A stretch of DNA of 64,000 nt from Candidatus Bathyarchaeota archaeon (GTDB lineage: Archaea > Thermoproteota > Bathyarchaeia > Bathyarchaeales > Bathycorpusculaceae). The stretch covers positions 32,001 through 96,000 of the forward strand of contig CAWFFH010000001.1 of assembly GCA_963815095.1 (NCBI GenBank), in the 5' to 3' direction. Position numbers and translations under genes: made by a program. The notes beneath the pieces were generated by a model. It did not search any database. It was not told the DNA's origin and saw only the letters and a list, made by a program, of their open reading frames with translations. Positions 1-64,000 of this stretch are shown one piece after another (positions within the stretch are counted from its first letter, which is position 1; every line of letters begins with the position of its first letter).

Positions 1-63
1 CCAACTCTGAATATGTTTTAATACGCGTAGGAAGGACATTATCCGAGGCTACAATAGCCCGTA

Positions 64-1323
64 TTAGTATTTCTCAATCAAATAATGTTTGAGGTTTTCG
101 AAGATTTTTGCTTCTTCAATTATTTTAGTTTCAGCCTCTTCTCGCGATTGTTCCCACGTTTCTTTTAGGAAAACGGCTACTCGACCAATCCAAAGTATTC
201 GTAGTGCATCTATCAATTTTCCTCTGCCATATACTGGGTTTTTGTGGAATTCAGCGATGAAAGAGTAGACTGTTTTCGCCCAGATTTCCGAAGAAAAATC
301 TAAGTCTGACGTTTCTATTTGTTTTATTTGTTCGAATTTTTTTTGGATTTTTGGTTCTAGAAATGTTTTGTAGATTGCTTGGTACTGGTCGTAGTTGTTT
401 TTGAAGGCTTCTATGGTTTCAGGTAGGGAAACCTGAATGCCTTCAGGTGTTTCACAGAATTTATCTTCGCCAACCGTTTCTACCTTGGAAACACCAACTA
501 TTCCTTTCCATATAGGTTCATACTCTTCTATACCGGTAAACATGATGTTCATGACTTGGCGGAACATACCCGCCAGTTGACTGGACGGGTCCTTTGCATC
601 ATGGCTTTTAACTCCTAAAAGAGCTTCCTTAACTTTGTAGCCTTTAGCGAGGGCCGTCTGGGTTTCAAAAATGTCAATACCGAAGCGGCAAACGTCAGGT
701 TGCTCCCACATGTGAGAGTCTAAGAGATCTTCTACTAATTCTATAGAAAGTCCGAAGTCGCCGCCAATGGGTTGCCTGATATCTTTGCCAAAAAGACTGG
801 TTGTCACTGGATAACATAGGAAATTGGTTATTGTTCCATCGTATTTGCGTCGGTTGTAATACGGCGCAACAAAACCTGTTCCCGTTAATGTTGGAGAAAT
901 TAAAAGCTCCATCCACTCAGGAGTTATACTACGCAGGTCTGAATCCACCAACGCTACACTTTTTACTTTGAGATGACTTGCTGCTTCAAAAATAGCTCTG
1001 ACCGCTCTTCCTTTGCCTGATATCCCCATGTAAATGGCTGGAATCAGCTTCACTTCGGATGGTAAGTAAATCTTCTTCACTGAGTTCAATGTGTCGTCTT
1101 TTGAATTTCCGTCTGAAACAAAGATTACGGATCTCTTATCGGGGAAATAAGTGTCTAAACCTTTGGTTACTTGAGAGATAACATAGCTTGCTGTGAGAAC
1201 ATTATTGAAGGATGGGATTCCAACTAAGATGTCTGCTTTCTCTATGTCATGCAGATAAACGTGGGCATCCAACGATAGCGCAGAGTCATTTCTATTCATT
1301 TTTGTTCTTTGCCAATTACTCAT
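64..1323 (-). CDS. GT-A glycosyltransferase, glucosylglycerate/mannosylglycerate synthase-like
   Basis: 419 aa ORF with ILVGIPSFNN, VSDGNSKDDT, GKG, DSD (DxD), RQPIGGDF and FGIDIF motifs typical of Ggs/Mgs-like enzymes; lies just downstream of a glycerate kinase. Start may be at 1299. Confidence 0.7.
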   Translation of the reverse strand: MSNWQRTKMNRNDSALSLDAHVYLHDIEKADILVGIPSFNNVLTASYVISQVTKGLDTYFPDKRSVIFVSDGNSKDDTLNSVKKIYLPSEVKLIPAIYMGISGKGRAVRAIFEAASHLKVKSVALVDSDLRSITPEWMELLISPTLTGTGFVAPYYNRRKYDGTITNFLCYPVTTSLFGKDIRQPIGGDFGLSIELVEDLLDSHMWEQPDVCRFGIDIFETQTALAKGYKVKEALLGVKSHDAKDPSSQLAGMFRQVMNIMFTGIEEYEPIWKGIVGVSKVETVGEDKFCETPEGIQVSLPETIEAFKNNYDQYQAIYKTFLEPKIQKKFEQIKQIETSDLDFSSEIWAKTVYSFIAEFHKNPVYGRGKLIDALRILWIGRVAVFLKETWEQSREEAETKIIEEAKIFENLKHYLIEKY

Positions 1324-1400
1324 TCTTTCTAAAAAATCATTCGCTCAAAATCCATCTTTTGTTACTTGAGTGTTGTTTTAAGCAGCGACAGTCTTCTCAC

Positions 1401-2789
1401 TTAAATTTTACATTTCAACTTCAAAATCACACATATGTCGTTAACGTTGGTTCCAGTCGCTCCTGTACGAATAAGGTCACCAAGCTTTAAGAAGAAATTG
1501 TAGGAATCATTGTTCTCTAGATATTTTTTCGGATCCAAACCTAACTGCTTGGCTCGCTTCAGCGTGTAGTTGTCCGCGATAGCTCCTGCCGCATCTGTTG
1601 GTCCATCCACACCGTCGGTGCTAAAAGAAGCAATCACGCATTCATCCGATTCTTCAAGGTTTAAGGCAGCGGACAATACCAGTTCTTGGTTCCTTCCACC
1701 TTTCCCTTTTCCAATTACAGTTACCGTGGTTTCTCCGCCGGCAACAACGCCCAAAGGTTTAAGGCTAGACGGATTACAAGTAAAATCTCGATTGACAAAT
1801 TGGACCAATGCTTTTCCAGCTTCGATAGCTTCGCCTTCCAATATATCAGTTAAAAGCACTGTGTTTAATCCTTCAGAACGTAGGTACTCAATGGCGGCCG
1901 AGCTGGCAATTTTGTTGTTTCCGATTATTACGCTGTGAACATTTTCAAACACTATATCTCCCGGCTTAAATGTTTCCTGAATCAGCCCTTTTGCGCCTTC
2001 CGAAAGGATGTTGCGGACACTAACAGGAGCATTAACCCATAATCCATACTTTTCAAGAACTTTTTTTGCATCACTGAATGTTGAGGTGTCAGGAACCGTA
2101 GGTCCAGAGGCTACAGCATCTAGTGAATCACCCATGACATCGGAGAGAACAATGTTCAGAACCGTAGCAGGATAAGCTTTTTTTGCTAGCCATCCGCCTT
2201 TGAACGCAGAAAGATGTTTTCGAACAGAGTTTATCTCAGTTATTGCAGCTCCGCTTTTGAGGAGAATATTTGTTAATGCCTTTTGATCCGTAAGAGGTAT
2301 GCCCTCTCGAGGAAGGATCATGAGACTTGAGCCACCGCCTGAAATCAGGCAAATCACTAAATCCTCTTCTTGCGCCTGTTCAGCTACTGTCATAATGCGT
2401 AAAGTGCCCTTTACTCCTGCTTCATCTGGGACTGGGTGGCTGGCCTCGTTAAGTTCTATCCATTGTGTTCGTTGTCTTGTACCATAAGGAATGTTCACAA
2501 TTCCAGCGGTTATGTGATTACCAAGTATTTCTTCTATGGCTTGCGCCATTTTACCGCCTGCTTTGCCACCGCCAACAACATAAATATGCTTGAAATTCTT
2601 CAAGTCAAACGTGTAGCCTTCAACCTGAAGTTGATCGTTTTCCACTTTTATTTTAGACTTCATAAGATGCTTGGGTTCAACTGCGTTAACAGTTTGTTCA
2701 AAGCACTGAAGAGTTAGGGCCCGACACTTGCGGATACTTGGAGTCTCTCCGTTTTCAATTAGATCATCTTGATTTTTGATCTGAATCAT
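1401..2789 (-). CDS. Glycerate 2-kinase (MOFRL/TtuD/GckA family)
   Basis: GGGKA, ASHPVPD, LISGGGSSL, RKHLSAFKGG, GGETTV, GGRNQE, TDGVDG and TGTNVND motifs. Confidence 0.92.
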   Translation of the reverse strand: MIQIKNQDDLIENGETPSIRKCRALTLQCFEQTVNAVEPKHLMKSKIKVENDQLQVEGYTFDLKNFKHIYVVGGGKAGGKMAQAIEEILGNHITAGIVNIPYGTRQRTQWIELNEASHPVPDEAGVKGTLRIMTVAEQAQEEDLVICLISGGGSSLMILPREGIPLTDQKALTNILLKSGAAITEINSVRKHLSAFKGGWLAKKAYPATVLNIVLSDVMGDSLDAVASGPTVPDTSTFSDAKKVLEKYGLWVNAPVSVRNILSEGAKGLIQETFKPGDIVFENVHSVIIGNNKIASSAAIEYLRSEGLNTVLLTDILEGEAIEAGKALVQFVNRDFTCNPSSLKPLGVVAGGETTVTVIGKGKGGRNQELVLSAALNLEESDECVIASFSTDGVDGPTDAAGAIADNYTLKRAKQLGLDPKKYLENNDSYNFFLKLGDLIRTGATGTNVNDICVILKLKCKI

Positions 2790-2948
2790 AGTAATGACCG
2801 CGATAATGTTTCATTTAAGTTCGTGGATTAAGGCTAATAAACACTTTTATTTTGAACGTTTTTGAAAAAAATCGTCAATTTTGCCATACAAATATTCGTA
2901 TGACACGATGTTTTCCTTCATATTAGCACCATGCGGTTAAGGCTCAAT

Positions 2949-3326
2949 CTAAGAGGTATCTTCATAAATAAAATCTGAAGAAAAAGCAGAATCCTTCTGC
3001 TGTTCAAAATTTTCCTCTTTCGTATCTTCAACAGCGGTCCCTTCTAAACTTCGGTTTCTTTTCCATTGAGGCTGTTTGGTCCTCTCAGAATCCTTGAGCA
3101 ATCTAATAAATGGAGCAATCATGATAGCTATTATTCCAACTCCCAAGGCACCTACAAAAATGATTTCTCCCAAGGTAATTAGAAGAGGATCGACTTGCAA
3201 CGCAACTGAGAAAGCCGAAAACAAAATTTGAACTAAATCCAAATTGAAAGCTTCCAACTCTAATTTCATCAGCGAATGTTTATATGCTTTTGCAGTGAGC
3301 AATGGAAAAAAAGTATTGAACAACAC
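2949..3326 (-). CDS. Small membrane protein of unknown function
   Basis: Hydrophobic segment (ITLGEIIFVGALGVGIIAIMIAPF) followed by a charged tail; real start probably the internal MKLELE. Confidence 0.45.
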   Translation of the reverse strand: MLFNTFFPLLTAKAYKHSLMKLELEAFNLDLVQILFSAFSVALQVDPLLITLGEIIFVGALGVGIIAIMIAPFIRLLKDSERTKQPQWKRNRSLEGTAVEDTKEENFEQQKDSAFSSDFIYEDTS

Positions 3327-3667
3327 AACTACAAATCTATTCTATTATGTTCGAAAATCGGTATAGGTATTTTTATTTCATTTAATGCTACAATTAAAAA
3401 CTATCAGATTTTTGATGTTCGATAAAAAAAGAAAGCCGGCTAAATCCACTGCGCCATGACGCAATGCTTTCTTGCAAAGTTGTCAGATAGGGCAAAGTTT
3501 CAATTCCTTTAAGTCAAACTTTTAGAGTTAGGATTTTATAAAAATATATTTGATAATTTCAATGGAAAATTTTAGAAGAAAAAAATATTTCATTGCCGCT
3601 ACAGAATCTTCATCGCTGTTATTAGTTACCTAAAACCGTAGAAGCAATGTTGAAAAAAGCGTTGTTT

Positions 3668-4927
3668 TCAATTTATCTTAGCAGTTTCAAGTGGAAGTGT
3701 TTTCTTTCTAGATGTAGCTAATGAACCAATCGTGGCGATTATAGCTGTTGTGACAATTACTATTACCGCGAGATCGACGAACAAATTGGAATAAGGAAGC
3801 CCGTATTGGGCTGGCAAAGTAGCCAAAACTGCAGCAGCTAACCCCCTAGTTAACACAAAAGTCATTATTTGGCGTTCCTTTTGCAGGGAACTCTTCAAGG
3901 TCGTTATCCAAACTGCCCCGTACCGAGTGGCAAGAAGAATGATGGAAAGCATAAGCCCGAAAAGCACGATGCTTAAGCTCGATATTGAAACGATTATACC
4001 CAAAAAAACGAAAAAGAAAGTCCTAATTAAAAAAGCTACTTCAGCTTCAAAACGTTTGAGGCCTTTGCTCACGGATAAGAAAATTTTTTCGTTAGTTCCA
4101 TCAGTAGGAACAATTGAATTTTGGTTAATTACTTGCTTAAAAATCCTTAGAATTTCTCCTTCGTTTCCCAATATTAATCCAAAAAGCAGCGCACTTAGAG
4201 CCCCACTTCCACCTACACTTTCCGAAACAGCATAACCCAACAATACAATTCCTAAAGTTAGCATATAAGAAAAAGGTAGGGTTGCAACTTTTTTTAAGGC
4301 AAATAGCCAAGCAAATCCTAAGGCTACGCCAATTCCCGCTCCAATCAAGAATTTGCCTGCAATCCCTAACCCTATTGAACCAACATTTGTCTGCCCTGTA
4401 ACAATAACTCCAAGAATCGATAAGCTTATGACCACACAGAGAATGTCTGTGAGTGCAGATTCTAAAATCAGAGTAATTGATGCTTTTTCACTTATATTTA
4501 TTTTAGATGCAAGTGAGATAACAACCACTGAGCTACTACCGCCGTATATACTGCCAAACAGTAATCCGTAAACAAGGGGCACATTAAATACAACAACCAT
4601 GAAAAGTCCAACACCAAGGACACTAAATATGAAACCAGTAACTGCAAGCAAAACAGCTCTGGGACTGTTAAAAACGACTTTTCGAATATTCAAACCTATG
4701 CCGCCATCAAACAGGATGTATGCCAAAGCCAAAGCTGCAATATACGGTGCAAAACTCTTAACCGCTGTTGGATTGAATACCCCTAAAATTGGGCCAAAAA
4801 TGACACCTAGAAATATTAGTATAAGCATGTCAGGCAAACCGGTTTTTTTGAAAAGGTAGTTAGCTAAGAAACCAATTAGAATTATTAGAGCACTTATGAT
4901 TAGAGCTATTGAAACGGCGTCAAACAA
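3668..4927 (-). CDS. Cation:proton antiporter (CPA1/NhaP-like)
   Basis: About 12 TM helices; LFDGG, LESALTD, FFFVFLG and RGLAAAVLA motifs. Confidence 0.88.
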   Translation of the reverse strand: MFDAVSIALIISALIILIGFLANYLFKKTGLPDMLILIFLGVIFGPILGVFNPTAVKSFAPYIAALALAYILFDGGIGLNIRKVVFNSPRAVLLAVTGFIFSVLGVGLFMVVVFNVPLVYGLLFGSIYGGSSSVVVISLASKINISEKASITLILESALTDILCVVISLSILGVIVTGQTNVGSIGLGIAGKFLIGAGIGVALGFAWLFALKKVATLPFSYMLTLGIVLLGYAVSESVGGSGALSALLFGLILGNEGEILRIFKQVINQNSIVPTDGTNEKIFLSVSKGLKRFEAEVAFLIRTFFFVFLGIIVSISSLSIVLFGLMLSIILLATRYGAVWITTLKSSLQKERQIMTFVLTRGLAAAVLATLPAQYGLPYSNLFVDLAVIVIVTTAIIATIGSLATSRKKTLPLETAKIN

Positions 4928-5096
4928 GCGTATCAGCTCCTTATTTTAATCTTAATATTATTAAGATTTGCGAAACAATTGCGCCTTCTTTCGTGTTATC
5001 GATGTCTTTAAAGATAATTAACTTTTTATTTCTATAACATTAGAAGTAGGTTTTGTTGATTTTTTTATGCAAAAGTATTATTTACGATAATGTAAG

Positions 5097-5390
5097 ATGG
5101 ATTTCCTGATGTTTGTGATGATAAATATTGACGGTGTCTTGGGAAAAACTGTAATTGGTGCAGCAGGTAACTATATTGGCGAAGTGATTAACATTGATAT
5201 CGACGCTGAAACTTGGCAGATTACTCATCTGCAAATTAAATTATCTAATAAGGCAGCAAAAGAATTTTGTCTTAAAAAAACACTTAAAAGCTCTAACCTT
5301 AAGATTCCAACTTCGTTAGTTAACGACGTAGGTGTAATTATTACGTTGAACCTCTCGCTATTGGATTTAAAAAAAATACTTAATTCATAG
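5097..5390 (+). CDS. PRC-barrel domain protein
   Basis: LGKTVIGAAGNYIGEVINIDID..W.IT.L and IP...V..VG.II pattern. Confidence 0.8.
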   Translation: MDFLMFVMINIDGVLGKTVIGAAGNYIGEVINIDIDAETWQITHLQIKLSNKAAKEFCLKKTLKSSNLKIPTSLVNDVGVIITLNLSLLDLKKILNS

Positions 5391-5561
5391 TGCTTGCTTT
5401 CAATTCGTCCTGTAGGCTCCAGCAGTCATATTCTTGCACGACTATCATTACGTACAATTATCTTGGTTAAATATCAATGATTTCAAATTGGTTGCGAGAG
5501 ATTGATTAAGTACACCGCAATAAAAAATGCGTAGATATAACAACTGAGGGCTAGCTATTCG

Positions 5562-7136
5562 ATGGTTAGTATTGAACTCGTGGTATCAGCATTTCTGCTA
5601 GTGTCGTTTGTAGCTGCGCTCATTTCGACCCGTCTTAAAATTCCATATACGTTAATTTTGGTTTCCACCGGTGTCTCAATCACCGTAGTTGCAATTCTAT
5701 TGTCTCTAGAACCAAGTTTTCTTCAAGTGCCTATGCAGAATCTAATTGGTCAAATTCGCTCAATTTACTCTTTGTTAATTCAAGGGGGTGGCGGAGGTCT
5801 TTTCGTAGGTCTTGTAGTTCCCCCTCTGATTTTTGAGGCTATGATTCACATTCGAGGAAGTGATCTCAAAGAAGTAATCAAACCTTCATTAGCTCTAGCA
5901 ACTGTTGGAGTGTTGATAGCGACCGCAGTTGGAGGGGTGATTTTGTGGAAAGTCATAGGTCTTTCCCCTTATGTTTCTTTCTTATTCGCAGCACTTATTG
6001 CTCCCACAGATGTAGTCACTGTACTAGAAGTATTTCGGCGCGTGAAAGTTCCCTCCAAACTATCAACACTTCTGGATACAGAAGCTGCCTTTAACGATGC
6101 CACAGCAATCGTAATTTTCACAATCATACTCGCGTCAGTAGGACTACAACAAATCAGTGTAGTGAGTTCATTTCTGAATTTTGGTTACACGCTTGGGATC
6201 GGGGTTTTAATCGGTTTGGGCGTTGCTTTCGTTGGAGAAATCTTGTCAAGCTTACTTGAGGATAAAGTCGCTGAAACTATTCTGACAATTGTGGTCGTTT
6301 ATGGGTCTTACGCTTTTGCATCTGGAGTTGGCGCCTCAGGATTGATTGCAGTGACTGTTGCAGGATTATACTTTGGCAACTATACAATTCGAACTGCAAT
6401 GGAGCCCGCAACAAGAGAGGCAGTAACCATCTTCTGGCAAATAGCCGCCTTTTTGGGTAACTCAGTCGCATTTCTTCTAATAGGCTTCCAAGCAAACATC
6501 ATTACTGCTTTTCCCCAATCAATTTTCCTAATGGTCGCTGCTTTCATTGCTGTTACAGCAGCGAGGGCAGCTACGGTTTACCCAATTTTTGCCATTTTCA
6601 GAAAAGTAGGTGGGAAAATGTCAAAGGTCTGGGCTAATATCGCTATGCTTGGAGGCGTTAGAGGCGCTCTTTCCATAGCGCTTGCAGCAACAATTGCAAC
6701 TTCAGCCGTCATTTCTCAAACTGATTTGAGCACAATAAACACGATGGTTTTCGGTGTAGCATTCATTTCAATTATGATTCAAGTGCCTATTTTATTTAGA
6801 TACGTAAAGAGAAAATTGCCCCAGCCTGAAACTGAAGCCTTTAAGGAAACTGATTTTGACGAAGAATTCACAAAGATATCCTTAGATGTGCAAGACGCGC
6901 ACAAATTAAGATCGGAGAACAAGATTTCTGAAAGAGAATTGGATGAAAGATTACACAAAAGCAAAAGTGAACTAGAAAAATTACTGACGAAATCTCATGT
7001 GACACTTGAAACAAGAAAGATTATTCAAGCCCGAGCATCCATGCTATTTCCATCCTTACCAAAGCGATCTATGCGACGTAAACAAAAAATTAAAGATGCA
7101 ACCGAAGATAATTCATCTTCAAATGATTCTGAATAG
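5562..7136 (+). CDS. Na+/H+ antiporter (CPA1, NhaP/NhaG-like) with cytoplasmic C-terminal tail
   Basis: PPLIFEA, IAPTDVV, EAAFNDA and GGVRGALSIALA motifs. Confidence 0.9.
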   Translation: MVSIELVVSAFLLVSFVAALISTRLKIPYTLILVSTGVSITVVAILLSLEPSFLQVPMQNLIGQIRSIYSLLIQGGGGGLFVGLVVPPLIFEAMIHIRGSDLKEVIKPSLALATVGVLIATAVGGVILWKVIGLSPYVSFLFAALIAPTDVVTVLEVFRRVKVPSKLSTLLDTEAAFNDATAIVIFTIILASVGLQQISVVSSFLNFGYTLGIGVLIGLGVAFVGEILSSLLEDKVAETILTIVVVYGSYAFASGVGASGLIAVTVAGLYFGNYTIRTAMEPATREAVTIFWQIAAFLGNSVAFLLIGFQANIITAFPQSIFLMVAAFIAVTAARAATVYPIFAIFRKVGGKMSKVWANIAMLGGVRGALSIALAATIATSAVISQTDLSTINTMVFGVAFISIMIQVPILFRYVKRKLPQPETEAFKETDFDEEFTKISLDVQDAHKLRSENKISERELDERLHKSKSELEKLLTKSHVTLETRKIIQARASMLFPSLPKRSMRRKQKIKDATEDNSSSNDSE

Positions 7137-7366
7137 TTTATTTTTTTATTTTTTGAACTATTTTAGAGCTTGTGGGCTTTGATCCATCTCTTGATAAGAC
7201 TTATTGAGTTTGACGCTATAGGATAGTTGCTAAAATTATACTTTCTAGATACACCCGCATGAATCCTAATGGGGGTCATTGCAGAAACCTGTAGGGGTTC
7301 GTCGCATTACGATTTGAGTGGCTATTACTATGTTAAAAACTATCTAATTGAACGCATAAAATTAGC

Positions 7367-7648
7367 TTATTTTTTTGTTTTGGGTTTTGTCTGTGGAATT
7401 TTTGTGGGTTCATCCCAGTATTTGTCAAATTCTTCGGGTGACATTATGTTGAGGCTTTTGAGTTGTTGGCTAAACGTGTCCAGGGCGCAAGGGTTGTTGA
7501 GGTGTGCACGGTAAATCTCCATCAGCAAATCAATTGCCATCGAAGTCGAAATGGGCTTTTTCGCCATTAACGACAGCTCCTCAGAGACTTTAACTAAATC
7601 CTCATGAACCCGCAAGGGCAAATCAACAGTCTTAGTCATACCAAACAC
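7367..7648 (-). CDS. Hypothetical protein, possible ribbon-helix-helix DNA-binding protein
   Basis: 93 aa ORF; N-terminal short beta strand (KTVDL) followed by two predicted helices. Confidence 0.5.
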   Translation of the reverse strand: MFGMTKTVDLPLRVHEDLVKVSEELSLMAKKPISTSMAIDLLMEIYRAHLNNPCALDTFSQQLKSLNIMSPEEFDKYWDEPTKIPQTKPKTKK

Positions 7649-7891
7649 TTCTTGCTACAATCTCATAGTTATTTGCTGGCATCCTTTTTAATTTTCGCCA
7701 ACTCATTTGCTCTTTGTCTACGCGAACGTCACTCAGTAAGCCATTAGTGTGTCGAGGTTCTCTCTTGGAACATGTCATTTGCCAAGTTCATTTAGCCAAA
7801 ATGCTCAATTTATTTCCTCAAAATTTTTCTGGCTTCGTCGCTTTCTGAAGATATAAATATATTGTGAGCAATAAATAAAACCAGGTTACGG

Positions 7892-9139
7892 GTGACTTTT
7901 TTGAGAATAGGGTTTTTTGTTTACGAATATCCTCCTCAAGTTGTTGGGGGCTTAGGAACATACGCCGAATACATTACTCAACAATACGTTGACCTTGGGC
8001 ATGACGTTTCAGTTTTTACATTAAATAATAATGGATTAAAAACAAGGGAAATAATGAGGGGCGTTGAAGTTCACAGACCTCTAATTGCAGATGCAAGCAA
8101 CATCTGGCCGTTCTTTGTGGCTGACGACCTCAAAAAGTGGGGAACCAACATCAAATTCTTCAACGACATCTTCATCTACAACATTTTGAGTGCAACCAAA
8201 TTCATCAACGGACTAATAAAAAAAGAAGGCTACAAATTTGATTTAGTCTGCTGCCACGATTGGTTAAGCAGCATCGCAGGATTGGTTATTAAGAATGAAA
8301 CAAAAATCCCGGTTGTTTTTCACGTACACAGCACCGAGTGGGGTAGAAGCGATGGACCCGGATCCGAAGTCGTTACCCACTTTGAAAACGCCATGGCTCA
8401 AAACTCAGACAAAATAATAACTGTAAGCTACGCGATGAAACAAGACCTTGAAAAACATGGTTGGCAATCCAGCAAAATTAGTGTCGTTTGGAACGGTGTG
8501 GATCCAGAACGTTATAACCCAGTTAATGTTCAAAAACAAGAGGTCATGGCGATTAGGCAGAAGTATGGGATTCCAAACAATTGGAACATGTTGCTTTTTG
8601 TAGGAAGGCTTGCATGGGTAAAAGGTGTACGTAACTTGCTTCAAGCAATGCCTCTTGTCCTCAAAGAATACCCCAACACAAAACTAGTCATCTTAGGCAA
8701 AGGAGGAGAACAAAACGATATCGTGGAAACAGCTGAAAGGCTAAACATTAAAGACAATGTTGTTTACCGCTTCGATTTTGTTTCTGAAAAAGAAAGGATC
8801 ATTCATTACGCTGCTTCAGATGTCTGTGTTTTTCCCTCACTCTACGAGCCTTTTGGAATTGTCAGTTTAGAAGCGATGGCATTGGAGAAACCCGTTGTGG
8901 TAGGCGCCCGCGGCGTTGTTGGCTTTAAGGAACAAGTAGTAAATGGAGGCACGGATCAAACTGGCGTTCACATTAACGCTGAAGACCCAGCAGACATAGC
9001 TTGGGGCATCAAGGAAACGTTAAGGGACCCTGAAAAAGCCAAGAACTGGGGCGAAAATGGCCGAAGAAGAGTGCTTGAATATTTTACTTGGCAAAAAGTT
9101 GCTGACCAAACCATCAAAATCTACGACTCTCTACTATAA
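7892..9139 (+). CDS. GT4 glycosyltransferase, glycogen synthase-like
   Basis: EYPPQVVGGLG, HDW, HVHSTEWGR, FVGRL..VKG and YEPFGIVSLEAMA motifs. Confidence 0.85.
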   Translation: MTFLRIGFFVYEYPPQVVGGLGTYAEYITQQYVDLGHDVSVFTLNNNGLKTREIMRGVEVHRPLIADASNIWPFFVADDLKKWGTNIKFFNDIFIYNILSATKFINGLIKKEGYKFDLVCCHDWLSSIAGLVIKNETKIPVVFHVHSTEWGRSDGPGSEVVTHFENAMAQNSDKIITVSYAMKQDLEKHGWQSSKISVVWNGVDPERYNPVNVQKQEVMAIRQKYGIPNNWNMLLFVGRLAWVKGVRNLLQAMPLVLKEYPNTKLVILGKGGEQNDIVETAERLNIKDNVVYRFDFVSEKERIIHYAASDVCVFPSLYEPFGIVSLEAMALEKPVVVGARGVVGFKEQVVNGGTDQTGVHINAEDPADIAWGIKETLRDPEKAKNWGENGRRRVLEYFTWQKVADQTIKIYDSLL

Positions 9140-9173
9140 ACGCGGAAATGTAAATAACCTAAAAAGGGTTATT

Positions 9174-10139
9174 TTAAATCGCGAGCATTTCCGCTACCTT
9201 CAGCATCCGCATATCCAGCGGCTTCTTGTTCTTGGCTGACTTCTCCAGTTCAAAACTGGTGACTGCGCCTTTCTGTAAGCCGACTGCCAGGTTGCCTTTT
9301 CCATCACGAATCAATTCAACTGCTCGCTCCGCAAACAAACTGGCTAGCAGTCTGCTTCGGGCTGTGGGTGCGCCTCCGCGTTGAGCGTAACCGATGGTGG
9401 ATAATCTGACTTCGGCGTCGGTTTGCTGCTGAATTTCCACGGCTAATTTTCTCGTGTCGCCAAAGCCTTCGGCGGTTACGATTATTCCTGCTCTTTTGCC
9501 TTTTTTGGCGTTAGCATCCATGATGCGGCATACATCTTCTACTCGCAAGGGGTTTTCAGGAATCAAAATTACTTCGGCTCCAACACAAATGCCTACTTCA
9601 AGTGCTAGGAAACCTCTTTTTCTACCCATAACTTCGACAAGAAATATTCGTTCATGAGAAATCGCGGTATCCCTGATTTTGTCGATTATTTCTATAGCTG
9701 TGTTAACGGCTGTATCAAAACCGATAGTTTCGTCTGTGCCGTAAACGTCATTGTCGATGGTTGCTGGAATCCCAACCATTATCGCGTCAGATTTCTTACC
9801 TAGTTCCAAGGCGCCGCGGAACGAACCATCCCCCCCAATAACCACCAAGCCATCAACGTTGTTTGCCCGCAGGGTCTCCGCGCCAGTTTCAACTCCGCCA
9901 GGCTGCTCAAACGCTGGGCACCTCAAAGTATGAAGCATAGTGCCGCCCGACTGTATTATGCCTCCAACGCTACGAGGTGTCAATTTTTTGAAACAGTTAG
10001 TTAACAACCCATCCCAACCGCGTTCAAACCCAATTATTTGAAAACCCATCGAATGACCCACACGAGTTATCGCTCTGATGGCTGCGTTCATGCCAGGTGC
10101 GTCTCCTCCTGAAGTTACTATGCCAATGGTTTTAGTCAA
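9174..10139 (-). CDS. pfkA: 6-phosphofructokinase, PfkA family (ATP-type signature)
   Basis: TSGGDAPGMNA, GGDGS, PATIDND, TIGFDTA, EVMGR and GYAQRGG motifs. Confidence 0.93.
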   Translation of the reverse strand: MTKTIGIVTSGGDAPGMNAAIRAITRVGHSMGFQIIGFERGWDGLLTNCFKKLTPRSVGGIIQSGGTMLHTLRCPAFEQPGGVETGAETLRANNVDGLVVIGGDGSFRGALELGKKSDAIMVGIPATIDNDVYGTDETIGFDTAVNTAIEIIDKIRDTAISHERIFLVEVMGRKRGFLALEVGICVGAEVILIPENPLRVEDVCRIMDANAKKGKRAGIIVTAEGFGDTRKLAVEIQQQTDAEVRLSTIGYAQRGGAPTARSRLLASLFAERAVELIRDGKGNLAVGLQKGAVTSFELEKSAKNKKPLDMRMLKVAEMLAI

Positions 10140-10264
10140 TTTACTGTGCCTCTTTCATTTAGAATCACTAATGCTAAAAGATTAAAACGTTTAGTACGTC
10201 ATAGAACGTGTAGGGAATTCCAAAACACATAAATTCCAATCTTCTGTCTTTATGGACTCTGTAT

Positions 10265-10418
10265 CGGGAGGTAGCTCAGCCTGGCAGAGCTCTCGAGCTG
10301 GCTAATTAGTTTAGCTGGTGGAGAAGCTGTAGAGGTCTACCAACGGTGGGCTTCATTCTAGCCTGTCTAGGCCACAGATACCGAGCTGTCGCAGGTTCAA
10401 ATCCTGCTCTCCCGACCA
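10265..10418 (+). tRNA. tRNA-Tyr(GTA) with two introns (30/31: 10296-10325; 37/38: 10333-10379) and encoded CCA
   Basis: Acceptor stem CGGGAGG/TCTCCCG with C1-G72 and A73; D arm GCTC/GAGC; T arm GCAGG-TTCAAAT-CCTGC. After removing both introns the anticodon arm reads CTCGG-CTGTAGA-CCGAG. Both introns fold into BHB motifs. Confidence 0.9.
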
Positions 10419-10503
10419 ATAACTTTTGGAAAATGTTTTTTGGAACCTCCTGGTGTCAAAGTTCTATAAACTAATTGCTATTTAAGACCCAAAATCAACA
10501 AAC

Positions 10504-10989
10504 CTATCTATACAGAAGAACAACCTCGCCTGGAGCAAACCAAATCTGTCGATAAAACCCTAAAACCCTCCAACCAAAAAACCGCCACAAATCCAAAAAA
10601 CCCATTATCCGAAAACCTGCTCTGACCAAAGTTGTCTTAGCTGTACCATTCCTTCTCTGAGTAGAAGCAAAAACCGCCTTAACACCATCCTTTTTCAAGG
10701 CAGCGACACCACCCCTCGTTAATGCAAAAGCTATCCCTTTACGCCTAAAAGCAGGATGAACCGCAATCCACAAAATGCAGCCATACTTAATTCCGCCAAT
10801 ATAGAACTCTATCAACTTAGCAAAGCCAATAGCATCTCCTTGGGTTTCCGCTACGAGAACTTTTCCTTTCTCTGACTCTACGCTGTGAATGGCAAAGAGG
10901 CGATAGAATGGAAAAGATAAATCGATTATTTCTCTTAGTTTTACGCAATCGTTTGATGTTGCTTGTCTTATGGATAATGAGCTTTCCAA
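10504..10989 (-). CDS. GNAT family N-acetyltransferase
   Basis: Acetyl-CoA binding motif IAVHPAFRRKGIA; N..A...L.RAGF. Confidence 0.85.
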   Translation of the reverse strand: MESSLSIRQATSNDCVKLREIIDLSFPFYRLFAIHSVESEKGKVLVAETQGDAIGFAKLIEFYIGGIKYGCILWIAVHPAFRRKGIAFALTRGGVAALKKDGVKAVFASTQRRNGTAKTTLVRAGFRIMGFLDLWRFFGWRVLGFYRQIWFAPGEVVLLYR

Positions 10990-11046
10990 TTTGGCGGCTC
11001 CATAGGTAATAGGTGCTAAAAAGAATTGAAGTCTTTTCAGGTGAAC

Positions 11047-12186
11047 TTAAAGTGGTGGTGAAGGGGGCGGTAATTTCGTTTCCTTTGGTTTTTTGCGTGA
11101 GAAGACTAAACTTGTTGATTTTACGATTTGGGGTACTCCTGCAAGGTCTTCCACAATTAATAAGCCACGTGCCAAGATTGCAAATGCTCCGATGGCAGCC
11201 AGAACTGTTATTCCTGGAGCAACAAAAGTGGTGCTTGGGTTAAGGAAGAGCAGACTCATTATTCCAACAATTCCGAATTCTTGGACTCCTGCTCCTGCTG
11301 GAGTGATCGGAACAAACGCTAATGCAGTTACTAATGGGTGGATTAGGAAGAAGCCAAGCCATGCTATTGCGAAGTTGCTGTTGAGCGTTATTCCTAATGC
11401 TGCTCCTAAGAAGTACCATTCGAAGCCTTTTAGAACCCAGCATATCATTGTTAACCCGAAAATTTCAGGGATTGCTGAGCGTGTTTTCTTAGAGCTATCT
11501 TTGTATTCTTCAAGTTTGCCCATTATGCCCCCAGTGAATCTTTTTAAAAATCTGGAATTGGCTAAGCGGTCAAAAACTGCTATAGCTCTCTCGGACCAGG
11601 AGAAAGCGGCCAGCAAAAGAGCGCCAGTTAGCATAAGAGCAATACCTAGAGCTATCACGAAAAAGGTTACATTGATTCCCAAAATAGTTGCTGAAGGCCA
11701 ATTGCCCGTTGGAACCATCTTAATCAGAAATATGGCTGCGCCAATGCCACCTATTACTTTGACTAAAAACTCTATTGTCTGTATACCTAAGATGCTTGAG
11801 AGTCCTTTTGATGCGGGCACGTTTTGGTCTCGAAGATAAACAGGTGTTAAAATGTAGCCGGAGCGTCCAGGGGTTACATCGCTAGTTAACATCCCTGCAT
11901 ATTGGGCAAGAAGGGTTTTGCCAAAAGTTGTTTTAACTCCTCCTTTGCCAAGAACTCTTCTTAGACGTATTGCGAAGAATACATTTATTCCAAAATACAT
12001 TAGAAAAGCTAGAGCCAAATACTCTACTTTAATGGTGAGTAAGGCGTTATACAAGGAACCAACTCCAATGTACCATAGCAACGCTGCGAAAATAGCGACC
12101 ATTACAACTACTTGAATGAAGATTTTTAGGAATCTTTTTGATGAGGTATGCGTGTTAGGTGCAGAGGATTCTTGGGTAGTTGTCAT
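11047..12186 (-). CDS. Lysylphosphatidylglycerol synthase TM-domain / UPF0104 (AglD2-like) flippase-family membrane protein
   Basis: Polytopic; VTPGRSG and VPITPAGAGVQE motifs. ATG at 12186 preferred over the longer ORF start. Confidence 0.8.
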   Translation of the reverse strand: MTTTQESSAPNTHTSSKRFLKIFIQVVVMVAIFAALLWYIGVGSLYNALLTIKVEYLALAFLMYFGINVFFAIRLRRVLGKGGVKTTFGKTLLAQYAGMLTSDVTPGRSGYILTPVYLRDQNVPASKGLSSILGIQTIEFLVKVIGGIGAAIFLIKMVPTGNWPSATILGINVTFFVIALGIALMLTGALLLAAFSWSERAIAVFDRLANSRFLKRFTGGIMGKLEEYKDSSKKTRSAIPEIFGLTMICWVLKGFEWYFLGAALGITLNSNFAIAWLGFFLIHPLVTALAFVPITPAGAGVQEFGIVGIMSLLFLNPSTTFVAPGITVLAAIGAFAILARGLLIVEDLAGVPQIVKSTSLVFSRKKPKETKLPPPSPPL

Positions 12187-12399
12187 GATGTTTAGGAATT
12201 GGCTTTGGGGGTTAAATGGATTGTGGAAAAACCCCATAAATCTGTTTAATCAATTCTCTACGAGTTTTAGGTATTTTGTCAATAGTTAGCTGACTTTTGA
12301 CGGCGTCATTTGCTTGCGTTTCATGGCTATGTTGCTTTCCTTAGTTAATCTTAAATATCAACACTGAATACACTGCCAATAATATCGGAGAAAATAAAG

Positions 12400-13361
12400 A
12401 TGGTAAAACAAAAGCGCAAGCACTTAATCTTGACAATCGCAGTTTTTGCCTTGCTATTCCTCTCGGTCTTCGCCTTATTCGCCAAACCAGCCGAGGCACA
12501 AACCACTGATATGACAACGCAAGTGCCTCAGAGCCTATTCACGTTACAGTTGGGGTTTGGCTCAACAACATAGAAAAAGTTGACCTTGCAGGTAATTCTT
12601 ACCGATTAGATTTCTACTTATGGTTCAGCTTTGATCCTTCACAAATCAGCTTAAATGATGTTCGACAATTTGAGTTCATCAATGGTTCACCGACAAAAAC
12701 AGAGATTGATTCAAACTTTTCATACCTTGAATACCGCATCAAAGGATACTATATCACTTCATTTGATTTTTCACAGTATCCCTTTGAAAGCCATACTTTA
12801 CCTGTTGCAATAGAGCATAACAATCTTGACATTACCCAGTTAGTTTATGTTACTGACCCAGAATCAGGCACGGAAAAATCTGCAAATGTTGCAGGATGGA
12901 ACCTTGGTAGTCTTCAAACTGAAGTTGTTAAACACGCTTACCCAGATCAAACGTTCTCACGTTTCACTTTCAGCGTCACCATATCTAAACCACTGGTTTC
13001 AGCCTTCATCAAAAGCGTTCTGCCAATATCCGTTATCACGGCAATTTCTTTGTTAGCTCTATTCATAGCGCCCCAGAATTTCACCATGCGAATCACCTTA
13101 GCTGTTACCACGCTTTTGCAGCAACAACTTTCCATCTTGTCGATGCTTAGCGGTATTTCACCAACGGGTTATTTGACTCTTGCAGAAAAGGTTATGATTG
13201 GAGTTTATGGGCTGTTCCTATTCAATCTTGCTTCATCCGTATTCATCATGCGACTAGTTGATGCTAAGAAACCTGAAGATGCATTGAAGATTAAAAGTAA
13301 AGCAATAAAGTTCCTTCCAGTAATGGTAATTATAATGGCTGTGTTGATTTTTCTAATCTAA
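12400..13361 (+). CDS. Pentameric ligand-gated ion channel (Pro-loop, GLIC/ELIC-like), interrupted by indels
   Basis: Signal peptide from ATG 12400. After a frameshift near 12510 an open frame reads EPIHVTVGVWLNNIEKVD..Y.LDFYLWF, DFSQYPFESH (Pro-loop), GWNL, FSRFTFSVTISKP, M1 with LP, M2 RITLAVTTL, P.GYLT.AEK, M3 and M4. Confidence 0.82.
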
Positions 13362-13375
13362 ACAACCACTCTTTT

Positions 13376-13570
13376 TTATGGTCTTACGCATTCAGCTTTA
13401 GGTCTATATGGGCGTTTAGTTGTTCTTTTGCGTTTATGATACTCGCATTCGTTGACTCGTGTTAGCATCCAATTATTTTCTTGGTAAATGCATCCGCAAG
13501 GTAACTTTAGTTCTTTTAAAGCATCCGCTGGTTCAGAGGTTTTCTTTGGTTCAGCCATTGTTTCAGCCAA
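13376..13570 (-). CDS. Small Cys/His-containing hypothetical protein
   Basis: LPCGC...CEYH motif and basic tail; likely start at ATG 13558. Confidence 0.5.
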   Translation of the reverse strand: MAETMAEPKKTSEPADALKELKLPCGCIYQENNWMLTRVNECEYHKRKRTTKRPYRPKAECVRP

Positions 13571-13987
13571 CTATTTCATAAGGCGAAATAAAGTAATAAC
13601 TTTAACCCCTAAGGCTACTAAATTAGAAAGAAAGAAAATTTGGGAATTTATTTTTTAAAGATTTGCTGCGACTGTTGATAGGTTAGCTATGTCCATTTTG
13701 TAGTGACCTGCAAAATCCATTCTGGAGTGATAGTTGCACCAGCCTGGCATTGCTCAGTAGGAGTGTATTACTGCTGCTATTTCTGCTTTGATTACCACGT
13801 TGCTTGTATCGTCGGTAACTTTGAAGGGGTTGAATGCATGCCTGGTGCAGTGAGCGCGAATGTGAATGTGTTTCCGCTAATTTTGACCGTGAGGGTTCAG
13901 TTGATTGTTGAACTGTTTTATCCAGAGTTCGATGTTCACCTGTTATTTATCTGGTGGCGGTGATTTTGAAACGTAGCCTTTATTTTT

Positions 13988-14795
13988 CTAAAAAATGTTA
14001 GTGGGAATTATTGTTATTTGGTAGAGGTTTGGCCAGTTTTTGCCTGTGACGAAGAGGCTGTTGGAATGAGCGTCGTAGGCTATGCCGTTTAGAACATCGT
14101 CGGGATTATTTGATTGGTAAATTCCTGTTAAGTCTATCCAACCTTTCACAGATCCTGTTTGGGGATTTATGATTGCGATTTTTTGTTGTAGCCATATGTT
14201 AGCGTAAACATCTCCATTTATGAATTCTAACTCGTTTATGTTTGTTACATTAGCGTTTCCATCATGAACACTTACTTGCCCAACTTTCTGGTAAGTCACC
14301 GGGTCAAGGAAGGTTAAGTTTGAGGAACCGTCACTCATGATTAATTCTCTGCCATTATATGTCAAGCCCCACCCCTCAGTTGAATAACTAAAATTACCCA
14401 ACAAACCAAAGGTTTCTTTATTGTAGACAAAACCCATGTTATTTTGCCACGTTAACTGAACAAGCGAGTCATTGACAATGGCTAAGCCTTCCCCAAAATA
14501 CTTTGTAGGCAACAAAGTATTTTGCGTTCACCGAACCGGTTTCAAGGTTGACTCGGCGCAGAGAAGAAGACCCATACTCGCCAGTGCTCTCGTATAGAGA
14601 TCCATCACTGAACGCTAAGCCTTCGGTGAAGGCTGTGTTGTCATGGGGGTAAGTTTTGACGATTTGGTAGGTGTATTGCTTGGGCGGAACTGGAGCATTA
14701 GGTGCTTGACTATTAATTAGCGTTACCGCCAAAACTCCGCCTGCAACAAGCATTGCCATTACAACTGCAAGAGCGGCAACATACCTTTTTTCCAT
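13988..14795 (-). CDS. Glutaminyl-peptide cyclotransferase (beta-propeller type), split by a frameshift near 14527
   Basis: N-part: YPHD..AFTEGL, LYESTG.YG.S. C-part: [45 protein letters not shown]-terminal signal/anchor helix. Confidence 0.88.
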
Positions 14796-14919
14796 AAAAA
14801 CACAAAAGCACAGCCCCGCCTAATATGCACAACGCATAATCCTCAAAAAACATTTTAGCGAAACACTTAAGTGCTGAGAAATCTAAGTTGTGTCTCAGAC
14901 TTAAAATAGGTGAAATCAA

Positions 14920-15519
14920 TTGGCTGTTGAAGGTTTTTTCGAAAACAAAAAGGAACCCGTAGAAGCAAAAGTAGGCGACTTAACCCCTCAATCTAAAGCG
15001 GTTAACGTTACGGCCAAAGTAGTATCCAAAACAGAAATCAGAGAAATTCCAATGGGCAGAGACGGCTCTGCACACAAAGTATCTGATGCACTCATTGGCG
15101 ACGAAACTGGCGTAGTATACCTCACCCTATGGGATGACAACATAGAGAAAGTAAACGAAGCAGACACAGTACGCATAGAAAACGGCTATGTAACTCTCTT
15201 CAAAGGCAACATACGCCTGAACATCGGCAAATACGGCAAACTCGAAGCTGCAAAAGAGCCACTTACAGTAGAAGTTAACACAGAAAACAACGTTTCAAGC
15301 AAAACATACGAGCAAGAACGCAGACCATTTAGAAGCGGCGGCAGAGGCGGCGGACGAGGATTCGGCGGTGGCGGCGGTGGCTACGGCGGCGGACGCGATA
15401 GACGCGGCGGCGGTGGCTACGGCGGAGGCGGCGGTGGCTACGGCGGCGGACGCGACAGCAGAGGCGGCGGCGATCGACGCGGTGGCGGCGGAAGCGGCGG
15501 CTACAGACCAAGATACTAA
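14920..15519 (+). CDS. ssb: Single-stranded DNA-binding protein (crenarchaeal-type single OB fold) with Gly/Arg/Tyr-rich tail
   Basis: VNVTAKVVSK, IGDETG.V.LTLWD, V.IENGYV..FKG...LNIGKYG; TTG start preceded by AGGTGA. Confidence 0.88.
   Translation: MAVEGFFENKKEPVEAKVGDLTPQSKAVNVTAKVVSKTEIREIPMGRDGSAHKVSDALIGDETGVVYLTLWDDNIEKVNEADTVRIENGYVTLFKGNIRLNIGKYGKLEAAKEPLTVEVNTENNVSSKTYEQERRPFRSGGRGGGRGFGGGGGGYGGGRDRRGGGGYGGGGGGYGGGRDSRGGGDRRGGGGSGGYRPRY
15370..15455 (+). repeat. Intragenic direct repeat encoding GGGYGGGRD units
   Basis: ggcggcggtggctacggcggcggacgcga occurs at 15370-15398 and 15427-15455; a third partial copy starts at 15406. Confidence 0.85.
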
Positions 15520-15677
15520 GCCCATCATATGTGTTGAGTTTAGAAATATTTTCTTTTTTTGATTTTTTATATCTTTAATTACTCCATTATCTTATTACCT
15601 AAATCCCCAAAATACTTGTAAACGTTTTCTTTGAGTTTTTTAATAAAAACTTAAATTCTCTGCGGTGTTTTTCACCG

Positions 15678-17075
15678 TTGAATAGAGTGTTTTGTATGGT
15701 CGCCGAAAAAACTTCAGCAAAGCCAACCGTGGATGAGTTGCTTGCGAAAGCCAAAAAACCTGCGCAGTTATCTTCAGCTATGCATAGGTTCTACGAAGGA
15801 AAAATGCAGGTTATCCCCAAATGCGCCATCAGGAATACAGATGATTTTGCAATCTGGTACACTCCCGGCGTAGCTTCACCCTGCAGAGAAATTCAAGCTG
15901 ACCCCGACAAATCATTCGAGTTAACGAACCGCTGGAATTACGTTGCGATTGTTACAGATGGGACTCGCGTTTTGGGTTTAGGCGATATTGGTCCTGAAGC
16001 AGCGTTACCAGTAATGGAGGGCAAAGCTCTTCTTTTCAAATATTTAGGTGGGGTTGATGCCTTTCCAATTTGCCTTCGAACCAAGGATCCCGATGAGATT
16101 GTACGGATTTGCAAAGCATTGGAGCCTTCTTTTGGCGGTATTAATCTAGAAGATATTGAGAAGCCAAAATGTTTTCATGTTTTGGAGAAAGCACGCGAGC
16201 AGATGCATGTGCCAGTTTGGCATGACGATCAGCAAGGAACTGCCACAGTAATCCTTGCCGGATTGATTAACGCATTTAAAATCGTTGGAAAAAAACCTAA
16301 AGAAAGTCTAATCACTCTGGTTGGTTCGGGAGCTGCCAACATTAGAACCGCTTATGTGCTTATGAAATGGGGTGTTAAACCCGGAAACATAATTTTTGCA
16401 GACAGCAAAGGCGTAATCTACAAAGGTAGAGCCGACATCAACCAACAAGAAGACCCATGGAAATACGACGTCACCCAAAAAACCAACGGAGAAGGCAGAA
16501 CAGGCGACATCGCAGATGCTTTCAAGGGCGTGGATGCAGTTGTTGCCGCTTCAAGGCCAGGTCCAAACACAATCAAAAAAGAATGGGTAAAAACCATGGC
16601 GAACGACGCAATAATTTTTGCGTGTGCTAACCCCATTCCAGAGATTTGGCCTTGGGACGCCGAAGATGCAGGCGCACGAATAGTTGCAACTGGACGAAGT
16701 GACTTTCCAAACCAAGTAAACAACAGCCTTGGGTTTCCGGGGATTTTCCGCGGGGTCTTAGATGTTAAAGCAAAAACCATAACTGATGACATGTGTATTG
16801 CAGCGGCGACGGAGCTTGCAAATTTTGCCGAAGAAAGGGGAATGAGCGAAAAAGACATTTTGCCGCGGATGGATGAGTGGGAGGTTTTTCCCAGAGAAGC
16901 CGTTGCTTGCGCGTTAAAATCCATTGAGCAGGGCGTAGCGCGTGTTAAACTCAGCAAGCAGGAACTGTATGAGCGGGCATCTGCTATAATCAAGAATGCT
17001 AGGGAATCCACAGAGTTGCTGATGAAACATGGTTTAATTAAGCAGCCACCAAGTGAAGCAGAACTGTTAAAGTAG
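15678..17075 (+). CDS. NAD(P)-dependent malic enzyme
   Basis: YTPGVA, VTDGTRVLGLGDIG, VMEGKALLFK, INLEDI, HDDQQGT, ANPIPEI, ATGRSDFPNQVNN. Confidence 0.93.
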   Translation: MNRVFCMVAEKTSAKPTVDELLAKAKKPAQLSSAMHRFYEGKMQVIPKCAIRNTDDFAIWYTPGVASPCREIQADPDKSFELTNRWNYVAIVTDGTRVLGLGDIGPEAALPVMEGKALLFKYLGGVDAFPICLRTKDPDEIVRICKALEPSFGGINLEDIEKPKCFHVLEKAREQMHVPVWHDDQQGTATVILAGLINAFKIVGKKPKESLITLVGSGAANIRTAYVLMKWGVKPGNIIFADSKGVIYKGRADINQQEDPWKYDVTQKTNGEGRTGDIADAFKGVDAVVAASRPGPNTIKKEWVKTMANDAIIFACANPIPEIWPWDAEDAGARIVATGRSDFPNQVNNSLGFPGIFRGVLDVKAKTITDDMCIAAATELANFAEERGMSEKDILPRMDEWEVFPREAVACALKSIEQGVARVKLSKQELYERASAIIKNARESTELLMKHGLIKQPPSEAELLK

Positions 17076-17133
17076 CGTCTATTTCTTCCTCAAAGATCAT
17101 AACGAAAAATAGCTTGCAAAAATAAAGAGAAGA

Positions 17134-17412
17134 TTAGAGTGGCGATATTTTTACAATATTTCTTTTCTCGAGCCTTCGAAGTGCATCGAGACATTCATCC
17201 TTTTTCTCGCCGGTAATGTTTAAGTTGAGCATAATGTCTTTCACCGAAACGCCTGGCTTGCCAAAGTTTTCGTGCCGCTTGTAGAGGTGCTTAACTATAG
17301 ATTTTTCGAGTTTGCCGCATCGCCATGTAGTATTGCGTATTAGAATAACGATGGTCTGGACAAGGGTCTGCTCGCTTGTTTTTCTTCCACGGGATTCTCC
17401 CATCTTTCCCAC
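17134..17412 (-). CDS. Small winged-helix-like hypothetical protein
   Basis: C-terminal V.VKDI...L......CLDALRRLEKRNIVKI wHTH pattern. Confidence 0.55.
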   Translation of the reverse strand: MGKMGESRGRKTSEQTLVQTIVILIRNTTWRCGKLEKSIVKHLYKRHENFGKPGVSVKDIMLNLNITGEKKDECLDALRRLEKRNIVKISPL

Positions 17413-17491
17413 CTTCGGTTTTTAACGCATCATTTCATTTAAACGTTTGTTCCATGATGGAATAAGATCTGTTTTTTGGGCGAAAGGTTTT

Positions 17492-17941
17492 TTAGAGTGT
17501 TTTTTTGAGGTACTTGCCATGTTTTTTGCCGTAATAGTTTTCTAATTTGCCAATAGTTTGGTAACCGATGGCTTGATAGAGTTTAATTGCAGGGTGGTTA
17601 TCTTCGCACACCTCTAAGCGACATTCACCTACGCCTTTTTGTTTTAGGATACTTTCGATTTCTTGGAGAAGTTTTTTGGCGATTCCGTTTCGTCGGCATT
17701 TTGGGGCAACGTTGATTGTTATAATATGTCCAAACTCCGTATTTTCCTCAACTTCAATCTGAGTGATTATGAATCCTGCTATGTCGTTGTTTGCTTTAGC
17801 GACGAAGGCAATGGTGTTGTAGTCGGTTAGTAAGTAGGCTATTTGTCGTTTGCTGAAGGCTTCTTGGTCAAAGCATTCCTCTTCGATTTGGTAGAGTTTA
17901 TCGAGAAGCTTGAGGTTTGCTGTTTCGATTTTTACTTCCAT
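17492..17941 (-). CDS. rimI: RimI/Ard1-like protein N-acetyltransferase
   Basis: IEEECF, GHIITINVAPKCRRNGIA, LEV..DN.PAI.LY...GY, ENYY. Confidence 0.85.
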   Translation of the reverse strand: MEVKIETANLKLLDKLYQIEEECFDQEAFSKRQIAYLLTDYNTIAFVAKANNDIAGFIITQIEVEENTEFGHIITINVAPKCRRNGIAKKLLQEIESILKQKGVGECRLEVCEDNHPAIKLYQAIGYQTIGKLENYYGKKHGKYLKKTL

Positions 17942-17959
17942 TTGCGGCTCTAAACCATA

Positions 17960-19084
17960 TTAGGGTTGAGGGGAGATTTTAGTTTTTTCCGTGTTTTCGA
18001 CTTTACCTGCCAGGGGTCTTAGTTCAAGATATTGTTGAGCCCCAAAACCTATGAAGAATCGGAACCACAAAGTTATGATTCGCACCAAGATGGTTGCGGT
18101 AGCAGCTAGAGGTCCATATATTCCCATAGATATGTATAGGGTAGTCATTACTGCTTCTGGAAGCCCAACTTCAAATGGCACACCGACTGGAATTGCTTTA
18201 ACGGCTAAAAATATTGCCGAAGTGACTATGATTATGCTCCAGGTAACTGGGTGACCAAGCGATTGGAACACGAGATAGGGTATGCTTAAGCTGAAGAACC
18301 ATGAAGCAACTAGGTAGACCATTGAGCCAGCTATAGCTTTAGGGTTATGTCGGAACTCTTTCATTGCATCATGGAAGTGAGTGGTAACTTCTACAGCTTG
18401 TCCAGTTAGTTTAGTTAGGTTTACTCTTCCGAAGGTTATTTTGTGGGCAGCGTTGGTTGCAAAATCTACGAGTTTGAGTGTCCATTGCTGCTTGAACGAC
18501 AAAACTAACATTAAAGCGATTATTCCTACAATTACTGCTCCAACTAAAATAATTGCGTTGAAAACCAACGGGTTAACGTTTCCACCACGAGTTAGCAAAA
18601 TTATTCCGGCAATTAAAGCAACAACGTTTAGAACCATGCCTAAGAGCCTGTGTGTAAAAAGTGAAGCTACCACTTTTCCGAAGGGACCGCATTTGTCTCT
18701 GGTACATAGGTAGGTTCGGGTTACTTCTCCGCTTATGGCTTGGGCTGGAACAATGGTGTCAACGTATATTCCATACCAAACGTAGAGGTAGGCTCTTACA
18801 ACGCTTATTTTGATTTTTAAGTAATTGGTTAGAACTCGCCATGATAACGTGAAGAAGAAGACTTCTAACAAACCGAATCCTATCGCTATTGCATAGATTA
18901 GAGGGTCTGCCGTTTTAGCTGTTTCAAAGATGCCTAAAATGTCTACTTTAAACAGGTAAATGTAGAGGAAAAAACCCGCTAAACCTAACAGCGGAAAAAC
19001 AGCTGTCTTCCAAGTTAGCTTTGGCTTAGTAGGTGGTTCCAAACAATTTTGCACCGTGTATAACGGAGAGGAATAAATCAGCAA
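17960..19084 (-). CDS. Lysylphosphatidylglycerol synthase TM-domain / UPF0104 flippase-family membrane protein
   Basis: Polytopic; VPAQAISGE..R, PVGVPFEVGLPE and AATATILVRIITLWF motifs. Confidence 0.82.
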   Translation of the reverse strand: MLIYSSPLYTVQNCLEPPTKPKLTWKTAVFPLLGLAGFFLYIYLFKVDILGIFETAKTADPLIYAIAIGFGLLEVFFFTLSWRVLTNYLKIKISVVRAYLYVWYGIYVDTIVPAQAISGEVTRTYLCTRDKCGPFGKVVASLFTHRLLGMVLNVVALIAGIILLTRGGNVNPLVFNAIILVGAVIVGIIALMLVLSFKQQWTLKLVDFATNAAHKITFGRVNLTKLTGQAVEVTTHFHDAMKEFRHNPKAIAGSMVYLVASWFFSLSIPYLVFQSLGHPVTWSIIIVTSAIFLAVKAIPVGVPFEVGLPEAVMTTLYISMGIYGPLAATATILVRIITLWFRFFIGFGAQQYLELRPLAGKVENTEKTKISPQP

Positions 19085-19281
19085 TTATATACTTTACCCA
19101 AATCTCATCAACCATTTCTTTGCTAAACAGGGTGTTTCTAATCTTTCCAAATCTTAAAGACACGATCAATATTGGATTTTTTAGATTAATGACCGAGTGT
19201 TTTTTTGGTCATACAAGTTTGTGTATGTCATGACAACATTTTAATTGTTAGTGGCTTTTTACCAGTAATCAGGTCTTAGAA

Positions 19282-21054
19282 TTGAGCAGTGAAGCTAAAT
19301 GTTCCAAACCGCAGTGCGACAAGTTTGTTGCAGTTAATGAGTTAGCTAAGCGTAGAGGGTTTTTCTGGTCCAGCTTTGAGATTTATGGGGGTAGCGGCGG
19401 CTTTGTCACTTATGGTCCATTGGGCACACGCCTAAAACAGAATATCGAGGCGAAACTGAGAGAATTATTTGTCAAGAAAATTGGGATTTACGAGATGGAA
19501 TCCTCGGTTATAGCGCCGGGAAAAGTTTTCGAGGCTTCTGGCCATGTAGATCACTTCAAGGAGCCTATGGTGGAGTGCCAAAACTGCCACCAACGCTTCC
19601 GAGCTGACCACTTACTTGAGGAAAAAGGAATCAGTTCTGCAGAAGCAGAGAAAATGACGCTTGAAGATGTCGCGCAGGAAATCGAGCGGCACGGTGTTGT
19701 TTGTCCTGATTGCAAGGGCAAGTTCGGTGAACCCCAACGGTACTTGACAATGTTCCAAACAACCATTGGTCCTTACTCTGGTGCAGTTGGTTACGGCAGA
19801 CCCGAAGCTGCACAGAACATCTTCGTTGAGTTTAATAGGCTATTTACAACTGCACGCGAACGACTGCCATTTGGGTGTATCCAGATTGGGCATGCGTTAC
19901 GCAACGAAATTTCTCCTCGCCAAGGCCTAATCCGCCTCCGAGAATTCACGATTGCTGACTTAGAATTCTTCTTTGATCCCGAAGAACCCCGCTGCGATAG
20001 GATAACCGAAGTTGAAAACGAGGTTTTGCCAATCCTGCTCTGTGAAACGCGGCTTAAAGAATGCGAAGACATAACAAACTTCACAGTTCGCGAGGCCTTG
20101 GACAAAAAAGTTATCCGCAGTGAGTGGCAAGCGTTCTTTATGGCTATGGCCAAACGTTTGCTTTCTGAACTTGGTGTTCCCGCAAACAAACAACGGTTTA
20201 TCGAAAAACTCACTTGGGAAAAAGCACACTACAGCAGCCAAAGCTTCGACCAAGAAGTGCTCGTGGATCGTTGGGGTTGGGTGGAGGTTTCTGGGCATGC
20301 TTACCGCACCGACTACGATTTGAACTGCCACATGAAAGCAAGCGGCGTCGATATGACCGTTTACAAAGAATACGCTACCCCAATTGAGAAAGAAGAGCTT
20401 ACAGTAAAGCCGATTATGGCTAAGCTTGGACCAGTCTATAAAGGCGAAGCAGGCAAAGTTGCAACTGCGTTAGCTAAGGTGCCTGCTCAGCAAGTGGCAG
20501 ATGAAATGGCAAAAGACGGCAGCTTCATGATTGAAGGCTACCAATTTTTCCCCGAACAAGTTGACATCGGCAAGCAGAAAACCATAGTCCGCGGCACACG
20601 CTTCGTACCCCACGTGGTTGAACCCAGCTTTGGCTCAGACAGACTATTCTATGTAGCTTTAGAGTATGCTTACACCGTAAAAGATGACCGTGTCGTTCTC
20701 AGTTTTCCACGCAGCATCGTGCCTATCCAAGTTGGCGTTTATCCACTTATGGGCAAAGACGGCTTAGACACCAAAGCCAAAGAAGTGCAGAAGCTGTTGA
20801 CAGGTGAGGGTTTTATGACTGAATATGATGAGACAGGATCGATTGGCAGGCGATACGCGAGAGCGGACGAAGCAGGCGTACAATTTGGAATAACCATTGA
20901 CTATGACACTTTAAACGACAGCACAGTAACTATACGCGATCGCGACAGCTGGCAACAAATCCGAATCGCAATCAAAGATTTGCCTGAGCAATTGCATAAA
21001 TACTTTGAAGGTAAACTAAACTTTGAACAACTTGGCAGCATTATCAAAGGTTAA
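19282..21054 (+). CDS. glyS: Glycyl-tRNA synthetase (archaeal/eukaryotic alpha2 type)
   Basis: RRGFFW.SFEIYGG, ASGHVDHF, RPEAAQNIF, RNEISPRQGLIRLREF, AHYS, VVEPSFG.DR, SIGRRYARADE. Confidence 0.96.
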   Translation: MSSEAKCSKPQCDKFVAVNELAKRRGFFWSSFEIYGGSGGFVTYGPLGTRLKQNIEAKLRELFVKKIGIYEMESSVIAPGKVFEASGHVDHFKEPMVECQNCHQRFRADHLLEEKGISSAEAEKMTLEDVAQEIERHGVVCPDCKGKFGEPQRYLTMFQTTIGPYSGAVGYGRPEAAQNIFVEFNRLFTTARERLPFGCIQIGHALRNEISPRQGLIRLREFTIADLEFFFDPEEPRCDRITEVENEVLPILLCETRLKECEDITNFTVREALDKKVIRSEWQAFFMAMAKRLLSELGVPANKQRFIEKLTWEKAHYSSQSFDQEVLVDRWGWVEVSGHAYRTDYDLNCHMKASGVDMTVYKEYATPIEKEELTVKPIMAKLGPVYKGEAGKVATALAKVPAQQVADEMAKDGSFMIEGYQFFPEQVDIGKQKTIVRGTRFVPHVVEPSFGSDRLFYVALEYAYTVKDDRVVLSFPRSIVPIQVGVYPLMGKDGLDTKAKEVQKLLTGEGFMTEYDETGSIGRRYARADEAGVQFGITIDYDTLNDSTVTIRDRDSWQQIRIAIKDLPEQLHKYFEGKLNFEQLGSIIKG

Positions 21055-21126
21055 GTAGCTAACTTTTTTAATGCACACGCAAATAGTAAAAGTGAATATT
21101 AGGTTGTTATAAAAGAGGGAAAATGT

Positions 21127-21786
21127 TTGGTACTTCCAGCAGAAACAGAAGAGCGAGTGAAACGGCGAGCTTTGAATGCTTGTCAAGATAACTTACGTAA
21201 GGTTGTAGATGTTTCAAGAAAAATCCCTCAACTAGTCGAGTACTTTGCAAGCGGCGACAAAGAAAACGCCCGCAAACTGTTCAGTGAAATCAAAACAGGC
21301 GAAGAAGAAGTTATCAAAGCAAGACGCATGGTGTCACAAGAACTAGCTGAAATAGGCGCCATTTTGATTGCTCGAGAAGACTTTTTAAGATTTACTAACT
21401 TATCAAGCGAAATAGCTGATTTCTCCGAAGGAATCGCATATTACCTTGTCGAAATCATGGAGCATAATTGGGTCATATCGCCAGAAGTCAAAAAAGACAT
21501 CCTAAAACTCTCCCTTGCCGTATTGGACTCTGTACTTAAACTCCGTGAAACCATGATGGTGCTAAACTATGGTCCACAAAAAACCCTAGAACGCGCCAAA
21601 GACGTAGAAATCGCCGAACGCATCGTTGACGACCAATACCGCATCCTAACAATTAAGGTTCTAGGCAGCAAATTCGAAGTACCCGTACTTCTGCTTCTAA
21701 GAGATGTTCTACAGCTTTTGGAGAACTCGGCTGACAAAGCCGAAGATGCAGCCGACGCCGCCCGCACAATCTCCTTCATCATGTAA
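21127..21786 (+). CDS. DUF47/PhoU-like helical protein (phosphate transport regulator family)
   Basis: Two helical repeats: E.E...RR, REDFLR, IADFSE, E...DD, LE..ADKAEDAAD. Confidence 0.8.
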   Translation: MVLPAETEERVKRRALNACQDNLRKVVDVSRKIPQLVEYFASGDKENARKLFSEIKTGEEEVIKARRMVSQELAEIGAILIAREDFLRFTNLSSEIADFSEGIAYYLVEIMEHNWVISPEVKKDILKLSLAVLDSVLKLRETMMVLNYGPQKTLERAKDVEIAERIVDDQYRILTIKVLGSKFEVPVLLLLRDVLQLLENSADKAEDAADAARTISFIM

Positions 21787-21800
21787 CAAGAGCGAGTGAG

Positions 21801-22355
21801 ATGCCAAAAACACAGGTTGAACTCATCGAGAACTTCCTTGTTGTATGGAACCCAAAAGAAGGCTCTGAACTCTACAAAACCGCCTACTACGGCAAACCCG
21901 TCGGCATCCCCAAACCAAAAGTTCCCGATTTTGATGTGCCCCTAATTTTGGATTTAATGGAGGGTCTCTATCTTGTCGAGGTTGAACGCATTGAAGTCTA
22001 CGAGAACTCCAACCAAAACTTGGTCAGTCTAAAAAAGCTGCGGCATAAAGCCAAGCAACTCTACGACGGTTTCGAGGAAAAATACGCTGTTTACCATGAC
22101 CTCCGAGACAGCGGCTTAATCGTGACTCCGGGCATAAAATTTGGATGTGATTTCGCCGTTTACAAATACGGTCCAGGTGTGGAACATGCACCCTACATGG
22201 TCACCGTTAAAAAAGCAGGTAGCGAAATCTCTGCCACAGAAATCGTCAAAAACGGCAGGTTAGCGACGACCGTTCGTAAACGTTTCATTATTGCAGTGCC
22301 AGATTTGGCTTCTAAGGAAATTCAGTATTTGATTTTTAAATGGTTTAAAGCTTAA
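21801..22355 (+). CDS. endA: tRNA-splicing endonuclease, catalytic subunit
   Basis: VY.DLRD.G..V.PG.KFG.DFAVY..GPG.EHAPY and RLATTVRK, giving the Tyr/His/Lys catalytic triad. Confidence 0.93.
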   Translation: MPKTQVELIENFLVVWNPKEGSELYKTAYYGKPVGIPKPKVPDFDVPLILDLMEGLYLVEVERIEVYENSNQNLVSLKKLRHKAKQLYDGFEEKYAVYHDLRDSGLIVTPGIKFGCDFAVYKYGPGVEHAPYMVTVKKAGSEISATEIVKNGRLATTVRKRFIIAVPDLASKEIQYLIFKWFKA

Positions 22356-22367
22356 CGAAAAATCAAC

Positions 22368-22901
22368 TTATCTTTGTTCAATCATTTTCTTTATGTTTGT
22401 TATATCTTTCTTTAGGAGTCTTTGCTGGTTTTCCTTGTATTTATCGATCGTCAAAACGGTAAGGGCTTGATTTATCTTGTTGTCGTATTTGCTTGTTTCC
22501 TTTAGCACGTTGGCTAATCCTTGGATTGCTTGCCGTGCAGTTATGAATTTTTCATCCACACAGCAGCCTAGATATTTGTCAATGGTTTTGCTGAATTTGC
22601 CATCGTTGTCCCATTTTATGTTTTCAGCGATAAGCATAAGCCCTAAACTTCGCTGGTAAGAGTTGGAGCTGTCCAGTTTTTTCTCAAGCTCATCCCAATG
22701 GGAATAGACAAGGGAAAACAGACGGGAATTCGCCTGCAATAAAAGAAAAGTGTTGTACCTGACGGCGTCGTCTTTTTCAGTTAAGGTTGCCACAAGAAAA
22801 TCTACGTCGCATTCTGACAGCTTTTTTGCAAGGTCAGGTATCTCGTTTTTCGACAAATTTTTTAACCCATTGATATCCATGGATTTTCTTCCCTTTATCA
22901 T
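22368..22901 (-). CDS. Helical-repeat (HEAT/ARM-like) hypothetical protein
   Basis: L..KDD.VRY..F..L, L.S.NSYQRS.GL.LIA, DEKFITARQAIQ.L pattern. Confidence 0.6.
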   Translation of the reverse strand: MIKGRKSMDINGLKNLSKNEIPDLAKKLSECDVDFLVATLTEKDDAVRYNTFLLLQANSRLFSLVYSHWDELEKKLDSSNSYQRSLGLMLIAENIKWDNDGKFSKTIDKYLGCCVDEKFITARQAIQGLANVLKETSKYDNKINQALTVLTIDKYKENQQRLLKKDITNIKKMIEQR

Positions 22902-22947
22902 ATTTTTCTATGGTTTTCTGTTAAGAGGATAAAATGGGAAGCTGCTT

Positions 22948-24252
22948 TTAGTTTGCGCTAATTGTTTGGTTTTGGAATTCTCCCCGGATGGTTTGGTGGG
23001 GATAAATTTTGGTTGCCGTCAACGAGCAGCCTTCTTCAAGTACAACATCGTCGGCAATTACGCTGACCGCAGATATTTTTGTGGGTTTAAGGCAACTTGA
23101 GTTAATAGCAACGTGTCTGCCGATAATGCTGTCATAGATTTCAGCATTTTCGCCGATTATAACTCGGTCCATAACCGCTGAGTTTGCGACAACGACATTT
23201 TTGCCTATTCTCGTGAAGTCATCTATGCATGAATTAACGATTCGTGCGCCATCCTCGATTTGGCAGTGTCGCCCAATTAACACAGCTCCTTCAATTTGGA
23301 TTTTTTTTTGCTTAATTTTCTGGATAATCTCTTGGCGGCGTTTCTCTGAATCGGCACTCTCACCCTGTACCCAAATAGGCGTTTCTTTGTTTAATCTGCC
23401 GCCAAAGTCTCGAAGAGTTGAAAATCCGCCTCCCAACAGGTTCTTCATGGCTTCCAAGTAACTCTTTGGGGTACCCACGTCAAACCAGCTGCCTTTGAGA
23501 GTGTAACCAAACACCGGACGCCCAGTTGAAATAACGTAAGGAATGAAGTCGTAACCGAAGTCCAAACGATTTTTTTCTTTGATTATTTGTTGGACGCCTT
23601 TTTCTTTGAAAATCTTCCGCATTTCAGGCGAGAGCACATACAAGCCTGTGTTGGCAAGGTTGCTTGGGGCATCTTTAGGTAAGGGTTTTTCAACGAAACG
23701 TTTTATGCGGCAGTCTTTGTCGATATCCGCTATGCCTAAACCCTCAACGTTGTCAACTTCACGAAGTACAATGGTTAAGGCTGAGCATTTTTCTTTGTGG
23801 AAGTCAATTAGGTTTTTGACTTTTATGTCAAAGATATTGTCGCCTTGCACTGCGAAGATGGGGTTCGTTAGTTCGTAGTACTCCATATTTATTCGTGCGG
23901 AGTCAGCGCTGCCGAGGTCGGGGACGTTGGGCTGGTATTTTATGTGGACGCGGGGTTTGATGTTGTACCTGGCGGAGAATCCAACGCCGGATTCAAAGTA
24001 GTCGTAGAGGTCTCGGTAGTTGGTGTAGCCTTTGACGCCGAATATGAAGTTGCGAATTCCCTGGCTTGCCAGAGACAGAAGTGAAAACTCCACGAGTGGC
24101 CTGTTTAATAAGCGTAGGCATGCTTTGCTGGTTTCCGCTGTTAAGGGTAGAAGGCGGGTGGCTTTGCCGCCGACGGGTATGATTACTCGGATTTTTTCTG
24201 GAGCATAGTTGTCTCCGACAAGGGGGGCGTAATGGTCACTCAAGTAATTCAC
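22948..24252 (-). CDS. Sugar-1-phosphate nucleotidyltransferase (NDP-sugar synthase) with left-handed beta-helix C-terminus
   Basis: GGKATRLLPLT...SK, QGDN, FVEKP, ANTGLY, WFDVGT; hexapeptide repeats at the C-terminus. Confidence 0.88.
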   Translation of the reverse strand: MNYLSDHYAPLVGDNYAPEKIRVIIPVGGKATRLLPLTAETSKACLRLLNRPLVEFSLLSLASQGIRNFIFGVKGYTNYRDLYDYFESGVGFSARYNIKPRVHIKYQPNVPDLGSADSARINMEYYELTNPIFAVQGDNIFDIKVKNLIDFHKEKCSALTIVLREVDNVEGLGIADIDKDCRIKRFVEKPLPKDAPSNLANTGLYVLSPEMRKIFKEKGVQQIIKEKNRLDFGYDFIPYVISTGRPVFGYTLKGSWFDVGTPKSYLEAMKNLLGGGFSTLRDFGGRLNKETPIWVQGESADSEKRRQEIIQKIKQKKIQIEGAVLIGRHCQIEDGARIVNSCIDDFTRIGKNVVVANSAVMDRVIIGENAEIYDSIIGRHVAINSSCLKPTKISAVSVIADDVVLEEGCSLTATKIYPHQTIRGEFQNQTISAN

Positions 24253-24481
24253 CGGTTATGCTCTTAGGTTGCACGCTAAGTCTTTTAATGTTTCTCATAA
24301 AAATATTAGCAGAATAAGCTATTTTTCAGATCTTTTATACTAAATAGGCAAAATTTAGGTAGAATATTGAAAAACGCTACTTTTATTAGCACATCTATTG
24401 TTAACTTTAAAGGGGGTAAGTTACCCTACATTTCTATTTTTGGGCAATTTATTCCACAAATTTAAGGAAGAAAAGAAGAAA

Positions 24482-27127
24482 ATGCAAATTGTAAAGCACA
24501 AAAATCTTGCTTTAATACTGTCTACGATTTTAGCTATTTCAATGGCATTTGCAATAGTGCCCCTTCCAACTGCAAACGCACATACACCACCTTGGCAAAT
24601 TCCAACCTTTGCGTATGTTCAGGTGGCACCCAACCCGGTGGGTGTCGGTCAGCCAGTGCATGTTTTTATTTGGCTCAACGTTCCTCATGACGGTGCAGCA
24701 GTAACAAACGATTACAGATTTCATAATTACCTACTAAACATTACAGCGCCTAATGGTATAACAACGACAACTTCATATGCTAATATCCAAGATACGACAT
24801 CTTCCCAATACTTCATAGTGACTCCTGACCAAATTGGAACATACATTTTTAACTTCACTTTCCCAGGAAACAACATTAATGACTACAGCCACGCGAACGA
24901 TGCATTCGTAAATGACACCTACCTGCCAAGCTCAGCATCCACTACACTTATAGTTAAACAAGAACCTCTGCCAGACCCAATCGGTAGCTATCCGCTTCCT
25001 CAAGAATATTGGACAAGACCAATCTACGGTGAAAACAACTTCTGGTGGACGATTTCATCCAATTGGTTAGGTCAAGGAGCACCTGGCTACGCTGGCGTCA
25101 ACAGACCAGGAGCAAGACAACAAAGCTTTCCAGGCGATGCCGTAGGACCACAAACCGCTCATATCATGTGGACTAAACCACTCCAAACTGGAGGAGTCGT
25201 TGGAGGAAACAACTTCGCAATACAAGGAAACACATACTTTGAAGGATCCGCCTACAACCAAAGATTTGCCAACCCCATAATTCTGAACGGAAAACTGTAC
25301 TATACTGAAACTGTGTCTTTCACCGGTACCCCCAATAACGGCTTTGGAAGTGCAGGTCCGATCGGTCCAACTGACTGTATTGATTTACGCACGGGACAAA
25401 TTCTTTGGTCTCGCAGTGATGTTCCTCCGCTTTCATTCGGCTACATATATGACCTCGAAGACCCTAACCAACACGGAGTTTACCCCGCAATTCTTTTCAC
25501 AAGCAACTTTGCACGTGCTTTCGACGCAGATACAGGAACCGCATTGTTTAATGTGACAGGTGTTCCAACAGGCACATTAGCAAAGGGTCCACAAGGAGAA
25601 CAATTAAGGTATGTAATATCAAATATAGGCACCACAGCGAACCCAAATTGGACGCTAGCTGAGTGGAATTCGACAAAAATCTGGTCATTTGCAAGTACAA
25701 ATCCTGGACTTAATTATACAGGTCCAATTGACGGAAGCATTTCAGATTTAAACAATCCCAGCACTCGATATGACTGGAATGTCTCAATACCTTGGCGCGC
25801 AAGCATGACAGCAACAACAGTCTTCAACGGTTTCTACAACAACATGTTACTTTGCTATAACGGCTCTTTGCCAAATGTGTTTAACGCCCTTACACTAACT
25901 CCATACACATACTTCGCGGTCAACCTTAACGCCTCTCGACCAGGATACAAAATAGGTGATTTACTATGGACAAACACAGTTAATCCATCATCAAACAACG
26001 TCAGCATCAACGTAGGAGACTCAGATCCAATCGCAGGTGTTTTCGTTGAAGGATACCGCGAGACAACACAATGGGTTGGATACAGTATGACTACAGGAGC
26101 AAAACTTTGGGGTCCAACAGCAGGGCAATCACCATGGGACTACTATGGCAATACAGGCGTCTCCATCGCCCAAGGAGCAGCTGCCTACGGCAACCTCTAC
26201 AGTAGTGGATTTGGCGGAATAACCTACTGCTATGATTTAACAAATGGTCAACTACGCTTCACATATGGCAATGGCGGACCAGGCAACAGCACTAACAGCG
26301 GCTTTTACACAGCTTACGGCGACTACCCAACCTTCATAACAGCAATTGGCGACGGAGTGATCTACCTGATTAGTACTGAACACACAGCCACCTCTCCGAT
26401 TTACAAAGGCGCCTTGGCACGTGCAATCAACGCTACAGATGGAACAGAAATATGGACCCTATCAGATTATACTTCAACACTAGCAGGTCCAGGTTCCTCA
26501 CCCACAAGCTACGCAATTGCCGATGGATATGCAACTTTCTTCAATGGCTATGACAACCAAATCTATAGCGTCGGCAGAGGACCAACAGGCATTTCAGTTG
26601 ATGCCTCAAAGCTTCAGACCATCGGAGGCAGCGTCGTCATTACTGGTCGATTAACGGATGTTTCTGCAGGTACAAAACAAGATGAGCAAGCCTCACGATT
26701 CGCTAATGGGGTTCCATGCGCTTCTGACGCCAGCATGAAAGACTGGATGGGCTATGTTTACCAGCAAAAACCATTGCCCACCAACTTTACAGGGGTTCCA
26801 GTAACCATAGATGTCGTAGATTCTAACGGCAACTACCGAAACATTGGAACTGCCACCACCGATGCAAGCGGCGAATACAGCCTTGTATGGGCACCCGACA
26901 TCCCAGGAACATACAATGTCGTTGCTACTTTCCACGGAACCAATGGCTACTGGCAATCATACACAGAAACAACATTTAACGTAATGCAAGCAGCCGCTAC
27001 CCCAACGTCACCAATATCTGCACCAACGTCAAACACTGACATGTACATATTAGGCTCCGCAATTGCCATCATAATTGTGGTAATCATTGTCGGCGCAGCA
27101 ATAATTTTGATGCAAAGAAAAAGATAG
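24482..27127 (+). CDS. Large secreted PQQ-like beta-propeller surface protein with C-terminal TM anchor
   Basis: Signal peptide; repeated D..TG...W blades; PNPVGVGQ and YWTRPI motifs; Ig-like C-terminal domain, TM helix and QRKR tail. ATG at 24482. Confidence 0.78.
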   Translation: MQIVKHKNLALILSTILAISMAFAIVPLPTANAHTPPWQIPTFAYVQVAPNPVGVGQPVHVFIWLNVPHDGAAVTNDYRFHNYLLNITAPNGITTTTSYANIQDTTSSQYFIVTPDQIGTYIFNFTFPGNNINDYSHANDAFVNDTYLPSSASTTLIVKQEPLPDPIGSYPLPQEYWTRPIYGENNFWWTISSNWLGQGAPGYAGVNRPGARQQSFPGDAVGPQTAHIMWTKPLQTGGVVGGNNFAIQGNTYFEGSAYNQRFANPIILNGKLYYTETVSFTGTPNNGFGSAGPIGPTDCIDLRTGQILWSRSDVPPLSFGYIYDLEDPNQHGVYPAILFTSNFARAFDADTGTALFNVTGVPTGTLAKGPQGEQLRYVISNIGTTANPNWTLAEWNSTKIWSFASTNPGLNYTGPIDGSISDLNNPSTRYDWNVSIPWRASMTATTVFNGFYNNMLLCYNGSLPNVFNALTLTPYTYFAVNLNASRPGYKIGDLLWTNTVNPSSNNVSINVGDSDPIAGVFVEGYRETTQWVGYSMTTGAKLWGPTAGQSPWDYYGNTGVSIAQGAAAYGNLYSSGFGGITYCYDLTNGQLRFTYGNGGPGNSTNSGFYTAYGDYPTFITAIGDGVIYLISTEHTATSPIYKGALARAINATDGTEIWTLSDYTSTLAGPGSSPTSYAIADGYATFFNGYDNQIYSVGRGPTGISVDASKLQTIGGSVVITGRLTDVSAGTKQDEQASRFANGVPCASDASMKDWMGYVYQQKPLPTNFTGVPVTIDVVDSNGNYRNIGTATTDASGEYSLVWAPDIPGTYNVVATFHGTNGYWQSYTETTFNVMQAAATPTSPISAPTSNTDMYILGSAIAIIIVVIIVGAAIILMQRKR

Positions 27128-27167
27128 CCTCACTAAATAGCAAACAAATTCCTTCTTTTTTTATTGT

Positions 27168-27587
27168 TTAATTCTTAAGGGTTGGCAACCTTATCAGATG
27201 TATGCTTACCCCAACTGCGATTAGTAACAGAGCAACTTGGGCAATAAGAATCTCGTCTAATGCGATAAACGCTGAATAAATTATGCCAGCCCACAATAAA
27301 GTCAACACTATGATTTTTGTTTTGAAAGGAATCCCTCTGCCTTCCTGGTAGTTTCTGATGTATTCCCCAAACCACCTATTCTCTAACAGCCACTTATGCA
27401 TACGTTGAGAACTCCTCATGTAGCAGGCGGCGGAGAGCAGAAGAAAAGGTGTTGTGGGCAAAATGGGCAAGAAAACTCCAATGGCGCCTAACGCAAGGGA
27501 AAAAGTTCCTGCTACAATTAACAGCCACCTGACTATCTTTTGTTTGCTGCTTTTGGGAGTTGGGCTCTGTTGGGCGGTATTTTCCAT
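27168..27587 (-). CDS. YbaN (DUF454) family inner membrane protein
   Basis: LG.IGVFLPILPTTPFLLLSAACY.RSS.R...WLL....FG.YI. Confidence 0.92.
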   Translation of the reverse strand: MENTAQQSPTPKSSKQKIVRWLLIVAGTFSLALGAIGVFLPILPTTPFLLLSAACYMRSSQRMHKWLLENRWFGEYIRNYQEGRGIPFKTKIIVLTLLWAGIIYSAFIALDEILIAQVALLLIAVGVSIHLIRLPTLKN

Positions 27588-27702
27588 GGTTTTCGAATTG
27601 TTTAAGATTTCATCGTTTAATAAAAATCATGCGCATTCTTTTTAACATATGGAATTTTTATAACTACCCTCGACAGACTAAACTAACTAATAGGTTAACA
27701 GA

Positions 27703-28554
27703 ATGAACAAACTTAACGGTTTCATCCACTTAATGAGACCAGTCAACTGTATAATGATGGGTTTCGCCGTTTTCGTGGGCGCAGTTTTAGCCGCTTCCCA
27801 ACTTGGCAGCCTCAACTGGTTTAACATACTCTTTGGCTTCCTAACAGGTTTTACATTCTGCGCCGTCGCAATGGTCATAAACGACTATTACGATCGCAAA
27901 ATTGACGCCATCAACGAACCACAGAGGCCTATCCCAAGTGGCATAGTCAAACCCAATGAAGCCTTAATGTTCGTTGGAGTACTCGCTGTGGTGGGTTTTG
28001 TCTTCGCTGGTTTAGTGAGCTCTTTATGTTTTGTTGTGGCAGGAGCATCTCTAGCTATAACCGCAACGTACATTACTGTTGGTAAGAGAAGTGGGTTGCC
28101 TGGAAACTTTTTAGTCAGCATCTGCGTTGCTATCCCATTCATCTACGGCAGCATAACCGCTATAGGAACCGTCGGGTTGAATGTGCTATTATTTGCATCC
28201 ATGGCTTTCCTCTCAAACACGGGCAGAGAAATCACAAAAGGTATAGTGGACGTTAAAGGCGATAGCGCTGAAGGAGTAAAAACTTTGGCAGTGCGCTTTG
28301 GAGAAAAAATTGCAGCAGTTGTGGCGGTGGCATTTTTCATTTTTGCGGTGGCATTAACCCCTGTCACCTGGTTTTTAGGGCTTGTAGGATTCTGGTTTAT
28401 TCCATTTGTTTTAGTCACAGATGTGGGACTACTGATTTGTTCAGCGGTTTTGCTGATGGACCATTCACGAGAAAAAGCTCGAAGAATAAAAAAAGTAGTG
28501 TTATACCTGTTCTTAGTAGGGCTTCTGGCGTATATCTTTGGGGTTATTAAATAA
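27703..28554 (+). CDS. UbiA-family prenyltransferase, digeranylgeranylglyceryl-phosphate synthase-like
   Basis: LMRP.NC, INDYYD..ID.IN.P.RPIPSG, GN..V, REI.K...DV.GD...G..TL. Confidence 0.87.
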   Translation: MNKLNGFIHLMRPVNCIMMGFAVFVGAVLAASQLGSLNWFNILFGFLTGFTFCAVAMVINDYYDRKIDAINEPQRPIPSGIVKPNEALMFVGVLAVVGFVFAGLVSSLCFVVAGASLAITATYITVGKRSGLPGNFLVSICVAIPFIYGSITAIGTVGLNVLLFASMAFLSNTGREITKGIVDVKGDSAEGVKTLAVRFGEKIAAVVAVAFFIFAVALTPVTWFLGLVGFWFIPFVLVTDVGLLICSAVLLMDHSREKARRIKKVVLYLFLVGLLAYIFGVIK

Positions 28555-28564
28555 AAACAGAAAA

Positions 28565-29248
28565 TTACGCAGACATACGTGTGCCGCATTTTTTGCAAAA
28601 TGAAGCCTGCACTTTATTCTTGGCTCCGCAAGAACTGCAAGTTAACCCTGCAGAATTATCGTTTTCATCTTTTATTTTAATACCACAACTCTCATAGAAT
28701 ATGGCGTCAGCATCATTTTCTGAACCGCAATATTTGCACGCGAAAGGAGTCAATTCCGTATGCGGAGCCGTCAAAGTCAAATTGCCGATAATTGAGGTTT
28801 TACCTTTCAACTTTTCGATAGTTGGCAGTAAACTAGCAAGTTGCATAAACTGTTCTTGGTTGGGCGAGAATTTTGAAATACACTCTTTGCTTAAAATAAC
28901 AAACTTGGGTTTTTTCCCTAGAATTAACTTAATTTCCTCAATCTCTTCGTAAGTGTAAAAGCAGCTTTTTTTGCTAAGTTTTATTTTTTCGTCAAGAGGT
29001 AAACTGTTGATTTCTTCTTCTATTGTCTGCTTGTTTTTTCTTTGATCATCACTATTTATTGGTGCCTCAGGTGCAATTCCAAAAAGGAAAGAACGCTTCG
29101 GTGAAACGCCATTATCGAAACGTTTGCTGTGTCCCATGCAAACAATGGCAATTCGTTTGTCAGTAAAATAAACATCGTATCGGGTGGGTACGTCAAGCGG
29201 TATTAGAATGTCCTTGAGGACTCCAAGTTGGCGTTCAGAATCCGGCAT
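28565..29248 (-). CDS. Double zinc-ribbon domain protein
   Basis: C-terminal CKYCG.EN...AIFYESCG and CSSCGAKN...ASFCKKCG; one expected Cys is Tyr. Confidence 0.75.
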   Translation of the reverse strand: MPDSERQLGVLKDILIPLDVPTRYDVYFTDKRIAIVCMGHSKRFDNGVSPKRSFLFGIAPEAPINSDDQRKNKQTIEEEINSLPLDEKIKLSKKSCFYTYEEIEEIKLILGKKPKFVILSKECISKFSPNQEQFMQLASLLPTIEKLKGKTSIIGNLTLTAPHTELTPFACKYCGSENDADAIFYESCGIKIKDENDNSAGLTCSSCGAKNKVQASFCKKCGTRMSA

Positions 29249-29370
29249 GGTTTAAGCCAATACAGATTGTACCTGCTATATTCTTAAGCTTTGTCAGGTT
29301 CGAAGGGCGGGTGTATTGTCTTCGCTTTTCCTGTAGGCATTCAAGCTTTCCTTATCCTTTCCTTGTGGTT

Positions 29371-30153
29371 CTAATTATAAGTCTTTAGACGGATGCTCTT
29401 TCGAAGAAGCAGTGACATGATCAATGGAATAATCACAAACAAAAGCAGAATTGCCAAAGGACTAAACTCTGGAACACTTGGAGAGGCAGGTATTGTTGGC
29501 TGAATAATTGGTTGAGTTGGATTCGCTGAGGGTGAAGTTCCAGGGATGGTAAAGGTTTGTACATTGCTCCAGTCGCTATCAACACTAGCCCAACCATGGA
29601 AAGGCAACAGTCCATAATAGTAAGTATAGTCGTAGCCTAAAGATGCCTGAACCCTGAAATCCATTGCTCCTCCAGCGGGAACAGCTCCAATGGGGATAGA
29701 AACTACAGTGTACTCAGAATTTGACGCTACAACGTCCGCTCCGATAAGCCCGTCTTCTCCTTCAACCCGAAAATAATCTTCAGGTTGAAAATGACCTTTA
29801 TCTTCAATAAAATATCTAAAAACTGCGACGTTTCCATTGTTAATTGTGGACGGGTAAGGTTGGTTTCTTATAGATACATCCACCGTGTAATTTTTGACAT
29901 TATATCCTGGAATTGTTGTTATTGTAACTTTACCAGTGAAGGGATCAGTTGAGGAAGTTGTTTTTGCTGGAACGTCATACTAGTGGTCAGCAAACGTCAG
30001 GGTGAATTGAGGAACTGACGGTTTAGGAATGTTAGGTTTAACTGTAGGTGCCTGAGGGTCAGCGCATGATGCCTCCAACAACATTAAACTTGAGACAGAA
30101 CAGATAACTGTAATGACAATAAGTACAGTTAAACCTTCGCTGAAACGTTTCAT
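29371..30153 (-). pseudogene. Secreted protein with PEF-CTERM-like sorting signal, interrupted by an in-frame TAG
   Basis: ATG at 30153 opens a signal peptide, then PKPSVPQFTL.FADH*YDVP with TAG at 29980-29982. The same frame continues into ORF 29371..29883 and ends VPEF + TM helix + basic tail. Confidence 0.75.
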
Positions 30154-30364
30154 GTTTGATTATTTAGAACCGTTTATATTAAAATGCTTATTGCAAACTA
30201 TTCTCTCTATCAACAATTAACAAACAACCCATGCAAGCGGTTATCAATCTTTAGCGCCTATTTTTTTTGAGTGTCGTGTGTTCTTCTGTTCTATGTATAT
30301 ATCTGCATGTTAACAACCATTAAGTACCACCTGATACTGAATCACTGTTCAAGAGGATACTTAC

Positions 30365-31015
30365 ATGTCTGAACATTTCGCAAAAAAATGGGAACAAAAA
30401 AGAGACGAAGGGCAATCATTTGGTAGAGCAATACGAGAAACAGTCCAGCCACCCCCAGCATTGAGGCCACGGTTAGATTCTGCCTGCAAACACCTCGAGC
30501 TGCAAATCAGCAAACTAGACCAAGCAAACGAACGCTTCCAACAAAAAGACAAAGCACTATTCTCCAAAATAGTTGACGCATACACCAAACATGATTCTGC
30601 TCACGCAAACATTTACTCAACCGAACTAGCCGAAATCCGCAAAATGTCAAAACTAATCATGAATGCAAGACTTGCACTAGACCAAGTAGCTCTAAGAATA
30701 CGCACTGTATCTGAACTTGGAGATGTCGTTGCAGCATTAGGTCCATGCGTTGGCGTACTGCGTAGCGTTAGCACAGGATTAGGCGGTGTTTTGCCAGAAG
30801 CAGAAGGCGAACTAGGCAACATCGGCAACATGCTAAGCGGCTTAATGTTTGATGCAGGTTCAAGCAGTGGAATGTCACTAAACTTTGACTCAGTAAACGA
30901 AGACGCCTCAAAAATCCTATCTGAAGCAGCGACCGTTGCAGAACAAAGAGTCAGCGCAAACTTCCCAGACCTGCCACCTGGAATGCCTGGTGCATCAAAT
31001 AAATCGAAAGCTTAA
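30365..31015 (+). CDS. ESCRT-III / Snf7-family protein (CdvB paralogue)
   Basis: Coiled coil QISKLD...RF..KDK.LF.KIV.A, A.IY..ELAEIRK, LAL.Q..LR..TV.ELGDV, A.KIL.EA..VAE, ending FPDLP. Confidence 0.88.
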   Translation: MSEHFAKKWEQKRDEGQSFGRAIRETVQPPPALRPRLDSACKHLELQISKLDQANERFQQKDKALFSKIVDAYTKHDSAHANIYSTELAEIRKMSKLIMNARLALDQVALRIRTVSELGDVVAALGPCVGVLRSVSTGLGGVLPEAEGELGNIGNMLSGLMFDAGSSSGMSLNFDSVNEDASKILSEAATVAEQRVSANFPDLPPGMPGASNKSKA

Positions 31016-31319
31016 ACTCAATTAAGCATTCTTCTCTTTACCTTTCTTTTTCTTTTCAACTTTTAAAAATATTTTAAGTTAAAAGTTTGAGTTGTTTCCC
31101 CAATATTCAGATTTCTTGTTATCGCTCAGAACAATGGTGATTAAAGATTTTTTGTATTACAGCGACGCTTTTGGGGTGGACTTTGGCAGTTACGAAGTAG
31201 TTATGGCGACAGCGGTAAATATGTATCAGACCTCAGAAAAACCCTATTGAAGTTTACACAATCCTGAGTTCAAATTTGTTGACTGACTCAAAAATCAATT
31301 TTGCAATACTGTTAGACTT

Positions 31320-31353
31320 TTTGATCATGCTGTTCTAATGACTGGACTTATAT
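31320..31353 (+). promoter_or_regulatory. Candidate operator (TTTGATC-N5-GTTCTAA) plus TATA box for the HTH-TM gene
   Basis: Imperfect palindrome at 31320-31338 and TTATAT at 31348-31353; a related motif recurs at 31842-31860. Confidence 0.4.
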
Positions 31354-31391
31354 CTACCGTGTAGTCTTTATGGGTTGAGGGGGTTGACTGC

Positions 31392-31838
31392 TTGAATGGG
31401 AAGAATGAAACAGACCTTGAGTATGCACTTCGAGGCAAAGCATGGAAAGTCTACTGGTTCCTCCTAAAAACCGGCAACCCCGTTGGTGTCCGAGAGGTCC
31501 AACGCGCCCTGCATTTTAGCAGCCCCAGCATCGCCTTTCACCATTTAGAACAGCTACGCGATTTGGGTTTGGTTGAAAAACAGGAAATCGGCGGCCACTA
31601 TTTGTTGGTGGGTCAAGTAAAAATAGGTGTCCTTCGACATTACGTGAAGCTTGGGAAACTTTTGTTTCCACGGTTCTTCTTCTACGCCCTATTCTCAACC
31701 GTGTTCTATGCAGCTTATCTGTTGATTATAGTTAACAGTTTAACCCGTGATAACCTGTTCATAATTTCGTTTGGAGCAATCGTGTGCGCGATATTTTGGT
31801 ATGAAGCCTATCGTGTTTGGGAAATGAGACCATTCTAA
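31392..31838 (+). CDS. Membrane-anchored winged-HTH transcriptional regulator
   Basis: LRGKAWKVY.FLL....PVGVREVQRAL.FSSPSIA.HHL.QL..LGLV, followed by two TM helices. Confidence 0.82.
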   Translation: MNGKNETDLEYALRGKAWKVYWFLLKTGNPVGVREVQRALHFSSPSIAFHHLEQLRDLGLVEKQEIGGHYLLVGQVKIGVLRHYVKLGKLLFPRFFFYALFSTVFYAAYLLIIVNSLTRDNLFIISFGAIVCAIFWYEAYRVWEMRPF

Positions 31839-31841
31839 TTG

Positions 31842-31879
31842 TTAGAACAGCCCGTTCGCATGCTTAGCATCAAATAAAA
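31842..31879 (+). promoter_or_regulatory. Candidate operator (TTAGAAC-N5-GTTCGCA) plus AT-rich TATA-like box for the beta-propeller gene
   Basis: Imperfect palindrome at 31842-31860 and AAATAAAA at 31872-31879. Confidence 0.4.
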
Positions 31880-31912
31880 AGATAACATATCCATCTTAGG
31901 AGAAAAGAATGT

Positions 31913-33976
31913 ATGGTTCAAAAAGAAGTTAAGAAAAAAACAGTAATCTACGCTACAGCAGCAATCCTGATGGCGACAATTTTAATTTCTATGGTTTACA
32001 CCTTTGGTTCTCTCTCGCCAAATTCGCCTTCAAATCCTTCAGGTCAAAACCCCATTTCTAATCCTTCACCCGGTTCTACAATAACTCCGATTTCTAATTC
32101 TCCTTCAGCAATAGGTATGAAAACTTTCTCTTCCCTTCAAGAACTAAAAAGTTACCTCGCAAACGCTTCAACAGCTGGATACTACGGGATTGAGCAATCG
32201 TTTGGAAGCACAAAAAACGCTGCTCCGGTTCCAGCACCAGCACACGTGATGGCAACGGCAACTTCGGGGGTTACTACTGATTATTCCACCACTAACATCC
32301 AAGTTGCAGGTGTTGACGAAGCTGACACCGTAAAAACTGATGGGCAATACATCTATACCATATCTACTCCTCAATCATACTACTATTATCCTTACGATTC
32401 CTCTTTGCAACCCTCAAGTATCGTCTCCATTTTAAATGCTGACCCACAAAATGCCCAAGTCGTCTCAAAAATTTCCTTGGATAGCAGTTTAACGCCAATT
32501 GGCTTGTTTTTAAGCCCAGACAGCACAAAGCTCGCTGTTTTATCGAATAAATACACATACAATTATGGTGCAACAACAAGCCCAAGCAGCATCTCGATCA
32601 TGCCATTCTACAGCTATCAAGCAACAGCTATAAACATCTACGATATCACCAACAAAGCCACTCCAGTTTTAACTCGTAACTTTACAGTAAGTGGCAGCTA
32701 CTTCAACTCTCGAATGATAGGTAACTACCTTTATGCTATAACAAGCCAAAGCGCCATGGTATACAATGATTTGGTAACGGTTCCTGCAGTTTACAATGGC
32801 GGAGTTGCCTACGCAGCGTCGCCAACAAGCATCTACTATGCCGATATGAACCAATCAAACTATTACTCTTTCACAAGCTTCTACGGCATCGACATCGCAA
32901 ATGACCAGCAACAACCCACTAACATGACAGTGTTGATGAGCGGCGCAAGCACAATGTACGTGTCCCCAAGCAACATATACGTGGCTTACCCAAACTGGGC
33001 AAACGGAACCGATTTGACTTCAATTTACCGAATAAAAATTGACGGTTTACAACTTAGTTTTGAAGCCCAAGGCAACATTCCTGGCTACGCAATGGATCAA
33101 TACTCTATGGATGAATATGGCAGTAACCTGAGAGTTGCAACCCACCTGTATCAATACACATTTGACCTATTTTCATCGCAACAGTCAATCCAAACCAACA
33201 ACCTCTACGTCCTTAACCAAAACTTAACCGTGGTCGGGAAATTGGAAGGAATTGGACAAGGAGAAAACCTTCACGCAGTCCGCTTCATGGGCGATAGAGG
33301 CTACATGGTAACCTTCATCAAAACAGACCCCTTATTCGTAATCGACCTAAGTCAGCCAAAAAACCCCCGAATACTTGGTGAGCTCACTATGCCGGGTTAC
33401 AGCGACTATTTGCATCCCTACGACTCTAACCACCTAATTGGCGTAGGCAAAGACGCAGTTGGTTCAGCTCAAGGCAATTTTGCATGGTATCAAGGTTTAA
33501 AGCTGGCCCTATTTGATGTAAGCGACGTTAACAACCCTGTGTTGATGGCAAACTACAGTATTGGTGACAGGGGCACAAATTCAGAGGTTCTAAATGACCC
33601 TAAAGCGCTCCTATTCGATAAAGGCAAGAATCTGCTTGTCATTCCAGTTGATTTGGCAATTGTAAATCAAACTTTAGCGCAGCAATACCCATCAGATTTT
33701 CCTGCTTACGGGCAACAAGTCTGGCAAGGCGCATATGTCTTTAGCCTGTCCACAGAGGGTGGCTTTACGCTTAAAGGAACAATAACACACCTAAACGCCA
33801 CATTATTCAACAGCCAAGGACAACTAAGCAACCAAAACGACTACTATTCCACACAAAATGATTGGATAACGCGCTCCCTCTACATCGGAAACACACTCTT
33901 TACCATATCCAACAGCGAAGTAAAACTCAGCAGCCTAACCGACCTCTCGCAAATCGCAGTAGTAAATCTCCAATAA
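31913..33976 (+). CDS. Secreted beta-propeller domain protein (Beta_propel-like family)
   Basis: N-terminal anchor; YSTTNIQVAGVDEADTVKTDG.YIY, SRMIG, QYSMDEY...LRVAT, VRFMGD.GY.VTF..TDPLFVIDL, PGYSDYLHPY, R.LYIG..L.T.S. Confidence 0.87.
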   Translation: MVQKEVKKKTVIYATAAILMATILISMVYTFGSLSPNSPSNPSGQNPISNPSPGSTITPISNSPSAIGMKTFSSLQELKSYLANASTAGYYGIEQSFGSTKNAAPVPAPAHVMATATSGVTTDYSTTNIQVAGVDEADTVKTDGQYIYTISTPQSYYYYPYDSSLQPSSIVSILNADPQNAQVVSKISLDSSLTPIGLFLSPDSTKLAVLSNKYTYNYGATTSPSSISIMPFYSYQATAINIYDITNKATPVLTRNFTVSGSYFNSRMIGNYLYAITSQSAMVYNDLVTVPAVYNGGVAYAASPTSIYYADMNQSNYYSFTSFYGIDIANDQQQPTNMTVLMSGASTMYVSPSNIYVAYPNWANGTDLTSIYRIKIDGLQLSFEAQGNIPGYAMDQYSMDEYGSNLRVATHLYQYTFDLFSSQQSIQTNNLYVLNQNLTVVGKLEGIGQGENLHAVRFMGDRGYMVTFIKTDPLFVIDLSQPKNPRILGELTMPGYSDYLHPYDSNHLIGVGKDAVGSAQGNFAWYQGLKLALFDVSDVNNPVLMANYSIGDRGTNSEVLNDPKALLFDKGKNLLVIPVDLAIVNQTLAQQYPSDFPAYGQQVWQGAYVFSLSTEGGFTLKGTITHLNATLFNSQGQLSNQNDYYSTQNDWITRSLYIGNTLFTISNSEVKLSSLTDLSQIAVVNLQ

Positions 33977-34120
33977 CTTTTTCTTTTTTTTAAAGTCCTA
34001 TTTATTTCTATTTTTTTTAACACGTTTATAGTTGGTAAAAAAGCTTCTAAAGTTTGTACCATGAATTTCCTATGGATCCAAATAAGTTCCTGAGCGATTT
34101 TTTGTTTGAAATGTAGCGTT

Positions 34121-35284
34121 TTAGGTTACTGTTTGATTCCAATAGAAAACTTGATTGTAATTTCCAAGCAAAGGCACAATCAGATCCGGTTCATCATAAA
34201 GTACGTCAACCCGTGAGCCATAAATTGCCGTCAAGGTCGCTACGTCGGAGTAGATTTTTGAAGATAACGCATCTGCTGGGAACAATCCCCAAATAGTGTC
34301 TTCGGGGCTGCGGAAGCCAAACCCGTAATCTGCAGGCACAACATAGGCGACTTCAGGCTTGTTTGAGTCTAAACTTCCTGGGTTACTTTGAATGGTGCTC
34401 CAGAATTTCTGCAATGCAGCAAAATGGTCATCAGTTAGGATTCCATAGCTTGTTATATTTGGGTAACTGAAAACTACCGCGTATTTGGCACCTACACTGT
34501 AAGCCAACGAGAGGTCACTATAGAGGTCTTTTCCTGATTCAAGATACGGCGGCTGGTTATACTTCCAGTTAATAATGACACCCCATTCTCTGCCAAACGC
34601 ATCTGACGCCCCCCTGCAGCGGGCGATGTGGCGTTCTCTGCTTTCGTTACCTACGAACTCGGCGAAGATCGCACTATAGTTTGCTTTGTAATTAAACCAG
34701 TAGAGACCATAATCTGAGGTGAAAATCTTGGGGCTATACTGTAGGTAATACTTTGAGAAAAACGCTAAGGTATCGGTGAAATTCTCAGCTACATCTGTAT
34801 AGGTTGTGTTAGCTTGGAGCATGGTGCGGTTGAAGAGCTGGAAAGCGCCGCTGTCAAGCTGGTTTCCTCCAGGTTCATCGTACCTGTCTATTCCCAAGAA
34901 ACTATCCCCGTACCGAACCTTGGCCTCAGTCAACCAATGTGAAATATTATAATTGTACATTTCTAAGCCAGTAAACAGTACGATAAAGTTTAGTTTAGCT
35001 TGGAAAATATAGTCACATGCCTGAGTCAAAGCAGTTTCATTAAATGTTAAGCCTACTGAACCCATGACAAAAAAATTCGTGTAATCCTTCACTTTGTCTA
35101 CTAAAGCCTGAATTTGGGTTATTTGAACTTGAGCGGTTTGGTTTTTACCGTAAGCATACTCCACGCCCACGTAGAATTGCCTACTTGGGGTTTGGTTGCT
35201 AAAGGGTTTGAGTGCCAAAAAAAGCGATAAAACAATTAGCACGATGAGCACGGAGGCGGTTAAAGCGATAAATTTACGGTTCAA
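34121..35284 (-). CDS. Secreted/membrane-anchored hypothetical protein, possibly a glycoside-hydrolase-like TIM barrel
   Basis: N-terminal TM helix; VDKVKDYTN.FV, YDEPGG.QLD, TSDYGLYWF, RG...AFG..WG.II.W, P.DYGFG.R...D.IWG; aromatic-rich. Confidence 0.6.
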   Translation of the reverse strand: MNRKFIALTASVLIVLIVLSLFLALKPFSNQTPSRQFYVGVEYAYGKNQTAQVQITQIQALVDKVKDYTNFFVMGSVGLTFNETALTQACDYIFQAKLNFIVLFTGLEMYNYNISHWLTEAKVRYGDSFLGIDRYDEPGGNQLDSGAFQLFNRTMLQANTTYTDVAENFTDTLAFFSKYYLQYSPKIFTSDYGLYWFNYKANYSAIFAEFVGNESRERHIARCRGASDAFGREWGVIINWKYNQPPYLESGKDLYSDLSLAYSVGAKYAVVFSYPNITSYGILTDDHFAALQKFWSTIQSNPGSLDSNKPEVAYVVPADYGFGFRSPEDTIWGLFPADALSSKIYSDVATLTAIYGSRVDVLYDEPDLIVPLLGNYNQVFYWNQTVT

Positions 35285-35384
35285 ATTTGCTCAACCAATG
35301 AGTAGAATAATCAAAGACAAAAGTATTTAATGTTTGAACAGTTGCCGGTAGACCAAAAAGAAAGAAGAAAAATTAATTCATCTT

Positions 35385-35825
35385 TTACCTGTGATAGAGA
35401 CCTATCAACTCGCCTTTAGCAAGAATATGTCCTTGTATGGCTTTTTCAAGGTCTCTTTTGGTGGTTTTGGCTCCTAAACTTAGCTCTGTGTCAAGAGCAT
35501 AAACCTTAAAGAAATATCTATGTGTACCCGAAGGTGGACATGGACCCATAAACCCTTTCTGCCGTGCGCTATTCAACCCCTCTGTTCCGGGAACCGAGTT
35601 CTCAGCTATTTTGGTTGTCGATGACGGAATGTTCCATACTACCCAATGGTCAAATGTTCCATGTGGAGCGTCGGGATCATCAATAACTAGTGCTATGCTC
35701 TTTGCTTCTTTGGATACTCCTTCGATTGTTACTGCTGGATTGGTGTCTTCCCCGTCACAGGTGTGTTTTTTAGGGATTGGGCTGTTGTGAGTAAACGATG
35801 GGCTTTTGATTGTGAGTTCCTTCAT
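35385..35825 (-). CDS. YbhB/YbcL (PEBP / Raf kinase inhibitor-like) protein
   Basis: IP..HTCDG, DDPDAP.GTF.HWVVWNIP, GPCPPSGTHRY.FKVYALD. Confidence 0.93.
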   Translation of the reverse strand: MKELTIKSPSFTHNSPIPKKHTCDGEDTNPAVTIEGVSKEAKSIALVIDDPDAPHGTFDHWVVWNIPSSTTKIAENSVPGTEGLNSARQKGFMGPCPPSGTHRYFFKVYALDTELSLGAKTTKRDLEKAIQGHILAKGELIGLYHR

Positions 35826-35899
35826 TAAAATCCTCTTGGAACAATGTTTTGCGGGTTAGATAAAGTTGATGAAAAAAAACGCTATTCATTTGATGTTTT

Positions 35900-36078
35900 T
35901 TATTCTTTCCATTTTTCCATGATCAACTTCCTTCATTTGGGCTGAAATGGACCTTAAGAGGTATTGAATCGTCGCATTTTAGCGGAAACATACGGTCCTC
36001 TACAATGCGAACGGGATAATTGAGCAAGTATCTATTGTCTTTTCGCCTAATGATAGTTCCATTTTCCTCATTACCTAT
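35900..36078 (-). pseudogene. Degraded small AbrB/SpoVT-like DNA-binding protein gene
   Basis: Reads GNEENGTIIRRKDNRYLLNYPVRIVEDRMFPLKCDDSIPLKVHF, then shifts frame into LIMEKWKE*. ATA occupies the expected start position. Confidence 0.35.
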
Positions 36079-36175
36079 AAATCATTACAAACAAGTTAGC
36101 GATGTCTTCTCAGGAAGCCTTTAAACCTGGCTATAAGAAACCAATTAAAAATAAGTATTGATGGTGTAGACAGTT

Positions 36176-37870
36176 TTAAACTTGAGCTTTTCTTAGAAAA
36201 TCCGCTGCAATCCTCAAATTTATCCTGTAAAAGGCTATGGTTATGCCCAACGAAATGGCTGCGCTAATAGCGGCTCCAATGGCAAGACTTGTCGTGCTGA
36301 TGGCGCTACCAGTGAACAGCGATAACCCAATCGTCACGATTAATGGAGCCAAAACGGCTATTCCAACTACAGCACCAACAACTAATCCAATCAACGACCA
36401 TTCTTGACGCACCATCCTTGCTCGGCGAGTCTGAGAGAAATCTGGACCCTTAAACCCGATTGTCAACGAAACAGTTCCCACAGCTAACAACATAAAGAAT
36501 CCTCCAAGAAAAGAAGCGATTGAAACGTACCAGTTTGCATGATAGAATATTACGCCTATAGTTCCGCTTACAATCAGAATGATTGTTGAAAAGAGCGTTA
36601 AAAAGAACATCTTGGCTTTAACGAGGATTTTAGGTGAAATCGGCGAGGCGTAAATCCTCCAGACAGATTGCCCTTCTTCGCCAATCATTACTTCGCCAAG
36701 CAGCAAAGCGGTAAAACCTGCCGGTAAAAAGAAAATAATGACTTCAAAAATGAGTTCTCCAGTACCTTGACCTCCTCCCGTTGTTCCAATTGTCCCGAAC
36801 GATTGCATGACTGGGAGAATAATCATGATAATAGGCACGATGAAAATGCTTATCATTTCACGGCGCCTAGTGAAAGCTCTACCATCTTTACGAATTATTG
36901 CAGCTTCAGCGCTGGATAACCCAAGTTTACCCAAAAAGCCTGTTTTAGGTGCATAAACACCGCTTTTTTGAAGGTTAATTGCGGGGGGCTCGTAGAGTCC
37001 GAATAGTTGGTTTAGCTTTACTGCTAAAAAGTAGAGTGCCGCAATGAAAAGTGCAGCTGATGTAGTGTAAACTAAGCTTTGTAAATACATTCCACTGAAA
37101 CTGTTGCCTATTGTTAATGCGAGCCAAATGAAGGGGACAAACCAAGCCACACTTTGAATCTGCTGTATACTTCTGAAGAATGTTAGGGCGCCTGTTCCGT
37201 TAATTACGTAGAAATAAACGGTATAGAAAGCAATGAAGAGAAATAGTGTGGTGATTAATCTCACCCATATGGCTGCTTTGCCGCTGGATTTGTAGACTGC
37301 GCCGGTGAAACGCATCTGCAGTAACCTTAGGACTTCTGTGAGGGCACTTGCCATGAAAGCAGTTGCAAGCAACGCGAATGTGGTCAAGATTGCCTGTAGA
37401 ATTAAACCGTTGAATGCTCCATAAACGATGGCTCCTGTTCCAATGCCTAAAACTAGTGCGATAGGCAAACCAAGGAGGTTGGATAATATGGATGCCATCG
37501 TTTGTTCTTGCCAGGTTATAGGTAGCCAATACATTACTTGTCCCGCGGCTTTGATTCCTGAAACTTGGATTTGCTGGAGAAGTGTAAATACGAAGGCGAA
37601 GACTAGGACTATTGTTGGCAATGTAACGAAGACGCTTAAGGAACCGCTTGCAAGAGGCGGCAGGTTTGGAATGGAGTTTGCATTTGAATAAATTGAAGAT
37701 ACTGCGAAATTAGCTATTAAGCCGCTTATTACACCAATTATTACTGCTATCCAATAGGGCCAGTAGGCAAGTACGAGGTTTTCCCGGTACCTTGTTGCCT
37801 TTATCCCTCGTATTAATCGGCCAGATTTGCGTTCAACCCTAAGCAGATAGAGGACGTTCTTCCAGTTCAT
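36176..37870 (-). CDS. ABC exporter permease (about 14 TM, duplicated ABC-2-like)
   Basis: Polytopic; YWLPIT, IIRKD.RAF.RR and E.Q..WRIYASPIS motifs; overlaps the upstream ATPase by 4 nt. Confidence 0.78.
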   Translation of the reverse strand: MNWKNVLYLLRVERKSGRLIRGIKATRYRENLVLAYWPYWIAVIIGVISGLIANFAVSSIYSNANSIPNLPPLASGSLSVFVTLPTIVLVFAFVFTLLQQIQVSGIKAAGQVMYWLPITWQEQTMASILSNLLGLPIALVLGIGTGAIVYGAFNGLILQAILTTFALLATAFMASALTEVLRLLQMRFTGAVYKSSGKAAIWVRLITTLFLFIAFYTVYFYVINGTGALTFFRSIQQIQSVAWFVPFIWLALTIGNSFSGMYLQSLVYTTSAALFIAALYFLAVKLNQLFGLYEPPAINLQKSGVYAPKTGFLGKLGLSSAEAAIIRKDGRAFTRRREMISIFIVPIIMIILPVMQSFGTIGTTGGGQGTGELIFEVIIFFLPAGFTALLLGEVMIGEEGQSVWRIYASPISPKILVKAKMFFLTLFSTIILIVSGTIGVIFYHANWYVSIASFLGGFFMLLAVGTVSLTIGFKGPDFSQTRRARMVRQEWSLIGLVVGAVVGIAVLAPLIVTIGLSLFTGSAISTTSLAIGAAISAAISLGITIAFYRINLRIAADFLRKAQV

Positions 37871-38640
37871 CGTAGCAGTTCCTCAACGACAGCTCTTAAA
37901 TCTCCAGTTCCAGTCAACTTGAGGAAGATATCTTCTAGGCCGCTGTTCGGTAAACTTGCTCTACCCCTAAGTTCCTCCATAGTGCCTAACGCTAAAATGT
38001 TGCCCTGATACATTATGGCAATTCGGTCGCACAAAGCCTCAGCAATCTCTAAAACATGAGTAGAAAGAATAGTTGTGACACCCTGCCTTTTTAGTTCATG
38101 TAGCAAATCCTTTACTATTTTTGCGCTTCTAGGGTCTAAGGTGTTGAGGGGTTCGTCCAGAATCAAGAGCTTTGGTTTGTGAAGGAATGCTGAGATTAGG
38201 CTGATTTTCTTCTTCATGCCGTCAGAGTAACTGTTAATCATGTCGCCTTCTCTGCCTTCGAGTTGAAGGGCTTTGAGGTATTCAGTTATGCGCTGCTTCT
38301 TCTCAGCAGTGGGAACACCGTATATGTCTGCGATGAAATCGAGGTATTCGATTCCTGTTAAGAACTCGTAGATGTTGGGTGACTCGGGAACGTAACCGAC
38401 TTGCTGCTTGACTGAAACTGGGTCTTTTTTTACATCTATCCCTAAAACGTTGATTGCGCCTGCAGTGGGCTCAACCAAACTCATTAGCATTTTAAGGGTT
38501 GTGGATTTTCCTGAACCGTTCGGTCCCAAAAGTGCAAAGATTTCGCCTGTGTTAATGGTTAGGTTCATGTTGTTTACGGCTACGATTTCGTTGTAGCGTT
38601 TCGTTACGCCCTGAAGTTCTACTGCATATGGAGTGCTCAT
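37867..38640 (-). CDS. ABC transporter ATP-binding protein
   Basis: GPNGSGKST, signature variant YSDGMKKK, LILDEP, STH. Confidence 0.93.
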   Translation of the reverse strand: MSTPYAVELQGVTKRYNEIVAVNNMNLTINTGEIFALLGPNGSGKSTTLKMLMSLVEPTAGAINVLGIDVKKDPVSVKQQVGYVPESPNIYEFLTGIEYLDFIADIYGVPTAEKKQRITEYLKALQLEGREGDMINSYSDGMKKKISLISAFLHKPKLLILDEPLNTLDPRSAKIVKDLLHELKRQGVTTILSTHVLEIAEALCDRIAIMYQGNILALGTMEELRGRASLPNSGLEDIFLKLTGTGDLRAVVEELLR

Positions 38641-38777
38641 GCTTACCAGTGCTCAAATGCAAATAGAAAAGCCTCGGTATTTAAGGGTAATGCGTATTTC
38701 CAGAGGTCTTACATTTGTTGGAAACGTAAACAAAAAAGGTTGCACAAAAAAATAAGAAAAGAAGAAATTACTCAGAC

Positions 38778-39227
38778 TTACTTAAAGTTGAGTTCAAAGC
38801 TTATAGGAACCGCTTCGCCCCAAGATTGACGAATTGGACAAATTTTCTGTGCCATCCCATAAACTGTGGTGGCTTTTTTGCGTTCGCGTTCATTATCGTT
38901 TTCTAAGGCTACGTTCATGTTGAAGTGGACGTTTGTGAAAATCAGTTTTTCCATGCCTTCTACATTCATCTTAACGTTTGCAGCGGTTTCCAAGCTTTTA
39001 AGTCCCAACTGACTGTTCTTAGCAATCAATAAAAATAGTGTGTTGATGCATGACGCTAAAGCTGCGGCGAAGATGTCTTCTGGTACGCAGTAGCCTTCTT
39101 TTCCACCAAACGATGGGGGAGGACTGACGGTTACAAGTTTTTTGCCTTTGATTGACAGTTCGCATTCGGTTGCGCCTTTCCATGTTGCAGTTCCTTCAAA
39201 ATTCATTTCTGGCATAAAAATCTCCAT
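38778..39227 (-). CDS. OsmC/Ohr-family protein
   Basis: PP.FGG......PED.FAAALASC and a second Cys in A.KICPI. Confidence 0.85.
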   Translation of the reverse strand: MEIFMPEMNFEGTATWKGATECELSIKGKKLVTVSPPPSFGGKEGYCVPEDIFAAALASCINTLFLLIAKNSQLGLKSLETAANVKMNVEGMEKLIFTNVHFNMNVALENDNERERKKATTVYGMAQKICPIRQSWGEAVPISFELNFK

Positions 39228-39354
39228 AACTTTATTGTGTTGGTGGAAATTTAAGGTTACGGAAACTCTGGTTCAATAGGGGTGCTTCTAAGGTTGATTT
39301 CCAAGGCGTCTTTTTTTTGCTAAGCAAATATTCTTAAATCTTTCCAAAGTTTCA

Positions 39355-40368
39355 TTGCTGAAAGAGAAAACGGTAAATATGGTCTACGCCATCCAAACTA
39401 ACCAATTAACAAAAGCTTATGGTTCACTCAAAGCAGTCGATTCACTTGACATCGCAGTGGAGTCAGGAGAAATTTTTGGTCTGCTAGGACCTAACGGCGC
39501 AGGAAAAACCACTGTTGTCTCAATGCTTTGCACAATTCTAAAACCAACCTTTGGCTCCGCAACAGTTAACGGCTATGATATTGTCCGAGAAGCTAACAAG
39601 GTGCGAAAATCCATAGGCATAGTTTTCCAAGACCCCAGCATCGACGACCGCTTAACGGGAAGAGAAAATCTATTCATGCACGCTAACCTCTATGGAGTTC
39701 CAGCTTCGGAGCAGAAGGAACGAATCGCTCGTATCCTAAATTTGGTGGAGTTGGAGGATAGGGCGGATGATTTGCTGCGTACTTATTCGGGTGGTATGCG
39801 TCGCAGGCTCGAATTGGGACGTGGCTTGATTCATTACCCAAAAGTGCTATTCTTAGATGAGCCAACTGTTGGGTTGGATCCGCAAACTCGGGACCATATC
39901 TGGAAATATATAAAAGAACTAAAAAAAACGCATGACATCACAGTTGTCTTAACTACTCATTACATGGATGAAGCTGATAGATTATCCGACCGCATTGCTA
40001 TCATGGATCACGGTAAAATTGTTATTTTAGATTCCCCCTCTAAACTTAAAGAAACCCTTGAAGGCGATGTAATAATTGTTAGATCCAATGGTCTTCAAGC
40101 TTTAACGGAGCAGGTTAACAATTCGTTGGGGCTAAATCAAACAAACATAGTTGATGGTGCCCTAGAAATTACGGTGCGCAACGGCAAAACAGTAATGCCC
40201 CGTATCATGGAGTTAGCGGCTCAAAACAAAATTTATGTCGAGTCTTTGCTTCTAAGGGAACCAAACCTCGAAGACGTTTTCCTACATTATACTGGGAGGA
40301 CAATTCGCGAAGATACATCCAAAGAACTGCATGGAGTATCTGCTGCTCGAAGGAGGGCAATTAAATGA
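39355..40368 (+). CDS. ABC-2 type (DrrA-like) ATP-binding protein
   Basis: GPNGAGKTT, YSGGMRRRLE, LFLDEPT.GLDPQ, TTHYMDEA, P.LEDVFL.YTG; likely ATG at 39379. Confidence 0.93.
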   Translation: MLKEKTVNMVYAIQTNQLTKAYGSLKAVDSLDIAVESGEIFGLLGPNGAGKTTVVSMLCTILKPTFGSATVNGYDIVREANKVRKSIGIVFQDPSIDDRLTGRENLFMHANLYGVPASEQKERIARILNLVELEDRADDLLRTYSGGMRRRLELGRGLIHYPKVLFLDEPTVGLDPQTRDHIWKYIKELKKTHDITVVLTTHYMDEADRLSDRIAIMDHGKIVILDSPSKLKETLEGDVIIVRSNGLQALTEQVNNSLGLNQTNIVDGALEITVRNGKTVMPRIMELAAQNKIYVESLLLREPNLEDVFLHYTGRTIREDTSKELHGVSAARRRAIK

Positions 40369-41135
40369 GTGAAACCCGGGGGTTCTATTCTCTTTGGCTT
40401 CGTGAAATCAAACGGTTCTATCGTGACAGAACACGACTTATAACCAGTTTCATTCAACCCTTGCTTTGGCTTGTCATCTTCGCCGCGGCCTTTGCAACAC
40501 GCTTTGTGTTGCCCTCGAACCTGAACTATCAACAAGTAATATTGCCAGGCATAATTGGTCAAACTCTACTTTTCACGGGCATGTTCATGGGCATAAACGT
40601 CATCTGGGATAAGGAATTCGGCTTTATGAAAGAGATTTTGGTTTCCCCAATTTCGCGGTTTACAATTTTCTTAGGCAAAATGGTCGGTGACAGTACAGAC
40701 GCTCTTCTACAGGGGATTATAGTTTTCACCATAGGTTTAGCATTAGGTATCCCCATTAATCCAATTACTTTCCTTTACGCTCTACCCGTCATGCTGCTCA
40801 TCACGTTTGGCTTAGTCAGTATCGGGTTAGTAATTGCAAGTTTCATGGGTAACCTTGAAGGTTTCGGCGCTATCCAAACATTTGTTAATTTACCGCTATT
40901 CTTTCTGAGTGGCGCCCTGTTTCCTCTCAAAGGAGGTAGCCTCCCGGGTTGGTTAGTTGATATTGCGGCATGGAATCCGTTAACTTATGGTGTAGATGCG
41001 TTAAGAAATGTCACTTTAGGTTCGGCGTGGGCACCTTTTCAGGTTCAATCTTTAGGAATTGACCTTGGCGTCATTGCTCTCTTTGACGGCATCATGATTG
41101 TTATTGGTACGTGGGCTTTCTCAAGAATGAAGTAA
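40365..41135 (+). CDS. ABC-2 type permease (DrrB-like)
   Basis: WDKEFGF.KEILVSP.SR, PLFFLSGALFP, NPLTYGVDALR. Confidence 0.92.
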   Translation: MSETRGFYSLWLREIKRFYRDRTRLITSFIQPLLWLVIFAAAFATRFVLPSNLNYQQVILPGIIGQTLLFTGMFMGINVIWDKEFGFMKEILVSPISRFTIFLGKMVGDSTDALLQGIIVFTIGLALGIPINPITFLYALPVMLLITFGLVSIGLVIASFMGNLEGFGAIQTFVNLPLFFLSGALFPLKGGSLPGWLVDIAAWNPLTYGVDALRNVTLGSAWAPFQVQSLGIDLGVIALFDGIMIVIGTWAFSRMK

Positions 41136-41193
41136 TCTGCAGCCCAAAAATTTTTTGTTGATTAGAGGAAAAGAAGCTGGATAATAAAGAAGT

Positions 41194-41478
41194 TTACTTG
41201 TTAGTCATTTCGTTGATTTGCTGCTCCATCGCGTGACCACGACAGAAAACTATTGCTTTCTTTACTCCTGGAACCGACTTTGCTGCATCCCTTAAGTCTG
41301 CTGATAGCTTGAAGGCGATTGGGCAGAATGGGCTTGTTGGAACAAATTCAACGGTGACTGTGCCGGGCTCGGTTTCTTTTACGCTTTGAATCATCTGCAT
41401 TTCCTCGAAGGATTGACCTGTTTCGGGGTCCTGCACTTTGCCTACTTCTAAGCGGACTTTATCTTCAAGTTCAGTCAT
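41194..41478 (-). CDS. DUF59/SufT-like Fe-S cluster assembly protein
   Basis: V.DPE, PTSPFCP motif. Confidence 0.85.
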   Translation of the reverse strand: MTELEDKVRLEVGKVQDPETGQSFEEMQMIQSVKETEPGTVTVEFVPTSPFCPIAFKLSADLRDAAKSVPGVKKAIVFCRGHAMEQQINEMTNK

Positions 41479-41578
41479 AATTTAAACCTCTCAATTACGT
41501 GAAAATATATGAAGTGGAAATGGAATATAAACCGATTGATAAAACAAAAATCTAACTCTGGTTTGACGGTGAGCTGAT

Positions 41579-41998
41579 TTGGCGTTTAACGAATTCTGTA
41601 TATTCTGCAAAATTGTCCGTAAACAAGCACCCTCAAGCATCGTTTACGAAGACGATACAATCATGGCTTTCCTCGACATTCGACCATTAAACATGGGACA
41701 TACCCTTGTAATTCCAAAGGCTCACTACGTTGATATATTTGACATCCCTGAAAAAGAATTAAGCCAAGTCCACAAAGCCGCTAAGTTGGTAGCGTTTGCA
41801 ATCAAAAAATCCACTGTCGCCGACGGCATTAGCATCATCCAACAGAATGGCAAAGCCGCAGGTCAAGACATCTTCCACATCCACGTCCATGTAGTGCCGC
41901 GATTTGATGGACAAAAATTGCCTCCTTTCAGTGAACTCAAAGAAGTCGAGAGAACCAAATTGGATGCGTTGGCAAAGAAAATAAAACAGTATATCTAA
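41579..41998 (+). CDS. HIT family nucleotide hydrolase
   Basis: CIFCKI, AFLDI.P...GHTLVIPK.H, AGQ..FHIHVHVVPR. Confidence 0.95.
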   Translation: MAFNEFCIFCKIVRKQAPSSIVYEDDTIMAFLDIRPLNMGHTLVIPKAHYVDIFDIPEKELSQVHKAAKLVAFAIKKSTVADGISIIQQNGKAAGQDIFHIHVHVVPRFDGQKLPPFSELKEVERTKLDALAKKIKQYI

Positions 41999-42023
41999 AC
42001 TAAATCGTTTAGGATAAATTCTT

Positions 42024-42054
42024 AAAAAAATAAGGAACCTGAAGTTTTCAGGTT
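42024..42054 (-). terminator. Hairpin plus oligo-T terminator downstream of the fasciclin gene
   Basis: Perfect 8-bp inverted repeat AACCTGAA-gtt-TTCAGGTT (42036-42054), followed on the minus strand by T7. Confidence 0.5.
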
Positions 42055-42056
42055 TA

Positions 42057-42524
42057 TTACATTGATTTTTCCATGTTAGCCATCTTTGGCATCAACACTT
42101 TATCTATTGCATGGCAAACTCCGTTATCGACCACTAAATCGGGTTTGATTATGTTTGCTCCGTTAACCTTTATGTTCCTGTGCAGATGCCAACTTTTCGC
42201 ATCTATTATAAGTTCTCCGCCATTAAGTGCTTGCAAATACTCGTGCTCTTTCAAATCTGCGGTCATCATTTTTCCTTCCACCACATGGAAAGTCAAAACT
42301 TCTTTGAGTTTCATAGGGTCTTTTAGAAGCATGTCCCAATCGGCTTTGGGGATTTTATTGAATGCTTCGTCTGTGGGTGCAAAAACTGTGAATGGGCCTG
42401 GACCTTTTAGGGTGTCTACGAGTCCTGCGGCTTTTACTGCTTCGGCTAGTTTGTTCATTCCTGATGCCATTGCGGCGTCAACAATATCCGGCAAAAATTT
42501 CACCTCCACTGCAATTGAGTTCAA
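42057..42524 (-). CDS. Fasciclin (FAS1) domain protein
   Basis: DIVD.A, L..AV.AAGLVDTL.GPGPFTVFAPTDEAF, L.FHVV.G, NGV.HAIDKVLMP. Confidence 0.93.
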   Translation of the reverse strand: MNSIAVEVKFLPDIVDAAMASGMNKLAEAVKAAGLVDTLKGPGPFTVFAPTDEAFNKIPKADWDMLLKDPMKLKEVLTFHVVEGKMMTADLKEHEYLQALNGGELIIDAKSWHLHRNIKVNGANIIKPDLVVDNGVCHAIDKVLMPKMANMEKSM

Positions 42525-42855
42525 AAATCGCTAAGGATACAATGGATAGATTAAACTATAAACCTTACTAATCCACGCTTAAGGTGTCTGTTTCTAATTT
42601 CTTGTTTTTTCTTTAGTTAGTTGATATCGAAAAGTCCCTAACACATCTTCTACCAATAGGCTAGGCTGCAGGTTGTGTTTTGGTTTCAGTGCTGGATTTG
42701 GGTTGCATATTGGTTGTGCAAGCAGCCCCACAAGTAGTTCAAAAAATATAGTTCCTCCCAAAAAGAAGTAATACACATCAAAACCCAAACTACAAAAAAA
42801 GGGCAACGCTAAATCAACTTTGGTTTGTTTAAACCATGTTTCAAAACCGAGCGTT

Positions 42856-43335
42856 TTAGAGTTTGTAACGCCAAAATCCCATGTAGGGCGCCGCCAAATC
42901 CATCTGCCAGAACGCCGCAGACAATTCGCCGTAGTGAATCATGTTTTCCAAAACCATGTGGGTTAACGCCTTCTCAATGGATATGCCCGCGGGCTTGTCT
43001 CCCCAAGGAACAACGATTTGGCGCTTCAAATCTTCCAAAGAAAGCTTCTCCAGATATTTTTCAGTGTTGACCTTAGTTTTTTGCATGTACTTCCTCAATT
43101 CATCAATTTCTTTGAAGTCATCAAAATCTGGGTCAACCCAATCGCTGAAGCGTTCCGGGATGGTGTAGCTTATCCACCTGTCTTCAACTAGCATCAAATG
43201 CAAGAACACATCCCGCATAGAACCATAACTTAAACCCCGAGGCTCAACCACCTGCCCCCAAGGCAACTTCGCCATAGCGTCAAAATAGAGCCCACGAACA
43301 ACGTGGTTGTAACGACCTAAATCGGCGGTTTCCAT
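42856..43335 (-). CDS. DinB/YfiT-family metalloprotein
   Basis: SMRD.FLH...VE.RW and LTH...E..IH.GE His pattern. Confidence 0.85.
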   Translation of the reverse strand: METADLGRYNHVVRGLYFDAMAKLPWGQVVEPRGLSYGSMRDVFLHLMLVEDRWISYTIPERFSDWVDPDFDDFKEIDELRKYMQKTKVNTEKYLEKLSLEDLKRQIVVPWGDKPAGISIEKALTHMVLENMIHYGELSAAFWQMDLAAPYMGFWRYKL

Positions 43336-43368
43336 GAAAATGTGTTAGGTAAATTTGATATTTAAAAA

Positions 43369-44442
43369 TTAAGAAGAAATCGTTTGAGTAATTCTTAGTA
43401 TGATAAACTCAGCTGGCTTCTTGACGGCTACACCGATGAGAAGGTTTATTCGTCCGTTGTCGACGTCGTTTTGGTTCATCGTGGTTTGGTCGCAATGTAC
43501 AAAGAAGGCTTCTTGCTGGGAGGCACCCATCAACATACCGTTCTTCCAAGTTTGTGTCAGAAAATTCTCTGTTTGAGATTTCACTTTAGCCCACGTTGCC
43601 GCATTGTTCGGTTCGAATGTTACCCATGCGGTTCCTTTCTTGATTGATTGCTCAAAGTAAATCATTAACCTGCGGACAGTCACGTACTTCCATTCTGAGT
43701 CGTTTGAGAGCGTTCGGGCGCCCCAAACAAGTATGCCTCTACCCGAAAAGTTCCGAATACTGTTTATTCCCTGTGGTGTAAGATTGTCTTGTTGGTACGA
43801 TTTCATCGTTAACTCAAGGTCCACTGCGCCTTTGACCAACTGATTTGCAGGGGCCTTATGAACGCCAAACTCAATATCGGTGCGCGCGTAGATTCCTGCC
43901 ATATGTCCGCCTGGCGGAACCAAACGCACAGGACCAGTCTCTGTCTCCTTTACGTAAATCCATGGATAATACAACGCGGCAAATGAAGAATCACCCGGTT
44001 TAGTTACACAGGATGGATCCTGGCCTTTGAAAGAATCAAAAATGACAAAGCGGTTCCGTAACCGTTCACAGTGGCCAATCAACGCGTTTGCTAAACCTGA
44101 TGTGGCTTGTGCGTTGGGAGAGTAAATGATTGAAGCATCCACCGCCTCAAGTTTAGCAAGGGCCCCTGCAAAGTGCCCATCGTTTACGTTGCATACGTAA
44201 CAACGTTTGCCACCGTTCCCAAAGAACCCTTCAACTGAATATGGCAGATATTTGTTCGCCCCAAAGTAACCTCCGAAAAGCCTTTGATATTCAATGAAAC
44301 TAGTGACAATGGTTGGGGCAGCTGGGCCAGTTTGGGTTTCACCTAAAAAAGCAGCGTTGCTGGTGCTTACACCCTCGATTGATTGAGGCTGAATTCTGAC
44401 GTTTTGTACAAATACGCCTGGTTTTATGGGTAGACGGCTCAT
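43369..44442 (-). CDS. Contractile tail sheath protein (phage / eCIS type), orphan
   Basis: PGVFV, IEGVSTS.AAFLG, V.SF.EY...FG, GFF.NGG.RCYV, AALYYPW, VPP.G.MAGIYARTD...GVHKAPAN, GIN.IR.F.GRG..VWGARTL, W.YV.VRRL, FEPN, L.G....EAFFV.CD..TM...D..NG, PAEFI. Confidence 0.95.
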   Translation of the reverse strand: MSRLPIKPGVFVQNVRIQPQSIEGVSTSNAAFLGETQTGPAAPTIVTSFIEYQRLFGGYFGANKYLPYSVEGFFGNGGKRCYVCNVNDGHFAGALAKLEAVDASIIYSPNAQATSGLANALIGHCERLRNRFVIFDSFKGQDPSCVTKPGDSSFAALYYPWIYVKETETGPVRLVPPGGHMAGIYARTDIEFGVHKAPANQLVKGAVDLELTMKSYQQDNLTPQGINSIRNFSGRGILVWGARTLSNDSEWKYVTVRRLMIYFEQSIKKGTAWVTFEPNNAATWAKVKSQTENFLTQTWKNGMLMGASQQEAFFVHCDQTTMNQNDVDNGRINLLIGVAVKKPAEFIILRITQTISS

Positions 44443-44451
44443 GATATAGGA

Positions 44452-44859
44452 TTATGTTGGAGGGCGTTTTTGTGCGTATTGGTATCTGCGTGGTTTGCCT
44501 ATACGTGTTAGGATGTTGTCTTTGACGAGGTCGACGAGGGCGTGGGCTACGGCGGTGCGGTCGTAGTGGAAGCCTTTGCGTGCGAGTTCGGTGTGGACGT
44601 CGTCTAAGCCTCGTGGCTCTGAAAACCAGTTTTCTTCCCAGAGTTTTTGGATTACTCCTCGGCAGGTTTCGGCGCGGGGTAGGGAGGCTGGGCGTTCGGC
44701 GATTTGGGTTAGGTTGATGTTTTTGGAGTGTTCGGTTACGGTGGAGAGAATTTGGTTTACGGCGGTTTGGATTTGGTCGCTTTGGGCTTCGATTTCGAAT
44801 TCTATGTCTCCGATTTTCATTTTTACTTTGATGGGTGGGTTTTGCTGTGGTTGTGTCAA
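44452..44859 (-). CDS. Winged-helix hypothetical protein
   Basis: TTG at 44859 preceded by AGGTGA; N-terminal KVKMKIGDIEFEIE beta hairpin; C-terminal WF..PR.L..V..EL...G.HY....VA.AL..LV....L.R.G....YQY. Confidence 0.75.
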   Translation of the reverse strand: MTQPQQNPPIKVKMKIGDIEFEIEAQSDQIQTAVNQILSTVTEHSKNINLTQIAERPASLPRAETCRGVIQKLWEENWFSEPRGLDDVHTELARKGFHYDRTAVAHALVDLVKDNILTRIGKPRRYQYAQKRPPT

Positions 44860-44952
44860 CTCTTCACCTATTGTATATTGAATTGTGCAAGATGCACATG
44901 CACAATACTTAAATATTTCACCAATAAAGATATTGAATATTGGTGAATCAAC

Positions 44953-46023
44953 GTGATTGAACAATATACAATTACTAACAAATATAACTTTCCACAACCC
45001 AGTATCGACTCACTACTCCCCCATCGATTCTTCGAGCAATCAATCCGCACTCTCAAAGAAGTCCAACAAATCCCCATGCACCTAAATCAGCAAGTTGTAC
45101 AGCAGTTCAATATATCCCAACAAACCACCAACCTACAACTTAACCCTGTCCCAATCAACCTAAAACCCGACCACCAAGAAACGATTATTGCAGGTATCGA
45201 CACTTCGACGATAAAAATAGGTGAAACTTCAACAGGGATCATTGTTGCAATCCGTGGGGCGACAACTTGGAAACAAAGCGGCTGCTACAAATACTCGCGA
45301 CTCGGTCCATTCATTTTCCATATAACCGAAGATAACAAAAACCAGCTATTCAACACACTCGAACACGCTTATTTTAGCACGACATATGGCAATTGTCACC
45401 AAGCTGCCCCAAACATCATGCAAATGCCTACACGCCTCGCCAGCCTTCTGGAGAGATGGCTACAAACAATGCTTGCCAAAACCGTGAATCAAGGGGTTCT
45501 CCTCTTTGACGGCTCATTAACTGCTGGTACCCCCGAAACCCCCACTCAGCGCCTTAGGGAAATCTTGAACTTTGCCCGCAGGAATCAGACCACGGTTTTG
45601 GGGTTTTCAAAAGCGACCACATTGAGAGCCAATGGGTTGCTGATAACAGAGCAGCTTCCTAATCGTGATCCACCTTACTTGCTCGAGACCTCAGGGTTAC
45701 ACTCAAAACCGCCGATGATGCTGCTGGGCGATGTCTATGTGGCTCGGCTCAACAAGGCAAACTTTGCATTCAGAATGGATATTGACAAAGAGACGCCCTT
45801 TGCACAACGAATCGACGCACTTCAAAAGCTCTTGGGCAATGATCTCTACACTCAAAGCTACCCCGAAACCCTGCGTTTATCGCATATTCTTTGCACCTTT
45901 ACGGCAAACGAAGTCTTAGCAATCAAACACTTCATTATCCGCAAACACGGCATCCAAATCGTCAACAGACCGGACATGCACAAAGTCCTCTTCGGCTCCT
46001 ACGGGTTCAAGGGAGAAAACTAA
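44953..46023 (+). CDS. nurA: NurA-family nuclease
   Basis: IAGIDTS, LLFDGSL, LGFSK.T and YPETLRLSH motifs. Confidence 0.8.
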   Translation: MIEQYTITNKYNFPQPSIDSLLPHRFFEQSIRTLKEVQQIPMHLNQQVVQQFNISQQTTNLQLNPVPINLKPDHQETIIAGIDTSTIKIGETSTGIIVAIRGATTWKQSGCYKYSRLGPFIFHITEDNKNQLFNTLEHAYFSTTYGNCHQAAPNIMQMPTRLASLLERWLQTMLAKTVNQGVLLFDGSLTAGTPETPTQRLREILNFARRNQTTVLGFSKATTLRANGLLITEQLPNRDPPYLLETSGLHSKPPMMLLGDVYVARLNKANFAFRMDIDKETPFAQRIDALQKLLGNDLYTQSYPETLRLSHILCTFTANEVLAIKHFIIRKHGIQIVNRPDMHKVLFGSYGFKGEN

Positions 46024-46025
46024 CC

Positions 46026-47486
46026 ATGAAACTATACAAAAAAGAAGGCAACATTCTCCAAATCATCAGCTTCCCCACTGAGAACGCAGAAAAAGGAGAT
46101 TATTTGCTAGTCGAAGATGGTGATGCAGCGAAGGCTTTGATTGCACAGGTTATTGATGTTCAATTCGCGGCTGTCCCCGGTGTTTTGGAAGAATTATTGC
46201 GGACGTTGCCCGATGGAGGCGAACCCTTGCAGGGCGAAGACATTGACCCTATGGAAATTGCACCCCACATCACTTACATCCAAGATGCAAGCCTTCTGAT
46301 TTGTAAGATAAGGGCAACCTTGGAAAACGAAATGTTCAGTCCAAGTAGCAGTTGGTTACCTTCTCGTTCGCAATCTACTATCAAGAAACTTTCTATCCCC
46401 ATGCTTATGAAAATGGCGAAGGTCGATGGTAAATTGCCTATAACTATGGGCGGAACTAAAGATTCCTCGCTCCTCACCATTGACGCCTCGGATATCGACG
46501 GTACCCTAAACATCATCACAGGAAAGAAGGGCTGCGGCAAATCTCACCTCTCAAAACTCCTCATGGTCAACCTCGTCGGTTACAAAGCAACCGTAGTTAT
46601 CTTTGACCTTAACGGTGAATACAGTAGCCTCGGCATGACCAATGACGGCAAAAGAAACATGTACTACGACAAAATCCACACGCTCACGCCTTCTCAGAAT
46701 TTCAAGGTGGCACTTGAGCAGCTGCCTCTGAATACCGTGATGGGAATACTCGTGAATGCGCTTCATCTGCCCGGAACTTCAGCCCGTGAGTTCAGAAGAC
46801 TATGGAAAATGCTCAAGGAACAGGGCAAGCTGAATATGCAAAATTTGGGTGAAGCAATCCGAGACTTGAACTGTAATCAGCACGTGCGAGATGCGTTGGC
46901 GTCAAGGTTTCATTCGTTTGCTAACTCGGGTTTCTTCACTGACTGCTTAGGTGAGGCTTCTTTGCTTGATGAGAGCATTTTCAAAGCTAAAGATGTTGGC
47001 GGTGCTATCATAGTAAACCTAAAAAATACCTCTAATATCGACCGCCAAATAGTCGTTGAATACGTTCTGGGGAAACTGGTTGATTCCCTCTCCAAGTGGA
47101 AACTCAAAGCCGTCTTCCTATTCGCCGAAGAAGCTCATCTGTACCTACGCGAAACCTACTGGGACGACATCGTCACCCGCATGCGCCATTACGGCATATT
47201 TACCACCTTCATAACCAACCAACCGGACACAATCCAAGAAACCATCTACCGACAGGCCGATAATATCTTCCTCTTCAACTTCACCAACGAACATGATTTG
47301 GATGTGGTTTCAAGGGCAGCTCGTGTTGATTCTGAAACGGTGCGTTCAATTGCTCGCGATTTGCCACCGCATCACTGCCTAACCCTGGGCAAAGTGGTAA
47401 GAGATTTTCCAATAGTAGCACGTGTCAGAGCCTTAGACATCAAAACATTGGGAGAAACACGCCTGTTCTTTAGCGATAAGAATTAG
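46026..47486 (+). CDS. herA: HerA/FtsK-family ATPase (DUF87)
   Basis: N-terminal HAS-barrel-like region; Walker A ITGKKGCGKS, IFDLNGEY, Walker B LFAEEAH, R.RHYG, ITNQP. ATG at 46026, 2 nt after the nurA stop. Confidence 0.83.
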   Translation: MKLYKKEGNILQIISFPTENAEKGDYLLVEDGDAAKALIAQVIDVQFAAVPGVLEELLRTLPDGGEPLQGEDIDPMEIAPHITYIQDASLLICKIRATLENEMFSPSSSWLPSRSQSTIKKLSIPMLMKMAKVDGKLPITMGGTKDSSLLTIDASDIDGTLNIITGKKGCGKSHLSKLLMVNLVGYKATVVIFDLNGEYSSLGMTNDGKRNMYYDKIHTLTPSQNFKVALEQLPLNTVMGILVNALHLPGTSAREFRRLWKMLKEQGKLNMQNLGEAIRDLNCNQHVRDALASRFHSFANSGFFTDCLGEASLLDESIFKAKDVGGAIIVNLKNTSNIDRQIVVEYVLGKLVDSLSKWKLKAVFLFAEEAHLYLRETYWDDIVTRMRHYGIFTTFITNQPDTIQETIYRQADNIFLFNFTNEHDLDVVSRAARVDSETVRSIARDLPPHHCLTLGKVVRDFPIVARVRALDIKTLGETRLFFSDKN

Positions 47487-47916
47487 CTTTCTCTAATTTT
47501 TCCCTGTTTTGAACAAAGAATCGTCGAAAAGATGCAGTTAAGTTATATTTTTCCACTTCGTCAAAGGGAACCCAACGTAGCTCTGCGGCATCACTCGCTG
47601 CTTGTATGATTCCTGCTTTGACGTGTACGAGGTAATCGATAATGACATAGTGGTATTTTACTTTCCCTTGCTCGTCCAAATCAACATTATCCACGACATC
47701 GATGAGTTCTGGTTTTTCAACGTCTAAGCAGGTTTCCTCTTTAGTTTCGCGGATAACTGCAACTTCGATGTTTTCGCCGAGCTCAACCAAGCCTCCCGGA
47801 ATCGTCCATTTGCCTTTGCTGGGTTCGTTTCCCCGCTTTATGAGTGCTATTTTGTCGTCTTTTACTATTACAACACCGATGCCCACAACGGGTTGGTCAG
47901 GGTATAAGCGTTTCAC
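47470..47916 (-). CDS. NUDIX hydrolase (ADP-ribose pyrophosphatase-like)
   Basis: YP..P.VG, W.IPGG.VELGE....A..RETKEET Nudix box, HYVIIDY. Confidence 0.92.
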   Translation of the reverse strand: MKRLYPDQPVVGIGVVIVKDDKIALIKRGNEPSKGKWTIPGGLVELGENIEVAVIRETKEETCLDVEKPELIDVVDNVDLDEQGKVKYHYVIIDYLVHVKAGIIQAASDAAELRWVPFDEVEKYNLTASFRRFFVQNREKLEKANSYR

Positions 47917-48017
47917 GAATAAGCCTCAGATACGATATGTTAGTTGTACTTTAAAACTGATGTGGGTTTGAGTTTGAAATAAAAAAAATAAAAGAAAAAA
48001 TGGTTGGGTAGGAAGCC

Positions 48018-49364
48018 TTACTCGTATCGAAGGGCTTCTACAGGTTTGAGTTTAGATGCGCGCCACGCAGGGTACAGTGCGAATATCACGCTGACACCTA
48101 AGCCGAACCCTAAAGCGCCTACTAGTACTTCCGGAGTTAGCAAAGGCGTTATTGTAAATCCTCCCCCACTTCCAAATATTCCTGAACCCAGAATCCCAGC
48201 GGTGATGTTCGCTAATATCCAGCCGAGTACGATGCCTATGATTGCGCCCATCAAACCGATTATCACTGATTCGCCAAGGAAAATGGTTAATACTGTTCTG
48301 CTTTTCATTCCTAAGGCTTTGAGGATGCCGATTTCACGTGTGCGCTCAATTAGCGAAACTATCATGATGTTCATAATTCCGATACCTGCGACTAATAATG
48401 AAATTGCTGCGATGCCCCCGAGGAACAATTGTAGTAAGCTAAAGATTCTGGTGAGTAACCCTAGAACTGCAGTTGCGGATATGACGGATACTTGATTGCT
48501 AAAGTGGTCTGTTATCAGTTTTGATACGGTTGTAATAGTTGCGTTGTCACTACTCTTGAGCTTGACGATTATCATGTCAGCTTGGTCAGTCCCTAAAAAG
48601 TTCTGCGCCTTATCAATAGGGATGTAGACGCCTGTATCTGATGGTCCGCCGATTCCGAAGCCACCGATTTTGCCGAGTACTCCTGTAACATTTGCGGTGT
48701 AGGTTTCGTTGATTGGTGGGAAAACAGGGACAAATGTTGCGTTTGTCCATATAATATAGATGCTGTAGCCTGTACCAAAGTAAAGTGTTCCGTTCTGTCC
48801 TGGCTGGTTTACGCGAGTGCCCACAACCACGTCGGTTTCAGCTGGGTTTGTAGGTATAGTTCCGCTTGCAGCTACAAAGGTAGTATCGTAAATTTGAGCA
48901 TATTTGGTGAAATCCACACCATAAATTGTGACCGTTCTGTTCAGGTTGCCTGATTGGATGTATCCTGTTCGACTTATCACGGCGATTGACGTGTCGATGT
49001 CAGGAGATAAGGCGTTAATTTCACTAGTGTAATTGACATAAAGGTTGAAGCCTGAGTTGCTGGTTCCTACTCCCCCGCCAAAGCCGCCTCCAGAACCGCC
49101 GCCTGGACCTGCGCCATCGCCTACACCACCTCCAGCTCCTGGGCCACTTAAAAAGCCCCCACTTCCCGGAGTTACAATCAATGTGTTAGCAGATAAGCCT
49201 TGGTTAAGTTGGTGGGTGAGTGTTGCTTGCAAGCCCTGAGTAATTGATAGCAAAGCCACTATGGCTGCGATGCCTATGATAACGCCAAGGGTTGTTAATG
49301 CTGCCCGGAGTTTGCGGAGTTTAATTGCGCTAAAAGAATAACCGAAAATATCTATTGTCTTCAT
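48018..49364 (-). CDS. MacB/FtsX-family ABC permease
   Basis: R..LT.LGVIIGIAA, GIGIMNIM.VS..ERTREIGILKALG, YPAWRASKL.PVEALRYE; Gly-rich extracytoplasmic loop. Confidence 0.92.
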   Translation of the reverse strand: MKTIDIFGYSFSAIKLRKLRAALTTLGVIIGIAAIVALLSITQGLQATLTHQLNQGLSANTLIVTPGSGGFLSGPGAGGGVGDGAGPGGGSGGGFGGGVGTSNSGFNLYVNYTSEINALSPDIDTSIAVISRTGYIQSGNLNRTVTIYGVDFTKYAQIYDTTFVAASGTIPTNPAETDVVVGTRVNQPGQNGTLYFGTGYSIYIIWTNATFVPVFPPINETYTANVTGVLGKIGGFGIGGPSDTGVYIPIDKAQNFLGTDQADMIIVKLKSSDNATITTVSKLITDHFSNQVSVISATAVLGLLTRIFSLLQLFLGGIAAISLLVAGIGIMNIMIVSLIERTREIGILKALGMKSRTVLTIFLGESVIIGLMGAIIGIVLGWILANITAGILGSGIFGSGGGFTITPLLTPEVLVGALGFGLGVSVIFALYPAWRASKLKPVEALRYE

Positions 49365-50059
49365 TGTTCATTCACCGTTTCAGCTGTTATTTCACCATCA
49401 AACATTTGCACGGTTCTTTTTGCTTCTCGAGCCAAATGCTGGTCATGAGTAACCATGATTATGCTAACACTGTTTTCAACGTTAAGTTTCTTGATTAAAG
49501 TTAACACTTCGTTTGCTGTTTTGGAATCCACGTTTCCTGTCGGTTCATCTAACAAAAGAAACTTGGGATTGTTTGCCAGGGCACGTGCAATGGCAACACG
49601 TTGTTGTTGTCCACCACTGAGTTCAGCAGGTTTATGGTTAATCCTGTCTTTCAAACCAACTGTTTCCAAAAGCTCGATTGCACGTTTCTTTCGGCCTTCT
49701 TTACTCAGGTTGGCTATTGACATGGATAATTCAACGTTGTCTCGAGCCGTTAAACGTGGAATCAGGTTAAAGAATTGGAACACAAAGCCTATTTTGAGTC
49801 TCAAGTCTGCAAGTTGATTATCGTTAAGCTTGGAGATATCTATACCATCAATTAATAGAGTGCCTGTACTAGGTTTGTCTAATGCTCCAATCAGGTTCAG
49901 CATCGTAGATTTGCCGCTTCCGGATGGACCCAGAATGGCTACGAAATCGCCAGTTTCAACTTTGAGATTTACACCTCGAAGTGCTTCCACTGGCACTTTG
50001 CCAAGCATGTAAGTTTTTGTTACTTCGATTGCTTCAACCACTGGAATTGTTTTTGACAT
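49361..50059 (-). CDS. MacB/LolD-type ABC ATP-binding protein
   Basis: [45 protein letters not shown]. Confidence 0.94.
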
Positions 50060-50202
50060 TTTATTTCGCCTCTTTCTCAACTATTGATTTATCTTGGAAA
50101 TGAGTCCGTCTTATAAATGATAGCTAAATTGCAAGATGGCTTTCGCGTAATGTAAGTTTAAATTCCTACCCTAAATAATAGTCAATAACGGAGCATTACC
50201 AA

Positions 50203-51009
50203 ATGTCCTACGTCTTCAACATCCCATATCGTGATAACAAAAAACTCAAAGCTGTCATGGAAAAAGTGAAGGACGACAAAAAACTCAAAACTTATTGGAG
50301 ATGCGCCAACGTTATGGCTATTGAACGCATGGGATACACTGATCATGGACCTACCCACGTTAAAATCGTAGCCAACCTCTCCCTTAAGCTCCTAAGGATT
50401 CTGGTTGAAAAAAAACTGATCACCCCAAGTATAGTTGAAAACTATGACTTGACAAATGACGACGCAGAAGTAGTTGTTGTTTTAGGCTCCATATTCCACG
50501 ATTTAGGCATGATTGTGCAGCGCAGAGACCACGAAAAATACAGCGCTTTTTTAGCCTTGGAGTTCTTTGACAAATTCTTAACTCCAACCTACAGCGAAGA
50601 AGAAAAAGCTATAATCACCTCCGAAGTCCTCCATGCCATCGTAACCCACGAAGAACCTCCCACCAACGAATCAACCTGCAAAATTTTAACCAAAGAAGCA
50701 GGTATAGTGGGAATCGCTGACGCTTTGGATATGGAAGCAGGAAGAGCCCGAATTCCCTTTCAATCGGGAAAAGTAGATATCCACGCCGTTTCAGCTTTAT
50801 CCATAGAAAAAGTGGACATTGAAGTTGCAGAAAACGGAGTAAAGCCCATCAACATAAAAATTAAAATGTCCAATTCCGCTGGCGTCTTCCAAATCGATGA
50901 ACTTTTAAAACCCCGAATCGTCAATTCTGGGCTGGAACAGTTTTTCCATGTTATCGCGGAAATTACAGGTGAAAAAGAAACCAAGATAATAGATAAATTC
51001 GAAATCTAA
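50203..51009 (+). CDS. HD-domain metal-dependent phosphohydrolase
   Basis: DHG.TH..IV, FHDLG, HE, ADALDM..GRAR, IHAVSA. Confidence 0.87.
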   Translation: MSYVFNIPYRDNKKLKAVMEKVKDDKKLKTYWRCANVMAIERMGYTDHGPTHVKIVANLSLKLLRILVEKKLITPSIVENYDLTNDDAEVVVVLGSIFHDLGMIVQRRDHEKYSAFLALEFFDKFLTPTYSEEEKAIITSEVLHAIVTHEEPPTNESTCKILTKEAGIVGIADALDMEAGRARIPFQSGKVDIHAVSALSIEKVDIEVAENGVKPINIKIKMSNSAGVFQIDELLKPRIVNSGLEQFFHVIAEITGEKETKIIDKFEI

Positions 51010-51026
51010 CTCTTGGAGGCGACACC

Positions 51027-52752
51027 ATGATTCATGAATACGACGTTGTGGTTATTGGAGGCGGAATCGCAGGATTATACACTGCCCTCACCGCATCCGA
51101 AAACGCCAAAGTCGCCGTCATAAGCAAAGTGCACGTTACCCGTTCTCATTCAGTTGCGGCGCAAGGCGGCATCGCAGCAAGCCTTGGCAACGAGGAAGAG
51201 GACCATTGGGAATGGCACATGTACGACACCATAAAAGGCAGCGACTATCTCGCCGACCAAAACGCTGTAGAGATTCTGACTAAAGAAGCCCCAAACGCCA
51301 TCTACACACTCGAACACATGGGCGTTCCCTTTAGCCGAAACACAGAGGGAAAAATTGACCAGCGCCGATTTGGAGGACACACCAAAAACTTTGGCGAAGC
51401 CCCCATTAAACGCGCATGCTACGCCTCAGACCACACAGGACGAGCAATAATGGATACTCTTTTCGACCGATGCCTCCAAAAAGGCGTAACATTTCACAAC
51501 GAAGTATTCATCCAGAACTTGCTCTTCTCATTAAACAATTGTTGCGGCGCCGCAGGATACGACATCGCCACCTCAACTCCACATGTTTTCCATGCCAAAG
51601 CAGTAGTTTTAGCAACTGGAGGATGTGGCAAAATCTACAAAACCACCAGCAACGGCTTCGCTTCAACAGGAGACGGCTTTGCTCTTGCTTTGGACGCACT
51701 CTTGCCTTTGGAAGATATGGAGTTTGTCCAGTTTCACCCCACAGGAATCTACGGACTTCGGAATCCTCATAAGTGAAGCTGCAAGAGCAGAAGGCGGCAT
51801 TTTGCGCAACGGTTTAGGCGAACGTTTCATGGAACGTTATGCGCCAACATTGAAGGAATTAGCCCCCCGAGACATCGTTTCACGGGCAATCCTCAAAGAG
51901 ATAAACGAGGGAAAAGGAATCGACGGCAAGGATTATGTTTACCTTGACCTGCGAAAAATTGGAAAAGAACGGTTAAACCAAAAACTTCCCGAGATAACTT
52001 CATTCGTCAAAACCTACTTGGGAATCGACCCTAGCGAAACGCAGATTCCTGTTGCTCCAACATGCCACTACATAATGGGTGGAATCCCCACAGATACTGA
52101 TGGACACGTTTTAGCCGATAAAGCAGGTACAATTCTGCCGGGGTTGTATGCTGCTGGGGAATGCGCTTGTGTAAGTGTGCATGGTGCTAACCGTTTAGGT
52201 TGCAACTCGCTCATTGACTTGGTTGTTTTTGGTCGCAGAGCAGGTTTGAGTGTTCTTAGAGAGATTAAAGCAAGACTTTGTCAGCCATTGCCAATCCAAG
52301 CTGAAAACATTGTAGTGGATAAAATTAATAGTTTACTTGAATCCAAAGGTACCGAACGCGTCTCCGTCTTAAGGGAAACATTGCAGTGCTTAATGACTGA
52401 ACAATGCAGCGTTTTCAGAAACGGTCAAACTCTCAAACAAACATTGAGTCAGATTCACCAACTCAAAAAACGAATTACAAACGTCGGTTTAACGAATAGA
52501 TCCAGATTTTTTAATTATGAGTTGCAGGAAGCCTTAGAACTAAACAATATGCTTAGGGTTGCAGAAGTTATTGTTTATTCTGCGTTTATGCGTAGGGAAA
52601 GTCGTGGGGCTCATTTCCGCAGCGACTTCTTGGAGCGGAATGATGAAGAATGGCTCAAACACACGTTTGTTAACGAAATGCCAACAGGGCTAAAAGAAAG
52701 CTTCAAACCTCTTGTAGCTGGCAGGTTTGCGCCCAAAAAACGGAGGTATTAA
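51027..52752 (+). CDS. sdhA: Succinate dehydrogenase / fumarate reductase flavoprotein subunit, frameshift near 51757
   Basis: GGGIAG, RSHSVAAQGG (covalent-FAD His), EFVQFHPTG | LISEA.R.EGG, LAPRDIVSR, HY.MGG, HGANRLG.NSL, RRESRGAHFR. Confidence 0.92.
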
Positions 52753-52754
52753 CC

Positions 52755-53480
52755 GTGAAGATTACCTTGAAGGTTTATCGTTTCAACCCTGAAATCGACA
52801 AGGAATTTCATTATGATACTTTCAAGGTAGATGCAGAACCTAATGAACGAATTCTCGACTGCCTAAACAAAATCCGCTGGCAACAAGACACCACGCTCTC
52901 TTTTCGAATGTCCTGCGCCCATGGAATCTGCGGTTCCGACGGCTTAACAATCAACAGCCAAACCGCCTTGGCCTGCCAAAAACTTGTCAAAGACTACGAT
53001 TATACCAAGGAAATTCTCATTGAACCCCTAAAATATTTTAGCGTTTTAAAGGATTTGATTGTTGATTTAGCACCGTTTTTTGAAAGAATCAAATCGATTA
53101 ACCCACAAACTCCTCAAACCATAACGATTGCTGACTTGGAAAAGGAAAGAATCCAAAGCCCACAAGAACGCAATCGATTCGACGACGCCCTAAAATGTAT
53201 CCTCTGCGGTTGCTGCTACGGCGCTTGCCCAGTCATGACAGAGCAAGACCTTGAATTCCTCGGACCAGCCGCCATTCTAAGAGAGGAGCGATACATTTTC
53301 GACTCCAGAACCTCCAACAATCCAGAACGTTTAGAAATTCTAAAAAAGCCTCATAGCATTTGGGGCTGCAAAAGCTACTACATGTGCACAGTGGTTTGTC
53401 CAAAAAAAATTAAGGTCACTGAGGCAATCTTAAAAACTAAAAAGAAGATTATAGAAGAACAACAACCCAAGAATGAATAG
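52755..53480 (+). CDS. sdhB: Succinate dehydrogenase / fumarate reductase Fe-S subunit
   Basis: SC.HGICGSD...N....LAC (2Fe-2S), CILCGCCYGACP, C.....CT.VCPK. Confidence 0.93.
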   Translation: MKITLKVYRFNPEIDKEFHYDTFKVDAEPNERILDCLNKIRWQQDTTLSFRMSCAHGICGSDGLTINSQTALACQKLVKDYDYTKEILIEPLKYFSVLKDLIVDLAPFFERIKSINPQTPQTITIADLEKERIQSPQERNRFDDALKCILCGCCYGACPVMTEQDLEFLGPAAILREERYIFDSRTSNNPERLEILKKPHSIWGCKSYYMCTVVCPKKIKVTEAILKTKKKIIEEQQPKNE

Positions 53481-53492
53481 GCAGGAAAAGCT

Positions 53493-54878
53493 ATGGAAAC
53501 CAGAAAAGAAATTGACCCATTAGGCGAACGTGCAATCCCCAAAAACGTGTACTTTGGAATTCAAACATTGAGGGCAACCGAGAATTTTCCAGTCAGCGGA
53601 ATTAAAGCTTCCTTGCCATTCATCAAGGCTTATGTTCTTATCAAAAAAGCAGCCGCATTAGCCAATTTTCAAGTCGGCTGCCTTGAAGAAAAAAAAGCCA
53701 AGACAATAATGCAAGCCTGTGACGAAATCCTCGACGGCAAACTGCTTGACCAATTCGTCGTGGACGTTTTCCAGGCAGGCGCAGGAACATCATTTAACAT
53801 GAATGTTAACGAAGTTTTAGCTAACCGGGCACTTGAACTTCTGGGAAATCAAAAAGGCGAATACAAACTTGTTGGCCCCAACGACCATGTAAATATGGGG
53901 CAATCAACCAACGACACATTCCCAACAGCTTTGCATGTTTCAGTTTTGATGGCACTTCACCCCCTGCTTGTTGCGCTTGATGAACTCTCAGCAGCTTTTG
54001 AGGAATTAGGAAAGACGAACGGTCATGTTCTCAAGTCAGGCAGAACGCATTTACAGGATGCAGTTCCAGTGACGATGGGGCAGGAATTTAGCGCTTATGG
54101 TTCAGCAATTGCTAACGCGGCTGCTGAGTTGCGGAAAAGGCAGGAGAATCTCTATGCGGTTGCTTTAGGCGGCACCGCTACAGGTACAGGCGCCAATACA
54201 CACCCAAACTACAAACGCATAGCCATTGCGGAGTTAGCTAAACTGACTGGTTTCCCACTTAAACCTGCTAAAGACAATTTTGAAGCCTTACAGAGCCACC
54301 GTGCTGCTCAGTCGGTTTCCAGTGGACTCAAAGAGTTGGCGCTGGAGCTTATCCGCATAGCGAACGATTTGCGTCTTCTATCTTCCGGTCCCACAACGGG
54401 GCTCAACGAGATTACCTTGCCTGCTGTGCAACCTGGCTCATCCATAATGCCTGGAAAAGTGAATCCTGTTATGGCGGAGTGCCTTGACATGGTGGCTTTC
54501 CAAGTGGTCGGCAACGATTTAGCAACATCCATGGCAGTGCAGGCAGGGCAACTGGAACTCAACGTCATGATGCCAGCCATAGCCTACAATATGCTCTTCA
54601 GCATCCAAATTCTCAGCAACTATCTACCAGTCTTCACCAAAAAATGCGTCCAAGGCATAACCGTTGACCAGAAACGCTGCGAACAATACCTAGAAAAAAA
54701 CCCCTCACTTGCAACATTACTTGCGCCCAAAATCGGCTATTTGGAAGCTGCCAAAATCGCCAAGCAAGCCCAAGTGGAAAACCGTACCGTAAAAGAGGTT
54801 GCCAAGGAAAAAGGCTTGTTAAAACCTGCAGAACTGGAAAAGATTTTCAGCCGCAAGAACCTGCTAAATGAGCAATAA
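53493..54878 (+). CDS. Aspartate ammonia-lyase / class II fumarate hydratase
   Basis: GIQTLRA.ENF, QAGAGTSFNMNVNE, PNDHVNMGQSTND, GRTHLQDAVP, GSSIMPGKVNP. Confidence 0.9.
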   Translation: METRKEIDPLGERAIPKNVYFGIQTLRATENFPVSGIKASLPFIKAYVLIKKAAALANFQVGCLEEKKAKTIMQACDEILDGKLLDQFVVDVFQAGAGTSFNMNVNEVLANRALELLGNQKGEYKLVGPNDHVNMGQSTNDTFPTALHVSVLMALHPLLVALDELSAAFEELGKTNGHVLKSGRTHLQDAVPVTMGQEFSAYGSAIANAAAELRKRQENLYAVALGGTATGTGANTHPNYKRIAIAELAKLTGFPLKPAKDNFEALQSHRAAQSVSSGLKELALELIRIANDLRLLSSGPTTGLNEITLPAVQPGSSIMPGKVNPVMAECLDMVAFQVVGNDLATSMAVQAGQLELNVMMPAIAYNMLFSIQILSNYLPVFTKKCVQGITVDQKRCEQYLEKNPSLATLLAPKIGYLEAAKIAKQAQVENRTVKEVAKEKGLLKPAELEKIFSRKNLLNEQ

Positions 54879-54910
54879 GCAATGCATACCGTTTGGTGTG
54901 TGTTAAAAAA

Positions 54911-55033
54911 AGGGAGCTATGCTCGGCGTAAACGTGTCCGGTACCCTTTAAGGCTCGAGCGACTTTAGGATTCAAAAAGGGTCCGGGCTGACATCGGCTT
55001 GATGTCGGTTAACGGTTAAACGCTTAGCTCTCT
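54911..55033. ncRNA. Candidate structured non-coding RNA (~120 nt), family unassigned
   Basis: GC-rich island with closing stem AGGGAGCTA/TAGCTCTCT, arm CCGGTACCCTTT/AAAGGGTCCGG and hairpin GCTGACATCG-gct-TGATGTCGGT. On the minus strand a TATA-like AAATATAA lies about 24 nt upstream and a T7 run directly downstream. Confidence 0.5.
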
Positions 55034-55244
55034 ACTAGAAGCTTTTGGGTTTTGTGGTTATATTTGTTTGTTGTTGTGGTGTGTAGCGAACATTTTGTAT
55101 AAGCTTTGTTGTGTGCTGTGACATTTGCATTAACCCTTCAATATATAAAAAAAACCAAGGCAAAGGGAGCGATGCAAATCTGAAGACAAAAATCTTTCTT
55201 AAAGTTTAAAGGCTTTTTTGCGCTATAATGTTGTGGGATTGCTT

Positions 55245-57628
55245 GTGAAAGTTTCTTTTTGGCTTTTGGATATTAACCCTAAAATTGATGGGGACGAGGG
55301 CACGCTTGAGTTGTGGCTTTGGGGAGTTGACTGTGCTGGCAATCGTGTGCTTATTATTGACCGCAATTTTGTTGCTTACTTTTATGCTGTTGTGGCTGAT
55401 GGGTCTGATGCATCGAAGGTTGCTGAGGCAATCATGAACGCTTATGGCAAATCAATTGTGACTGCGAAAGTTGCCCAGCGACGTTTCTTTGGCAAACTCG
55501 TGACGGCAATAAAGGTCTGTTGCAAGGTGGCAACAGAAACTGGAGTTCTTGCTAAGCAACTTCGAAGCGTCGAAGGTGTATCTGATTGCCTCGAAGACGA
55601 CATTCGCGCCTCTATGCGGTACCTAATCGACAACGAATTGGCACCCTGCGCATGGCATGAAGTAGAAGCCGTAGAAGAAGAGAACACAGAGGGCGTACGA
55701 GTCGCCAAGGTTTATGTTGCAACCTCTCCGCCCAAACAGCTAGACAACGTCTCGGTACCGCATTTGAGGGTTCTGGGTTTCTCCATGATTTGCTACAGCC
55801 GCGAAGGCTCCCCCAAACCCGACCGCAACCCCGTCCTGATAATCTCTACCTCAACTAGCAACGGCGAAAACAAACAGTTCATAGCAAACGACGACAAAAA
55901 CGATAAACCCGTCATCGAGGACTTCATAGCCTACGTTTGCCAGTTTGACCCCGACATCATATCAAGCTACGGAGCCAACACAGTCGATTGGACTTATCTG
56001 CGACGTAGAAGTCACAAGTTAAAAATGAAACTGAACTTTGACCGAGCCTACTTGGAACCGCACACCAGCGTTTACGGACACGTTTCAACCACAGGCACTG
56101 TGAACATTGATTTGGCGGACTTCATGGATGTGTTCCCCGAAGTTAAAGTGAAAAAGCTTTGGAATTTCGCGGACCATTTAGGCGTAATGAAAGACAAGCA
56201 GACAATCATTGAAGATGTGGAGTTTGCGGAATTTTGGGATGACAAACAGAAACGTGAAGAGTTGAAGCGTTTTGGGTTGGATAGTGCCTGCAAGGTTCAG
56301 GGCACCGTAGTGTTACTTTTGGATTTTGCCATGCAACTTGCTAACCTAACTAGTCTCCCACTGGATCATGTGATGACGGCGGCTGTGGGTTTCCGTGTGG
56401 AGTGGTTCCTAATCAAACAGGGACAGAAAATCGGCGAACTTATCCCTAGGCGTATCGAGCAGCCCTACCTACCTTATGCTGGGGGACTTGTTCTTTCGCC
56501 CAAACCAGGCTTGCATGAGAACATCGCCGTTTTAGACTTCAAATCGATGTACCCCAACATAATGATAAACTACAACCTCTCACCAGACACCTACATCTCC
56601 CCAGACAAACCTGAACCAGCAAGCGGCGTCTACACGGCACCCGAAGTCGGACACAAATTCCGTAAAGCACCGCCTGGATTCTACAAAGAGGCATTAACAT
56701 ATCTAATCAATGTAAGAGGCACCGTTCGACAAAAAATGAAAACCCTCAACCCCAAAACCGTCGAATATCAGGTTTTGGATGCTCGCCAAAAAGCCGTAAA
56801 AATCATAACAAACGCTGCTTACGGTTATGCTGGCTGGGTGGGCGCTCGATGGTACGTTAAGCCTGTTGCTGAAGCCGCCTCGGCTTGGGGGAGACACGCG
56901 ATTTTGTCGGCATCTCAGATGGCTGAAAAAGCCGGAATTCAGGTTGTTTACGGGGACACTGACAGCTTGTTCCTTAATTATGATGAAAGTAAAGTCAAAA
57001 AATTGGAAGAAGAAATCAAGAAGGAACTAAAATTGGATGTTGAAGTCGGCGAGGTTTACACCCGTATTTTCTTTACCGAAGCCAAAAAACGGTATGCAGG
57101 TTTACGGCAGGACGGCAGCCTTGACATCGTTGGTTTGGAAGTTATTCGAGGAGATTGGGCTGAGGTTGCCAAAAAAGTGCAGGAGCACGTTTTAGAAATA
57201 ATTCTGAAGGAACAGTCAGCCAAGAAAGCAAGCGATTATGCGCGTTTGGTGATTGCTGACTTAAAACATAGAAAAATTTCCCCTGCATGACCTCATCATT
57301 TGGAAAACCCTTACAAAACCTCCTGAAGACTACGCCATTAAAGCGCCCCATGTAGAAGCAGCCAAAATGCTCAAAGAGAAAGGCTGGCGACTAACGAGCG
57401 GCGACAAAGTCGGCTATGTAATTCTTGAAGGAAAAGGGCGGCTTTACAATCGCGTTAAACCATACGTTTTCGCCAAAACCGAAGAAATAGACGTTGAATA
57501 CTACATAACTAATCAAGTTTTGCCAGCAGCACACAAGGATACTAGCCTTCTTTGACGTAACTGAAGAAGAACTGCTAAAAGAAAGTAAAGAAACAAATGA
57601 GATTAGAAGCCTAATGGATTATGTTTAG
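55245..57628 (+). CDS. polB: Family B DNA polymerase (PolB3-like), two frameshifts (near 57278 and 57530)
   Basis: FWLLD N-terminus, YAGG.V..PK.G, DFKSMYPNIM..YN.SPDT, K...NA.YGY, YGDTDS, KKRYAG, GLE..RGDW. The shifted frames give DLIIWKTLTK...Y....PHV.AA, D..YYI.NQVLPAA and a C-terminal PIP-like RSLMDYV. Confidence 0.92.
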
Positions 57629-58810
57629 GCTGGTGGGATAGCATTTTGGAACGTTATCAAATCAACGTTTAATGCTGGTTTAACGGCTTCGGAGATGCGT
57701 GAGGCAACAATGCGTTTGATGTTTTTGTCTGCTGAGATGTCAACGATTCTTTGAGTGATGATGCCGTCGAAAACTATTGTGTCAACGCCAGTTACCTGTG
57801 AAAGTTTTTCGGCTAAGTTGACTTACTGGTAGGCGTTCGATTAATTCGAGTTTCTCGTTGAGCAGAACTGCTTCCAGTGTCCCAACTAATGCTTTTGCTG
57901 CTTGGCTTATGGTTTCTGGAACTTCAATTTTGAGGCGTTCAGGAACAACAACTTTTTTGGGTGCTGGAGCTGGTTTAGGAACACTAGCGCCTGCAGCTTC
58001 TGCAATAGGCAACTTGTTGTCTATAGCTTCAGCTATTTCTTTGCAGTTGCATTCCTCGATTTCTTTGCCTCTTGGAGCGCGACCAACAAACTTTACGTTT
58101 GTTACCTGCATTAGTTCTTTCAAGATTAAATCGCCGCCTCTATCGCCGTCAAGCAGCGCAGTGGCGGGTCTTTCTTTTGTTATCTTCTTTATCGAGTCAG
58201 GGACTTTTGCGCCTTCGAGGGCAACGGTGTTAAAGATTCCGCATCGCATCAAGTTAATTACGTCCGCGCGGCCTTCGACAACGATGATTTCTTTAGCGCC
58301 GTCTAATCCTGGTCCAGCTGGTAGGTCTTCTGGTCCGTACTTTTCTACTTTGCCAACTTTCATGGTGTCAGAGATTTCTTTGTAAACTTCGTCGACGCTT
58401 GGCATAGATTCGATATTCCATTTGTGAAGGATTTCTTTGGCGCGGTCAATGATTATTTTTCGGCGTGCTTCACGGATGTCTTCGATTTTGTCAAGGGTTA
58501 CTTTGGCTGAGCAGGGTCCGACGCGGTTTATGCTCTCAACGCTTGCTGCGATGAGGGCTGTAGAAACGCGGTCTAAGCTGGTCGGTATGGTTATTGAACC
58601 TGTGGTTCGGTCGTTTTTAGAATGTAAATCGATTTCGATTCTGCCGATACGTCCAGTTTTTTGGAGTTCTCGCAAGTCAAGTTCTGGACCGAAAAGTCCT
58701 TCTGTTTGACCAAAAACTGCTCCAATAACGTCGGGTTTTTCAACTACACCTTCAATTTCAAATCTAGCGTGTACAACGTACTTTATCGTAAATGTTTGGG
58801 ATGTTCCCGT
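57625..58810 (-). CDS. dnaG: Archaeal DnaG (TOPRIM; exosome-associated / primase-like), frameshift near 57816, no canonical start codon
   Basis: KY...A.FEIEGVVEKPDVIGAVFGQTEGL.G.ELDLRELQKTGRIGRI, PT.LDR..TALIAA..ES, IVVEGRADV.NL, DGDRGG, RAP.G.E.E. The shifted frame gives IVFDGIITQR.VD. Confidence 0.92.
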
Positions 58811-59324
58811 AAGTATGCAACTCCAATTGTAAGTTATATTTTATTTGATTAAGTTAATCGCACTATGCGAGTTGTTCTCGCAATGATGAGATTTTAATTT
58901 GTTACTAATTTAGAATTTATTGGTGTGCCTTCATATAATACTTGTGGTTTTCTGATTCATGAACCTGAGAATGCAAAATTTGGTTCCTTTTTGACCTTAA
59001 ATTTTCTTAACTGAGGCTTTGAAAAAATTGGATAGTAAATGGCTCGAAAATGTAGATTGACTTAGTAACCGTTTTTAACTTGATGCGGAAAAAAAATTTT
59101 TGGAAGAGAACGCGATCCAGCAGTATTTTGGTTAACATTGCGCCTCCAAACGTTCTATATGGGTTTTATACGCATGCCGAAAAAGTCTACAGTAAAATTG
59201 GAAGAATATGTGACTTCACAATGAAGCCCAAACTTCAAGATTGGGAACAAAATAAAATACCTTTTAAAGCGCTTCGAACCCTTCAACTTAAATAATAAAT
59301 CCAACAAAGAAGAAGGTGGTATCA

Positions 59325-60107
59325 ATGAGTTTACACTTAAACCCTGAATACGACAAACTGCTACCAAAAATGAGCGAAGAAGAATTTACTCAACTCAAAA
59401 CTTCAATTGAAACCGAAGGCCAACACTACCCCATAATCGTAAACGAAGACCTCGAGGTTTTAGATGGGCACCATCGTTTCCGTGCCTGCACCGAACTTGA
59501 ACTTGAACCAGATTTCGAGGTTCGCAAATTTGACGACAAACTCTTAGAGAAAAAATTCGTCATAGAAGCCAATCTAAGACGCCGCCACTTAAACAACTTT
59601 CAACTTGTCGAGTTAGCTGTGCCGCTACTTGAGATTGAGAAAGCGCTTGCTAAGAAACGACAATCGAAAGGAGGAAAAAACGGGCGAGACATGCAGTTAG
59701 GGTTAGCGTCAGACGACGCTGAGATTGAGCCTAAAGCGAAAGCAACTGATGTAGTAGCCAAAAAAGTAGGAGTTTCAACCCGAACGTTTGAACGCGGCAA
59801 AAAAATAATGGAGAAAGCCAGTGAGGATGATAAACAGAAGCTTCGGGATGGAAAAACCAGTATTTCCAAAGTTTACCAAGAAATCGTGACAAGCGAAAAC
59901 CCTCAACCTAAACCTGAAGATATGCATGGTGTCCTTGGGGGGAAGGAATCGCCTCGCGAAGTCCAAAATAGAGCGGAGTTGCTTGCACTTTTGGAGCGTT
60001 TGGTAAATCAAGAAATATTCTGTCCATCCTGTGGTAACGCGATGTTTGAATGCAGCAAATGTCACAAGGATCTGCATGAATTATCAAAACATAAAAAATC
60101 TGGCTAA
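59325..60107 (+). CDS. ParB/Srx N-terminal domain protein with HTH and C-terminal Zn finger
   Basis: L..SI...GQ.YPIIV......LDGHHR.RA, EANL.RRHL, HTH A...VAKKVGVS.RT.ER, CPSC...ECSKC. Confidence 0.82.
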   Translation: MSLHLNPEYDKLLPKMSEEEFTQLKTSIETEGQHYPIIVNEDLEVLDGHHRFRACTELELEPDFEVRKFDDKLLEKKFVIEANLRRRHLNNFQLVELAVPLLEIEKALAKKRQSKGGKNGRDMQLGLASDDAEIEPKAKATDVVAKKVGVSTRTFERGKKIMEKASEDDKQKLRDGKTSISKVYQEIVTSENPQPKPEDMHGVLGGKESPREVQNRAELLALLERLVNQEIFCPSCGNAMFECSKCHKDLHELSKHKKSG

Positions 60108-60196
60108 ATAAGTGGGGAAACTTTAAGGCCTCCAAGTAAACTTTTTATACGCCACGTGACCCTTTGCTGAAAAAAAGAGTAATCTGATGTTGATTT

Positions 60197-61900
60197 ATGG
60201 TACAGTATAAATGGGTTGCATTATCGAACACAACTATTGGCATGTTGATGGCTTCAATCGACATGACGATTGTTTTAATTGCGATGCCTTCAATTTTTAG
60301 AGGTATAAACATTGATCCCTTCACTTCTTTTCAGTATTTACTCTGGATCATGTTTGGTTACAGCATCGTAACCGCAACCTTGTTGGTCACTTTCGGTAGG
60401 TTATCGGACATGTACGGACGAGTTCGACTGTACAATTTAGGCTTTGCAATATTTACTGTCGGCTCAATCTTGCTGTTTCTAACCCCTAACACAGGCGACG
60501 CTGGAGCCATAGAACTAATAGCTTTCCGAATCGTCCAAGGAGTCGGCGCAGCGTTTCTCTTCTCTAACAGCGGAGCAATCATAACCGATGCGTTCCCAGC
60601 AAACGAACGCGGCAAAGCTTTAGGAATCAACCAATTAGCTTTCCTTGCAGGTTCACTAATCGGCCTAGTTTTAGGCGGAGTCTTAGCAGTTTATGATTGG
60701 CGTCTGGTCTTTTTGGTAAGCGTTCCAGTTGGAATCATAGGCACAATTTGGTCTTACTGGAAACTCAAAGAACAAAACATAGTAAGGAAAAAGCAAAAAA
60801 TGGATTATTGGGGCAACATAAGCTTTGGCGGAGGCTTAACGCTGATTTTGATAGGCATAACCTACGGATTAACACCTTACGGTTCATCTCCAATGGGTTG
60901 GACTAACCCTTGGGTAATAGCTTCACTCTTTTCGGGGGTCGCCCTGCTATTTGCGTTTCCATTTATCGAAAAACGTGTAGCTCAGCCATTATTCAACTTG
61001 GACCTCTTCAAAAACAGAGAGTTCGCAACTGCAAATATTGCCACTTTCCTTAGCTCCATCTCCAGAGGCGGAGTAATGGTTATGCTTGTGGTGCTCTTAC
61101 AAGGCATATGGTTGCCACTTCATGGTTACAGCTATGACTCAACACCTTTTTGGGCAGGCATCTTCATGCTTCCAATGTCCATAGGCATAGCACTAACTGG
61201 CCCGTTAAGTGGCTGGTTATCTGATAAACATGGTTCAAGAGTGCTCGCGACTACAGGCATGATAATCACTGGTGTAGGGTTTTTAGTTTTCACTCTTTTG
61301 CCTTCAAACTTTGAATATTTACCCTTTGCGTTAATACTCTTAGTCCTTGGCATTGGCAACGGCATTTTCATGTCCCCAAACATGGCGTCAGTTATGAATT
61401 CTTGTCCACCAGAACATCGAGGTGCGGCTTCCGGTATGCGTTCAACTTTGCAGAATTGTGGACAAACTATCAGTCAAGCAATCTTCTTCGCCATAATCAT
61501 TATCTCATTAAACACTACATTGCCTGCAGCCTTAACAACGGCCGTAACCAACACAGGCGCCTCACCACAAGTTGCATCAGCCTTTAGTCATACACCCGCC
61601 GCAGGAGCGTTATTCGGCGCCTTTCTAGGCTACAACCCCATAGGAACAATGCTAAAAGGCATGGGCCCAATAGCCGCAGGGCTACCTCAAAGCACCTTAA
61701 ATACTCTGACAAGTCAAACATTCTTCCCTAACGCAATTTCCAGGCCATTCATGACCGCACTAACAACAGCCTTCATATTTGCTGCAGTCTTGTGTTTATT
61801 AGCCGCAGGGTTTTCAGTCTTGAGAGGCAAAAAAACAGCTTGCGTAGAGACAAGTCACGTTGAAGCTAAAGCAGAAATTGAGCCTCCTATGGAAGCGTAG
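60197..61900 (+). CDS. MFS drug:H+ antiporter (DHA2, EmrB/QacA-like)
   Basis: 14 TM pattern; M..ID.TIV.IA.P, GRLSD.YGR, FR.VQG.G.A, FP..ERGKALG, GWLSDK.G.R. Confidence 0.9.
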
Positions 61901-61975
61901 TCAGGCAATCAACTTTTTCTTATAAGAAATTTTTTACAATTATGACCACCTTTTTTAGCTGAAAGCAGACATAAC

Positions 61976-64000
61976 TTACTTTCGTCTTTTTATCAAAACA
62001 ACTACTAAAATAGATACTGCCAATACAGTCAAAATCCCCGTTATCGCGGGAATTTCAAGAACTACAACTTCAGGGGAAGTGAAGGGTGTAGATGTTGGGG
62101 TAGTCGACGGCGTGGGCGTAGGGGTGGGCGATGAAGTTTGACTTGGTGTTGGCGTGGGTGAAGGAATATGTGTTGGGGCTACTGTGGACTTCGGAGTTTT
62201 AACATTTAATGTGTAACTATATATTGGAGACGTTAACCCTGCATTATCTCTGTATTGGGCATAAACTGTTTTTTGGCCATCGCCGCTTTGAAGAGTCCAT
62301 GTAGTCGATGATGCATAAGGCTCCCAGTTAGACCAAGTGTTGTTATCGTTTGAGAAGCTCATTTGCGATATTCCTGAGAGATCTTCAGCTGTAGATAAAG
62401 TCAGTGTAATGGTGGGTGAAGTGGTGGTTGCAGCTGTCGTTATTGTGCCTGCTGGGGCGGTTTTGTCTAATTGAATTCCTTTGAGGGTGACATGTGGAAG
62501 GTAAGTTAGGCCTGTCCCATAAATATTCCATGAACTCCAATAATCAAGCGTGTTGTTGTCGCCTTCGGTTGTTATCGTTGGCTGTCCGTTAGCAGTAACG
62601 TTGAAAACTGGTCCATCGTTTATGGTATAGAATGTTTCATTTACTGGATAGTCAGGTGTTAAGTTTATGGTTACGTTAGATGTATGCCATCCAACTGTGT
62701 AATCGTTAGCTACAGTTGGTAAACGGGTTAAATTGACGCAGAAATTGCTGTTTCCATCATTTATTGTAAGAATATGCTGTCCCGCATCAGTGATTGGCAC
62801 CTGCACGGTTGCATTCAAAAATCCTGTTCCGTCAATCGTTGCTGTACCTAAACTCACTTTGTCATCCCACTTTAAAGATGCGGTGCCGTTTATGGGGTTA
62901 AACCATTGGCCCACAATAATTATGGATTGGTGATTTTGAACAAAAGTCGATGCGGCTAAGTTTGTGTTGCTACCGAATAATCCGGTGGCTGAAGTGTCTG
63001 ATAGTTGCGTTAAGCCCCGTCTCCACTCCGTATAAGGTACGGTTGTTTTGTAGTAGCGTCCATTGCTGTTATCTTGCGCTCGAAAAATAATGTTGTCGGA
63101 TTGAGGCTGATTGTCTCCTGCTGAATTGTTCCGAAGTAGGTCTGGGGCATTGAATGAATAACTGAAAGTTCCCGCTGTGGTTTCATAGTTATCTGTTAAT
63201 GGGATCCAAGAGAGATTCGTTGGATTTAGATAAGTTATATTTACTGTGCTGCCTGTGGTGATGCCTATTCCGCTCAGTGTTATAGAGCCGCCGGGTGGTC
63301 CAGAATTTGGCGTTACCGTTAGGGCGCCGAAATTAAAAGTTAAAGGGCTCCCTAACCCCGTCACTAAATCGTAACTTGTTGTTGCAGAATTAATGTAGTT
63401 GGAGCCCTCTGTCATGTCACGAAAGTAAGTGGAGTAGACTGATGTTGCTCTTGCATACAGATTATTGTTTGTCGCTGAAAGTCCAAGGGCGTGGATAGCT
63501 GCCCATTGAGGTGCGCCAGCGCTTGTGCCGCCTACTTTCCACCATGTACCATTATACACTGCAACTCCTGTGTTAGCATCTCCAACGTACGATACATCGG
63601 GAACCGCCCGATTAGAGTAAGTAAGTCCATAGTTTGTTTGGAAGATAGGTTTAGCTACGTAATTGCTTACTCCGCCGCTACTGTTGCTCCAAGCTGTCTC
63701 AGAAATTACCTTTCCAGCCGAGTTAAGGTTTAAGGTAGTTCCCCCAACACTAACAACTTTTGCTGAGGCGGCAGGCCAGTTTACGTATGTACCGTCATCC
63801 CCTGAAGATGCGAAAAAAGTTATCCCTGGCTTATTAAAATGGTTTTCAAAACTACTGCTTGTTTCACTTGAGAACTCATTGTTGCCCCAACTCATTGAAA
63901 CCGCCACCACTCCTGGCTGGCTAGTTGCATAATCAACGGCAGAAAGAAGGTCAGAATCCGATGCAGACGTTGCTTCAACCAACAGGATTTTTGCGTTTGG
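61976..64000 (-). CDS. S53 (sedolisin/kumamolisin-like) peptidase with Ig-like domains, S/T/P linker and C-terminal membrane anchor; 5' end lies outside the window
   Basis: VSMSWG, FASSGDDG, P.....V.SVGGT.L, R.VPDVS, catalytic GGTSAGAPQWA, YD.VTGLGSP; PT-repeat linker, TM helix and KRRK tail. Confidence 0.88.
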   Translation of the reverse strand, partial: PNAKILLVEATSASDSDLLSAVDYATSQPGVVAVSMSWGNNEFSSETSSSFENHFNKPGITFFASSGDDGTYVNWPAASAKVVSVGGTTLNLNSAGKVISETAWSNSSGGVSNYVAKPIFQTNYGLTYSNRAVPDVSYVGDANTGVAVYNGTWWKVGGTSAGAPQWAAIHALGLSATNNNLYARATSVYSTYFRDMTEGSNYINSATTSYDLVTGLGSPLTFNFGALTVTPNSGPPGGSITLSGIGITTGSTVNITYLNPTNLSWIPLTDNYETTAGTFSYSFNAPDLLRNNSAGDNQPQSDNIIFRAQDNSNGRYYKTTVPYTEWRRGLTQLSDTSATGLFGSNTNLAASTFVQNHQSIIIVGQWFNPINGTASLKWDDKVSLGTATIDGTGFLNATVQVPITDAGQHILTINDGNSNFCVNLTRLPTVANDYTVGWHTSNVTINLTPDYPVNETFYTINDGPVFNVTANGQPTITTEGDNNTLDYWSSWNIYGTGLTYLPHVTLKGIQLDKTAPAGTITTAATTTSPTITLTLSTAEDLSGISQMSFSNDNNTWSNWEPYASSTTWTLQSGDGQKTVYAQYRDNAGLTSPIYSYTLNVKTPKSTVAPTHIPSPTPTPSQTSSPTPTPTPSTTPTSTPFTSPEVVVLEIPAITGILTVLAVSILVVVLIKRRK

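Follow-up and report, generated by a model that had tools for sequence, protein, structure and literature searches.

The window analysed here, a 64-kb stretch of contig C1 of a Bathyarchaeia genome (G000), encodes an intact one-domain contractile sheath protein of the Cis2/Afp2 type. The gene is under purifying selection, has host-like base composition, and is held at a single chromosomal site within its genus (Table 1). We lean towards the explanation that the ancestor of the genus had a resident contractile injection system (CIS), from which this gene has come down vertically as a domesticated remnant, and that the sheath protein is still self-polymerising. To our knowledge, every characterised sheath works only within a tail-like machine nucleated by a baseplate; a sheath maintained by dozens of species without baseplate and spike genes is a natural experiment on what a sheath, with or without a tube, can do alone.

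Table 1. Features of the sheath locus, in window coordinates
Feature	Position	Strand	Evidence
Stand-alone Cis2-type contractile sheath gene, 357 aa	43369..44442	-	Pfam, PHROG, AF2, Foldseek, omega
Upstream neighbour, 135-aa archaeal hypothetical protein ("wHTH" of the original prediction)	44452..44859	-	Atlas lead
Downstream neighbour, DinB-superfamily protein	42856..43335	-	Pfam DinB_2/DinB, 4e-7/6e-7
Divergent NurA-like and HerA-like pair	44953..47486	+	Pfam, PADLOC
20-nt stretch conserved 23-42 nt ahead of the sheath start codon	44465..44484	-	Loci comparison

The sheath protein and its chromosomal site

The sheath ORF matched both Pfam sheath domains above their curated cut-offs (Phage_sheath_1 at 5.6e-18, 65.8 bits against a cut-off of 31.4; Phage_sheath_1C at 9.2e-15, 55.0 bits against 26.9) and the PHROG tail sheath family at 3.6e-55, and PADLOC and NCBIfam returned no match for the protein. 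The AF2 model of the monomer (pLDDT 89.2, pTM 0.86) gave 122 PDB matches at E <= 0.001 in Foldseek, the best among those listed being single-chain sheaths of CIS, pyocins, diffocins and myophages. The two domains, the sheath fold and the conserved arms place the protein in the sheath family, and the agreement of Pfam, PHROG and AF2 bears out the original prediction of an intact 357-aa sheath. All 23 family-invariant residues are kept, and P8, G9 and P343-A344-E345-F346 are nearly invariant among 37 sequences. The N- and C-terminal arms of solved sheaths are not known to do anything but knit the subunits together in an inter-subunit mesh. In the AF2 monomer, residues 1-7 and 9-14 had a pLDDT below 50, and across 31 clade members the frequency of the top residue was 0.70 in the N-terminal stretch 1-28, 0.77 in the C-terminal stretch 335-350 and 0.74 overall.

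Among solved structures, the best fit was to Cis2 of the cytoplasmic CIS of S. coelicolor (PDB 9gts, 8bky, 8bl4, 9gtp). The window sheath aligned with chain 9gts_2A at a TM score of 0.86 by both lengths and an rmsd of 2.6 Å over 355 columns (45% identity); identity to the other Streptomyces CIS chains was 40-44%, and all share the one-domain size of about 350-370 aa. The gene of the Streptomyces sheath belongs to a full cluster, and the structure was determined in complex with the baseplate, tube and cap, whereas the window sheath has neither a cluster nor a baseplate gene. The top Foldseek E-value (4.4e-40) was obtained with the sheath of Halogeometricum borinquense (PDB 9ezm, 35% identity), and no other archaeal CIS is represented by a solved sheath in the Foldseek matches listed; that sheath is unlike the window's in having 487 aa and an extra domain (TMt 0.64). 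The eCIS sheaths Afp2 and Pvc2 (PDB 6rao, 6rbn, 6j0b, 9qgp) share fold and length with the window sheath (TM 0.79-0.82, 29-32% identity), but these eCIS are 16-20-gene cassettes with several sheath paralogues and the window has a single gene. Minimal one-domain sheath homologues of Bathyarchaeota were already recorded by Evseev et al. (2022; PMC9230969), who modelled one 321-aa protein from a Bathyarchaeota MAG; the portions of that article accessible to us contain nothing on genomic context, synteny, selection or missing partners. Our literature search found nothing on contractile injection in Bathyarchaeia and, among the matches listed, nothing on solo sheaths.

Of 120 genomes from this Bathyarchaeia genus, 45 gave a sheath match of any kind and the remaining 75 gave none, so the gene is dispensable. 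Intact orthologues of the solo clade, which we classed by our own reading as sequences of at least 57% identity, full length and without stops, were present in 28 of the 120. These orthologues occupy one chromosomal site across species in which their identity has fallen to 57-92%: NUDIX/ABC genes on one side and HIT/DUF59/ABC genes on the other flank the sheath in 6/6 genus loci with a full-length gene and in 9/9 named Bathyarchaeota loci compared, and the same flanks surround a broken copy (G011:C5). The wider family comprises at least 120 clusters (56-100% identity), all with both sheath domains and most of 356-363 aa. The solo clade forms a monophyletic group (SH-aLRT 89%). Decayed copies were seen in G011, G106, G051, G092 and G114, and a further broken or fragmentary one in G110:C15. 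The split sheath ORFs of L060, L061 and L062 were left out of this count because neighbouring genes are split too, suggesting assembly errors. In a tree of three flank proteins from 18 of 21 loci (three were dropped for a missing marker), sheath-less loci were nested among sheath-bearing loci at three places, in line with an ancestral presence of the gene; the sheath has repeatedly been lost or has decayed in congeners.

The sheath omega (dN/dS) was 0.166, 0.104, 0.111 and 0.108 in four pairwise comparisons in which dS reached 1.7, and that of neighbouring genes (4-13 per comparison) was 0.00-0.15. The GC content (0.464), GC3 (0.458) and codon cosine (0.90) of the sheath gene were all inside the range of its neighbours. 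The question raised originally, whether solo sheaths form a clade with conserved synteny and purifying selection, can thus be answered in the affirmative. The locus also lacked the tRNA and integrase marks of a myovirus provirus tail module: no tRNA was found within the window, none of the four integrase matches genome-wide was on its contig, as the original prediction had it for the window, and the sheath flanks are conserved chromosomal genes in all species compared.

Tube genes and the search for a baseplate

The original prediction had recognised no tube or baseplate gene in the 64 kb, and our searches agree, the genome's only tube match being on contig C6. This match means, however, that the sheath is not an orphan at the scale of the genome. 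A tube gene and an adjacent initiator-like gene are located at G000:C6:170929-172133. The tube gene (G000:C6:171639-172133) matched PF06841 at 2.3e-41, and the adjacent protein matched CIS_tube at 3e-6 (27.5 bits) in hmmscan. The model of the latter (pLDDT 65.8) best matched baseplate chains of about 224 aa from PVC, AFP, Anabaena and Streptomyces CIS, with E-values of 1e-7 to 2e-6. Both genes are under purifying selection, with an omega of 0.03-0.08 for the tube and 0.06-0.12 for the initiator, the value of 0.42 in the closest pair for the latter coming from few changes.

A PF06841 tube was present in 24 of the 28 intact-sheath genomes versus 29 of the 92 others. The odds ratio of 18 calculated for the link between sheath and tube ignores kinship, and the class thresholds were set after seeing the data. 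The sheath occurred without any tube in G004, G053, G091 and G133, although the absence in G053 may reflect an assembly break, since a Pvc16_N fragment begins at the contig end; conversely, a T1 tube was kept by eight genomes in which no intact sheath was present. The flank tree places G004, which has the sheath but no tube, as sister to G006, which has the tube pair but no sheath, with 99% support. When relatedness is considered, the link between sheath and tube is weak. The two genes were at least 249 kb apart in 7/7 genomes with both on one contig, and the flanks of the tube pair differ between most species. Two tube types, only about 30% identical, exist among sheath-bearing species, and the second goes with the Pvc16_N terminator in other species. 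A complex prediction from sheath and C6 tube alignments scored 0.00 against a mark of 0.32, which is evidence neither way.

No match in G000 was obtained with PF04965, PF04865 and PF09684 (the gp25-like, Baseplate_J and Tail_P2_I wedge families), with the spike family PF05954 or with PF14065, and the spike family PF04717 gave only E-values of 0.16 and 0.29, below the cut-off. The tube terminator or cap Pvc16_N, whose model matches 42 of the 120 genus genomes, was detected in G000 neither with the model nor by phmmer. Because the PF19266 profile search of the genome missed the CIS_tube gene that hmmscan finds, and weak relatives can thus escape, we backed these absences with tblastn and phmmer. 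When ORFs from the two kinds of full CIS cluster present in congeners were used in tblastn against G000, just the sheath, tube, CIS_tube and flank or generic genes were recovered, and phmmer with 130 CIS ORFs against 27,669 six-frame ORFs had the same outcome, with no baseplate, spike or cap. In G005/G016 and G108/G097 the same models did pick up gp25, Baseplate_J, Tail_P2_I, Phage_base_V and Pvc16_N. A gp25 gene was found in one intact-sheath genome (G125) and was missing from the other 27 of 28, including the single-contig assemblies G013, G068 and G084. These absences are read from MAGs, that of G000 being 98.45% complete.

The partner search in the genome and its relatives therefore yielded a tube on C6, but no baseplate or spike in G000. 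Of the hallmarks of a CIS the genome has the inner tube, and wedge, spike, terminator and clustering at one locus were not found; nor did we find elsewhere in G000 a complete eCIS or provirus locus from which the sheath alone is missing. The case also shows that the presence of CIS components in an archaeal MAG is no evidence of a working injection system or a provirus. The nearest sheaths found in intact systems are those of G108:C6 and G097:C7 (47-53% identity) and of G005:C191 and G016:C51 (36-38%), and the G000 tube shares 60-66% identity with that of the G005:C191/G016:C51 kind. Unlike the 357-aa window sheath, the full-CIS sheaths of congeners have 566-817 aa with inserted domains, and they adjoin tube, Pvc16_N, Tail_P2_I, Baseplate_J, gp25 and Phage_base_V genes.

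Possible functions of the sheath

According to the explanation we favour, the sheath gene would have been retained at its site from the CIS resident in the genus ancestor. Because the arms are disordered in the monomer yet as conserved as the globular core, we infer that selection still acts on the ability of the protein to self-assemble into a sheath polymer. The likeliest partners would be the unlinked tube modules, here the gp19-type tube with the Cis7-like initiator on C6 and in other species the second tube type with the Pvc16_N terminator. Such modules could seed a tube on which the sheath would polymerise without a baseplate, the product being a baseplate-free filament, not a conventional injector. 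Within this explanation, versions with the tube and with the sheath alone appear to us about equally probable. As the gene has no injection machine around it and relatives have kept it in place under selection, the job of the sheath is probably something other than conventional injection. It is possible, though doubtful, that CIS parts have here been turned into a baseplate-free intracellular filament with a structural or defensive role, which would be a new functional class of machinery derived from phage tails. Were this the case, it would be the first domesticated stand-alone sheath and one more phage-derived exaptation, and structural studies would gain a minimal sheath-tube pair that assembles by itself.

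One could also envisage that the sheath acts alone, as a polysheath-like polymer or scaffold inside the cell or as a decoy subunit that polymerises into the tails of contractile viruses or incoming CIS and poisons them, and that the tube genes were domesticated separately. We regard this as rather unlikely, but it draws on several observations: the sheath-only genomes (G004, G091, G133), the tube-only genomes (G006, G014, G054, G120, G128), the reciprocal retention in the sisters G004 and G006, the patchy presence and repeated loss typical of accessory or defence genes, and the location in a variable region beside a HerA/NurA-like accessory module, for which PADLOC gave the defence-system model mad8 as the best match (5e-17). 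In addition, full CIS clusters with the related (47-53%) sheaths circulate in the genus and could be targets. In contrast, PADLOC has no match for the sheath itself, and the tube is present in most sheath genomes (24 of 28). A matching target virus was not seen either, as no viral sheath of the solo clade was among the best 80 of 117 relatives when viral contigs (IMG/VR) were searched with the sheath alignment; the nearest within those 80 were at 41% (full length) and 50% (partial). Furthermore, a decoy would be expected to experience diversifying selection, in contrast to the omega of about 0.1 that was observed. The other possibility raised originally was a dispersed injection system. That the sheath is part of a complete, working CIS of this kind, with the rest either carried by a plasmid or virus that escaped binning or diverged beyond recognition, is in our view improbable. 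The tube and Cis7-like initiator are indeed encoded away from the sheath, MAGs often lack plasmids, and G125 has scattered groups on three contigs (sheath; tube and Pvc16_N; gp25-x-spike). A plasmid location has a precedent in the T6SS-like CIS of H. borinquense, for which the available part of the source describes a plasmid-borne cluster of 14 genes similar to CIS structural components, and a membrane anchor (PMC11566945). However, three methods uncovered no baseplate, spike or cap gene in a nearly complete genome, gp25 is absent even from single-contig assemblies of sheath-bearing congeners, and the baseplate genes of the congeners' own CIS were easily recognised. We know of no described CIS cluster from which the sheath and tube alone are missing. 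Orphan islands of T6SS generally feed a complete T6SS encoded elsewhere. Such hcp/vgrG/PAAR islands are a further case of CIS-derived genes away from a main cluster (PMC13098142), but the orphans in the part of that article available are tube, spike or tip genes, whereas in the present case it is the sheath that stands apart, and a main cluster was not found.

The broken and fragmentary copies noted above (G011:C5, G106, G051, G092, G114, G110:C15) and the 75 genomes with no sheath match could suggest that the gene is a functionless leftover from a CIS or provirus since lost, with its decay still pending. This is very improbable given an omega of 0.10-0.17 with dS up to 1.7, the 28 orthologues that are intact and full length at identities as low as 57%, the length of 356-363 aa held in most of the at least 120 clusters, the host-like composition and the 23 of 23 invariant residues kept. 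Nor did we find the combination of absence from relatives and relaxed selection by which the original prediction would have recognised recent debris. The domesticated sheath that it proposed fits better than debris because the gene is undamaged, stands alone at its locus and has been kept at a single site in the loci inspected.

Neighbouring genes

The sheath had been described as the middle gene of a wHTH-sheath-DinB operon. The gaps of 9 nt to the upstream ORF and 33 nt to the downstream ORF are as reported, and the DinB assignment of the downstream gene was confirmed. The upstream ORF had no match in Pfam, PHROG, PADLOC or NCBIfam, so that "wHTH" is a lead only, derived from Atlas rank 6 (Penicillinase_R on 16% of members). 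Neither the DinB ORF nor the NurA-like ORF matched in PADLOC or NCBIfam; the NurA-like ORF scored 17.8 bits, under the Pfam cut-off of 21, and the HerA/DUF87 ORF matched DUF87 at 6.4e-14.

It was further proposed that this operon and the NurA-HerA pair divergent from it make up a module linked to damage or infection, a reading to which we give hardly any credence. The three genes share one strand with short gaps in this genome, and wHTH adjoins the sheath in seven other loci (L019, L020, L052, L056, L057, L060, L061). However, the wHTH/NurA/HerA block is missing from six sheath-bearing loci (G004, G013, L053, L055, L058, L062) and is found, in some cases with DinB, in the sheath-less G002, G012 and G015; in the last two, DinB is directly 3' of the upstream ORF. 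Adjacent DinB is missing or replaced at the sheath in five loci (L052, L019, L055, L057, L058). An oppositely oriented 403-aa membrane-protein gene takes its place in L052, whose sheath is 92% identical to that of the window, and in G009. Co-variation in the presence of the three genes was not seen, and direct reading revealed a T5 run after the sheath stop and a TATA-like box, TTTAAATA, ahead of the DinB ATG. The operon is thus not conserved: wHTH and DinB vary independently in their presence, neither being a fixed sheath partner, and the NurA/HerA-like pair is an independent accessory module whose presence is unlinked to the sheath.

The sheath is probably transcribed on its own, as suggested by the conserved upstream stretch, the T-run after the stop and the changing neighbours. 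Of the 11 loci read, 9-10 retain the 20-nt stretch ahead of the sheath, including loci otherwise without the upstream ORF. We rejected it as an independent motif, as it belongs to the coding sequence at the 3' end of that ORF and also occurs in sheath-less loci; it may be a candidate sheath promoter element or, alternatively, a plain remnant of that ORF.

A sheath gene kept at one chromosomal site

The original prediction of an intact, solitary contractile tail-sheath gene at this locus was confirmed by domain searches and structural modelling. The window has no tRNA gene, and none of the four integrase matches in the genome is on its contig. Phage_sheath_1 (5.6e-18) and Phage_sheath_1C (9.2e-15) of Pfam both exceeded their cut-offs, and PHROG tail-sheath families matched at up to 3.6e-55. 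An AlphaFold2 model built from a 37-row alignment had a pLDDT of 89.2 (below 50 at residues 1-7 and 9-14 only) and a pTM of 0.86. Its best Foldseek matches in the PDB were sheath chains, those of the contractile injection systems (CIS) of H. borinquense (E 4.4e-40, 35% identity) and Streptomyces coelicolor (9gts_2A; TM 0.86, rmsd 2.6 Å, 45% identity), followed by PVC, AFP, Anabaena, Algoriphagus and pyocin chains. Within the solo clade, which consists of this sheath and its orthologues, the arms are conserved to the same degree as the folded core (top-residue frequency 0.70 for the N-terminal arm, residues 1-28, and 0.77 for the C-terminal arm, residues 335-350, versus 0.74 for the core), and the protein retains the PGV...E and KPAEF motifs found throughout the family. 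The arms of solved sheaths make inter-subunit contacts only, and the three observations together point to polymerisation as the activity that would be under selection.

Coordinates of the sheath locus and of related genes (positions without a contig are those of the window)
Feature	Location	Strand	Assignment
Upstream ORF	44452-44997 as read	-	no family assigned; same run as the sheath, ending 9 nt before it
Sheath	43369-44442	-	357 aa; Pfam, PHROG, AlphaFold2/Foldseek
Downstream neighbour	starts 43335		DinB-superfamily protein (Pfam); 33 nt from the sheath
Divergent pair	44953-47486	+	NurA sub-threshold match; HerA/DUF87 match
Tube gene (T1)	G000:C6:171639-172133		PF06841, 2.3e-41; only tube in source genome G000
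Cis7-like protein	G000:C6, after tube	same as tube	229 aa; CIS_tube 27.5 bits, cut-off 27
Tube and Cis7-like module	G000:C6:170929-172133 (L005 8926-10133)		gp19-type tube and initiator
Second-type tube module	G007:C13 (L073 9160-10719)		PadR, tube, Pvc16_N
Second-type tube	G001 (L072 9055-10257)		after small AAA ATPase gene
Scattered mini-groups	G125 (L084 9642-10957, L085 8714-9770)		
Bare sheath-tube pair	G011:C13 (L024 9001-10598)		second-clade sheath, 382 aa
Bare sheath-tube pair	G121:C8 (L083 9094-12105)		second-clade sheath, 382 aa

Among 120 genomes of the genus, one per species, 45 gave a sheath match; these were sorted by thresholds set by eye after the data were seen, by which 28 carry an intact solo-clade orthologue (57-92% identity, full length, no stop). 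Four others have only a broken solo-clade copy, and G011 combines such a copy with a second-clade sheath; the second clade (about 50% identity) occurs in eight genomes and the third (36-38%) in six, G117 having both. No sheath was found in 16 sampled genomes from 11 other families of the order, and no solo-clade sheath on viral contigs. The relatives are labelled Bathyarchaeota or Bathyarchaeia, and 120/120 clusters listed from a large protein collection (56-100% identity) have both sheath domains, most being 356-363 aa long. The sheath tree recovers a monophyletic solo clade (89% SH-aLRT) and a second clade (98% support) that mixes sheaths of full clusters with those from bare pairs of sheath and tube; how the three clades branch is poorly supported, with one long-branch join flagged.

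The same chromosomal stretch, with NUDIX/ABC genes on one side and HIT/DUF59/ABC genes on the other, harbours the full-length orthologue at 6/6 genus loci, the broken copy at G011:C5 and the sheath at 9/9 named Bathyarchaeota loci compared. GC, GC3 and codon usage of the gene are inside the range of its neighbours. In a tree of three flank proteins (18 of 21 loci; three were left out for a missing marker), loci lacking the sheath nest among those that carry it at three points, each local grouping having at least 99% support, and several genomes hold fragmentary sheath copies. A single ancient arrival at the site, with repeated loss thereafter, is the simplest history. In sheath-less G006:C5, a 15-residue match to the first residues of the sheath (75% identity, E 0.087) follows NUDIX (L097, ~7551-7598) and may be the relic of a deletion. 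Several genes, the sheath included, are split into two or three ORFs at four named loci (L060, L061, L062 and L057), which looks like assembly indel error; since other genes are split too, the sheath frameshifts there were not read as pseudogenes.

Pairwise NG86 estimates gave sheath dN/dS ratios of 0.166, 0.104, 0.111 and 0.108 at dS 0.24-1.7, the more distant pairs being near saturation for this method, and 0.00-0.15 for neighbours (4-13 genes per comparison); three comparisons with saturated dS gave no ratio. With broken copies in some genomes and these ratios in others, we regard it as very improbable that the sheath is non-functional debris.

Flanking genes and transcription

The sheath had been predicted to form an operon with a winged-helix gene and DinB, associated with the divergent NurA-HerA pair. 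The close spacing would suit such a three-gene damage operon, an explanation that we consider very unlikely given that the upstream block and DinB each vary independently of the sheath. The upstream ORF and the NurA-like and HerA-like genes are all missing from six loci that keep the sheath (G004, G013, L053, L055, L058 and L062), and are present in G002, G012 and G015, which have no sheath; in the latter two, DinB directly follows the upstream ORF. No DinB adjoins the sheath at L052, L019, L055, L057 and L058, and an oppositely oriented 403-aa membrane-protein gene takes its place at L052 (sheath 92% identical) and L019. Thus, neither the operon nor the NurA-HerA link was borne out. A stretch of ~20 nt, 23-42 nt ahead of the sheath start codon (ATG), persists in 9-10/11 loci, even where the remainder of the upstream ORF, whose 3' coding end it also forms, is lost; there is a T5 run after the sheath stop, and TTTAAATA stands before the DinB ATG. 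These sequence features suggest that the sheath and its neighbours may be separate transcription units.

The upstream ORF had no match in four libraries, and the winged-helix repressor family is a weak Atlas lead only. As read, it extends at its 5' end into the divergent promoter region and the start of the NurA-like gene; translation probably begins at 44859 and yields a protein of 135 aa. Its dS is unusually low, 0.06 against L052 (neighbours 0.2-0.5) and 0.37 against L056 (neighbours 0.9-2.1). Together with the NurA-like/HerA-like pair it behaves as an accessory block that is present or missing as a unit between species. Since the best PADLOC match of the HerA-like protein is mad8 (5e-17), the pair may act in defence and not in housekeeping end resection.

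CIS parts elsewhere in the genome and the role of the sheath

The source genome (2.69 Mb, nine contigs, 98.45% complete), in which the window spans G000:C1:32001-96000, has one sheath gene. Family searches found no gp25, Baseplate_J, Phage_GPD, Pvc16_N or Tail_P2_I in it, and only sub-threshold matches to Phage_base_V. Because this initial search overlooked the known CIS_tube gene, tblastn and phmmer were added as independent tests. When every ORF from the congeners' full CIS clusters served as a tblastn query, no CIS part was matched other than sheath, tube and CIS_tube gene, the remaining matches being flank genes, a generic AAA ATPase and a large family of surface proteins; phmmer with 130 congeneric CIS-cluster ORFs against 27,669 six-frame ORFs had the same outcome. 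The same Pfam models do detect parts of the full clusters in G005/G016 (gp25, two Baseplate_J, a 566-571-aa sheath, tube, T4_baseplate, CIS_tube, Phage_base_V and eCIS_core) and G108/G097 (tube, a 696-817-aa sheath, Pvc16_N, Tail_P2_I, Baseplate_J, gp25 and Phage_base_V). The original prediction had listed neither tube nor baseplate genes in the window; in the whole genome no baseplate gene was found either, within assemblies that are MAGs or single assemblies with no guarantee of plasmids, and a tube and an initiator-like gene are present on C6. Plasmid-borne parts and the first-pass miss leave some room for a complete system with unbinned or unrecognised components, which we judge improbable after the two independent searches. 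The sheath is a true member of its family, yet the parts found in the genome do not make up a CIS as a system.

A moderate-confidence model of the 229-aa C6 protein (pLDDT 65.8) matched ~224-aa baseplate-complex chains of the PVC (chain label 7A), AFP, Anabaena and Streptomyces CIS, and also 'baseplate-initiators' of cyanophage A-1(L) (E 1e-7 to 2e-6, TM about 0.4-0.47). From this predicted fold we read it as a putative tube initiator, presumably of the Cis7/Afp7 kind. The tube and Cis7-like module occurs in 22/120 congeners under purifying selection, and persists in at least five genomes (completeness at least 90%) that have no sheath.

With no baseplate, spike or cap, the product would not be a conventional injector, and we somewhat favour a domesticated, self-assembling sheath polymer that is free of a baseplate. 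The Cis7-like ring and the tube could seed a tube that the sheath then coats; alternatively, the sheath could form polymers by itself, a known property of sheath proteins. We give these two routes about even odds. For the tube, PF06841 occurs in 24 of the 28 intact-sheath genomes versus 29 of the 92 others (relatedness ignored), as two alternative two-gene modules: T1 with the Cis7-like protein in 14 of the 28, the source genome among them, and T2, about 30% identical to T1, in another ten that lack T1, nine of them with a Pvc16_N match. Purifying selection acts on T1 and its partner, and a Pvc16_N fragment at a contig start in G053, one of the four tube-less sheath genomes, means that its tube may be unassembled. 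Against the tube, G004, which has only the sheath, and G006, which has only the tube pair, are sisters in the flank tree, eight genomes have T1 and no intact sheath, the flanks of the tube pair differ among most species, and sheath and tube are at least 249 kb apart in 7/7 genomes with both on one contig and linked in none. These latter points would fit a scaffold or decoy made of sheath alone, with the tube genes unrelated, which we rate as rather unlikely beside the domesticated polymer.

Other candidate stand-alone CIS-derived genes

One-domain minimal sheath homologues have been noted in Bathyarchaeota, with no context analysis in the passages drawn on (Evseev et al. 2022, PMC9230969), and the archaeal CIS studied so far are, in the parts drawn on of PMC11566945, complete clusters. 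In the openly accessible main texts searched on Bathyarchaeia CIS, Bathyarchaeota tail sheaths and orphan or exapted sheaths, no account of a conserved solo sheath came up.

The second-type tube stands between PadR and Pvc16_N in G007 and about 12 congeners, with no sheath or baseplate beside the module, and after a small AAA ATPase gene in G001. Pvc16_N proteins occur in 42/120 genus genomes; forms of ~290-320 aa are also found in genomes that lack any match to sheath, tube or gp25 (e.g. G012 and G015), and would be another stand-alone CIS-derived family. G125 alone carries a solo sheath, a tube with Pvc16_N, and gp25 - small ORF - Phage_base_V spike on three contigs (C22, C12 and C13), with no Baseplate_J homologue next to the gp25 group. 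G011 and G121, which have no gp25 match, hold bare pairs of sheath and tube flanked by PQQ-propeller/Ig-like surface proteins; the G121 tube divergently adjoins the sheath and is itself followed by an AAA-like gene. A family of 700-900-aa surface proteins with PQQ beta-propeller and Ig-like domains is encoded at ~24500-27100 of the window and about 25 other places in the source genome, and these paralogues are 30-64% identical to the proteins flanking the G011 pair.
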